Of a stretch of DNA of 64,000 nt, positions 1 to 64,000 are shown piece after piece. The DNA lies in assembly GCA_951406725.2 (NCBI GenBank), contig OX597838.1, positions 26,226,001 to 26,290,000 of the forward strand. Reading direction: 5' to 3'. Position 1 is the stretch's first letter; each line of letters opens with the position of its first letter. The notes under the pieces are model-generated. The model saw nothing but the letters and a program-made list of their open reading frames with translations, was not told the DNA's origin and made no database searches. Position numbers and translations under genes: made by a program. This DNA is from Octopus vulgaris (Eukaryota).

Positions 1-213
1 CCTCCATCGATTCATTTGCTATTTTTGTTTTAAGTGAAATAACACGGTATTGTTTGCAATATGGTCGTCCTCTCTCTTTCTCTTTTTTTCTCTCTCTCTC
101 TCCCTCTTATTACACCGACGGACTTGGTCTATATCTCATTCTGACGCGCGTGCGCATTTGTGTATACGGGTGTATATATATATATATATAAGGGACAAAC
201 AAACAGACAGACT

Positions 214-214
<1 letters not shown>

Positions 215-276
<62 letters not shown>

Positions 277-340
277 TGACAGACAGACAGGCAGATAGAC
301 AGGCGGATAGATAGACAGAGACATGTAGGTAGGTAGGTAA

Positions 341-421
<81 letters not shown>

Positions 422-515
422 CAGACTGACAGACAGGCGGATAGATAGACAGACAGACAGGTAGGTATGTAGATAGATATAGATAGATAGACAGATAGAC
501 AGGTAGGTAGGTATG

Positions 516-570
<55 letters not shown>

Positions 571-587
571 GTAGGTAGGTAGGTAGG

Positions 588-622
<35 letters not shown>

Positions 623-623
623 G

Positions 624-680
<57 letters not shown>
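215..680. repeat. (GATA)n/(GACA)n/(GGTA)n compound microsatellite
   Basis: Directly visible tetranucleotide runs; accounts for the 'IYLS' pseudo-ORFs. Confidence 0.97.
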
Positions 681-910
681 CTCATATTTTTTCGGGTCGT
701 TTCCTTCCATCTCTCTACAACACCATATTCCACCTTTTCCTACCGAATCTGCGATGGCTCTATACGGAGAGGATGCTTCACATTTCTTTCGTCTTCAACA
801 CTAATGAGTATACTTGACCTACGAAACGTTAATTAATCCTTGAAGCAATTTTAATTAGATATTCAATATTCATTTTAATATCTACCACCGTTAATTGTAT
901 TGTTCTTCAT

Positions 911-943
<33 letters not shown>

Positions 944-983
944 AAGAATGCATGTACATATGTGTATGTGTGTGTGTGTGTGT

Positions 984-1211
984 ACTCTTTTACTTGTTTC
1001 AGTCATGTTGACTGTGGCCATGCTGGAGCACCACCTTTTAGTCGAACAAATCGACCCCAGAACTTATTGTGTGTAAGCGTAGTACTTATTCTATCGGACT
1101 CTTTTGCCAAACCGCTAAGTTACGGGGACGTAAACACACCACCATCGGTTGGCAAGCGATGGTGGGAGGGGCGACAAACACAGGTACACAAAATTATACA
1201 CACACACACAC

Positions 1212-1252
<41 letters not shown>

Positions 1253-1416
1253 CGACGGGCTTCTTTCAGTTTCCGTCTATTAAATTTACTCACAAAGCTT
1301 TGGTTGGCCTGAGGCAATAGTAGAAGACACTTACCCAAGGTGCCACGCAGTGGGACTAAATCCAGAACCATGTGGTTGGGAAGTAAGCTACTTACCACAC
1401 AGCCACTCCTGGGCCT
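984..1416 (-). mobile_element. SINE family A, full-length copy (tRNA-like head, central TA/CA microsatellite)
   Basis: Reverse complement matches the copies at 7110, 50746 and 58902: head GG(C/G)..AGGAGTGGCTGTGTGGTAAG, B-box-like GGTTCAGTCCC in the better copies, tail GACTGAAACAAGTAAAAGAG. Confidence 0.92.
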
Positions 1417-1654
1417 ATATGTGCGTATATATAAAGGTATACTTCAGTTTACGTTGGGAATCTGTTTCCAGATATGCGACTTAACTCGAAAAGAGGCATA
1501 ATTTGAAGAAACATTTTGCACAAAATATTAGCCTGCTAGTAAGACCTGTGTAAATTCCACGGAATGGAAAAAAATTAAGAGGACCTATTTAAGAAGGACA
1601 GGTTGATTTGCATTTTTATAGCATTCTTAGTTTAGCTTTCTTTAAATATCCTTT

Positions 1655-1983
1655 ATGGCTCAGTGGTTAGAGCGTCGAGCTTACGATCGTGAGGTTGTGT
1701 GCTCGAATCCCGGACCGGGCTGCGTGTTGTGTTCTTGAGCAAGACACTTTATTTCACGTGCTCCAGTTAACTCAGCTGTAGAAACGAGTTGCGATGTCAC
1801 AGGTGCCAAGCTGTATCGACCTTTGTCTTTCCATTGAATAACACTGGTGGCGTGGAGAGGGGAGGCCGGTATGCATGGGCGACTGCTGGTCTTCCATAAA
1901 CCACCTTGCCCAGACTTATGACTAGGAGGGTAACTTTCTAGGTGCAATCCCATGGTCAGTGTCGTGACCGACGGGGGTCCCCT
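1655..1983 (+). mobile_element. SINE family C (tRNA head plus CORE-like domain)
   Basis: A-box TGGCTCAGTGG, B-box-like GCTCGAATCC, then CTTGAGCAAGACACTT...CTCAGCTGTAGAAA resembling the CORE-SINE domain; relatives at 35665 and 50090. Confidence 0.8.
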
Positions 1984-2276
1984 GATATCTACATTCATTT
2001 CCTCTCATCTCCGTCGGTGTTGTCTTTCCCCTCTTTATTATATCTTCTTGCTGTTCCTCTCTGATCCATGCTCTATATCTGAACATCGTTTCTCAGGTAG
2101 CTTGCAATGATATTTCTTGTGAATCCAGAGTTTGGGCTAAATTAACCCTTATAAACAAATATTTTTTAAAGCGAGCAGACGATAACTAATTGCACTTACG
2201 CGCATTCAAGCGATGGTCGCTATAAAAAAAACATACTTTTCACTGTCAACACTCCACCACCACCACCGCTTTCTGC

Positions 2277-2323
<47 letters not shown>

Positions 2324-2729
2324 AATACAACTGTCTTTCCTCTCCATCTCTATCTACTTTTCCTTTCAGCTAACTTTTTAACCACGTAATAAGTATTCCA
2401 TCCCCACCCCACCACACGTCGTTAACACTTCTCTCTCCCTCTTTTTCTCTGCTCGTCTTTTTCTCTCTCGTTCTTCGCTTCTACCTTCAGCTGACCACGT
2501 GACGCACTTGGCCTAAGTGTATTAATATTAATCACCTTTCTCTACTCGTCTTCCTCTCTTCTTTCTTCCCTCCTTCCTCTCTTTCTCTCTCTCTCTCTCA
2601 CTCACTCACTCACTCTTACTCCTCCTGTCACTCACTCCACCTCCACCTCTCTAACTAATGTGTAACGGACGAACAAACAAACCAATAATTATGTCGATAT
2701 CTCGTTTAATAAATGGTTTGCACATATTT

Positions 2730-4263
2730 AAGGCGGAGAGCTGGCAGAATCGTTAGCACGCCGGGCGAAATGCTTAGCGGTATTTCGTCTGCCGTTACGT
2801 TCTGAGTTCAAATTCCGCCGAGGTCGACTTTGCCTTTCATCCTTTCGGGGTCGATAAATTAAGTACCAGTTACGCACTGGGGTCGATGTAATCGACTTAA
2901 TACCTATGTCTGTCCTTGTTTGTCCCCTCTGTGTTTAGCCCCTTGTGGGTAATAAAGAAATAGGTATTTCGTCTGCCGTTACGTTGTGAGTTCAAATTCC
3001 GCCGAGGGCGACTTTGCCTTTCATCCTTTCGGGGTCGATAAATTAAGTACCAGTTACGCACTAGGGTCGATGTAATCGACTTAATACCTATGTCTGTCCT
3101 TGTTTGTCCCCTCTGTGTTTAGCCCCTTGTGGGTAATAAAGAAATAGGTATTTCGTCTGCCGCTACGTTGTTTGTTCAAATTCCGCCGAGGTCGACTTTG
3201 CCTTTCATCCTTTCGGGGTCGATAAATTAAGTACCAGTTACGCACTGGGGTCGATGTAATCGACTTAATACCTATGTCTGTCCTTGTTTGTCCCCTCTGT
3301 GTTTAGCCCCTTGTGGGTAATAAAGAAATAGGTATTTCGTCTGCCGCTACGTTGTTTGTTCAAATTCCGCCGAGGTCGACTTTGCCTTTCATCCTTTCGG
3401 GGTCGATAAATTAAGTACCAGTTACGCACTGGGGTCGATGTAATCGACTTAATACCTATGTCTGTCCTTGTTTGTCCCCTCTGTGTTTAGCCCCTTGTGG
3501 GTAATAAAGAAATAGGTATTTCGTCTGCCGCTACGTTGTGAGTTCAAATTCCGCCGAGGTCGACTTTGCCTTTCATCCTTTCGGGGTCGATAAATTAAGT
3601 ACCAGTTACGCACTGGGGTCGATGTAATCGACTTAATACCTATGTCTGTCCTTGTTTGTCCCCTCTGTGTTTAGCCCCTTGTGGGTAATAAAGAAATAGG
3701 TATTTCGTCTGCCGCTACGTTGTGAGTTCAAATTCCGCCGAGGTCGACTTTGCCTTTCATCCTTTCGGGGTCGATAAATTAAGTACCAGTTACGCACTGG
3801 GGTCGATGTAATCGACTTAATACCTATGTCTGTCCTTGTTTGTCCCCTCTGTGTTTAGCCCCTTGTGGGTAATAAAGAAATAGGTATTTCGTCTGCCGCT
3901 ACGTTGTGAGTTCAAATTCCGCCGAGGTCGACTTTGCCTTTCATCCTTTCGGGGTCGATAAATTAAGTACCAGTTACGCACTGAGGTCGATGTAATCGAC
4001 TTAATCCCTTTATCTGTCCTTGTTTGTCCCCTCTGTGTTTAGCCCCTTGTGGGTAATAAAGAAATAGAAATAGGTATTTCGTCTGCCGTTACGTTCTGAG
4101 TTCAAATTCCGCCGAGGTCGACTTTGCCTTTCATCCTTTCGGGGTCGATAAATTAAGTACCAGTTACGCGCTGGGGGTCGATGTAATCGACTTAATACCT
4201 ATGTCTGTCCTTGTTTGTCCCCTCTGTGTTTAGCCCCTTGTGGGTAATAAAGAAATAGAAATA
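2730..4263 (+). mobile_element. SINE family B tandem array: one head plus 8 units of 184-190 bp, bounded by a 15-bp TSD
   Basis: Units start at 2781, 2965, 3149, 3333, 3517, 3701, 3885 and 4075. GGTTTGCACATATTT occurs at 2715-2729 and 4264-4278. The central GACTTTGCCTTTCATCCTTTCGGGGTCGATAAATTAAGTACCAG resembles the Meta/MESC SINE domain (from memory). Confidence 0.95.
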
Positions 4264-4471
4264 GGTTTGCACATATTTTCACATGTACTCATCTGAGTTT
4301 CCCACTTCTGTACAGGTTCGTAGGTGTTTATGTTTTGCAATCATGCTTTTAAGTATATTAGCTGAGACTGTCAAGTGAGATAAACCGACTGAAGCTGGGG
4401 TTTATTTATTACTTTTTTCCCCATTAATTTCCTTAACACAAAAACGATGCTAATGTGTAAAAGACATCTCG

Positions 4472-4721
4472 AACCACATGGTTCTGGGATCAGTCTCACT
4501 GCGTGGCACCTTGGGCAAGTGTCTTCTACCATAGTCTCGGACCGACCAAAGTCTTGTAAGTGGATTTGGTAAACGGAAACTCAGAGAAGCCCGTCGTGTG
4601 TATATATATATATGTGTGTGTGTGCATGTGTGCGTTGTATGTGTGTGTGTCTTTGGGTCTGTGTTTGTCCCCGTCACCGCTTGACATCCGGTGTTGGTGT
4701 GTTTACGTCGCTGTAACTTAT
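4472..4721 (+). mobile_element. SINE A, 5' and central part, 3' end missing
   Basis: Matches family A from AACCACATGGTTC to GTAACTTA. Confidence 0.88.
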
Positions 4722-4756
4722 ATATACAGTAATCCCTTGCCATATCACGGTTCACC

Positions 4757-5040
4757 TGCATCGGTTGTCAAGCAATGTTGGGGGGTGGGACAAACACAGA
4801 CGCACATACATACATACATACATACATACATACATACACATACATACATACATACATACATACATACATACATACATACATACATACGACGGGCTCGTTT
4901 CAGTTTCCCGTCTACCAAATCAAATCCACTCACAAGGCTTTGATCGGCCCGAGGCCATAGTAGAAGTCACCTGCCCAAGGTGCCACGCAGTGGAACTGAA
5001 CCTAGAACCATATAGTTGGTAAGCAAGCTACTTACCACAC
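4757..5040 (-). mobile_element. SINE A, 5' and central part, inverted relative to the preceding copy
   Basis: GCATCGGTTGTCAAGC...CAAGCTACTTACCACAC is the reverse complement of family A. Confidence 0.88.
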
Positions 5041-5048
5041 ACACACAT

Positions 5049-5102
<54 letters not shown>

Positions 5103-5103
5103 T

Positions 5104-5755
5104 AATTATTAGTGACGGAAGCAGTCTTAACACCAAAAGTTAAGCTAGTTAAATCCAATGTAACAAGGGTGTCTTGTTGAAACACCGAATACTGCCTTAT
5201 TTGGCTTGGGAGATCCTCTCTTCTACACGCTTTGAGCATGAAACCATACACAAAGATCATGGACGCATCAGTGGGTGGCATCCGGTCACCGCATGCTAGT
5301 CAAATCTCGCTGCCACGATGTGTAGAATACCAGCATCTTTTCAGACATTGGTATTGCAAATAGCTAGCAGCGGGTTTATCAAAAATAGCTATTAGCGACA
5401 GAAGCAGTATTAATATAAATGTTGGATGTAAAGATTACATTCTGGCGTTAATACTGTTTCTGCCGTTAATAATTTGTTCTGAATAAACCTGCAGGCTATT
5501 TTCGATATTAATGTCCTGAAGAGATATTGATATTCTGCATATCGTAGCAGTGAGATTTGACTCGCGTGCTGTGACCGGATGCCTCCCACTGATTATTTCC
5601 ACTAGAATGACATCACGTGATATGGGAGTTCAGGCTTCCACAACAGACGATCCTCGCCTAATACGATCTCTATGTGTGTTTTTCTGAACTAAGCACCCAT
5701 ATGAGAGGATCCCTCAAGGCTAATACCGCAGTATTCGGTGTCCTAACAAGACGTC
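5104..5755. repeat. Degenerate foldback element with long inverted arms
   Basis: GTCTTGTTGAAACACCGAATACTGC (~5171) pairs with GCAGTATTCGGTGTCCTAACAAGAC (~5728-5752). ATCAGTGGGTGGCATCCGGTCAC pairs with GTGACCGGATGCCTCCCACTGAT. Confidence 0.8.
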
Positions 5756-5801
5756 CGTCTTAATCAAGGTAGAAAATACTAAAATAATTTTATAAAAAAC
5801 A

Positions 5802-5843
5802 TTTCAGTACCGGTTTCAGCCATTGAGACTTTGTCAACTGTAA
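5802..5843 (-). ncRNA. Minimal type-I hammerhead ribozyme motif, U3-A8 variant
   Basis: Minus strand reads CAG-UUGACAA-AGUC ucaau GGCU-GAAA-CCGG-UA-CUG. It lies in a repeat (5765-5980) homologous to 59328-59560. Confidence 0.7.
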
Positions 5844-6201
5844 GTATGGAAAACAATTAAATTTTGGAAAAATTAAAAGAAAAGTTTTTTTAAAAGAATA
5901 TTTGTATAGTGTTCAAATACAAGTGGAATTTTCCTTGTTTCTGTCTCTCTTGTTTACCCTTGTGGGTCCGAGGCCGTTGTGAATTCTTGGTAGGGAAGAA
6001 GAAGAAGATGAAGAAGAAGAAGAAGAAGAAGAAGAAGGAGGAGGAGGAGGAGGAGGAGACGAAGAAGAAGAATGCGTGAGTGCCATGATAGTAGTATGTT
6101 AAATGGTCAAGTGTCCTGGAAATCACTCGTTTTGGATGGTAGTAGTGATTGAATTCCTGAAACATCTCTTTTGAATGTTTTGTTTACATAACCCTCCAAT
6201 G

Positions 6202-6271
<70 letters not shown>

Positions 6272-6274
6272 CAA

Positions 6275-6425
6275 TTAAATAAATATAAATAGTTCTCAAC
6301 AAAAGGCGAAAACAGGTGTAGAAACAACAAGCAGGTGTATTAGAATTAGTTTAACGCTCGCGAGGAATGGAAAAGAATTTTACGTTTCGAGCCTACGCTC
6401 TTCGATAAGAAAAAAATGGAGAAAG
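6275..6425 (-). mobile_element. Penelope-like pLTR-type fragment with decayed hammerhead half
   Basis: Minus strand GAAGAGCGTAGGCTCGAAACGTAAAA has stem II plus GAAACGUA but no CUGA; related to 21790-21970. Confidence 0.45.
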
Positions 6426-7109
6426 AAAAATGTATATAAATATAGATATAAACGCACATATATTAAGATACATGGCGTCCGAAAATTGTTTAAGCGTTCG
6501 TGAAAGCGTAAGTTTTGTTGTATTTCTTTCTGATCAGGGTGTAGATGGGAATTTTAAAAAAGGGTGGTGTACATGAATAAATATCAGATAAAGAAGAAAA
6601 AAGAACCCGTTCGCTTTATTTTATTATATCAAAGCCGCGACCACTACCATAACCACCATGTCCACCGTACCACATTTTCGGTCACAAGTTAAAATAACTT
6701 CAGCCGAAGGAACACAAGGCCACATTTTACGCAACTAAACACAGCAAACTCACATATACACCTATATAGATTCGTATATAACACGTGTCTAATTATATAT
6801 ACGAATACGTTACGAATACGTTTGTGGGATCCCCCATAAATACACAAACACACACACATACAGATACACAAATATACACACGCACACATACAAACACACA
6901 CTCTTGCATACATATGCGCATGCATAATATAAATACATGCAAATGTAAACGTTTTTGAAATGTATCGGTATATTCTCAAGTTAAGCACAAATACGTGATC
7001 GAGATTCTATTAGAATTCACGCTCATGAAAGGAAATACTCACACACACACACACACATATGTATACATATACATATGGATATATACGTATACATACATAT
7101 ATATGTATA

Positions 7110-7272
7110 AGGCGTAGGAGTGGCTGTGTTGTGAGTAGCTTGCTTACCAACCACATGGTTCCGGGTTCAGTCCCATTGCGTGGCACCTTGGGCAAGTGTC
7201 TTCTGCTATTGCCTCGGGCCGACCAAAGCCTTGTGAGTGGATTTGGTAGACGGAAACTGAAAGACACCCGTC

Positions 7273-7345
<73 letters not shown>

Positions 7346-7560
7346 CATATATGTATGTACGTGTGTTTGTACGTATATGTTTGTGTCTGTGTTTGTCCCC
7401 CCAACATCGCTTGACAACCGATGCTGGTGTGTTTACGTCCCCGTAACTTGGCGGTTCGGCCTAAGAGACCGATACAATAAGTACTAGGCTTACAAAGAAT
7501 AAGTCCTAAAGATGGTGGTCCAGCATGGCCACAGTCAAATGACTGAAACAAGTAAAAGAG
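7110..7560 (+). mobile_element. SINE A, near full-length
   Basis: GGCGTAGGAGTGGCTGTG head through GAAACAAGTAAAAGAG tail, with central (TA)n. Confidence 0.93.
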
Positions 7561-7561
7561 A

Positions 7562-7610
<49 letters not shown>

Positions 7611-7624
7611 TAATAAGTATACAT

Positions 7625-7675
<51 letters not shown>

Positions 7676-8089
7676 TTCAGTTTTATTTCAAGATTTCTTG
7701 CCAATAGAGAAGCAGTCAGTTTCTAACCTCGATCCAAGTCTCCTTCATTGGAATTTCAATAACATCAACAGGGTATTGTTCTATGTATATATGTATGTAC
7801 GTACGTGCGTTTGTACTTATCATAAGCCAATGGAGTGCAGGTGTAAAATGCGGAGACCACATGTAAAAAGAAAAACAAATACAAAAATTGTCAAGAACGA
7901 AAAAAACAAGCAGGAATTTTAACGCTAACAATATAACGAGAGATCGTTAGACAAAGCTAGTTTTTGTTATTAAAATGAAAACTAAGGGACGCTAACAAAG
8001 CCAGCATATATTATTATTATGCAGTGTAAGATTTGCAAGGAAGATTATTCTCACGCTAACATACCCCACAGTGAATAGTCAGTATTGCC

Positions 8090-8487
8090 TTGTGGAGGCG
8101 CAATGGCCCAGTGGTTATGGCAGCGGACTCGCGGTCATAGGATCGCGGTTTCGATTCCCAGACCAGGCGTTGTGAGTGTTTATTGAGCGAAAACACCTAA
8201 AGCTCCACGAGGCTCCGGCAGGGGATGGTGGTGATCCCTGCTGTACTCTTTCATCACAACTTTCTCTCACTCTTACTTCCTGTTTCTGTTGTTGTACCTG
8301 TATTTCAAAGGGCCGGCCTTGTCACTCTCTGTGTCACGCTGAATATCCCCGAGAACTACGTTAAGGGTACACGTGTCTGTGGAGTGCTCAGCCACTTACA
8401 CTTTAATTTCACGAGCAGGCTGTTCCGTTGATTCGGATCAACCGGAACCCTCATCGTCGTAACCGACGGAGTGCTTCCTTTCCTTTA
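8090..8487 (+). mobile_element. SINE family D, full-length, tRNA-derived
   Basis: A-box TGGCCCAGTGG, B-box GTTTCGATTCC. TSD AGTC(A/G)GTATTGCC at 8077-8089 and 8488-8500. Near-identical copy at 18542. Confidence 0.93.
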
Positions 8488-8885
8488 AGTCGGTATTGCC
8501 AAAAAAATTCTCAAAGCTTCACCGGACAGTTGAAGAAGGAAGCATTTGTTCTCTTTTGTCATTTTCGGTTTTTTATTTTCTGAGCATAAAACTGTAGGAG
8601 ATTTCCAAGTCAAAACCGGCGTAATTTCCTTAATCTGTTTTCTGTTTTCTTTCTGTTTAAAAAAAATTTTTTTTTCACATGCGATAAAATACTTCAGATT
8701 TTGAGGTAACACCTGGTGTTATTATGTGTATTAAATCGTAATTATTCAAAAATGTGTTAACATATTTTATTCGGTGTATTTATAGACAAGCTCTTGAAAA
8801 CATACCTCACTTGGGAAAATCGATAATCGTAAATGAAATATGTAATTTGTAACACTCATTTATAGACAATATTTACCTGACTGTG

Positions 8886-9090
8886 AGGCGGCGAGCTGGT
8901 AGAAACGTTAGCACGCCGGGCGATTCCGTCTGTCTTTACGTTCTGAGTTCAAATTCCGCCGAGGTCGACTTTGCCTTTCATCCTTTCGGGGTCGATAAAT
9001 TAAGTACCAGCTGCATACTGAGATCGATCTAATCGACCGACTCCTTTCCCCAAACTTTCGGGCCTTGGGTCTAGAGAAGAAAAAGAAAGA
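8886..9090 (+). mobile_element. SINE B monomer with alternative tail (CCCCAAA..TTCGGGCCTTG..CTAGA)
   Basis: Same head and core as the 2730 array; tail like that of the left unit at 49319. Confidence 0.88.
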
Positions 9091-9340
9091 AAAAAGAACG
9101 CGGTGGGGATGCCTCAAAGCGCGGGGTGTAAGAAAATGGTGGAATGTCGACGTCCATCGCTCCTGAATGGGATTTAGGGTAAGTTATCTCCCTTGTCTAT
9201 TTCTTTCTCGTGTTTCAACACCTGACACTTTGAGTAGGGTATCCCCACATAGCTAAATCTCGGCCTACCGGTGAACAGTCAGGGCATTGGCATCGAGTAT
9301 ATGTGATTGATAACGTCTATAACGTTTCTAATTCATATCT

Positions 9341-9395
<55 letters not shown>

Positions 9396-9479
9396 TATAT
9401 ATTGTATATTATATTAATTAATTTTATTTCTATGTTTTGGTTTATGTTTTTCACTGTTTGATATCTCTAAATTATCTAT

Positions 9480-9960
9480 TCCTACACCATGTAAATGTCT
9501 CATGTAGATGTCTCAGCCGTGGGTCATTGAAAACCAAGTTATTGCAGTACATGGTCCTTACACTCAATAGCATGGCTGAGACTTTTGGAACAGTGCAGTG
9601 ACGTCCAATTTGGGGGTTAGTTTAGCTCTTGAAGCCAAAATTGGTGCCAACCCCTCCAGGACCTTCCATTCAAATATCACTGCATACCTCTCCTGTATTC
9701 GCTCTAGGGAGAAGAGTCGTAGCTCTTACGGTCTCTCCCAGCGGCTCAGCTGTTCCATTGAGGTTACTTACCTGGTGTAGCACCGATGAACTGCCTCAAG
9801 TTCCTCTATTAATTTGACACTATAAAGTGACCCCAGCCGAGAGCAGTAACCCTGATGGATGAAGACAACTGTCCTCCATATCACCAGCATAGTCTCCTGG
9901 TCCCATGTTCTGAAAGTTCTCAGAATCCACCTGGCCATTCACCTACACATTGCCATCATC
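9480..9960 (-). mobile_element. CR1/L2-type LINE ORF2 C-terminal fragment (pseudogenic)
   Basis: My translation gives WILRTFRTWDQETMLVIWRTVV...LEAVHRCYTR*...LRLFSLERIQERYAVIFEWKVLEGL, the post-RT region pattern of CR1-group elements, with stops. Confidence 0.72.
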
Positions 9961-9974
9961 ATGGTGATGCTCAT

Positions 9975-10434
9975 GAAACGAGGCGTTGCTTTTGTGGAAA
10001 CTGGGCTCTCGGGGTAGTCATTGAGCTCTGCAGTAATTTTGGGAGCTCTACTTTTGTGATCCTTTCTAACAATTCGCGGAGTTTTGTTTCCACAAAAGGG
10101 TTTTTCCCTCTTTCTCAAAGGCTGTCGTTACTTTCGAGACAGTACTTCGATGCACCAAACATTTCGGCTATTTTCGTTACGCTAGCGCCTGCCATACGAG
10201 TACCAACAATTTGACCTCTTTGAAAGTCCGATAGATCTGTCATTTTAATGAATATGAATTTTAATTACCTTTTTCTGGTGGTATCTCAAAAGAAACTGCA
10301 ATTTTAGGAAAACATATTAAGCAATACTAATAATAAATCAAAAAGCATAAAAATAAACAAACTTTTGACGGTTTTATAGATATTGCAAATTTATGATGGT
10401 ATGATGCGAGGTGTTTTCATTATTTTGTCCAACC

Positions 10435-10437
<3 letters not shown>
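9975..10437 (-). mobile_element. Tc1-like transposon 5' fragment (TIR plus transposase N-terminus, frameshifted)
   Basis: ATG at 10243 gives MTDLSDFQRGQIVGTRMAGASVTKIAEMFG, then after frameshifts STVSKV and APKITAELN. TIR-like GGGGTTGGACAAAATAATGAAAACAC lies next to a TA run. Confidence 0.85.
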
Positions 10438-10469
<32 letters not shown>

Positions 10470-10480
<11 letters not shown>

Positions 10481-10866
10481 CCGAAGTTGTCTGTGTATGG
10501 CAGGTTTGGTAGCCTTTGGTAGCCTTCAACTAACACTATCTCCTCGGAGACCCTGCGGCGCAAGTTGACCAAAATTGAGAATATGATGGAAGAAGGCTTA
10601 CTCTTCCTTCCGTAGAAGAAAAAAATTCAAATCGGACCATGTTAACATCAAAAATTATTTACATAAAAAAGGTGCTTATTTTCTATGAAAATCCCTATTT
10701 TTTACGATTTTTTGACTGCTGTGTCGTCATTTTTCGGTGTATTTCAACCAGAAAAAATGTTCACTTAAAGAGAATAACAAGCTACATAATGCAAAAGTTT
10801 TACTTTTCAAAACTTTTAATTCTAAAGGGTCGAAACAAACCCGAGCAACGCCGAGCGATACTGCTA

Positions 10867-10867
<1 letters not shown>
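10470..10867 (+). mobile_element. Non-autonomous Helitron-like element
   Basis: Ends ACCCGAGCAACGCCGAGCGATACTGCTAG|T (subterminal hairpin plus CTAG), inserted in (TA)n; same 3' end as 46824. Confidence 0.75.
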
Positions 10868-10936
<69 letters not shown>

Positions 10937-10956
10937 GAAATATTAAAATTACTAAG

Positions 10957-11013
<57 letters not shown>

Positions 11014-11639
11014 GTATGTGTGTATAGATATATATGTATATATACATACACATGTTTAGACTCAAACACGCATGCACATATACGCACTCACGCACACACG
11101 TGCGCGTTTCTCAGTTCAAAGTAATTTCTAAAGTAAATATCTATTTGTTTCAACTCTCTCCTGTCATGTTATATAAGCCATAGCAAAAACTTCGAAAGTT
11201 TCTTTGGGCATTACAAGAATAATTGCTGGATGTTTCACCAACCTGGCATGGCATAATGGAATGGGAGACAGATGCGATTTGAGAATTCTGCACAAAAATG
11301 ACATTCTTCCTTGGCAAAGAAAGGAAATGGCTGATTAGGGGAGCATAGGAGAGAAATAGGATATTACATACTAAATAAGTATATATGTATATGCATGTAT
11401 GTATGTATGTATGTATGTATGTATGTATGTATGTATGTATGTATGTATGTATCTGCATTCGGTACGATTCGTTTATTTTTGGTAGTAATGACTTTGAAAG
11501 TCCCTCCTAGCATGTGGCATTTATATGTAATAATGCCCTCTATATAATATATATATATATATGCACATACATATACATACATATATATATCGATAGATAT
11601 AATTTTGTACATAAATGTTTGCACGTATATATATATATG

Positions 11640-11965
11640 TTATTTTGTTTATTTGCTTCAGTCATTTGACTGCAGCCATGCTGGAGCACCGCCTTTAGTT
11701 GAGCAACTCGACCCCAATACTTATTGTTTGTAAGCCTAGTACTTATCATATCGGTCTCTCTTGCCGAACCACTAAGTGACGGGGACGTAAACACACCAGC
11801 ATCGGTTGTCAAGCGGCGGTCTTCTTTCAGTTACCGTATACCAAATCCACTCACAAGGCTTAGGTCGGCCCGAGGCTATAGTAGAAGACACTTGACCAAG
11901 GTGCCACGCAGTGGGACTGAACCCGGAACCATGTGGTTGGTAAGCAAGCTACTTACCACACAGTC
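11640..11965 (-). mobile_element. SINE A copy lacking the central microsatellite block
   Basis: GTCAAGCGGCGG joins directly to TCTTCTTTCAG at ~11820. Confidence 0.88.
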
Positions 11966-12568
11966 ACTCGAAAATATATATACTCCTGTATATATATTTT
12001 TTGTATACATACATACATACATACATACATATATGTGTGTGTGTGTGTCTATAGTTTTTGTACATAAATGTATGCACACAATACTATATATGCACGTGTG
12101 TGTGTGTGTGTATATTTCGTTTTTGTATTTGGTTTGCAAGGTTCTTTATGTGTATTCGTGTGCTGAAGCATATTTTGTTTTAATGCTTTATTAATTAACG
12201 CACACAGTTCAATTTCCATTCATTTATTATTTGTTTCCAAAAATTTTCGTTGCTTCTTGCAAACTCTTCAATATTTTGGTGACTCAGTCCGTTATCCTAG
12301 CTGCGTTCTTTTCGTTTGTTTCTGCGCATGTGTGTGCGTCAGTGTGCATATGTATACGCATATATATATGTATGTACTGAGATTCAACAACCAGCAGCAG
12401 CAGATTACAGATGATATTCTCGGTACATATATATCAATCATATGACCTCAGAATTATGAGATCCGCACCGGTATCGTGTCTTAACGACGGGAAACTACTT
12501 AACCGAACAAATATGTGAGCATATATATAAATACATACATATGGTATGTATTTATACATATATACATG

Positions 12569-12638
<70 letters not shown>

Positions 12639-12721
12639 TACACACACACATACAAACTTTTATAGATATATATGTATACACATATACATACATGTATGTA
12701 TGTATATATATACATATATAC

Positions 12722-12770
<49 letters not shown>

Positions 12771-12810
12771 CACACCACATACAGACTTTTATACATATAT
12801 ATATGCACAC

Positions 12811-12890
<80 letters not shown>

Positions 12891-14489
12891 CGAGCACACA
12901 CATACAATTCTACAGACAGAGAAGTAGATGGATGGATAGATAGATAGATAGATAGATTGATTGATACAGGCATATCAAACACCATAGAATATAAATTCTT
13001 GATTTATTTAAATCTTTGGGAAAAAGCTAAAGAAAATTTTACTAAATATTCAGACGAGCAGAATTTATTAAAATCTTTTCCTGTAGAGCATGTATCACAA
13101 CTACGTAACGACAGCTCCATTTTGAGAAATGGAGATAATATCAAGACTCAAAAGTTCTCCAAAGTTGAAATGCCCTCAAGGCAGAAGACAGCCTTACGGT
13201 CTAGGGACACTGAGGATTCTTGAATGTTGACGTTATCTACCTTTCTCGAGTGGGGATGGCCATAACTGACATTTGGTAATTAGGGTACATCCTCTAGAAG
13301 AGACGATAATCTTGATAAATCAATAATTTATGTTGTATGGTATTTGGCGTACCCGTATTTCTCTATGATATTCAGTTGTATGCCACTGACCACTTTGAGT
13401 TGTGTTTCTTAGCTCATTTTGGTTTAGATATAAATACATGATAGGGTACTGAAAAGTTCCTGGCTTTAAGGGTGTCGTTCTTGCAATAGGGAACTCATCG
13501 GTGAGATAAATTTGGTTGTTCTGTGTACGTTGCGCAATATATCTTAAATATTATAGCATTCCACATTTTGAAACATGTAAAAAAAATTCGTACTTCTACT
13601 TTTTCATTCTAAGAAAAAACTCGAAAAAAAAAAACCTCCAGAAAATTCTCTTTATGCAGGATAGCTTTTCCAAAGTTTATTTCATAAAAATACAAACTAA
13701 AAAGCGTTTCAAAATGTGGAATACCACATGACGAAAAATAACAAAAGAGAAAGAAAATGTATTGGATGGCTCGTGCTCCAAAATGTACGATGAGGGGTGT
13801 GGATGTTTGGGAAAAAATGGATTAAAAGTATTATTTTAAAGAAAGTTTGCTTGAGCGCTTTGAAATGTGGGACTCATAAAATGTGGGAAAAAGCTAAAGA
13901 AAATTTTACTAAATAGTCAGGCGAGCAGAATATGAAATACGTGGAGGAATAAAAGTGTGTTTGTTGAAGAGATCAATCCAGTAAGCAATAAAGGCAATGA
14001 GAGAGGGAAAATGGTGTATCTTTATACAAAACGGGGAGCATTAGAGAGGTAACATGACAAAATAACATGGCAAAGAATAAGAAGAACGACAAAGATAGAA
14101 AAAGTGAGAGAAAAAAGTGAGATGGGGAGAAAATTGTGTGAAATATCAAAGCAACTTTACTGTTGGAAAGAATAAGGTTATGTGAAAGAGAAAAACAATG
14201 AAGCAAGGGTTGGGGCAGAAAGATTACAAATCACTAAAAGGAGATAGATGTACACCCCGTCATTTTTGACAGGCACTGCTTTAGTACACATGCATGTGTG
14301 TGCGTACAAAGATATGTATGTATGTGGGAGTATATATATATATAGGGAGGAAAAAGATATAGATTTCCAGAACTACACTTATTTTTATTGCAAAAGACGA
14401 CTGCGAAGAGCTTCAAATAGTTTTGGACTAATGTGTAAACATCTGGCACCACGCAGACGCGCCTAAACATACATAAAATGCGCTCGCAG

Positions 14490-14531
<42 letters not shown>

Positions 14532-14631
14532 ACATACACACACACACATACACATACCATATGGACGGTTTCAGGTAAAAAGACATTTTACGTTCAAGTA
14601 ATAACAGTATAAACAGATAAAACAAAGAATA

Positions 14632-14691
<60 letters not shown>

Positions 14692-14750
14692 AAAGATATG
14701 ACAAATATCTGCTACGATGCCGTATATTTCCTGCCAGTTTTCCATACCAT

Positions 14751-14756
14751 ATAATG

Positions 14757-14832
<76 letters not shown>

Positions 14833-14840
14833 TAATAATC

Positions 14841-14914
<74 letters not shown>

Positions 14915-15108
14915 TAATAATGATAATAATAATAATAATAAATGTTCGATGTTTCTGTTCGTTGTTGTCCTTGTTGATCATCGTGTTTTCGTCCCGTCTC
15001 TTCTTCTTCTTCTTCTTCTTCTTCTTCTTCTTCTTCTTCTTCTTCTTCTTCTTCTTCTTCTTCTTCTTTTCATTCTCCTTCTTCATCCTCATCATCAGCC
15101 TCATCGAC

Positions 15109-15139
<31 letters not shown>

Positions 15140-15185
15140 CTACCTTCATCATCATCATCGTCTTCTTCATCATCATCATCACCAC
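14751..15185. repeat. Compound (TAA)n-(TTC)n-(CAT)n microsatellite
   Basis: Directly visible. Confidence 0.95.
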
Positions 15186-15663
15186 TATAGTTGTTCTTTC
15201 TTCCTCTTCTCCTCCTCCTCCTCCATTCCCTCTTCTGTACCTTCCTCTTCTTTCCCTTCTTACTATATCTTGTTGTTTCTGAGTTATGCCGTTCTCTATC
15301 AATCATTATACTGTCCGCCCTTTCCGTCATTTGCCGACACCACCACCACCACCACCACAACAACAACAAGAACAACAACAAAATTACTAACGCTGCCGAC
15401 CTTAAAACGACATGAGAGCCTCCCACACAACATCAACACCGGCGGCGCCGCCACCAGCGACAAGACATACACCCAAATGTTTTTACCTTTTTGCTATGTT
15501 TCTTCCCAAAAGACACAACTTCCTCGCGAATAAAAGAAAGGGCAAATATTTTGGCTGATATTTCAGATTAGGATTCAGGCTTTTATTGCACCTAAAGGGT
15601 GAGCATGAATGTGTATATCTATCTACCTTCCTATATATCTACCTGCCTGTCTATCTATCTATC

Positions 15664-15708
<45 letters not shown>

Positions 15709-15740
15709 ATCTATCTATCTATCTATCTATATATCTAGCA

Positions 15741-15786
<46 letters not shown>

Positions 15787-15824
15787 AATATATCTATCTA
15801 TCTATCTATATATCTGTTTGTCTG

Positions 15825-15890
<66 letters not shown>

Positions 15891-16222
15891 AGTCTCTCCG
15901 TATACATATATATATATCAGTTATTGTGTATATGTGTATATATGTGTGCACATACACATGCGCACACACACACATACAGATGCATATGCATACGCATACA
16001 TACCTACACATACATACATACATACATACATACATACATACATACATACATACATGTATATATATATACCTACCAAGACACATATATATGTATGACTTCT
16101 ACGTGTTTCAGTCATTCAGTGAGTGAGCTGGGGCCATCCTGGGGCACCACTTTAAAGGGTTTAGCCGAACGAATCGACCTAAAAACCTATGAGCGGGAAT
16201 TAAACGGCAGCAGCCCGACATC

Positions 16223-16449
16223 GTGAAGTATATTTGCCGCCTAAATGTGGCTGACCCTTATGGGACAATGCTACTGTAGTTTATAGCCCCAGGAAGACAT
16301 CTCCTCTAGCTGGCTAATGACACACTGTCTGAGCCCGATCAGTATTTGCAAAGGAAAATCATCGTTCCCATCTCGAGCCTGACGTGTGTGTGTGTGTGTA
16401 GCATCGTCCCATATGGGTCAGCCACATTTAGGTGTTATATATACTTCAC
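16223..16449. mobile_element. Short element with ~50-bp terminal inverted repeats (MITE-like)
   Basis: GTGAAGTATAT...CCTAAATGTGGCTGACCCTTATGGGACAATGCTA pairs with TAGCATCGTCCCATATGGGTCAGCCACATTTAGG...ATATACTTCAC. Confidence 0.75.
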
Positions 16450-16450
16450 C

Positions 16451-16509
<59 letters not shown>

Positions 16510-16680
16510 AGTGTTTGTGTATGTGTTTGTCCTCACCACCGCTTGACAAACAAGAATGATGGAATAAGTGTCACGCTTTAGAAAAAGTAAGTAACGGCGT
16601 CTGTTCATTCGATTAAAAACATTTCAAGGCGGTGCCCCAGCATGGCCGCAGTCTAATGGCTGAAACAAGTAAAAGGGTAG
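16510..16680 (+). mobile_element. SINE A 3' half, diverged
   Basis: CCGCTTGACAA...CAGCATGGCCGCAGTCTAATGGCTGAAACAAGTAAAAG. Confidence 0.8.
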
Positions 16681-17356
16681 ACAAGATAGAAAGGTATCAA
16701 AATAAATCTTAAAACGAAAGAATGCTACGTCTGTCTCCAGTCTATCGAAAAAAGGAATAATTGTCAACAAGGACGCATCCCATTATAACGAAGCTTCGCG
16801 TGAAGCAGCTTTCCCGATAAGCTAATGCATGCGGCGGAGGATCCACCACCTTAGCTCCAAAACCAAAAAGATTTGGAAAGAGAAAAGTAATTTGATTCAG
16901 TCTTCCATTCCATTTAAATGATTCCATTATGTCACGAATTAACCAACATTACGCAGGAACTCACAGGTTTCATAAACACTTTGATACCATAACATCAAGG
17001 TTAGCTCTAATGTTGCACACTACAACAGGTAAAAACATGCACACACACCCAACAGTCCAACCTGTAACTCTTGAAATTCCACGAACTGCCCACTAGTGTG
17101 TTCCTGATCCTTAAAGGTTGTGGGCTACAGGGCTACCCTCATACTATCCGATGGCACCACTATACACTCTACGGTGGGAAACAAGCAATGATTTAAAGGA
17201 AAATTTATGCAACACATTCACTCCTTCGAATGTAGGGGCAAAGAAAACCCCACTTCTCTGCTCTTTCATCTGGTACCTCTGAGACTAATGGAACGACTTC
17301 TCCAATATTATATGAAGTATCCTTGACAGAGACCCCTCCTTGTCCCCTTGGATAAC

Positions 17357-17493
17357 TGATACTAATTTTATCGACCCCGAAACAATGAAAGGTAAAGTCG
17401 ACCTCGGTGGAATTTGCACTCAAAACCTAAATGCAGGCGAAATACCACTAAGCACTTCGCGTGGCATGCTAACTATTCTGCCAGCTCACCACC
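17357..17493 (-). mobile_element. SINE B, diverged
   Basis: TTATCGACCCCGAAA..ATGAAAGG...TTCTGCCAGCTCACCACC. Confidence 0.82.
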
Positions 17494-18219
17494 TCTATAT
17501 AATATAATATAATAATATATGTGAATGTCTGTGTATCAGTGTGTCACATTTTTTCAACTTTACTCCAAGAGGTTGTAGCCCAGCGTACCATACCATTTTG
17601 GAAACAGGCTGACTCCATGAGTAAATTAAAAACATTCCGGGTTGAATTCGAACCCACAATCCTGAAATTTTAGATTCCCAAGTTTTCATTACTGTGATTG
17701 TTTTCGGCGATTTTTTATGTGACTTTTTGCGATAAATTGTTTGGTACGATAACAATTCTTTATAATCTAAAGGCTGACTGCATGAGTAAATTAAAATCAT
17801 TCTGGGCCGAATCTGGTCCTTCAATCCCGAAATTTGGGATTCCCAAGTTTTCATTACAGAGATTGTTTTCGGTGTTTCTTTTACGTGATATTTTGTGACA
17901 AATTTTTTGTACAACAATTTTTATAATCTAAAAGCTAACTCCATGAGTAAACTTAAAATCATTCTGGGCCGAATCCAGACTTGCAATCCTGAAATTTTGG
18001 ATTCCTATGTTTTTATTACTAAGACTGTTTTCGGCGATTTTTTTACATGTTTTTTTTTTTTTTTTTTTTGCGACGAATATGATCATCATTGGGATATGAC
18101 TCTGGAGGAAGCAACTGCAAGAAATTCTCCAAAAACAAGTCATAGATTTGTTTGCAGATCTTCCAATTCAGGGGCAGTAGCTTAAAAGCTATATACTAGC
18201 TTAAAAGCTGCCTAGCTAG
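17494..18219 (+). mobile_element. Non-autonomous Helitron-like element with ~165-bp internal tandem repeats
   Basis: 5' TCTATATAAT; 3' GGCAG...CTGCC hairpin then CTAG|T. Repeat unit CATGAGTAAA(T/C)TAAAA recurs at ~17616, 17781 and 17942. Confidence 0.68.
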
Positions 18220-18541
18220 TGCATATATACATACGAGGATTAAAATTCGTCAAGCTGCTCTATCATACATATATACAGATAAACGAACTGAAAGACGTTG
18301 TGTAGTCTTCCTTCTCAGTAATGTAACAGAAATGCATTTTTTGAAGCTCCTCCGCCCCCCCAACCATCTTCACAGCTGCTGTTACTGCTACTGCCACTAC
18401 AGGTACATCTGCTGCTGCTGCGACTACTACTGCTGTCGTTACTGCTGCTGCTGTTACTATTTTCGTGCTGATATTTTTTACTGCTCTTCACCAAGTTTAT
18501 TGTTGTAGTTCATATTAATATTAATATTATTACTATTGCTA

Positions 18542-18928
18542 GGGAAGCACTCCGTCGGTTACGACGACGAGGGTTCCGGTTGATCCGAATCAACGGAACA
18601 GCCTGCTTCGTGAAATTAACGTGTAAGTGGCTGAGCACTCCACAGACACGTGTACCCTTAACGTAGTTCTCGGGGATATTCAGCGTGACACACAGAGTGA
18701 CAAGGCCGGCCCCTTGAAATACAGGTACAACAGAAACAGGAAGTAAGAGTGAGAGAAAGTTGTGGTGAAAGAGTACAGCAGGGATCGCCACCATCCCTTG
18801 CCGGAGCCTCGTGGAGCTTTTAGGTGTTTTCGCTCAATAAACACTCACAACGCCCGGTCTGGGAATCGAAACCACGATCCTATGACCGCGAGTCCGCTGC
18901 CCTAACCACTGGGCCATTGCGCCTCCAC
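18542..18928 (-). mobile_element. SINE D, full-length
   Basis: Reverse complement of the 8090 copy; 11-bp TSD TACTATTGCTA at 18531-18541 and 18929-18939. Confidence 0.94.
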
Positions 18929-19009
18929 TACTATTGCTATACAAGCTACACGACCGGATGTCAGTGATCATCATCATCATCATCATCAAAATTATTATCA
19001 ATATTGGCC

Positions 19010-19110
19010 ATAGCTTGGCAACGTCGGTCAAAATTTTTAGCGGCCTTTCGCTCGCCTTCACTTTCGGAGTTCAAATTCCACCGAGGTCGACTTTGCCTTT
19101 CATCCCTTCG
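19010..19110 (+). mobile_element. SINE B 5' part
   Basis: GAGTTCAAATTCCACCGAGGTCGACTTTGCCTTTCATCC. Confidence 0.8.
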
Positions 19111-19761
19111 GCACCATGCCCTTCGCTCTCTTCAGCTCTCTAATACTTTCCTGATTATTCTGGCCGTGCCAAGGAGGCAAACCTTTTTGTAACAGTTCAA
19201 CTGGGCACTCTATTCCAGTTTCCTTTATATTCACCTTGGTGCCTTTTGATACTGTTCCCAAGGACCGACCCAACAATAATTGGCACTATCTTCACCTTCT
19301 TCATTTTCCATAGCCGGGCTATTTCGTACTCAAGAGGGTAGTATCTATCTGCCTTTTCGCCTTCCTTCTAGACTATTCGTGGGTCGACATCAACTATATA
19401 GCATGTGTGGTGTATCTTGTCCATCACCACCACCGCCACTAGGTCCGGTCTGTTATAATCTAGCACCTGATCTGTTTGCATTGGGAAATCCCAGAGGATT
19501 TTGCTAGCCTCCGACTCTGCCGTTTGTGCTCATATCACGTCATTCCTCTCTCTAGCCCCCACCTTTCGCACAGTTTCCAATGGAGCAGTTGCTCTACCTG
19601 GTCGTTTCGCCACACCTTGTTGTGGTTTTGGGCAAGTCTAGGGCATCCGTTCGTGATATGGGCAATGGTTTCATCCACTCCATTGCAGATGCGGCACGGC
19701 AGAGACACTTGCTCATTCCTGAGGGTGACCCTTCAGTTCGTGGCCAAAGCTTGGTCTGGCG
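19111..19761 (-). mobile_element. R4/Dong-clade non-LTR retrotransposon 3' fragment (CCHC zinc knuckle plus RLE), pseudogenic
   Basis: Translation: CRICNGVDETIAHITNGCPRLAQ...KILWDFPMQTDQVLDYNRPDLV...YEIARLWKMKKVKIVPIIVG...LLGTARIIRKVLES* (stop 19132-19134). The 5' end abuts a (TAA)n run. Confidence 0.88.
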
Positions 19762-19834
<73 letters not shown>

Positions 19835-19851
19835 TATTATTTTTATTATTA

Positions 19852-19905
<54 letters not shown>

Positions 19906-19922
19906 TATTATTTTTATTATTA

Positions 19923-19965
<43 letters not shown>

Positions 19966-19997
19966 GGTTATTTTTTCGACCCAATGGAAAATAAATG

Positions 19998-20028
<31 letters not shown>

Positions 20029-20112
20029 TTATCATCATTATTATTATTATTATTATTTTATCATCATCATCATCATCATCATCATCATTATTATTTTTAT
20101 TATCATCATCAT
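19762..20112. repeat. (TTA)n/(CAT)n microsatellite
   Basis: Directly visible. Confidence 0.95.
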
Positions 20113-20295
20113 CAATGCTTAGCGGCATTTCGCCTGTCTTCCTTTTCTGAGTTCAAATTTCGCCGAGGTCGACTTTGCATTTCATCCTGTCGCTGTCGAT
20201 AAAATAGATACCAGTTAAGCACTGGGGTCGATGTAATCGACTTAAATCCCTTCGCTTCAAATTGCTGGCCTTGTGCCAAAATTTGAAACGAATAT
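20113..20295 (+). mobile_element. SINE B, 5'-truncated
   Basis: Core GAGGTCGACTTTGC..GTCGATAAAAT..TACCAG; tail GGCCTTGTGCCAAAATTTGAAAC. Confidence 0.85.
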
Positions 20296-20829
20296 GAACC
20301 GTAGTTGTCAAAATTGTCATCGTCGCTGTCGTCATCATCAACATTATCATCATCATCATCAACATCATCACCATCACCATCCTCATCATTATTAACATAA
20401 CACTTCCATCAGCACCACTTCCACCATCACCACCACTATTAGAATTATCAACGTCGTCGTCGTCGTCTTCATCATCATCAGCATCATTATCGTCGTCGTC
20501 GTCATCGTAATCAACCCATCTTCATTATCACACCACTTCCAACACCGCCATTACCACACCCACCACCACCACCATCCCCAACGCCACCATATTTCTCGGC
20601 GTCGTCGTCATCGCCGTCATCACCTCATCACCAGCAGCTGTTCAGTGAGCGAAAAAGCCTGTCTCCATAAATGGTGGTGCATACTTTCTAGCACCTGGTG
20701 CATACAGAGATACGTACCTACATACGAACACGCATACATATACATATCTATATACATACATACATACATACATACATACATACATACATACATACATACA
20801 TACATACATACATACATACATACATCTAT

Positions 20830-20922
<93 letters not shown>

Positions 20923-20954
20923 TATATATATATATATATATATATGCATATGTA

Positions 20955-20985
<31 letters not shown>

Positions 20986-20997
20986 CCTGTATATATA

Positions 20998-21034
<37 letters not shown>

Positions 21035-21118
21035 ATACGCTCTAGGGCATTACATTAGCTGCATCGATTTGCTTGACACGTATATATCTACATACATATA
21101 CACATACACACCTAAATA

Positions 21119-21150
<32 letters not shown>

Positions 21151-21315
21151 CATATATATATGTATATATACATACATATACATATATATTTATATATATA
21201 CACATATATATACATGTATATGTATATATATATATGTATATATATACATATATATTTGTACATATATATATATATATATATATATAAATATATAAATATA
21301 ATTGCAGCGTGGAAA

Positions 21316-21366
<51 letters not shown>

Positions 21367-21651
21367 AATTCACGTACGTTTTCTGTATATTTTGAACATA
21401 GATATGTGTGCGCACGCACGTGAATTATACGTTAACACAAAGTTAAATATAAATGTTAAATGTATGTATGTATGTATGTATGTATGTATGTATGTATGTA
21501 TGTTACTATTTGGTCTTTCTGTATATGTCTATTAGTACGTCGATTAAAGCACCATCACCGTTTGGGCTACCTCATGACATCTAGAAAAGCGATATAATTT
21601 TCACTGGATCTACGTTATTAAATCGACGGTTTTTCTTGAGTTTATAGTTGA

Positions 21652-21765
21652 TAAATGAAACGAAAGCTGGATATAGCACGAATCTTTATTCAGCACGACG
21701 ATCGTTTCAACACATCATAATGCTGAATAAAGTTTCGTGTTAAATCCATCTTCCGTTTCCTTTAT
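21652..21765. repeat. Inverted-repeat hairpin with hammerhead 3' half in the loop (Penelope-like remnant)
   Basis: CACGAATCTTTATTCAGCA pairs with TGCTGAATAAAGTTTCGTG. The minus strand of the loop reads GAAACGATCGTC. Confidence 0.65.
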
Positions 21766-21833
21766 TAACTAACCACATGTGAATCGTAGGCGATTTTTTC
21801 CCTCCGTCTTCTCTTTCTCTTGGACTCTCCTCT

Positions 21834-21868
21834 GTTTCTGAAGAAGAGCTTTCTTCGAAACGTAAAAC
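21834..21868 (+). ncRNA. Minimal Penelope-type hammerhead motif
   Basis: GUUU-CUGAAGA-a-GAG cuuuc UUC-GAAA-CG-UA-AAAC: 4-bp helix I, weak helix II, 2-nt palindromic helix III remnant. Confidence 0.5.
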
Positions 21869-21966
21869 CACTTTTCTTTTCTTCCCTGTGTGTCTACTAA
21901 TACTTTACATGTCCACGTCCTCGCGTTCTTGTTGTTTGTTTTTGTTTGCTCTTCGTTTTTTGTATT

Positions 21967-22019
<53 letters not shown>

Positions 22020-22591
22020 TGTGTATATATATATATATATATATGAAAGTATGCATATACGCATATATATATATGAATGTATGCATATAAGCATATATAT
22101 ATGTATGCACACATCGCATGACACCCACAAGTTTTGTAAGATTATGCAGTAACACCTCGGATGCCTTGTGGAAAATATGAACGCGTTCTAGAAAATAATG
22201 TCCGCAAGGTTACCATTACATCAGTTAGCCACGCATGATGAGCTTCCATCCCTGGTTATTATTATCCGTGTCGGATGTTATGCATCGTTGAAGTATACTC
22301 TGGCAGCGACCGAATCATTCCATGGAGAGTATGACTGACGGTATAACCGGGTTTTGAATGTATTTATTGATGCACTAAACAGTAATGCCGCAGCGTCAAT
22401 GCAATCGGAAACATCAAGCTGCACCCTATTGTTCCCTGTAAGGAGAAAGAAAATGGACAATTAATACCCAGATATAATTGCATATGTTTGTATGTGCGTG
22501 TATGTGTCTGTGTGCGTATGTGTGTGAATGAGTACAGTTATGTAAATATGTAATGTTTAGTCACTGGAGACCATAAGTGGAAATATATATC

Positions 22592-22623
<32 letters not shown>

Positions 22624-22649
22624 AAGAGAGAGAGACATGTTCATGTACA

Positions 22650-22683
<34 letters not shown>

Positions 22684-22920
22684 CATGCAAACTTACATAC
22701 TCATGTGTATATATCATATACATAGACATACACACACATACATACTTACATATATATTTGAGTAATTGAATGAATTATCTTATTACGGATAATTCGAAAG
22801 ATAACCGATACCTGGGTAGCAAATTCACATCAGAAAGAACACGGTTGAAGCTACGTCGCTAGGGCATAGACTACGTGTCTTCGTGCGGAAATTTGTATGT
22901 TTATTTTAAAATTATAAGTA

Positions 22921-23055
22921 TACTTAGCGGTTCGGCAAAAGAGGCCGATAAAATAAGTACTGGGCTTACAAAAGAATAAGTCCCGGGGTCGAGTTGCTCG
23001 ATTAAAGGTGGTGCTCCAGCATGGCCGCAGTCAAATGACTGAAACAATTAAAAAA
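22921..23055 (+). mobile_element. SINE A 3' fragment
   Basis: CTTAGCGGTTCGGCAAAAGAG...GACTGAAACAA. Confidence 0.88.
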
Positions 23056-23111
23056 GAAAAAAAAATATGAAAGAATGGAGTTGAACGAACTCCATTCTTT
23101 CATATACTTAC

Positions 23112-23143
<32 letters not shown>

Positions 23144-23695
23144 TTATGTATATCATACATGATTGTGATGTGTGTGTGTGTGTACACCTAGTACATATGT
23201 ACACGGGGAGGCAGACAGACGGACGGACAGAACCATTGAGGTTTTCACTTCCTATTTTTCTCTAATTAGGTTTTTATATAACTCATTTTTTCAATTTTAT
23301 ACGTTTCAATCTGTCTAGTTTCCAGATTTATTACGTCAGTCGTCGAGCACATCAAGGACATGCTACCCTCACACAGATGTCGAACATAGCGTTCTACGTA
23401 CCTACCCGCATATGTGAGAGAGAGAGAGAGAGAGAGAGAGGGCGAGAGAGAGAGAGAGAGGGCGAGAGAGAGAGGGGAGAGTATGTGAGCGAGTGCGTGT
23501 GTATGTGTGTGTATGTGTGTTTGTGTGTGTGTGTGTGTGTAGGAGGGTTATGTTTGAGTAGAAAGTTTGTAAATATCTTGAACACCTCCCAGCGGCTTCC
23601 CTTTTAAAAATCACACGTGATATATATGTATATGTGTATATATAGCTACATAAATATATACATACGTAGGTATATATACATATGATATATATATA

Positions 23696-23758
<63 letters not shown>

Positions 23759-23981
23759 ATATCATATATATATGTGTGTGTGTATGTATGTATGTATGTG
23801 TGTATGTATGTATGTATGTTTCACACATACTTCCCGAAATTGATTTTAATTTTCATGTGTTTATATATCTATATATATATGTGCTATATATGCGTGTCTC
23901 TGTGTATGTATATGTGTAAGTACATAAATATATATGTACGATATTTTTACAGAGTGAGAGAAATAGGCAGATATACATACG

Positions 23982-24036
<55 letters not shown>

Positions 24037-24227
24037 ACTCACACACACACCACATATACATATCAATATATGAAAGCACACACACACAGACATACACGCT
24101 CAGAGATACACAAACACACACTTCTTAATACCCAATTAATTTCAGTTTACCGATTCTCTAATGGTGTAATAGAGAATATTATATAAAGTTTGCCAGACAC
24201 ACACCAATAAACATGTAAAATATAAAG

Positions 24228-24423
24228 GAACGAGGTGGCAGAATCGTTAGAGCGTCTGAGAAAATGCTTTACGTTTTGAGTTCAAATTCCGCTGAGGTTG
24301 ACTTTGCTTTTCATGCTTTCGGAAGTTGATGTAATAACTACCAGTTATGCACTAGGGCCGATGTAATCGACTTAATCCCTTTTTCTGTCCTTGCTTGCCC
24401 CTCTATGTTTAGCCCCTTGTGGG

Positions 24424-24425
<2 letters not shown>
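24228..24425 (+). mobile_element. SINE B, diverged (followed by a SINE A head at 24456-24515)
   Basis: TGGCAGAATCGTTAG...GTTTAGCCCCTTGTGGG. Confidence 0.85.
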
Positions 24426-24458
<33 letters not shown>

Positions 24459-24567
24459 CGCAAGAGTGGTTGTGTGGTAAGTAGCTTGCTCACCAACCAC
24501 ATGGTTCTGGGTTCAGAACTCGTTACTTCATGTAACTTACACAAACACACACACACATTTATATATA

Positions 24568-24616
<49 letters not shown>

Positions 24617-25087
24617 GAGAGAGAGAGAGAGAGAGAGAGAAGGTTAATCAGAGATCGACAATAGCAAATAAACTTCGAAACGGAACCGCCCCGTTATCCA
24701 AAACCATTTCTATTTTCCAGAGGAATTGTGTAACTATTCTCCCAAGAATATTCCTGCAGCTCAAGGATAAGTAATACACATACATACACACACACACTTG
24801 CTGTCGTGCGCACGCATGCATATACACTACGTCACATACACACACACGCTGTCGTGAGCACGCTGCTGCATACATATACCGCATCACACACACACACACG
24901 CACACACATACACACTCGCCGTCATGGGCACGCATGCACATACATACACCATGTCCCACACACACACACTCGCCGTCGTGCGCACGCATGCACGCACGCG
25001 CGCTCACATAATTCTCTGCATGTAGTAGATTCTGCCGTTGACTTCGTCGTATGAAGGTTTCACAGCCCTTATTATAATTGTCAAGTA

Positions 25088-25305
25088 GACAGCGAGCTGG
25101 CAGAATCATTAGCATGCCGGACGATAACGCTTAGCGGCATATCGTCCATTTTTACGTTCTGAGTTCAATTTCCGCCGAGGTCAACATTGCTATTCATTTT
25201 TTCAGAACCAATATAATAAGTGCCAGTTGAGTATTGGGGTTGATGTAATCGACTTATACCTCCCCTAAAATTGTTGGCCTTGTACCAAAATTGGAAACCA
25301 ATATT
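25088..25305 (+). mobile_element. SINE B, diverged
   Basis: GCGAGCTGGCAGAATC...GGCCTTGTACCAAAATTGGAAACC. Confidence 0.85.
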
Positions 25306-25751
25306 ATAGCCGTTCTGAATATCTACACGGATTATTTTTTTTCAATGATAAAGGTTTTTGTAGGACCAACTGCTAGGACAGAATTGATATAAACGTTTGT
25401 CACAAACCCGATGAACAACAGGCCTCAGGCTTTTATAGTACAATTCTCCATCTCCTGGGTTTAGTTGCGTTCGATATGGCTGAGGGCCTGACCTGTTCTC
25501 GTAAGCTAAATGCACATTTCGGCACCAAACCAAAAATACTGGCGTATATATACATCACCTATTTAATTGGATGGTCTTTCACACTTTTGAATTCATCCGC
25601 CCTCGACGGGTTTGGTTTTTTATTCCGTAGGGTGTCCCAAAACCACCATACTATCCAAGCAAATTTAGTTCCTGACAGCCTGACTATGCAACAGGTTGTA
25701 CTGGATTACATGTTACGAGTAGCACTCGAGAGCGATCTGTAACTATATCTA

Positions 25752-25800
<49 letters not shown>

Positions 25801-25801
25801 G

Positions 25802-25844
<43 letters not shown>

Positions 25845-25888
25845 CTATATCTTTCTTTCTGTCTATCTATCTATCTATCTATTTATAA

Positions 25889-25930
<42 letters not shown>

Positions 25931-26175
25931 ATAAAAGTATATATCTATTTATAAATTTGTAAACACACCTGAAGGTCGTAAATTACGGAAAAGAGCGGCC
26001 ACATAGGTCTTTTTATAATAACTGTAATTATATATTGTTTTATAACAATAATGTCTGAAAAAAACATGGGCCGAACCGGTGGGAATTGAACACGACATCA
26101 ATACTTACAAGGCTCCGTATGCGAACGTATATTATTATTATAAAAAAATAATATATAATTACAGTTATTAAATAA

Positions 26176-26249
<74 letters not shown>

Positions 26250-26569
26250 TTTGGTGAGGAGCCGATGCGGCTGTTGAAGAAATAATATATTCTCGCTGAA
26301 TCTTCGTCTTTCAGATTCATAGCATAAGTCATGAATTCGGTTTCATTTCAGCGCCTCTTACGGACTCGGCTAACAGACCACATAGTTTCAGTATAGAGAA
26401 TTGCACAAATTGAAATCCAGAAATCCAGTCACTGAAATTATTGCATGAGATGTGTAGAAACCATAAAAAAATGGGACGGTGAATATATTGTGTCTTTCTC
26501 TTCAGGAAGAAAATAGGAAATCCGTTGGAAAAACAAAAACAGAACAGAGGCGGAGCAAAAACAAATCGG

Positions 26570-26764
26570 GAAAATAATCCAGAATCCTTGTCCGGCATCG
26601 GATCGATCCGAAAATCTAATCAGTTCGTGTCAGTCATGAGACAAGCATCCCTGAAGGTTTCATCCGAATCCATCTAGCAGTTCTTGAGATATCTTGTCCA
26701 CGGACAAATAAAGAAACAAACACGACTGAAAACAATACCTCCGCCTTCACTAGGGCGGAGGTAG
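26570..26764 (+). mobile_element. HINE/DINE-like (Helentron-associated) non-autonomous element end
   Basis: Terminal palindrome TACCTCCGCC-ttcactag-GGCGGAGGTA (26736-26763) preceded by GGACAAA..AAACAAAC..GAAAACAA, the layout I associate with HINEs. Confidence 0.55.
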
Positions 26765-26957
26765 TAAGAATCTAGCTCATCAGATCATCATATTTATGCC
26801 AATGATTCAACCCAGACCCGTATGAGAGCGTGCGTGCATCTGTGTGTGTGTTTGTGCGAGGGAGGGGTGCTCGCGCAAGCATTCTTTTGTCGCCAACTGA
26901 AAGTATATTAGAAGAAAATACAGTGTAAGTTGAAGTCGTGTTCTGTTACCTTCCCGC

Positions 26958-27011
<54 letters not shown>

Positions 27012-27088
27012 AATAGGGAGTAAATCCAAACTTACAGGGAAAATTAGATTTAGGATTAAATCTAATTTCACAGTATAAATATAAATTA

Positions 27089-27384
27089 AATTAAATTAGA
27101 GATAAAACCACTATTAGGCAAATCAAACAGTGAAAAACATAAACCAAAACATAAAAATAAAAATAATTAATATAATATACAAAATATATAAAATATAAAA
27201 TGTAAAATTTTAAATTTTTATTTATAAATTTTTAAATTAAATTTTTTTTTTAAATTTAAATAATTTAAATTTTAAATCTTATATTTTATATATTTTGTAT
27301 ATTATATTATTTTTATTTTTATGTTTTGGTTTATGTTTTTCACTGTTTGATTTGCCTAATAGTGGTTTTATCTCTAATTTAATT
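27089..27384. repeat. ~295-bp AT-rich near-perfect palindrome
   Basis: ATTAGAGATAAAACCACTATTAGGCAAATCAAACAGTGAAAAACATAAACCAAAACATAAAAA is repeated exactly as its reverse complement. A one-arm relative lies at 9400-9475. Confidence 0.9.
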
Positions 27385-27391
27385 ATATATA

Positions 27392-27771
27392 CACTACCGT
27401 CAGAAATTAATTAGCACCCTTGATTTGCTCTTCACTCAAGGTATGTGCTGTCACCTAGTGGCCATATCTCGAACTATTGCTTTGTTGCGAGTTCACTGTT
27501 GCGCAGAACGATGACGTAACTTTGTTTGCAGAGCAGTTTGAGAGTCTACAGCCTTATGATGTTGACATAGCAGTGCAACAACAACTTGGAGTGCGGGTGC
27601 AGACAAATCTTCCTTTGTTTAATAGATATAGGTAGCGCCTCGCAAGGACCGAAATCACACCATACTAAGTTTTCTCATCGCGTAAGACGTTTTGAACAGC
27701 TCATAGGTTAATTGATTTAACCTATTTAATGTAGAAATTTGAGAAGTGCTAATTAATTTCTGACACAAGTG
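27392..27771. mobile_element. Tc1/mariner-type MITE
   Basis: TA|CACTACCGTCAGAAATTAATTAGCAC ... GTGCTAATTAATTTCTGACACAAGTG|TA: TIRs with TA duplication. Confidence 0.82.
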
Positions 27772-29566
27772 TATATATATATATATATATAAGAAAGTAT
27801 GTATGTATGTAGGTAGGTAGGTAGGTAGGTAGGTATGTAGGTAGGTAGGTGTGGATGCATGCATGTTGTGTGTATGTATATATGTATGCTTGGTGAGTAC
27901 AGCTTGCAGGATGAAAACCCAGATCCGTCCAAGGTCGAAGGAACTCAGGAGAGTGAAGAGCCGTCCAATATAGTCAAGAGTAGATGGTGCTCACCAGTAA
28001 AGACATAATACATCCGGCAAAGGCTTGCAATCAGCTGATACTAATTTGCAGAGAACAAATTATAACTGGAAGCTGTTACAAATACTAATAACAAAGATTC
28101 ATGTATGTGTGTTTGTGTGAATGTACTCACACACACACGCACATTCACACACATACACACGATCATATACATACATACATGTTTATGTTGTAAAAATGAT
28201 AGCATCCACCACATTGTGTCGGTTTGATATTTATAAGCAAAAGATTTAGCAGAGCATTTCTTGAAGGATCACACTAGTGTGAAATATTTATGGAATCTTT
28301 CAACTGTCTTTCGCGAATGTTGACACAGCTGCATGTTACTCAAAAAACAAAAAAAAAAAAGAAACTGCACATTTGTCGTGGGTAAGGTCGCTTGCAATTA
28401 GTCAAAATATATCACGTGATCGGAATTCGAAAGGCTCTAAGTTGTAAGGCTGACAACCAAGTCGAGTAGTACGTTCACTCGCAAAGGATTCTATTCACAG
28501 GGGACTCATAGTCGAACATATTTGCGAAAATGCATCGTTTGGCTCAGGATATTCAGCTAACTGAAAATTTTCCTGAAGGCATATCTTCCTGTAACGACAG
28601 CTGACAACACCTCGGACTTTCTATTGAAAGACGCCACGCGTCATTTCAGATAAGCAAATTCTAGAGTCACATAATCCTTTAGAATTCGGAGTCGCTCAGT
28701 TAACTGTATTTTCTGCCAATGCATGGCAATCGTGTCCTTTCTTCCAGAGCTCCCAGATAAATTGGTACAGGACTCGAGAATTTTCCATGTTCCTAGACTT
28801 AAAGAAATTCATGTTGATTGTAACCTTTTTCGAAGTCGTTAGATTCAGTGATGTGAGAACTTGTGTGTCCTATAGATACCGTCTGGCTTGTGCACTTGAT
28901 GCTCTAAATACTACCACTCTAAAGAGGTACGTTTTCCTGAAAGTAGATTGATTTAGACAACTGCAAAGCAAAGTGTGAGATTATGCAGATGTATTTTTTT
29001 TATTGTGACGTGTGATACTGACGTGTGAAAAGCGATGTTGTTTAAGCATTATTGACTGACCTTTATGTTGTGTGCATTGAAGAACTTATGTTGTTTATGT
29101 TGTTTGAAAGTGATGTTTTATATGAAATAGGGCATACCTGATTATGTTAGAGGAGACGTCTACGCTATGAAGAAAGATTTTTAAATCGTATTCTGTACTT
29201 CACGTTTGCATCTGCGAACAGGTTCAACAAGTGCAACCAAGGAAACTCTTAGCTACGACGCAAGAACCTTGTGCTTCCAATAAAATATAAACACACCTGC
29301 CTCTATGTATTGAGTACATTTATCTTCGTTTACAAACACCAACATTAACTAATGCGTGCAGATTTACATACATGCATATATATATACCTTAGCCAAGTAT
29401 AGTTTGCCTGAACCGTAGTCTGATATCTAGGTTTAAAAGTGAAAACAATGCAAGCTATAAGAAATGGTACGAGACAAAGAGTACAAACCGACGACTTGTA
29501 ATATTTCTTATAACTTGCATTATTTTGGCATTAAAAACATACACATATATACATTCATATATCTAT

Positions 29567-29600
<34 letters not shown>

Positions 29601-30008
29601 GAAAATTCTTATGAATTAACTCTGAAATTGGGACCAATACTGTAATAACGGAATTTTTTAGAAATTTCTTTCGGCTTGTTTCGAGACGCATAAATTATAA
29701 TGGTTATTGACAATTTTGTCTATTTTCGGCATATTTGGCATTAGAATTTTTCTTTTGCCCTTATTTTATGAGTTATATGTATATATATATATGTATATGT
29801 ATGTATATATACAACTGTGTGTATGTGTAATTCGATTCCGATCACTTAAGGTTCGAACCAAGATCTACACTCTTTCAAAGCTGTGATTTTTATGTATAAC
29901 TCTTAAAATACAGAAATATATCATGTTTCTTTACCTGAAAACTTTAACTTTTCTACTCTCTCTCCACTCTCCCTCTTCCTCTATCGATGTCTGTCTGCTT
30001 CTGTCCCA

Positions 30009-30088
<80 letters not shown>

Positions 30089-30243
30089 CATACATACGTA
30101 TGGCTATCTCTTCGTCTCAGACGTTCTCCCTTCTTTCTCTAATATATTTTTATTTTCTCTTTTACTGGTTTTTCCATTTTCTTCTCTTCCCTCATTACCT
30201 CTGCATTTAACTATATATATATTATTTATGTATGTATGTATGC

Positions 30244-30335
<92 letters not shown>

Positions 30336-30517
30336 TTATGTGTGTATGTATATATATATATGTATGGATGAATGCTGATGCAGACACACATAAGTATGTG
30401 TGTGTGTGTGTCTGTGCATGCATACATAACGTGGCGTTTTTTTATTGCATCTCATGCTTACATACTTACCTGACAGTTATTGCTAATTACATGCACTGCA
30501 CAGCTCACGCTGATGTA

Positions 30518-30552
<35 letters not shown>

Positions 30553-30708
30553 CGACGACGACGACGACACCTATAACCAGAATAACAACAACAACAACAG
30601 CAGCAGCAGTAACAACAACAGATAATTATAATAGATCATGTAAGGTGAAGAGCTGAAGGCTCCCCAATCCATCTCTCTCTCTCTCTCTTACTTTGTGTAT
30701 ATATATAT

Positions 30709-31025
<317 letters not shown>

Positions 31026-31371
31026 GTCTTTTGCTCTCTCTGAACAGTGAGAATCTCATAAAACACAAGAAGACATAAACCCTTATTTTTCTTGATTCTT
31101 TTGCTTTGTTTTTTTTTTGTTTTTTTTTATTTTTGTTTTTCTTTTCTTTTTTTCTAATCTAAATTAAGACTTCAAAGGAACCTCAACACATCTGGTTGTT
31201 TGATGTAAAATATACGGCTTCTCTTCGCGATCTGCACCGTTCGTTACTGCCTCATCCTCACTCAGCCTCCTATCTCTCGCTATATATATATATATGTGTG
31301 TGTGTTTCTGTGTATGTGCGTGTATTATATATTTATATGAGTATAAATATAACGAATATATCCAACTAGCT

Positions 31372-31402
<31 letters not shown>

Positions 31403-31599
31403 CACGCACATACATAAATACATACATATATATATACAAACACACACACAGATCATATTGCTACTTGCAAACATAGTGCCACACGTGTGTATACATAGAT
31501 AGATAGATGAATATGCGTGCATCCATACAGTAATAAATGCATATAAATTTTTTCTCAATATATATATATATATATGTATGTATGTGTATATATATATAT

Positions 31600-31652
<53 letters not shown>

Positions 31653-31656
31653 TATA

Positions 31657-31724
<68 letters not shown>

Positions 31725-31745
31725 CATATACACACATATATATAT

Positions 31746-31781
<36 letters not shown>

Positions 31782-31864
31782 TGAGAAAAAAGTCGTCAGA
31801 ATTTTGGAAAGACATCTTTTTATTTCATCCATATATATATATATCTATATATGCATATATATAT

Positions 31865-31985
31865 ATTGGCCTGCTCGCTTAGCCAGTGGGGTGGCGTCAT
31901 TCGAAGGCTAAAGTAATGCGAACGCATTGTGACGAGCGATGTGTAACTACATCTGATGGACTGGTCGGTCACGTGACGTGATATG
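31865..31985 (+). mobile_element. 3' tail fragment of a SINE C subfamily
   Basis: TATTGGCCTGCTC..GCCAG..GGGTGGC..GCATTGTGA matches 35843-35960. Confidence 0.7.
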
Positions 31986-32363
31986 CATATATATATATGC
32001 ATGCATATATGTATATGTGCATACACATACACACACAGATATATATATATATATATATATGTAATAACATGGTGATGGTCATATTTTGCCAATCATACAT
32101 ATAGTTCTATTTTCTCCTGGTACCAGTTCAGCTTATCTATCACTTTGGCGCTATACCCTCAGCTACAATTATACACACCTCCGAATACTCTCAGCATCTT
32201 AATGTGCATTTGTCCAACAAATCAGTCAGATATCTACACATACAACTGTGAGACATACATATGTACATTTATATAGATAGATGTACATATGCATGTATAT
32301 ATCTATGTTCATACATGCATATATACATACATACATACATACATACATACATACATACATACA

Positions 32364-32396
<33 letters not shown>

Positions 32397-32471
32397 GTAC
32401 AGGCAGAAGAAAACTCGCACATATGTATTACTTAAATGCACACATAAACCCAGTTTTGAAAATAACCATAA

Positions 32472-32543
<72 letters not shown>

Positions 32544-32753
32544 ATGCATGCGCATGCTGTTACTGCTCCCTGTCTTTGGAATTCTGAGCATGCTGCGGCA
32601 GCGCCATCTGGGGTGGAGTCGCTTACATCGAATACAATGCTTATTTTATCGACATGGGAACGATGAAAGAATATGGATATTTATGGCTCTGGCCCAGCGT
32701 GGCCACCACCGGATGACTGAAACACATAAAGAATATATATATATGTATGTATG

Positions 32754-32897
<144 letters not shown>

Positions 32898-33058
32898 TAT
32901 GTGCCTGTGTGTGCGTGTGTCTATAGAGAAAGGGGGAGGGAGAGTGAGAATCGAATCTAAGTTTGTTTAGTGCAAAACAAAACTTTTGGTGCTTAAGTCA
33001 ATTTATTATCTAACTTTAGAGCTTGCTGGTGGTGATGATAATAATAATGATGATGATG

Positions 33059-33111
<53 letters not shown>

Positions 33112-33117
<6 letters not shown>

Positions 33118-33531
33118 CTGAGCAAATATAAAGATCTGGAAATAGAAATCAGCAAAATGTGGAACCTGAAGACTAAAACAATACCTGTTGTCATAGGTGC
33201 CCTGGGAATGATAGCAAAAGAGGCTGATTGCTACCTAACTCAGATTCCAGGAAACCCCCAAATGGCAGAAATTCAAAAGATATTGCTCATGAGAACTGCT
33301 CATATCCTACGCAAAATACTGTCTTTGTAATCTCAAGTTTAAAACAAACATAATTTTCGTATGGTTTTTTAGGCATTCACTAGTACAACACTAAGTACAA
33401 AACCAAATATATGGCACCCTAGGCATAACACCAACATGAACTTCCAACTTATTGTCTCTTGAGGTCTCTGGGTGAGACTTGGAGCCAGCTTGTGCAAATG
33501 TAAAGCAAAAGTCAAACAGAATTATAATAAT
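33112..33531 (+). mobile_element. R4/Dong-clade LINE 3' end inserted in (TAA)n
   Basis: KLSKYKDLEIEISKMWNLKTKTIPVVIGALGMI...TAHILRKILSL* (stop 33330) plus 3' UTR, with TAA repeats on both sides; second copy at 56178. Confidence 0.9.
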
Positions 33532-33540
33532 AAGTAAGTA

Positions 33541-34110
33541 TCAGGCTGTGACTTCGATGGCTTTTGATCTTAACTGATTGGACATGTTATTATCATGTAC
33601 ATTGTTTTGTCTTGGTATAAAAGATGGGCTGCAGCAAATATTCTGCTCAATACCACAGATTTGCTTGTCAGTTGTTTGACCTTAACCAGTTGATCATGTC
33701 TCTTGGTGGCTGACGATATGTACATCTCTGACCACGAGCAGAAGTAGTGGGCGAACATCATAGCCATGTGTTGAGAGGGATTCTTTGGGTTTTGGATAAT
33801 TTACCTTTGGAAACTTGGGTGTTTTATTCAACATCCTTAAACAACCCTTATTCAGGGAACTTTTGAGCGAGATGCGCTACTGAACCTGAAGAAAATTCTA
33901 GGAGAGCCCCACTTGCAAGAACATGCACTGTTTATCTTGATATGAGTTCACGATGTCGCGCACATATGGTTGTGATGCATGTACCTGGTGTATCCTTAAC
34001 AGACATGTAGTCATGATGTGTATTTTGGGCTTCGTATGTTTGTACCCCAGTGTTAATTTGATGGCATGCACTGCTCTCTCTTAATCAATAAAATAATAAT
34101 AATAATAATA
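33541..34110 (+). mobile_element. Repeat family E (non-coding, TAA-tailed; probable LINE 3' UTR or non-autonomous retroelement)
   Basis: Homologous copies at 34417-34900 and 52005-52180; ends ATGCACTGCTCTCTC..TCAATAA(TAA)n. Confidence 0.75.
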
Positions 34111-34416
34111 ATGATGATGATGATGATGAGGATGAGGAGGAGGAGGAGGATAACAACAACAATAATAATAATAATGATTGCATTTATTTGCCACAAGGGT
34201 GAAGGATAAGAGGGACAATACAGAAACAGTTATAAAGTGTTGTGGTTTACATATAATAATGAAACGAAAAAAGTATACACGGTATACACTGGAGGGACAT
34301 ATGCATAGCATACAAAGGTACAAAAAAATTAGGGGTGGGAGGATGATAGAGATGTGGCCCTCCTGATATAGCAAGGCCTCTAGGGATAATCGAGGAACCC
34401 CACTGTCTGAGGGTTT

Positions 34417-34900
34417 ACACATTGTATTGTTTTGGTATAAAAGATGGGCTACAGCAAATATTCTGCTCATTACCACAGATTTGCTTCTCAGCTGCTTGAC
34501 CTTAACCAGTTGAGCATGTTCCTTATTTCCCTGACAATATGTGCATCTCTGATCACGAGCAGAAGTAGTGGGCAGCATCATAGCCATGTGTTAAGAGGGA
34601 TTCTTTGGGGTTTGAATAATTCACCTCTTGAAACATGGATGTTTCAACATCCTTAAACAACTCTTAAACAGAAACCTTTTGAGTGGGATGGGCAATTCAA
34701 CCTGAAGAAAATTCTAACTGGGTCCCCACCTGCAAGGTGATGCGCTGTTTATCTTGATATGAGATCACCATGTTAGACATGTGATTGTGATGCATGTGCC
34801 TGGTGTACCCTTATCAGATGGGTAGTCATGATCGGTATAATGGGTTTCGTATATTTTACCCCAGTGTCACTTTGATGGTATGCACTACTCACTCAGTAAC
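34417..34900 (+). mobile_element. Repeat family E, second copy
   Basis: Colinear with 33598-34085. Confidence 0.78.
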
Positions 34901-34902
34901 AA

Positions 34903-34939
<37 letters not shown>

Positions 34940-35452
34940 TTTCCTTCTTTCTTCAAAGTTTTTTTCCGTACACCTAGGGCAGAGAAGCTCATTGTATGCA
35001 TTCCCAGATTACACACTCAAATTCACAGGTAAAATATGTATTTGAAAAATTAATAGATAAATAAATTCATGAATGGGTGTTGTTTTCACAGCGATAATGC
35101 TCTTCTCAGTACATGAGCCGTTCCAGTTAATACGATTTTTTGCACTCCCTGTAGGCATGGTAAGTCTGGTATCATTGTCAAATAAGTTTCAGTACCTTTT
35201 TTTTTATCATTCCTAGAGATCCTACAATCACTGGTACTGTAGTCGCCTTGAGATGCCACATTTTTTTTCAGTTTCTATTAGCAAGTCTTTATATTTACTG
35301 ATCTTGTCAAATTCTTTCGCCGCTATATTGTGATCGCAAGGAATACTCACGTCAATTAATAAACACATCATTTTTGTCTGATCTTTTATAATAATATCCG
35401 GTTTATTAGCTTTTATAGTTTTGTCGGTATGTACAGAGAAGTCCCATAGAAT
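34940..35452 (-). mobile_element. R4/Dong-clade LINE 3' fragment (RLE domain), frameshifted
   Basis: LWDFSVHTDKTIKANKPDIIIKD...CLLIDVSIPCDHNIAAKEFDKISKYKDL...VPVIVGSLGMI...TAHVLRRALSL*, followed by a (TAA)n tail on the minus strand. Confidence 0.9.
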
Positions 35453-35664
35453 CTAAACAAATACCGCATGTTACTTCTCTCGATGTTCCACCGATTTAGC
35501 CAATCTGGTTTCAGAACACAAGAAGACACAAATAAAACATTTGATTCCGTCGACTCTGGATGGAGAAAAGATGCTAACTTTAGCAGGGTTTGAACTCAGG
35601 ACATGATAATGAGTATAATCGAGTGATGATGAATATATTAAGTGTAAATATTGAGATAAATGTG

Positions 35665-35960
35665 AAGGCGTGTGGCCTAATGGTCAGGAATGCCGCATTC
35701 ACGATCGCGAGATTGTGGTTCGATTCTCAAATCGGCCGCACGTCGTGTTCTTGGGCGAAACACTTCATTACACGTCGCTCCAGTCCAATCAGCTGCAAAT
35801 GGGACCACCCTGCGACGGAATACTCTTCCAATGAGCAAGGAGTATTGGCCTGCTCACCTCGCCAGCTGGGTGGCAGCATTCAAAAGCTAAGAATAATGCA
35901 AAGTGCATTGTGAGCGGCGATGTATAACAACATCCGATAGTCTGGATGATACCGTGATAT
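35665..35960 (+). mobile_element. SINE C, diverged
   Basis: TGGCCTAATGG / GGTTCGATTC boxes and GTGTTCTTGGGCGAAACACTT core. Confidence 0.75.
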
Positions 35961-36354
35961 TCCAGTATAAATAAGAGATTAGAGGTTCGAGTCGGACCCT
36001 TCGTCAGGAAAGAAAAAAAAACATTTGTTGATACATTGGAACGTTTTTGATCACTATATCCGTTCGATTACTGATGGGATAAACAACAATATACAGCGGA
36101 TTAGAATAATCAATAAGAGTAATGCAGCAGCAGCATCTGCAGCTACTACTACTACTGCTGCTACTACTGCTACTACTTGTTGGTGGAAATCATATCTCGA
36201 TTATTGATTTTTAATTCATATTTAATCAATTGTCTGGAACGTCTTCATGCCTGTGAGACATTTTGTAAGATAACAAACATGCTACAGAAGGAGGAGGACG
36301 GGGAAGAGGAGGAGGAGGAAGAGAATGAAAAGTAGAGGAGAAGGAATGAACGGG

Positions 36355-36462
36355 GAATAATAATAATAATATAATAAAAATAATAATGATGATGATAATA
36401 ATAATAATAATAATAATAAAAATGATAATAATAATAATAATAATATAATAAAAATAATGATG

Positions 36463-36499
<37 letters not shown>

Positions 36500-36612
36500 T
36501 AATAATGATAATAATAATAATAATAATAATAATAATATAATAATAATAATGATAATAATAATAATAATAATATAATAATAATAATAATAATAATAATATA
36601 GTAATAATAATA

Positions 36613-36668
<56 letters not shown>

Positions 36669-36835
36669 TTATAATAATAATAATAATAAGAAGAAGAAGA
36701 AGAAGAAGAAGAAGATAATAATAATATAGATGGTGATGATAGTGGTGGTGGTAACGATGATGTGATGATAATGATGATGATGGTGATGACGACGACGACG
36801 ACGAAGATGACAACGACGTCGATGATGATGATGCT
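36355..36835. repeat. (TAA)n/(GAA)n/(GAT)n microsatellite
   Basis: Directly visible. Confidence 0.95.
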
Positions 36836-37369
36836 AAATAAGTAAATAAATAAATAAACAATGCATTCTTCAAAGGCAAACTGATCGTTTTTATCATTTT
36901 GTTGAAGTTAAAAATCTAAGAGTTCGAAGATCGAACACATTAAAGAACAATATCGATATTTCATGATTTCTTTTTCAAATAGGTCACTATTGTTTTTATT
37001 TAGATTTTATCTTTATTTATTATTTTTTATTTTTGCATCTCATATCTCATCCTTTCTGGGTCGATACATAAATTATTCATCGACGGGCAGTGAGATGTGT
37101 TGAACCACAATTGTCAACGCAATGGACACAACATGTGTGTTTGCTGTTTGAATTCTAGCGTGGTACCCATACCTTGGGTTTATCACCCCCGTCAAGGCGA
37201 TAAGTGACCAGTGTAGACAGGCGGGCCTTCAACACTAGCATAGATAAACCGGCAACGGTTCTCAATATGTGGTTTATATTTAAAAGATCGACAACAGAAC
37301 GGAGGGAAAATATACCAAGTTGTTATATATATATATATAGAAAATAGTAAAAAGTGAAAAATTTCTTGT

Positions 37370-37409
37370 AAGAAATTTGAAAAGCTGAACGCGAAACCGG
37401 TCATTTCTT
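37370..37409 (+). ncRNA. Minimal type-I hammerhead motif, U3-A8 variant, enclosed by inverted repeats
   Basis: AAGAAAU-UUGAAAA-GC ugaac GC-GAAA-CCGG-UC-AUUUCUU: perfect 7-bp helix I. Flanking IR TAGAAAATAGTAAAAAGTGAAAAA / TTTTTCACTTTTTACTATTTTCTA. Confidence 0.68.
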
Positions 37410-37572
37410 CAAAAACTATGTCATTGTAGGAAAAAAATTTATAACATCCTTCAGACATATTGACTCAAATATATATTTTTTAACCTTTTAAAACAAGCCT
37501 TCTGTAGTTTTTTCACTTTTTACTATTTTCTATATATTCAACCACGTGCTTTCACACATCAACTGTCTCACC

Positions 37573-37661
<89 letters not shown>

Positions 37662-37696
37662 AATATGAATATATATATATATATAATACACAAATA

Positions 37697-37765
<69 letters not shown>

Positions 37766-37773
37766 CAAATATG

Positions 37774-37981
<208 letters not shown>

Positions 37982-37987
37982 TTATAC

Positions 37988-38048
<61 letters not shown>

Positions 38049-38560
38049 TCAGAAAATGTTTACACATTGTATAATGCGATCCTGGATGTCGAGTGCTTAG
38101 GAGAACAGATGCGATGGTCACGACTGAAGCGTCATTGACCATAAAGCGATTTCATCTGGTCTGCCCTGGGGCAAAACAACTGCAACATCAACAGCAACAA
38201 CATATATTTTTCTAGCCAGGCACAAATTCCATTTTCTTTCGACATCGCCCAAGTCCACCTGGAAGTCACTAAGAAATAAGTATCACTATATGGCGAGAGT
38301 TACCTGTGATAAACTCTGGCGTTGTATCCAGAGGGGAAGTTAATCTCTCAACTCCGACTCTCTGCATCGAAATATTATATTCTATATTGCCTCATTAACG
38401 TGATTGCCTTAATGAAATAGGTATCAACATTTTGTATGGTGAGTGTCGCTGTGAGAGAGCAATGACTTATGTAGGAAAATAGGAAAATTGTAATGGAACT
38501 GGTCAACACAGGCTGAGACGAGGCGAGAATGCTTTTGTGCCAACCAGGGAGCCTCCACGT

Positions 38561-38707
38561 CAGTCATGAGCAAACTGCGGCCCGCGGTGCTTTCTGAATG
38601 GCACACCTAACGAAAACTTACCTTAAAACTTTGTTAGTTGTGCGGCCCACCTGATGATGAGCCATGTCTCATGTGGCCTGCTTCTCAATAAATTTTGCCC
38701 ATGTCTG
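38561..38707. mobile_element. hAT-type MITE
   Basis: TIRs CAGTCATGAGCAAA / TTTGCCCATGTCTG, subterminal (G/T)GCGGCCC motifs, 8-bp TSD CTCCACGT / CTCTGCGT (6/8 match). Confidence 0.75.
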
Positions 38708-39444
38708 CTCTGCGTAATCTAACCGTGAGAAATAGCAACCAAAGCCCTCTCTCTCCGTCTCTCTCTATTTATCTATCTTTCTTTCTCTCTCTCTCTCTTT
38801 CCCTCTCTCTCTCTCTCTCTCTTTCCTTCTCTCTCTCTTTTCCTCTCTCTTTCTTTCTCTTTGTCTCTCTCCTATCTGCTTCTCAAATCTCACCGTAACA
38901 TCATACAAAGCAGAAAGAGTTTCAGAAACATGGCGGAATTATGAGAGGAAGGACGGAATAAAGGAAGAAGGGAGGGAAGGAAGGAAAGAAGGAAGGAAGG
39001 AAGGAAGGAACAAACAAAGACATTGAGGTAAGGCAAAAAATGGTAATCAAATATACGTGCCAAAACCAAAAACAAAAAAAAACCAACACCAAACGAAGCC
39101 TGTGTTCTCTCTACCTTATCTACATTTCCCCTGCAGCCCTCTGTAATTACAATATACATACATACATACATACATACATACATACATACATACATACGTA
39201 CATACATACATACATACATACATACGTACGTACATACACAAATGCCACGAATCCCCACTCTGCCTACCTTTGAACGCTCATAGAAGAAAAGGTAGCTTGT
39301 ACTTTTGGCGTGATGACTTTACGGTGCAAAATGCATGGGGTGGGCGCTGTGCTATATTGCGTTGCGTTGCGTGAGCCAGTTTCGAGTAGGCCTTATACAT
39401 ATACATGCATATATATACATACATACATATACATACACACACTA

Positions 39445-39479
<35 letters not shown>

Positions 39480-39589
39480 CATATATATATGGTAAAGAGG
39501 TGGAGTGAAGCTTTTTGAGTAAAGAGTGAAAGTGAGTGAAGGGAGGGTTACGTCATCGAGTAGTTGAGTGAGTCGAGTGGAACTGTCAT

Positions 39590-40325
39590 GTTAAATTGTT
39601 GTTGCTGTTGTTGTTGTTGCTGCCGCTGCTGCTGCTGCTACCGTTTGCATTATTTAATCCCAGGTCCCGGTTTTAACGCAGGATAGCCTTGATCCTAAGA
39701 CCAAGGACGGTCTCTCATTTTTCCATGCTCTTTGTTCCAAACACCAAACGTCTAGAACTACGTGTGCCCTTCCCTTTTTGTTTTTAAAGAGCCGAATGAG
39801 ATTAGGTCGCTATTTCTGGCATATTGGCTGGTCACATCGAGGACCCCCATTGGATTGTCATAACGTGATATGGAACCATGGAACCGGGGAACCGTGAAAC
39901 CGTGGATTTGTGGTATTATGTAAACTTATTGGCATAGATTTATGCTCCAGTTCAGACCAAATGAAGGCAACCTATTATCAATTACGGTCCAGTCTTGACC
40001 ATCACGTCTTTTCTCCCAAGCACAGGACAACTAGGGCTGCATTATAGAAAGCGCCGTTATTTTCTATGACAGCAGTGTGTAATGATTTGAGGGAGATTTA
40101 TCTGCTATTTCAGTCAGGTCTGTCATGATCCAGTAAAACTTACAATCAACGGTATCCTAGTTGAATTAATCCAATGTTTTTTATTAATCTTTCATTTTTA
40201 GCTAAGCGTATCTAGGGTTACATAATCTAAAATGTGCCCTTCTTTTATTGAATGGGGTGGGGGTAAATGTGAGAGAGCTTCAGCTATCGTTTCGAATAGG
40301 TCAAGCGACCAGCATGAGATGGTCC
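39590..40325. repeat. Old, clustered copies of an unclassified repeat
   Basis: Recurring CTAGG..TACAT.ATC...GAG.GAGATTT..CTGCTATTTC motifs; related pieces at 38090-38195 (opposite strand) and 51595-51775. Confidence 0.45.
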
Positions 40326-40839
40326 TTTGCGTGGAGAGGAACCGGAATGGAGAGGTGTCGGGTAGCTAGGAGAAGTGGTGGGTGGAAGGGCGCCTAGAGG
40401 AGATGAGGGGTGCGGGGAAGCCGGGTGTGGAATTGGCTAATAATTCTTGGCCAACAAAATATTTCGTTTGAATATTTCTTATCATCTCTGCAGACAGCGA
40501 ACAATATGTTATATGTCTTTACGTAACGGTGGTGGTGGTGGTGGTCGCGGCGGTCGCGGCGGCGGAGGTGTAAATGGTGGTGGTGGTGGTGGTGGTGGTG
40601 GAAGGAGGAGGTTAAAGATTATAAAAAACGGTGATGTGGAGATGAACTTCCTTATATGGATGTTGCCTGTCTTGATGCTGGTAGAATGCTTACTTTTGGT
40701 ATATATATATATATGCGTATGTATGTGTATGCATGCTCGTGTGTGTGTGTATGTATCTGTGTGTGTGTGTGTGTTTTCTATTTTTTTATGTCTTATTTTT
40801 GTTGCTTTATTTGTTTCGGTGTTTGAACTGTGACTATTC

Positions 40840-40991
40840 TCTGACTCCGCCTTAAAAGGTGTTTTAGTGGATGAAATCAAGCCCAGTAATTATTTATTTT
40901 TTTAAATCTTAGAATCTTGTTCTATCGGTCTCTTTTGCCGGGCCATTAATTTATGGGACGTAAACAAACTAACACCGATCGTTAAGCAGTT

Positions 40992-41027
<36 letters not shown>

Positions 41028-41278
41028 ACACGGACTACGTACACACACATGCACACATACACACACGACACTCATACGCTTTAGAGTATTGCGTGCTCTG
41101 TACATTAAGATATACTCTTTTATTTTTTTTCAGTCATTTGCCTGCGGCTAAGCTGGAGCACCGCCCTTAGTCGAACAATCAGCCCCTAGTACTTATTCTA
41201 TCGGTCTCTATGGCGGAACCGCTAAGTTACGGGGACGTAAACACACCAGCATCGGTTATCAAGTGAGGGTGGTGGAGA

Positions 41279-41348
<70 letters not shown>

Positions 41349-41512
41349 CGATGGGTTTCTTTCAGTTTCCGTCTACCAAATCCACTCACAAGGCTTTGGT
41401 CAGCCCGAGGCTATAGTAGAAGACACTTGCCCAAGGTACCACGCAGTGGGACTGAACCTGAAACCATGTGGTTGGTAAGCAAGCTACTTACCACACAGCC
41501 ACACCTGCGCCT
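40840..41512 (-). mobile_element. SINE A: 3' part (40840-41000) plus full copy (41115-41512)
   Basis: Reverse complement of family A, ending CACACAGCCACACCTGCGCC. Confidence 0.9.
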
Positions 41513-41719
41513 ATTGAAAAATATATATATACTGGGAAATGGCTTAACTTATAATACGTATGTTTTAAAAGCTACTACGAAAAGCGCTTACGTAAAATCT
41601 TCAGATATTTAGTATTCAACTACGCAGACTTGACTGGGCAGAAGATGATGGTGGTCGTTGTTGTAGAATTCTACATGTTCAGTTTCCCACAAAATGTTTA
41701 TCTGCAAACATGATATATC

Positions 41720-42120
41720 TTCGTCAGCCATCAGCCAGATGGTCTTCCTTCTGTCCTGGGGGTAAGCTTGCCCAAACTCTCAAGCTCCTTCTGAGTTTTA
41801 GTCCACGCATATAATCAGCCAGGCTTTTGTTTCGAATCCATTCTTTGATGCTAGTTCACAAACGTTTTTGACGGCTTATCACTGCCTTGCACTCAACACT
41901 TCCTACCAGGATAGTCTTGAGTTAAGACTCCTGGCGCATTGTGTCTCCAAAATATGATAGTTTTGGGGAACTGATTTTCAGCAATAGGTGTCTTTGGAGT
42001 TTTCAACCTGTCAATGCTGCAGCTTTCGTTACTTTATCTCCAGTTTATTCTGTCCAATCCGCGAATGATCCACCTCTCAAAGGCTTCTTTCTTCTTCTCC
42101 ATTGCTCTCCACATTTTCCA
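41720..42120 (-). mobile_element. RTE-clade LINE C-terminal fragment
   Basis: EAFERWIIRGLDRINW...KLSYFGDTMRQES*LKTILVGSVE...IKEWI, the RTE/BovB post-RT pattern, with stops and frameshifts. Confidence 0.7.
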
Positions 42121-42349
42121 AGTATTTAACCCGATGGGATCTTATTTAAACTCTCTTTTAATTAATTAATTAATAAATCAATTAACATTTATTACTAATT
42201 AATTACAAACTTGTTACCAGTACAAATATGCTTGAGGCATTTCGAACCGTAAGAAAGCCATTCATTGTATTTTGTTATGGTGAAAAGTTCTCGCTGTAGA
42301 CGAACTGGTGTAAGCACACCGAGTCAGCTCACAACGTCCCCTAACGAGA

Positions 42350-42397
42350 CTGTTGGATGCATGCATTTCGAAGTGGTTATCTCCTCTTCAGCAACAG
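42350..42397 (-). ncRNA. Type-I hammerhead ribozyme, canonical core
   Basis: CUGUUG-CUGAAGA-GGAG auaacca CUUC-GAAA-UGCAUGCA-UC-CAACAG. Helix I is extended by a 17-bp stem (42411-42427 with 42323-42339, 5 G-U pairs). Confidence 0.9.
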
Positions 42398-42696
42398 AGA
42401 CCGGAAAGGCAGACGCTACGAACTGACACGAGAGACAGTATCTTTCATACGATATTCCCGTCAATGACTGGATACGCTATTCAGCGGCTCACCGTACATT
42501 AAAAACATTAAAAACGGAGTGACAGCGCTCAGCAGTGATATGTATAAATACAAACTTATTACCAATTCAAATATGCTCGAGGCATACTTGAACTCGTAAG
42601 AAAGACATTCATTGTATTTTGTCAAGGAGAAAAGTTCTCGCTGTAGACAAATAGGTGTAAATACACCGAGTCATCTCACAGCGCCCCCTAACCAGA

Positions 42697-42741
42697 CTGT
42701 TGGATGCATGCATTTCGGGGTGATTATCCCCTCTTCAGCAA
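42697..42741 (-). ncRNA. Type-I hammerhead ribozyme, second copy with 5' arm truncated
   Basis: UUG-CUGAAGA-GGGG auaauca CCCC-GAAA-UGCAUGCA-UC-CAACAG; helix II covaries with the first copy. Confidence 0.85.
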
Positions 42742-43313
42742 TTAATCATTTCTTTATTTAAGTTTCTTTTTATTAATTATCAAAAAAAAAAGACCTCATT
42801 CATAAAGAATATATTTAGGACCACGACAGGCACCCTACTGTTAGACTAACTAATTCCTCTATTACCATTCACCCTCTTTCATACCCTCAATTCTGTTGGC
42901 GTTCGCTAATTGGCATGGCATTACAACGAGGATGTAAGCACCTTACATCGTTAAAGACTTGTATCGTTGAAGACCTAGAGCTTAGATTCTAGGCAACGCC
43001 CTTCATCAACGTCCTCGCCGTCTCTTCCAGTTCTACACCCCACTTAGTCATTATTCTTCCTACCAATATAGATTTTTTTCTAGATTTTTTTTTACTCCTC
43101 CCACCCTGTATTTTATATTTTCATTTATATTCGATGTTTATTTTAGATGTTACCTGCAACTTCGTCTTGCAGATAACGCCCTAAAATAACATTTAACCAA
43201 AACATTGATACATCTGCATTTAATGTATAAATCAATATCCAAGTTCATAAAACTTAAGTTGAGTACAATTAACGCGTATGTAGTCTCTGTTTCATGAAAA
43301 TGAAAGATTTATA

Positions 43314-43616
43314 CAACTGTCTTCATTTATCGCGGGTGCTTGGTTCCAAAACAAGAACACCGACTTTAATTAATCAGTGATAATGAATAACAGAACACAT
43401 AGACAAAAATTAGGTCTCATTCTGCGTCCCCAAGTTGACCTAAGCATTGTGGATAGTCGCTGCAGCACGCTTTTGCGCTCGAAGCAGAATCTCTGACTGA
43501 TCGCAGGCTCGTGTTATCACAGATCAATTCGTGTTAGGTGTGACATGGTTCTCAATAAGCGTACCGTGCTTTCCCAGATCCGCGATAAATGAATCAGTGA
43601 TAAATGAGGATAGATG
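43314..43616. mobile_element. pogo/Tigger-like MITE, diverged
   Basis: TA|CAACTGTCTTCATTTATCGCGG ... CCGCGATAAATGAA..TGATAAATGAGGATAGATG|TA. Confidence 0.6.
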
Positions 43617-43774
43617 TATTAAAATCTGATTTGTTATTTCTATTCAGTTACCCGGCTTAGACAGGTACACGCAGATTATCATAGACTTGAATAATCCAAA
43701 AGCTTCAACATGAAAGAGGAGATAATTCCTGTGCTTAATTCATTTTGAATCGTTTAACCATATCCCTAATGCTA

Positions 43775-43852
<78 letters not shown>

Positions 43853-44131
43853 CAATGATGATCCTATTTCATGACTTTCCATGGTTTGTTTTGATTCTCT
43901 GTTCGTGCTTAATGTTTATCTGGTATTTGAAGCCGTCAGAAGCCTTGATACGTAAATGTGGAACAACGAGAATGAGTACCCAACACCGCATCGGTGGATG
44001 AAATTTCTTTATTTGTATATAAAGACTACTATTTCTTGGCATGAAACTAATGGTAGCCTTAATGCACAAAGAAAAAATGTATCCACCAACGCGGTGCAGA
44101 GCACTCATTCTCGTCGTACCATATTTACGTG

Positions 44132-44225
<94 letters not shown>

Positions 44226-44228
<3 letters not shown>

Positions 44229-44563
44229 TTTTAATCTCTTATTTGTTTCAGTCGAACAAAATGACCCCAGGACTTATTCTTTGTAAGTCTACAACTTATT
44301 CTATCGGTCACTTTTGCCGAAGCGCTATTTTACGAGGACGTAGACACACCAACATCGATTGTCAAACGATAGTCAAGGGATAAACACAGACATCCAAATA
44401 CGACGGGATTCTTTCAGTTTCCATCTACCAAATCTATTCACAAGGGTTTGGTCGGCCCGAGGCTGTAAAAGAAGGTACTCACCCAAGGTGCCACGTAGTG
44501 GGACTGAACCCGGAATCATGTGGTTGAGAAGCAAGCTTCTTACCACACAGCCACGCCTGCGCC

Positions 44564-44565
<2 letters not shown>
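44226..44565 (-). mobile_element. SINE A, diverged
   Basis: Reverse complement of family A, ending CACAGCCACGCCTGCGCC. Confidence 0.88.
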
Positions 44566-44610
<45 letters not shown>

Positions 44611-44777
44611 CTATATATATATATGGGCAATCTTCGATTATTTCCTTTCCAGAAGGGATGTTTAACCCGTTATTTACGTGCAATTATTTATGGCTCCATG
44701 TGATGTGTTGCAAGATATTCCAAAACGGAATTAGTTCACGTTCTCTCAAACTTTACAAAATTCTTATGACGTCAATA

Positions 44778-44812
<35 letters not shown>

Positions 44813-44922
44813 AATACATACATATACATATGTATGAATATTCATATATATACACACACATACATACATATTCGGATATATATGTGTGTATATGTATGTA
44901 TGTATATCTGTATATATGTGTG

Positions 44923-44997
<75 letters not shown>

Positions 44998-45519
44998 ATA
45001 TATACATATGTATTCTTGTTATTATTATTTAATTGGCTTGCTCTACATCACAGGCAGACGTCTTGCTGTGTGATCTTGCTTATGGATCATACGTACACAC
45101 AGAGGCACACACACACACATACACACTCACACACATACACATTCACACATACACACTCACTCATACATACGCACATGCGCGCGCACGCTCACACACGCAT
45201 GAACGCACACACATGTATCTACAAACACATACACAGTGACACGTACAGAATGACCGAAGACATTAAAAAAAAACTGAATGTAAATATTACATAAACATAT
45301 GTACGTACGTTTGTGTGTCTACCCATTTGTCTGTATATACGCATGTAGTATGTATGTATGTATCTATAATGTATGCATGTATGTATATATGTATGTATGT
45401 ACGTATGCATAAAATATTTCCCCTCCACATAATTATTTTCAATTAAATTTCTGATATTGATTTCAAATTTTTGGCACAAGGCCAGCAATTTCAGGGAAAG
45501 GGCCAAGTCGATTCTTATA

Positions 45520-46511
45520 TTCTTTTACTTGTTTCAGTCATCTGACTGCGGCCATGTTGGAGCACCGCCTTGAAGGGTCGAACAACTCGACACCAGCACT
45601 TGTTCTTTGCAAGCCTGGTCCGTATTCCATCGGACTCTTTTGCCGGACCGCGAACCTGCGGGGAAGTAAACACACCAACACCGGTTATCAAGCAGTGATG
45701 GGGAGGGGCGGGACCAAACACAGACACATAGACATACACACATAAATATACACGCAGACACAAACACACATGGGCTTCTTTCAGTTTCCGCGCTCCAAAT
45801 CCACTCACAAGGCTTTGGTCGGCCCGAGGCTAGAGTAGAAAGCACTTACCTAAGGTGCCTCGCAGTAGGAATGATCCCGGAACCATGTGGTTGGGAAGCA
45901 AACTTTTTATTTCTTTATTGCCAATAAGAGGCTAAACATAGAGGGACAAACAAGGACAGACAAAGGGATTAAGTCGATTACATCGACCCCAGTGTGTAAC
46001 TGGTACTTAATTTATCAACTCCGAAAGTATGAAAGACAAAGTCGACTTCGGCGGAATTTGAACTCAGAACGTAACGGCAGACGAAATACCGGTAAGCATA
46101 TCGCCCGGTGTGCTAACGATTCTGCCAGCTCACCACCTTCCAGCGTCACACAGCGATGCCTGCACCTGGTTCTTATTTTATTGCCCCAGAAAGGATGAAA
46201 GGCAAAGTAGAGATCAGCAGTATTTGAACTCAAAACGTAAGGGCGGACGAAACGCCGCTAAGCGTTTTGCGCAGGGAGCTAACGATTCTGCTAGTTCACC
46301 GTCTGAATTATATTCTTCATATTCACTCCATGATGAAATATTCTACTACCGATGTTGGTTTATTTACGACCCCGTAACTTGGCGGTTCGGCAAAAGAGAC
46401 CTATGGAATAAGTACTAGGCTTACAAAAAAATAAGTCCGGGGGTCGGTTTGTTCGACTAAAGGCGTTACTCCAGCATGGCCGCAGTCAAATGACTGAAAC
46501 AAATAAAAGAA
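45520..46511. mobile_element. Nested SINE cluster: A(-) 45520-45905 interrupted by B(-) 45906-46139, A head remnant 46146-46167, B(-) 46168-46301, A(+) 3' part 46350-46511
   Basis: Family A resumes after the B copy with CACACAGCGATGCCTGCACCT. Confidence 0.85.
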
Positions 46512-46823
46512 TACTAATGTAACTTGACTACGGTTATTACATGCAGATGGCGTCCCTGAGTAATTAATGCATCAATTAATTCTTTTAAAGCATAAAAGAA
46601 TAGTCAATAAAATCGAGCGTTGATATGAATGTACATATCTTTTTTTTCCTTTTTCCTTTTTTTTTTTTTTTTGCAGCGCTGTTACCTTCGTCAAGGAATA
46701 GTTCACTCACATATACATGAGTACTCCCGACTTCAGCTCTCCCTCACGCACACGCAAACAAATACATATACTGGTACTCCGTCGGTTACAAGGTGCTGCC
46801 CTATACTTATATATATATATATA

Positions 46824-47223
46824 CTAGCAGTATCGCCCGGCGTTGCTCGGGTTTGTAAGGGAAATAACTATATAAGCATTTTTAGAGAGTTATACCAAAA
46901 AATAGCAAAAAAATGCATTAAAAATGGGAAAAAAATGGTGGTAAATTTTTTTTTTAAATCGTTGACTCATCGTAGACATTTTTAGAGAGTAACTTCCTTT
47001 ATATAATAGCGAAAAAAATGCGTTAAAATGGAAAAAAATGATGGTAAATTTTTTTTTTAAATCGTAGACTCATCGTAGACGCGCGCTAATACCCAGAAGG
47101 ACTCGATATGAATCACGACTATAAGATACCCGGTTTTGGTTAAACTGCACCGCAAAATGTGGGAGTAGTTAGGAATCTAAATCGTAGGAGACAGACACAC
47201 AACCTTACTTTTATATATAAAGA
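46824..47223 (-). mobile_element. Non-autonomous Helitron-like element, both ends intact
   Basis: Minus strand A|TCTTTATATATAAAAG ... CCCGAGCAACGCCGGGCGATACTGCTAG|T, with an internal ~100-bp duplication. Confidence 0.82.
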
Positions 47224-47818
47224 TATATATATATATAAGGTCAAATCGGCTTAAACCTGCAGTAACTAACAACATGGTATATTAAATCCGAGTGAAACAG
47301 AGTTCATCTATTACATCACATGACGAGGTGCTTCCGCACCGAAGGACGCACCACAATTAGTGGTATAGTTTCTCACCCGCGAGGGATGGATGCAGGATGT
47401 GTCGAAACGATCGTTATGAGCAATAAAGTTTTTACCCATGTATCCCATTTTCCGTCTCTATCATGTTATATATATATGCTTATCAGGAGCAAAATATTCA
47501 GAAGTGAATATTTATATAGATATTAATATTGCTATTATTATAGAAGGCAATATAAATAGATGATAATAACAGCAACATTACTATCGTTGGTTGCAGGCCT
47601 AAAATAGCATTATATAGCTATAGAATTAAAATTATATTAATCATAAGGACCCAATAATGTGTCTACCTGCTATGTGAGGGGATTTTTCGAGTCGATTGCC
47701 CGAGTACTGCTGATTCCGTGATCATTTTCAGTGTTAATTTTTGGTGGTATAAATGAGTTTTAATTCTCATTTCTAGCAGGCAGACACATTAACGTGGCCT
47801 TATGATGAATACGATTTC

Positions 47819-47982
<164 letters not shown>

Positions 47983-48183
47983 GTATATATATATATATAT
48001 GTATATATATGTGTGGATGTGTGGGTGTGTGCACGCGCATGTATAAATATATATACATGTATGCATAAGTCCTGGGTTCGATTCGTTCCACTAAAAGTGG
48101 TGCCCCATCATGGCCGCAGTCAAATGACTGAAACCAGTAAAAGTATATATGTATATGTGCGTGTATGTATGTATGTATGTGTG

Positions 48184-48232
<49 letters not shown>

Positions 48233-48255
48233 ATATATATATATACATACATACA

Positions 48256-48308
<53 letters not shown>

Positions 48309-48533
48309 GTTAACGATCTGGCTAGATAGATAGATACATATATAATGTTATGGTATGCATGGAGACATTTATGCCGACATACCTGCGTAAGTGTACACGT
48401 ACGCACACACACAGTCACATATGAACACGAAGACACACTAGTTTATGAAACCGTCCTACAAGCAAACACGCGATCACAAAAGCACATTTACTCAAGAACC
48501 CTATCTCTTCACTCATACTACTACTACTACTAC

Positions 48534-48565
<32 letters not shown>

Positions 48566-49318
48566 GCAACTATTTTTAGACGTGTACATCTACCCTAAAG
48601 AGGAATGCTTAGGTTTAAGAAATTTACCACCATCACCACCACCGCCACCACCATCGGTAAGCAACAGCAGAGCATTATTAAAAACTGCCACCATCACCTC
48701 CCCACCACCACCACCACCACCACCACCATTACCACCATCAACTCCACCTCCCTCCCCCCCACCATCACCATCGCCACCACCGCCGTCACCTCCTGCCAAC
48801 ATCAACGCAGCGTCAGTAGCACCATTGCGATCATATCTAACACCACCGCCACCACCACCACCACATCCACCATCCCCACCATCACATACACCTGTCTCTA
48901 CTCTCTCTCCTCCCCTCCCCCCTCCCCTCCCACACCCATCCGCCCCATAAGAGATACATACATCCTGTTATCTTTATACCTGTCTTTAACTGCGCTCTGA
49001 TTCCGTCGTCTTCTGTTCTGGAGTTTCGGTTTCAAATTACACCAGATACATTGAAGAGGTTATTACTGCTACAACTACTTTTTTTTTATTTTTCTGTTCT
49101 TGTTGTTAGTGTTGTTGCAGTCGTTGTTGTTGGTGATGGTGGTGGTGGTGGTGGTGGTGGTGGTGATGGGGATGATATTGGGGGGTTTGGGGTGAGATGT
49201 GATGGGTGGGTAGGGGGCCGATAGGTAGCGGTACTTTTGGTGTCGCTGATGGTACTGTTGGTGGTGGTGGTGGTGGTGATGAAGATTTGTTACACTGGCA
49301 CAGCACCAACAATTTATT

Positions 49319-49937
49319 CTTTTCTACTCTAGGCACAAGGCCCGAAATTTTTGGGGAGGGGTAGAGCCAATCGATTACATCGATTTCAGTACGCAACTGG
49401 TACTTAATTTATCGAACCCGAAACGATGAAAGGCAAAGTCAACCTCGGCTGAATTTGAACTCAGAACGTTAAGACAGACGAAATACCTATTTCTTTGCTA
49501 CCCACAAGGGGCTAAACACAGAGAGGACAAACAAGGATAGACAAACGGATTAAGTCGATTATATCGACCCCAGTGCGTAACTGGTTCTTAATTTATCGAC
49601 CCCGAAAGGATGAAAGGCAAAGTCGACCTCGGCAGAATTTGAACTCAGAACGTAGCAGCAGACGAAATACCGCTAAGCATTTTGCCCGGTGTGCTAACGT
49701 TTCTTATTTCTTTATTGCCCACAAGGGGCTAAACATAGAGGGACAAACAAAAACAAACAAAGGGATTAAGTCGATTACATCGACCCCAGTGCGTAACTGG
49801 TACTTAATTTATCGACCCCGAAAGGATGAAAGGCAAAGTCGACCTCGGCGGAATTTGAACTCAGAACGTAGCGGCAGACGAAATACCGCTAAGCATTTCG
49901 CCCGGCGTGCTAACGATTCTGCCAGCTCGCCACCTTC
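49319..49937 (-). mobile_element. SINE B trimer with mixed tails, bounded by an 18-bp TSD
   Basis: CAGCACCAACAATTTATT at 49301-49318 and 49938-49955; three core copies; junctions at ~49487 and ~49702. Confidence 0.93.
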
Positions 49938-50089
49938 CAGCACCAACAATTTATTAGAGGCAGGCTAGGGTGGTGATATAGTTGAATAAACATATTCCTC
50001 AGCATATAACTGCTAGAAGTTTTGATCGACCTCAATGAAGTGAGCTAAATTACAGTTTTATAAATTTATCTCCATGTTCTCCAGTTAGG

Positions 50090-50340
50090 TGGAGGCGCGT
50101 GGCTTTGTGGTTAAGGTGTCAGCATCATGATCGTAAGATTGTGGTTTCGATTCCTGGACCGGGCGACGCGTTGTGTTCTTGAGCAAACCACTTCATTTCA
50201 CGTTGCTCCAGTTCACTCAGATAGCAAAAATGAGTAACGCTGCGATGGAATACCGTCCCATCCAGCTGGGGAACACATATGCCATGGGAACCGGGAAACC
50301 AGGCCCATGAACCTGGCTAGGCATTAAAAGTGGCGCATTT
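50090..50340 (+). mobile_element. SINE C with a third tail type
   Basis: GGAGGCGCGTGGCTTTGTGG..GTTTCGATTCC..GTGTTCTTGAGCAAACCACTT..CTGCGATGGA. Confidence 0.8.
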
Positions 50341-50464
50341 ATTTTTTTCTTTTTATTATTATTATTTTTCCAGTTAGATACTTGTACAGTTGAGACCCTG
50401 GGTAGACGACACGAAATACTTGGAAGCATTTAGGTCGACGCCTTGCCAATTCTGGCTTCATAAT

Positions 50465-50680
50465 AATGGCTTCAAATTTTGCACAAGGTCAGCTATTTCG
50501 GGGTGAAGGGGTTAAGTCGATTACATCGATCCCAATACCCAACTGGTACTTGTTTAATCGATATCGGTAGGATGGAATGCTAAGTCGACCTCAGTAGAGT
50601 TTGAACCCAAAGCGTAAAATCGGACGAATTGCCGCTAAGCAATTTGGCAGGCACGCTAACGATTCTGCCAGCTTGCCGCT
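50465..50680 (-). mobile_element. SINE B, diverged
   Basis: TAAGTCGATTACATCG...GCTAACGATTCTGCCAGCT. Confidence 0.85.
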
Positions 50681-50745
50681 TTACGAATAATAAATATTAA
50701 ATATATGCCAAGCCTGTCGCATACATTTTACATATATACATACAT

Positions 50746-51170
50746 AGGCGCAGGAGTGGCTGTGTGGTACGTAGCTTGCTTACCAACCACATGGTTCCGG
50801 ATTCAGTCCCACTGCGTGGCGCCTTGGGCAAGTGTCTTCTGCTATTGCCTCGGGCTGACCAAAGCCTTGTGAATGGATTTGGTAGACGGAAACTGAAAGA
50901 AGCCCGTCGTATATGTGTGTGTGTGTGTGTGTGTGTGTCTGTCTGTGTGTGTATATGTTTGTGTGTATGTGTTTGTCCTCCAGCATCGCTTGACAACCGA
51001 TGCTGGTGTGTTTACGTCCCCGTAACTTAGCGGTTCGACAAAAGATACCGATAGAATAAGTTACTAGGCTTACAAAGAATAAGTCCTGCGGTCGATTTGC
51101 TCGTCTAAAAAAAAAAAGGCAGTGCTCTAGCATGGCCGCAGTCAAATGACTGAAACAAATAAAAGAGAGA
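50746..51170 (+). mobile_element. SINE A, full-length (extra 3' fragment at 51428-51590)
   Basis: AGGCGCAGGAGTGGCTGTGTGG head through GAAACAAATAAAAGAG. Confidence 0.93.
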
Positions 51171-51870
51171 TACAAAGCTACATACATGCATACATACGAA
51201 CATACCAGCATACATATGTATATGCATGCACGCGCGCGCCCGTATATACATTTGAGTCAATGTAACCGAGATAAGCGTAGTAACTTTTGCCGATTGCGTT
51301 CTTGTTGTTGTTGTTGTTGTTGTTCCCGCTGCTGCTGTTGTTTGTTGTTGTTGATTCCAGCCATGCCTCACCTTCCTAAACTCATCTGATCGTTGATCTT
51401 CTCGATGTGATAATTCCAATGTTATTTTTGGTGTGTTTATGACCCCCGTCACCTAGCGGTTCGGCAAAAAGAGACCGATAGAATAAGTACTGGTCTCACA
51501 AAGAATAAGTTCCGGGGTTGAGTTGCTCGATTAAAGGCGGTGCTCCAGCATGGCCGCATTCAAATGACTGAAACAAGTAAAAGAGTAAAGAGTGTGTATC
51601 TAGGATTACATTATCTAAAGAGTTCTTTATTATTATTATCTTTCAAGATGTTTGGGTGAGAGTTGAGGAAGCATTTAGCTGCAGTTCCTCTCTCAAATCT
51701 TTCTCTTTTTTTTTTTCCATTTTGAAGCTCCGTTGACTGTTGTTTAACCCTGAGCCTATTCCTGGTTCACGAGGTCTTTCGTGGAAGTCGTATGTAATGG
51801 TAGAGATACCTACGTAGACTTGCCAATAGTACAAGCGAAAACACGACTTACAAGTACTCTCTCTCATTCA

Positions 51871-51902
<32 letters not shown>

Positions 51903-52004
51903 CTTCCCCCTCTCTCACTCTCTTTCACCTTGTCCCTTATTCGGTTGTTTCTCTTCTTCGCCTTCCTTTTCTTCCGATCTTAACTGATTGGAAGTGTTAA
52001 CCTG

Positions 52005-52480
52005 TACATATTTTGTCTCAGTGTAAAAGATGGGCTACAGCAAATATTCTGTTCGATACCGCAGATTTGCTTGTCAGTTGCTTGACCATAACCATTTGAG
52101 TATGTTGCCCTTTAGTGGCTGACCATTTGTGCATCTGTGATCACGCGCAGGAGTAGTGCAGGAGCATCATAGCCATGTATTGACAAGTGGTATAAGCATC
52201 ACCCTGCGGCTGTAACTGAAGGAGAAAAATATGTTATGATTCTTTGAAACTCTCCAGTACATACAGACGGAACGATTAAAGTTAATGAACTGGATATTAT
52301 TGTAAAAGACGAAAATAATAAATCTGTTTATTGATCAACATTTGTATCCCTTGTGATCATAATATTTCGGCAAAAGAATTTGACAAGCTCAAAAACTGAA
52401 AATTTGCTCATTGAAAGATATGATCAGAAAACGAACTCAAAATTATTTGAGAATGATTCTTGGCTTACCATCCCTGCAAG
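52005..52480 (+). mobile_element. Family E fragment fused to an R4/Dong RLE fragment
   Basis: Family E runs to ~52180, then DKWYKHHPAAVTEG..VHTDGTIKVNELDIIVKD..CIPCDHNISAKEFDKL, same subfamily as 34940. Confidence 0.75.
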
Positions 52481-52584
52481 AAAGAGGGTTCGATAAATAA
52501 AACAGCAATGAAATATTATGGATCAATATAATCGATTGACCCCTTTCCCTCAAAACTACTCGCCTTATGCCTTCGTCAGAAACG

Positions 52585-52950
52585 GACTGTGTGGTGGTGA
52601 TGTTTGTTTCCTAACCACATGGTTCCAGGTTCTGTCCCACTGCGTGGAACCATGGGCAAGTATCTTCTGCTATAATCTCGGGCCTTGTAAGTGGATTAGA
52701 AGACGGAAACTGAAAGAAGCCTGTCTGTGTGTTTGAGTCTATGTTTGTCTCCCACCACCACGTCACAACCGGTGCTGGTGTGTTTACGTCCCTGTAGCAT
52801 AGCGGTTTGGCAAAAAGAGACTGATAGAATGAGTACCAGGCTTAACCAAAAAACAAGTACTGGGGTCGATTCACCCGACTCAAATTCCTTGAAAGCGGTG
52901 CCTCGGTATGGCCGTAGTCTAATGACTGAAACATGTAAAAGATAAAAGAT
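52585..52950 (+). mobile_element. SINE A, old diverged copy
   Basis: AACCACATGGTTCC...ATGACTGAAACATGTAAAAG. Confidence 0.82.
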
Positions 52951-53193
52951 GGGTTATAGCACTTCAGTATGAACAATTCGCGAAGATGGTCACAGCAACA
53001 ACAACACCAACAAAACGTATTTTAAAGTGTTCGTGGCTTATTATGACTGTAATCATAATTAAAATGGCGCCAATTTTAGGGATAGAAAGACTTAAAGTAC
53101 GTTGGTGGTTTGTATCTTAGACAAAACAAACAAGGAACGTACGCTTAATGCGTATGTGTGTGTTGTGTGTTTGTGTGTGTGTGTTTGTATGTT

Positions 53194-53255
<62 letters not shown>

Positions 53256-53334
53256 TAGTCTAACATATGAGATACGTAATTAAATAAAACATTGCAGAAT
53301 AATTTACACATGTTCTATAAGAATGGCAGCTACA

Positions 53335-54052
53335 ACGGTGGTGGTGTTGGTGGTGGTGGCATTGATGATGGTGGTGGTGGTGGTGGCGACGGCATTGGTG
53401 GTGGTGGTATTCATGATAATGGTGATAATGATGATGATGAAAAAGGAGTTGGAAGAATTTGATGATGATAATGAAGGTGAGAACAATGATAGTGACGACG
53501 ATGATGATGAGGAGGAGGAGGGTGGTGATGGTGGTGGTGGTTCGGTGGTGGTGGTAGTGATGGTGTTAGTGGTGGTGGTAGTGGTAGTAGTGATGGTGGT
53601 GGTGGTGTTCTCGATGGTATTTATAGATAAGGATGATGGTGATGATGATAGCGGTGATGATATTGGTGGTCCTACTGGTGATTCTACTGATTCTGACGAC
53701 GACGACTATGATGGTGGTGGTGAAGAAGAAGAAGAATCAATTGCTTTATAATATTCAAATCATCATCATCAACATCATCATCGCCTTGATCATGCTCATT
53801 ATCATCGATATATATCTCCCCTTCTCCTCGTCCTCCCCCTCTTCCTCCTCATCATCATCATCGCATCTTAATCCATGTTACTATCACCATGATCTTGCTG
53901 CCTGACCTTCTCCTCCCACATCATCACCATCCTCCCTTCCTTATCATCATCATTATCATCACCATCACCATCATCATCATCACAACACTACACCACTATC
54001 ATGATCATCATCACCATCATCCCCGCCACCACCAGCATCTTCACAAATAACC

Positions 54053-54086
<34 letters not shown>

Positions 54087-54560
54087 TCTCCACCATCACC
54101 ATCTTCCTCATTTGCTTCTTCTTTTTTTTCCCTCGTTTTCCTCTTCTCGTTATCCTCATCATTTGTATGTCCGTACTCTTCCTCTTTCCGTCCGTTCTTC
54201 TCGAATATATCATCATCATCATCATCACCATCATCATCATTATCATCACCATCATCGCCGCCAAGATCTTCTTTATCATCATCATCACCATCATCATCAC
54301 CGCCAAGATCTTCATCATCATCCTCATCACCATCACCATCATCATCATCATCATTATCATCACCATCATCGCCGCCAAGATCTTCTTTATCATCATCATC
54401 ATCATCATCACCATCACCATCATCATCACCGCCAAGATCTTCTTCATCATCATCATCATCACCATCACCATCATCATCGCCATCACCATCATCATCACCG
54501 CCAAGATCTTCATCATCATCATCTTCAGCAGCAGCACTGGCAGCATCACCTCGATTATCA
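53335..54560. repeat. (GGT)n/(GAT)n then (CAT)n/(CAC)n repeats with a higher-order CGCCAAGATCTTC spacer
   Basis: CGCCAAGATCTTC recurs five times between 54259 and 54511, separated by CAT/CAC runs. Confidence 0.9.
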
Positions 54561-54847
54561 TTATCATGTGTATGTGTGACCTCTGTATGAAATATCCGAC
54601 ATATTATTCAACTGCTGCGTCTAAAATTAAGCCAGGAAAACAGCCGACACCCAACGAGCTACATCAAACATACAGTGTACCCTGCGGCCTGTAGCCCACA
54701 CCTCGATTGCAACAAATTAGGCGTGGAGGTAATAATGCGAGCAGCTATGTTATGGGCAATATGTATATAAAAGATGGCGCCGTCTCCAAAAATACGTCAG
54801 ATGTGATAGCGATCCGAGCAGACAGCGGGAAACATAAAGGCACATAC

Positions 54848-54890
<43 letters not shown>

Positions 54891-55724
54891 TATACGCATG
54901 CATATATATGTATGCGCATATACCGATATCCATATACAAATGTACCTATACATAGGTATGTGTGCATACATACATGCATACATACATACGTACATACATA
55001 CTGGTGTACATACATACATACATACATACATACATACATACGTACATACTTGCGTACATACATACATACATAGATACATATATACATACATACATACATA
55101 CATGCATACATACATACATACATACATACATAAATACATACATACATACATACATACATACATACATACATACATACGTACATATATATGCATACATACA
55201 TACATACATACATACGTACATATATATGCATGCATACATACATAAATACATACATACATACATACGTACATACATACCTGCGTACATACATACATGCATA
55301 CATATACATACATAAATGCGTACATAAATATGTACACATATATATATATACAATGTTTAGAAAGAAGATACCTCAATATGCTTCCATATCATAACTGCGT
55401 GGCAGGAGTATACGTAAACGGTGGTGGTGATGGCGGTGATGGCGGCGGCGGTGGCGGTTGCGGGGATGGTTATGATGATCATTATGATGGCACAGGTAAA
55501 ATCGACGACGATGACGACGTCGATGATGATGATGATGATCATGATCATGATGAGGATGATGATGACGTCGACGTTGAGGATGAGGATGTTGATGATGGTG
55601 TTGATGATGATGATTTAAGTTAATGCTGGTGATAATGATCTCCGCAATATGAGTAGGACACGTAGATAAGCGATGTGAATTTGTTAAGAGCAGAACAATA
55701 ATAATAATAATAATAATAATAATA

Positions 55725-56112
55725 AAGAAAGTGCCTTCTAATCGATGTATCCAATCCCAGCTGGTTACAATGTATCTCTAAAAGAAATGGAGAAACTCTC
55801 AAGATGCAAAGATCTTGAAACCGAGATAACCCGAATGTGGAGCTTAAAAACAGAAACAGCCCCTATAATGATAGGTGCATCAGGTATGATAAAAAAAAGC
55901 ATTCAGACAAATACATAACCAAAATCCCCAAGATTTACGAATGCATATAGCATACAGAAAATAGCACTACTAGACACCGCACACCTCTTATATAAAGCAC
56001 TTTCAATACAGTGAAAATAAGAACACAAAAACAAACCACATCACATACCCAAGGCACACAGAGCTGCGCTCGGTAGTGCAGTGAAAGCATGTTATAAAAA
56101 TAAGACTACTGA
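55725..56112 (+). mobile_element. R4/Dong-clade LINE 3' end (another subfamily) in (TAA)n
   Basis: KCLLIDVS...NVSLKEMEKLSRCKDLETEITRMWSLKTETAPIMIGASGMI plus a distinct 3' UTR, with TAA runs on both sides. Confidence 0.85.
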
Positions 56113-56124
56113 ATGATGATGATG

Positions 56125-56176
<52 letters not shown>

Positions 56177-56177
56177 T

Positions 56178-56521
56178 AATAGGTGCCTTAAGAATGATAG
56201 CAAAAGGGGCTGATTGCTACCTATCTTAGATTCCAGGAAACCCCAAAATGGCAGAAATTGAAAAGATAGTGCTCATGGGAGCTGCCCATATCCTACGTAA
56301 ATTACTGTCTATGTAATCTCAAATTTCAAAACAAATACATAATTTTGTTATGGTTTCTTAAAACATTCTCTAGAACAACACTATGTACAAAACCAAATAT
56401 ATGGCACCCTAGGTATAACACCAACATGAACTTCTAACTTATTGCCTCTTGAGGTCTCTGGGTGAGACTTGGAGCCGACTTGTACAAACGCAAAGCAAAA
56501 GTCAAAAATAATAATAATAAT
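56178..56521 (+). mobile_element. R4/Dong-clade LINE 3' end, same subfamily as 33112
   Basis: Colinear with 33193-33531; (TAA)n on both sides. Confidence 0.9.
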
Positions 56522-56524
56522 ATT

Positions 56525-57960
56525 TGTCAAGTTGTTTAGATTCCTCATGACACATTTTATACCAATCAGATCGATCTAAGCAGTGACTTTCCCAAGATGT
56601 CAAATTAAGCTATGCGGAATTTAGTGATTGTTTTAACTTATCCATACACCGAAGAATGGCTCTTCCTTTACCGCGGTATCCCTCTATTTGTAGGCCATAC
56701 AAAAGAACTTTTGGAATGCGATCATCTTGCATTCGGACAGCATCTATCCATCTTCACTGAAGCTTCAACAGCATCCTTTCGATACTGGACATATCGCACT
56801 TTTCTAAAATTTTAGCATTTGATATCTTATCTTGCCATATTATGATGTTGCAGAGGTTGTGTAAATTGCACATGTGAAAGGTTTCAAATTTCTTTATATG
56901 TCTCTAGTTAGGAGTCTATGAATCTGCTCAGCTCAAAAGCGTACTCAAATTGAAAGATTTGTTTCCACTTATTTTAGTTTTCAGACTGACACCATTTTCA
57001 TCTCGGAAACGATGGGTATGTTTCCCAAAAGATGATTTGATGCTGTCACGGAGATTACACCACAAGACTTCTGGATCATTGCTTTCCTCTATATTCTCAA
57101 GCTTTTAATTTAGATGTATTTCAAATTTTTTTGTCATCTCAGGATTTTTTTTTTTTTGTTTAAAGAAGACATTTATTCCTTGGGGTTTGGTGGATCTCAA
57201 TAGCTTTGTATATAGTTTAACAAACACCTAACTACGAACCGTTCTATGATCCGAGTAACACTCAGGAATTTTGTGAGCTCTGGTTAATCCGACATCACTG
57301 CAATCTTTGCTTTCAGTTATGACTTAATCAAGCATGTTCCAGGTACCAGATCGAGGATGCTTCCAGGTGTTTTTTTTAATAATTATCTGCCTGCTGAAAT
57401 ATTGTGTTAGTAATTGTTAAACCAAATTGCTGATCAAAAAAACAACAATCGTAAACCTCTTGCATTCATCTTCCACGTTCCATGTTTTCCTATTACTTTT
57501 GACCCCACCGTGTGTTTATTACCGATTCTGGCATTAAGATGATGCATTAATATGACCCTGTCACGATATGGAATGTTACTGATACCAGTTTGCAATTAAG
57601 AGTAGAAATGTTATGTTCTTGTTCAGATGCTGATAAGGTAGGTGCATATGCACTGATAATGTGCATAACTGAGGAATTACTTATAGGTATACGAAAGGTC
57701 ATCAGATGCTCATCAACAGCTTGGTGGATGGATGGTAACTGCCGAATTAAAGTCAATTTAATGGCAAATCCAACACCCATGAGTTCTTGTCGCGCTTGCC
57801 GGCTTTCTGCTTCGAAGATTGTACGACCATTCCCAACTTGTAATTCACCTGTATCCACAAGCCTGGTTTTACTTAGAGCAGGAATATCTGAGCTCATTAT
57901 TTTTGCAATTAGTGCAGTTTTTGTTCTAGACAGTCTTTGTTGTCTTGTAAAATTCTTGCA
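56525..57960 (-). mobile_element. RTE-clade LINE remnant: APE endonuclease plus C-terminus, RT core absent
   Basis: TALIAK..DIPALSKTRL..GVGFAIK..IISAYAPT..LNARIG..TWKHPRSG..YSDHR, then SSFGK..WQDKISN..RMQDDRIPKVLLYG..DRSDW; many stops. Confidence 0.88.
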
Positions 57961-58154
57961 TACCAACAAAGATTAACATGTTTTTTTCTTTTTTCTTTTT
58001 TTCTTTATCTTTATCTCGACTGCAATAAACTAAGATGGCTAGACATCTGCAGTTACTGCCAAACTCATGGAAGACAACGCTTTTGTGTTTTAGGGTTCCT
58101 TTTCTCCCCCGCCCTAATATCTAAAGAGCAGTGTTACACCTAGACAGAACTACT

Positions 58155-58384
58155 TATTTCTTTATTGCCCACAAGGGGCTAAACATAGTGGAGACAAACA
58201 AGGACAGACAAAGGGATTAAGTCGATTACATCGACCCCAGTGCATAACTGGTACTTAATTTATCGACCCCGAAAGGATGAAAGGCAAAGTCGACCTCGGC
58301 GGAATCTGAACTCAGAACGTAACGGCAGGCGAAATACGGCTACGCATTTCGCCAGGCGTGCTAACGTTTCTGTCAGTTCGCCTC
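58155..58384 (-). mobile_element. SINE B monomer with 12-bp TSD
   Basis: GACAGAACTACT at 58143-58154 and 58385-58396. Confidence 0.93.
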
Positions 58385-58830
58385 GACAGAACTACTCGCT
58401 ATACAAAGGAGGACACGAGTCTTATAGGTGCCTTCGGATTCTACAAAGAGACGGCCGCCACCCTCTGTGCCGTTTATGTGTGAGACTTTGGCTAGAACTT
58501 TCTAGCAACACCCTATGTCAGTCCCCGTCACCATAGGGCTTTCAACCCACCTTCAAACTACCTCCACAATGAAACGGACTGTGTGGTGGTGGTTTGTTTC
58601 CCAACCACATTTTATCAACCCTAGAGGAGTGAAAGACAAACTTGACCTCTGTGAAATTTGGACTCAGAACGTGAAGAACCGTAAGAAATGCTACCAAGTA
58701 TCTTTTACGAAGTTCTCACAGACTCTGCTTGTACATCGCCTTAACAACAATATGTATGTGTATGTGTATGTATGTATGTATGTATGTATGTATGTATGTA
58801 TGTATGTATGTATGTATGTATGTATGTATG

Positions 58831-58884
<54 letters not shown>

Positions 58885-58901
58885 TACGTATATATGTATA
58901 T

Positions 58902-59310
58902 GCGCAGGAGTGGCTGTGTGGTAAGTAGCTTACTCACCAACCACATGGTTCCGGGTTCAGTCCCACTGCGTGGCATCTTGGGCAAGTGTCTTCTACTATA
59001 GCCTCGGGCCGACCAAAGCCTTGTGATTGGATTTGGTAGACGGAAACTGAAAGAAGCCCGTCGTATATATGTATATATATGTGTGTATGTATATGTGTGT
59101 GTATGTTTGTGTGTCTGTGTTTGTCCGACCAACACCGCTTGACAACCGATGCTGGTGTGTTTACGTCCCCGTAACTTAGCGGTTCGGTAAAAGTGACCAA
59201 TAGAATAAGTACTAGGCTTGCAAAGAATAAGTCCTGGGGTCGATTTAATCGACTAAAGGCGGTGCTCCAGCATGGCCGCAGTCAAATGACTGAAACAAGT
59301 AAAAGAGAGA
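58902..59310 (+). mobile_element. SINE A, full-length
   Basis: Complete head, body and tail. Confidence 0.93.
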
Positions 59311-59473
59311 GTTTATGTATGTATATACAACGACCTCGAATACACAAGTGCAAACAAGGGAGTCAGAGAAAGGCAGAATGCCACCTATATCTGAACACTA
59401 CTATGGAAGTATTCCTTTAAAAAAACCTTTCTTCTAATTTTTCTAAATTTTTCTAAATTTAATTATTTAATCG

Positions 59474-59517
59474 TTACAGTTGAAAAGGTCTCAAAATGAC
59501 CGAAACCGGTACTGAAA
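59474..59517 (+). ncRNA. Minimal type-I hammerhead motif, U3-A8 variant
   Basis: CAG-UUGAAAA-GGUC ucaaaau GACC-GAAA-CCGG-UA-CUG; homolog of 5802-5843 with compensatory helix II. Confidence 0.72.
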
Positions 59518-59562
59518 GATTCACTATAAAATCATCTTAGCATTTTCTATTTTTGACTTGTT

Positions 59563-59679
<117 letters not shown>

Positions 59680-59999
59680 CACACATAAGTATGCATAACA
59701 CATAAAAACACACACACACTGAAATGTTGGTGTATCCTCTTAAAATTCAAGTGGAAAATATCAATTGTCAGAAGCAAGTGAAATGAAAAAATAAAACGTT
59801 GAACCTGATTTGATGCCTTGCGATAAATAAGTAAATAAATAAATAGATAAATAAATAAATGAAAATTTATAAAATTGAAGGCGCCATTTTGTTGATGGTT
59901 TTCAAGAATTAAAAAAATGAATTTAAATTAGTTTTACAAAACGCAAACTTTTCAAATCTGGTAAAGATTAGAATAGAGATGTCGGGGTGGGGGAGTGAG

Positions 60000-60732
60000 A
60001 GGAAGGGAGGAAGAAAGAAAAGAAAGAAGGTATGAAGGAAGAAGGACTGAAAGGAAGAAATTCATATAGAAAGGAAAATGGAGGGGAGGGAGGAAGGAAG
60101 GAAAACTGAAAGAAAGAAAGAGAGAATGAATGAAAGAAAGGGAGGAAGGAAGGAAAAAGAAAAAAAGGAAGCAAAATTGAAAGGAAGGAACGAACGAAGA
60201 CTGAAAGAAATTTTTAAAGAAAGGAAAGGAAGAAAGAAAACTGAAAGAAAGAAAGTAAAGAAAAGGAAGGAACGAACAAACGGAGTCTGAAAGAAATTTT
60301 TAAAGAAAGGAAAGGAAGAAAGAAAAAAGGAAAGAAAACTGAAAGAAAGAAAGAGAGAAAGAAAGAAGATAGGAAGGAAAACTGAAAGAAAGAAGAAAGA
60401 AAGAAAGAAGTATATGAAGGAAAACTGAAAGAAAGAAAGAGAGAAAGAAAGAAAATAGGAAGGAAAACTGAAAGAAAGAAGAAAGAAAGAAAGAAGTATA
60501 TGAAGGAAAACTGAAAGAAAGAAAGAAGTATATGAAGAATGAAAGGAAGATTTGCTATCATTGATAGGGTTAGGTTCTGGGTGGGAGACGGGGTGCCAAG
60601 GGTGAGGAGGAGCTTGTCATGATTGGAATCACAACTAGAGATCTGAAATGTCGGTGGGTGGACGGAGACTTCGTTTGCGCTAACAACTTGTATCACTGAT
60701 CTATGCTTAATTCATGCACTGAATGGCGAGGA

Positions 60733-60767
<35 letters not shown>

Positions 60768-60964
60768 CGATGATGATAATAATAATAATAGCAATGACGA
60801 TGATGATGATGATGATGATGATGATAATAATAATAATGATTATGATGACGATGATGTTAATAATAATAACGATGATGATGATGATGATAATAATAATTAT
60901 AATAATAACGATGATCATGATGATGATAATAATAATTATAATAATAACGATGATCATGATGATG

Positions 60965-61001
<37 letters not shown>

Positions 61002-61128
61002 TGATGATGATGATGACGACGATGATGTTAATAATAATAACGATAATGACGATGATAATAATAATGACGATGATGATGATAATAATTATAATAATAACGA
61101 TGATCATGATGATGATAATAATAATAAC

Positions 61129-61168
<40 letters not shown>

Positions 61169-61299
61169 GTTTCAACTGGTACTTATTTTACGACCTCGAA
61201 AGGATGACCTCAGCGGAATTTGTACTCGGAACATGAAGACTGATGAAATGTCGCTAAGCATTTTCTCCGGCGTCGTAGTGATACTGCCAGTTCGCCGCC

Positions 61300-61364
<65 letters not shown>

Positions 61365-61461
61365 AAGAAGAAGAAGAAGAAGAAGAAGGAGGAGGAGGAG
61401 GAGGAGAAGAAGGAGGAGGAGGAGGAGGAGGAGGAGAAGAAGAAGAAGAAGAAGAAGGAGT

Positions 61462-61492
<31 letters not shown>

Positions 61493-61510
61493 GAAGAAGA
61501 AGACGACGAT
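60000..61510. repeat. Purine-rich (GAAA/GGAA) tract, (GAT/AAT) tract with a 39-bp higher-order unit, SINE B fragment (61165-61301, -) and (GAA/GGA) tract
   Basis: Directly visible. Confidence 0.88.
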
Positions 61511-61637
61511 GACTGAATGGTGACTAGGAGGAGAAGGTGGAGGGGTATTTCTTTTATTTACGATCAAGGCAACGGATGAGAGGACACAATACAATGATGG
61601 GGGATAAGTGTTGCGATTTGCATGTTTATATTGTACC

Positions 61638-61825
61638 CTGGCACTCCGCCGATTACGACGAGGCGTGTTCCACTTGGTCCGATCAACGGAATAGCCCGCT
61701 TCGTGAAATTAACTGAGCAAGTGGCTGGGTACTCCACAGAGACACGTGTACCTTTAACATAGTTCTCGGGGAGATTCAGTGTGACACAGAGTGTGACAAA
61801 GGCTCGCCCTTTCAATTACAGGTAC
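61638..61825 (-). mobile_element. SINE D 3' half
   Basis: Matches 18546-18727. Confidence 0.85.
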
Positions 61826-62210
61826 TCTCTCTTCTACTTGTTTCAGTCATTTGACTGCGGCCATGCTGCAGCACCGCCTTTAATCGAGCAACTCGACCCC
61901 GGGACTTATTCTTTTGTAAGCCCAGTACTTATTCTATCGGTCTCTTTTGCCGAACCGCTAAGTAACGGGGACATAAACACACCAGCATCGGTTGTCAAGC
62001 AATGCTAGGGGGACAAGCACAGACACACACACACTCATATATATATACGACGGGTTTCTTTCAGTTTCCGTCTACCAAATCCACTCACAGGGCTTTGGTC
62101 GGCCCGAGGCTATAGTAGAAGACATTTGCCCAAGGTGCCACACAGTGGGACTGAACCCGGAACCATGTGGCTGGTAAACAAGCTACTTACCACACAGCCA
62201 CTCCTGCGTG
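61826..62210 (-). mobile_element. SINE A, full-length
   Basis: Reverse complement of family A. Confidence 0.93.
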
Positions 62211-62230
62211 GACTTATATATATATATATA

Positions 62231-62445
62231 AGGGGGTGCCGAAGAGTTCCTGGCTTTGGGTAAAAAAAACACAGGAGGATCAGTTAATTATGATTTTATT
62301 CAACATATTCCCCTCTCAGATTCACTAACTTATAGCAGCGGTCCTTCAGTTTTTCTAAACCCAAATAAAAGAACTCGGAAAGTTGGGCCTTCAACAAGGC
62401 CTTTCGTAATACCCTTAAGGCCAATAACTTTTCAGTAATCCCTCG
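62231..62445. mobile_element. mariner-type MITE
   Basis: Imperfect TIRs GGGGGTGCCGAAGAGTTCCTGGCTTT / GGCCAATAACTTTTCAGTAATCCCTCG|TA; a solo TIR piece lies at 13444-13472. Confidence 0.7.
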
Positions 62446-63243
62446 TATCTGTGTACCAAATTTTACTAATAGGTCTTATCCCAACCGACAATACACTACG
62501 GTAACACTGCCAGACCAAAGATTTCTGGGAATTATCCATGCGTCATGTAGCGCTGAGGTTTAAGACAGACACTTGAGCCAAGATGCCTCGCCGTCGGATC
62601 GAACTCGAAAGCACGTAGTAGCAACACGGCCCTCTTAACCACTCAGCCATCCACACCTGCACCCTTAAACTAAAGAACAAAAAAAAGAAGGGCTGATTTA
62701 TAAAGTGAGAACGTGTCAAAAGACTTAATGAAATGAAACAAGGCGTTTTGTTCAACATGCCACCCGCTTCTGCCAATCATACATACACACACGCGCGCGC
62801 TCGTGCGCATACACACACACACATACACACATTCACGTGTGTACCCTCGCACACACACACACACACAACATGAAAATAGCTTGTTGATAAATTGGATCTG
62901 AAAAAATGTTGTAACGAGGTTAATATTGCAGAATAATTATCGTTATAAATCTGACATCACATTTCCAAAGTTACACCCGCCTCCGCTTTTGTTTATTTCT
63001 GTGGTTTTTGGTAAGTTTCTGTGAGGGGCGGGGAGCGGGGGAGGGGCTGGGGGCTGGAGGTAAAGCAGTTGGGAAGTGTGGATTGAAAAGAAGGCTGCAT
63101 TTTTGTTTCAAGTTTTTATTTTTTTTTCAGTTTAATGATGAGAAAAGGTTTACAAAGATCTTGATGAAAAAGAGAAGAAAAATAGAACGAAGAAGCAAGA
63201 CAAGATATATTGCATCAGCATATTAAAAAGCATGTTTGAGGTA

Positions 63244-63490
63244 ATGGCGGGCAGTGGTGGTGATGGTGAGGGCTAAAGTGGTTGTGAGAGTTAAGGTGGT
63301 GGTGGCGGTGAGGGCTAAGGTGGTGGTGGTGGTGCTGGTGCTGAGGATTAAGGTGGTGATGAGTGCTAAGGTGGTGGTGGTGGTGAGGGCTAAGGTGGTT
63401 GTGGGGGCCAAGATAGTGTTGGTAGTGGTAGTGGAGATGGTGGTGGTGATTGTGGAGATTGTGGTGGTAGTAGTGGTGGTGGAGGTATGA
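63244..63490. repeat. GGT-based minisatellite (unit about GTGGTGGTGGTGAGGGCTAAG)
   Basis: GCTAAG/GTTAAG/ATTAAG spacers recur about every 24-35 bp. Confidence 0.8.
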
Positions 63491-64000
63491 GTGTGGGAGA
63501 GTTTCATCTCTTTGAATCATTACAGCATCATAGCGTTTCTAATTTTCATCTCCCCGTCTCCTCTCTCTCTCTCTCTTCCCCCTCTCTCTCTCTCTCTTCC
63601 CCCTCTCTCCTCTCTGTTTAGAGAGGATATTTGTGTGGATATGTACGTGAGTGTGAATATGTATATGTGTATGCGGAAGGGTACGTCACAGGCTGGAACA
63701 CATACTTACACATATATTTATTAGGAATCAGATGACATTTCACTCTGTTTAATAATCAGAGTTTCACGCATGGGCGATCCTTTATGACAGAACACATGAA
63801 TTGACAGAGCACCAGTGACTTTCATTCGTGAAAGTTATTTAAGTGATTGAATGTGTAACAGAGCATGACTGGTAACAATATTGCTAACTGGATTACTGTA
63901 GTGTAAGGGAAAGTACTCGGGTTAGAGGTGCAATCGTCCTGCGGCTATTATTTGGCGCATTTGCCGCACCAGATAAATGTGGGTTTTCATACGTAGGGTG

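Follow-up and report, generated by a model that had tools for sequence, protein, structure and literature searches.

We read the insertion at positions 42204-42741 of the window (the whole stretch of 64,000 nt of Octopus vulgaris DNA that was analysed) as a 5'-truncated copy, 1.55 units long, of a non-coding repeat, old and dispersed through the genome, that carries a type I hammerhead ribozyme. It is likely a non-LTR retrozyme that was copied in by a Penelope-like reverse transcriptase (RT), probably of the Neptune clade, and it is probably inactive now. The probability of this reading is roughly 75%. This non-coding repeat, which combines a hammerhead with Penelope insertion marks, is likely a new family of a known class, the retrozymes.

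Both the retrozyme class and its proposed link to Penelope elements are already published. In the available text of the two relevant papers, Penelope mobilisation of animal retrozymes is a proposal from co-occurrence and terminal-repeat homology (PMC7229834; 10.64898/2026.07.22.740005). The octopus family adds a mechanistic footprint, consisting of two 3'-end sites 36 nt apart, inverted arms, and two junctions with Neptune RT sequence, and it appears to extend retrozymes to cephalopods. No octopus or cephalopod retrozymes were found in the literature; a listing in Repbase, Dfam or the supplement of PMC7229834 is possible. The family does not show new chemistry or a new system, and the locus itself is probably a fossil.

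Anatomy of the Copy in the Window

On the minus strand, one type I hammerhead core starts at 42738 and another at 42391; both have the layout CUGAAGA / helix II / GAAA / UGCAUGCA / UC. Their predicted cuts are 347 nt apart. These cores, their spacing and the boundaries of the element agree with the original prediction (Table 1). The two repeats of the copy have diverged by 13%.

The two hammerheads differ in completeness. In the 42391 copy, helix I has 6 bp, helix II has 4 bp and helix III is palindromic. There are also an internal loop and a distal stem of 17 bp with five G-U pairs (counted by hand from the predicted structure), and the extended helix I that had been described is thereby confirmed for this copy. 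Both cores had been called complete, which holds. In the 42738 copy, however, helix I is reduced to 3 bp and the distal stem is missing, since the 5' truncation of the element lies 3 nt upstream of this core, and in folding the core's own helix I has a pairing probability of 0.

Table 1. Features of the hammerhead insertion and their positions in the window.
Feature	Positions	Strand	Description
Whole insertion	42204..42741	-	about 1.55 units of the hammerhead repeat (347 nt each); truncated at the 5' end, directly before the first core
3' end of the whole insertion (42204..42741)		-	at the first of the family's two 3'-end sites
Upstream hammerhead core	42703..42738	-	helix II GGGG:CCCC, palindromic helix III; predicted cut 42703/42702
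3-bp helix I of the upstream hammerhead	42741-42739 with 42702-42700	-	
Downstream hammerhead	42350..42397	-	core 42391-42356, helix II GGAG:CUUC; predicted cut 42356/42355
6-bp helix I of the downstream hammerhead	42397-42392 with 42355-42350	-	
Distal extension of helix I, downstream hammerhead	42323..42427	-	internal loop, 3-bp stems, 17-bp stem 42427-42411 with 42339-42323
Predicted 347-nt monomer between the cut sites	42356..42702	-	as a circle, predicted to fold at -97.6 kcal/mol (z -2.9), helix I closed across the junction
First pseudo-LTR-like repeat	42549..42741	-	monomer positions about -3 to 189
Tail segment, flanked by the two 3'-end sites of the family	42510..42548	-	monomer positions about 190-228
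Remaining non-coding spacer, with the 5' arm of the extended helix I	42398..42509	-	
Second pseudo-LTR-like repeat	42204..42397	-	87% identity to the first repeat
Conserved hairpin just 5' of the 3' end	42214..42252	-	monomer positions 136-182; second occurrence 42602-42556

The spacer holds no plausible ORF, and the reading of its plus strand as GIY-YIG-like is unsupported by ORF and protein comparison. No host exon is evident in the window. ATTAATT flanks the copy on either side and may do so by chance. Assembled contigs from two runs of one study span both junctions of the element with 4-5 differences; these runs may be the assembly's own source. The minus strand at 42110-41600 carries what we take to be a decayed piece of coding sequence, similar to the C-terminal part of a LINE-type RT protein. 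It has the same orientation as the element, lies 90 nt downstream of it, and gave no Penelope protein match.

Covariation and Conservation of the Hammerhead

The genome searched comprises 2.80 billion bases in 227 contigs. The exact core pattern matches it 119 times, against 0 for the reversed control, so the core is retained in other copies; a lack of such copies had been named at the outset as an outcome that would speak against the prediction. An alignment of 75 cores was made from the 2 window cores, 60 of the family and 13 of a sister family; 7 family rows containing indels were omitted, as was 1 near-duplicate. Of the cells of this alignment, 79.7% are paired in the named structure, against 72.1% in shuffles (0 of 500 as high); double-sided changes number 81 against 40.4 in shuffles, and slid controls reach at most 51% paired. 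Double-sided changes occur in all six helix I pairs and all four helix II pairs. Helices I and II covary across the family copies; kinship among the sequences inflates the counts, and related sequences can beat such shuffles. Helix III is invariant in the alignment because the search pattern selected it.

Helix II had also been said to covary between the two copies in the window. The copies do differ as described (GGGG:CCCC in the 42738 core, GGAG:CUUC in the 42391 core), and this is weak evidence alone: the family majority is GGAG:CUCC, so the 42391 core carries one private C-to-U change and the 42738 core one double change. Likewise, the cores had been described as unchanged between diverged flanks. 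The 21 core and palindrome bases are indeed unchanged at 13% divergence, with a probability of about 0.054 by chance.

Conservation was also scored in 32 loci that were chosen blind to the core, with one misaligned row retained. Within the core, 37 of 342 cells depart from the column majority, and outside it 1061 of 5083 do; the core rate is close to that of the least variable other columns. The core is intact in 11 of these 32 loci, and core and palindrome are both intact in 6. An apparent eight-fold conservation of the core A residues was rejected as an artefact of alignment selection; the unbiased values are 8.9% vs 15.3%, again near the least variable other columns. We infer selection on the source RNAs, followed by neutral decay after insertion.

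A scan with the Rfam hammerhead models, as had been suggested, gave no match to either copy, whether at the gathering score or with E allowed up to 10. In the available text of the retrozyme papers, structure descriptors are used and a match to a curated model is not a defining feature. The build of the 42391 copy is that of canonical metazoan type I hammerheads, as far as these are described in the accessible part of PMC4209133.

Predicted Folding and Cleavage

The circular monomer (42% GC) is predicted to fold at -97.6 kcal/mol, with z -2.9 over 100 shuffles, 69% of its bases paired and helix I closed across the junction; the plus strand gives z -2.0. In the fold of the whole transcript the two palindromes pair with each other over 10 bp, and the 5' arm of the 42391 core pairs with the arm that follows the upstream cut, each with a probability near 1. 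This pairing of palindromes and arms places the 42391 core on the upstream site. When the 5' piece is removed, the 42391 hammerhead refolds onto its own site in the model, in which release of this piece from the 10-bp duplex is an assumption. The private C-to-U change in helix II favours a misfold by 4.0 kcal/mol at each cutting step.

Release of the monomer by two complete ribozymes, as first proposed, is not supported: the upstream one has no full helix I, and the downstream core would have to cut both sites. Release by one core (42391) acting twice is possible in silico. Among predicted Xenopus retrozymes, 8 of 9 did not cleave, according to the available text of Li, Clavereau and Pollet (2026; 10.64898/2026.07.22.740005).

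An Old, Dispersed Family

With the element as query, 1759 candidates were found, and the best other copy among the 40 that were scored is 78% identical. An 18-mer from the repeat has 90 matches in the genome against 1 in the control. With the window omitted and one adjacent pair merged, these matches give 88 loci, and all 88 belong to the family. Seven loci are common to the core-pattern and 18-mer lists (hand count), which suggests a family size on the order of 1,000-2,000 copies as a rough estimate.

The 169 repeat units compared are on average 84% identical to the column majority. Their median pairwise identity is 73% (13,631 pairs), and the closest pair of different loci reaches 92%. The two repeats of the window are 92% and 90% identical to the family majority, first and fifth of the 169 in a ranking that the use of the window as query favours, and the window copy is the best-preserved copy of the family found. 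Neighbouring repeats within one insertion are 77% alike, vs 73% between loci (30 pairs), and they share 26% of their non-majority bases, vs 13% for different loci. This excess is expected if both repeats came from one template lineage. The longest blocks measure 818-926 nt, at most about 2.6 units. The family is old and decayed, with no young copies among the 169 units, which speaks against the present-day activity that the original prediction implied.

A sister family (L038, L043, L056, L066 and L101-L110) makes up 14 of the 100 core-pattern matches listed (of 119). It has the same palindromic helix III and different, compensated helices I and II; it is about 65% alike over 150 nt, and its unit is about 330 nt. 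At another locus (L202), at least 7 tandem copies of a piece of about 54 nt, monomer 324-31, which holds the 5' half of the hammerhead only, lie in an inverted arm.

Penelope-Type Insertion Marks and a Probable Neptune-Type Partner

The 3' ends of the 88 loci fall into two peaks. Monomer positions 185-203 hold 31 of them, positions 204-216 only 1, and positions 217-238 another 34, with 22 elsewhere; the peak medians, 192 and 228, are 36 nt apart. According to the available text of PMC11167929, a Penelope protein in vitro uses two internal start sites and leaves an optional tail of 30-40 bp that is unique to such elements, and the two peaks match these two start sites and the tail. An inverted family piece adjoins the 5' end in 26 of the 88 loci, and the 5' ends are scattered. 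Partial tandems with an inverted 5' copy, plus the tail, are the insertion pattern of Penelope elements in the accessible part of PMC8557442. Target-site duplications show no excess in 37 loci (2 vs 2.3 at 7 nt or more). In the copies, both 3'-end sites (42549 and 42510 in the window) lie at a similar YGUA-UUU motif, which is a candidate start signal for the RT.

At two loci (L181 and L186) a family piece joins Neptune-type RT sequence within a few bases. RT and GIY-YIG domains were identified in this sequence, and a Neptune assignment is suggested by the CxxC linker and the domain order. In L181, the family piece, with its tail intact, forms the outer end of the Penelope element's inverted arm, the arrangement that a template switch would give. 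In L186, the family piece sits before a 5'-truncated ORF. The Penelope piece there is 88-91% identical to its sister copies, vs 86% for the repeat to its family majority; it thus seems to be the younger of the two, in keeping with a later insertion.

The ORF pieces of the two junction loci form one group, 76% alike, that is distinct from an apparently active family with a 781-aa frame. The unit shares no sequence with this 781-aa family, and none with the junction subfamily at 29 other loci. No family piece adjoins any of these 29 other Penelope copies, one of which has a piece about 1 kb away. Neither that active Neptune-type family with its two ORFs nor the junction subfamily is a sequence parent of the unit. 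Since no homologous autonomous element occurs in the families sampled, the case for the partner comes from 2 junctions among about 200 loci.

The 781-aa family (L098-L100, e.g. G000:C6:133343300-133352300) is of Neptune type and occurs in many equal-scoring copies. An overlapping frame in a different phase, up to 479 aa long, comes before its RT and GIY-YIG frame, and L099 has a terminal repeat of at least 447 nt that is identical at its two ends. A pattern search found no canonical hammerhead in this family. A second Neptune-type subfamily (L251-L280) has 1678 candidates that are about 90% alike. In its 3' UTR lies a motif that resembles a hammerhead: it has helix I, GAAA and the palindrome ACCGGU and lacks the canonical CUGAnGA.

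Origin of the Unit and Its RNA Template

Upstream of the core, one and the same spacer of 150 nt leads to the previous repeat, never to the end of an ORF. Twenty-one of 30 loci picked by their spacer, the window included, run from the spacer into the previous repeat, with no Penelope protein near the 30, and the unit junction is also present in 26 of the 88 loci. The 176 distinct loci have no long flank in common beyond inverted family pieces and short repeats like those of common SINEs. Penelope-type protein matches occur in 4 of 207 loci (some of them duplicate loci, one match weak), with none in the window, and an RT and GIY-YIG ORF upstream of the hammerhead repeat was not found in the family loci examined. 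A 347-nt unit that closes on itself, with no parent ORF found, argues against a Penelope terminal fragment, and the spacer, which lacks a plausible ORF, does so too. It is thus very improbable that the copies are partial tandems of the terminal repeats of an autonomous Penelope-like element, with no separate small element, even though such terminal repeats carry hammerheads and form partial tandems (PMC4209133; PMC8557442, in the parts available), most copies are little longer than one repeat, and the Penelope families sampled come from 30 loci taken after scoring 150 of 6136 candidates. The original prediction had named the pseudo-LTR (pLTR) of an adjacent autonomous Penelope element as the competing possibility; what lies upstream is the previous repeat. 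Its assignment to the retrozymes is supported: the unit, about 347 nt long, is non-coding, closes on itself and has a canonical type I hammerhead; it is dispersed, no parent ORF was found for it, and it shows Penelope-type insertion marks.

As to the template, 41 of the 88 copies span the cut site, no 3' end falls on it, and no pile-up of 5' ends was found there (5 vs 4 and 4 in the 88 loci), so the template was not a linear monomer just released by cutting. One full unit is reached by 59 copies, and 46 of these continue seamlessly. Ligation of the source monomer to a circle when the family was active is the simple explanation of this run-on, and we consider it slightly more probable than the contrary. 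The same family and the same Penelope enzyme would leave equal traces if the template had been an uncut linear multimer, or unit-length RNAs joined by precise template jumps; the family would then be a non-autonomous deletion derivative of a Penelope element with a hammerhead inherited from its parent. All the end-mapping results fit such a template equally. The rate of 5' stops rises after one unit, from 2 of 61 to 13 of 59, which also fits linear RNA or stalling at a hairpin and is partly an alignment effect of AT-rich flanks, and the stops increase at monomer 185-199, a possible transcription start. Deletion scars are absent from the cut site, deletions at monomer 36-45 being no commoner than downstream. 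In the available text of PMC11167929, moreover, unprocessed RNA serves as the main substrate in vitro, and hammerhead mutants have no effect on insertion. Against a template that never closed stand the canonical hammerhead, whose long covarying helix I closes across the junction of the circular monomer, its resemblance to the hammerheads of circle-forming retrozymes (PMC7229834, as far as accessible), the continuation of those 46 copies past position 185 and the lack of any long source arrays among the copies seen. We regard it as a substantial possibility, well short of even, and prefer the circle. A third view concerns the present, namely that selection has preserved the window copy and that it still functions as a ribozyme or a source of circles. 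The high rank of its repeats (92% and 90%, against the mean of 84%), its intact cores and palindromes and a predicted transcript fold that pairs the palindromes and forms helix I across the monomer with probabilities near 1 would suit this view. It is nonetheless unlikely: the ranking is favoured by the choice of query, the repeats differ by 13% and both ribozymes are defective, 6 of 32 unselected copies keep core and palindrome anyway, and the window has no evident host exon.

An abundant relative of the family (summed depth near 670, with a 384-nt contig in one run) was considered as a circle and rejected as a passenger of a host transcript, because its genomic copies have a broken core and palindrome inside a longer sequence. 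It maps to two places on one contig, C3 (L246:1034-1786 and L247; G000:C3:7588355 and 7604722), where a dead-core copy and an inverted partner lie within a duplicated locus; three of the runs guessed to be RNA contain this locus in abundance. The contigs of four runs guessed to be RNA hold relatives of the family only, none of them 99% alike, and two further runs of this kind gave short pieces only.

Other Hammerhead Families in the Genome

A younger, unrelated hammerhead family was found at L281-L292 (e.g. G000:C1:1863952), L018:384 and L100:5230. Its core has CUGAAGA, a helix II of GGGG:CCCC with a long loop, and a helix III of UUGG:CCAA. An exact 21-mer has 491 matches against 0 in the control; the copies are about 88-95% alike, and the unit is about 510 nt. 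The family sits in (TA)n, with inverted and partial tandem copies, and no Penelope ORF was found near it in 12 loci. It is the best candidate for present-day circles. A minimal hammerhead-like motif (CUGAnGA...CUCGAAAC) of another repeat recurs at L013:3319, L248:193 and L263:3716.

Proposed Cycle

In the past cycle that we infer, a copy of more than one unit would have been transcribed. The palindromic helices III of two neighbouring units would have paired, the hammerhead would then have cut, and ligation would probably have turned the 347-nt monomer into a circle, the main alternative being an uncut linear multimer. A Penelope enzyme would have nicked AT-rich DNA, begun at one of two internal sites 36 nt apart, crossed the cut site and fallen off at a variable point, often with an inverted partner. 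In the window copy, the 42391 core is predicted to act first on the upstream site and then, once refolded, on its own.

A more far-reaching interpretation is that the fossil copies of this cephalopod retrozyme family record the whole cycle, through the two-start-site tail, the template-switch chimeras with Neptune RT and the seamless copying across the cut site. They would then give direct evidence, from the genome, that RNA circles made by the ribozyme are reverse-transcribed by a Penelope enzyme, one core cutting both sites via palindromes paired around the monomer, and the younger family in the same genome would offer material to test it on. We propose this tentatively, as having somewhat less than an even chance of being right.

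Comparison with Known Systems

The comparisons below refer to the published texts as far as they are available. Metazoan non-LTR retrozymes measure 350-390 bp in mussel, 330/350 bp in axolotl, and 225-245 bp in coral; in all three animals, retrozymes built like the octopus unit accumulate in circular form (Cervera and de la Pena, 2020; PMC7229834). The octopus unit resembles them in being non-coding and tandem, with 347 nt within the range of 150-450 bp and a GC content below 50% (42%). It also shares the canonical type I hammerhead (helix I of 6 bp, helix II of 4 bp, helix III short and palindromic), a predicted circular fold that is self-paired, and the presence of Penelope elements in the same genome. 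Unlike these retrozymes, the octopus family is old, decayed and dispersed; its blocks reach at most about 2.6 units, whereas theirs form long arrays, up to 62-mers in coral. No target duplications were detected for it, cleavage and circles are predicted only, and it is set beside the known retrozymes by build, not by sequence.

With the hammerheads of Penelope pLTRs (PMC4209133; PMC8557442; PMC11167929) the octopus family has in common that the hammerhead opens a terminal repeat and that partial tandems and 5' truncation occur. It shares with Penelope insertions the inverted 5' partner and the optional 30-40 bp tail from two RT start sites (PMC8557442; PMC11167929). In contrast to Penelope pLTRs, the octopus unit has no ORF, a 150-nt spacer standing in its place, and its hammerhead is canonical with an extended helix I, whereas those of Penelope pLTRs are minimal.

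Vertebrate non-LTR retrozymes, which have been described as non-autonomous derivatives of Penelope elements, are, like those of octopus, mostly short dispersed copies and have the same proposed partner (Li, Clavereau and Pollet, 2026; 10.64898/2026.07.22.740005). Their link to Penelope elements comes from terminal-repeat homology and co-occurrence; in octopus, where no homologous parent was found, it comes from insertion marks and two chimeric junctions. The octopus copy has two consecutive units with complete cores, which is the working definition of a retrozyme in that study.
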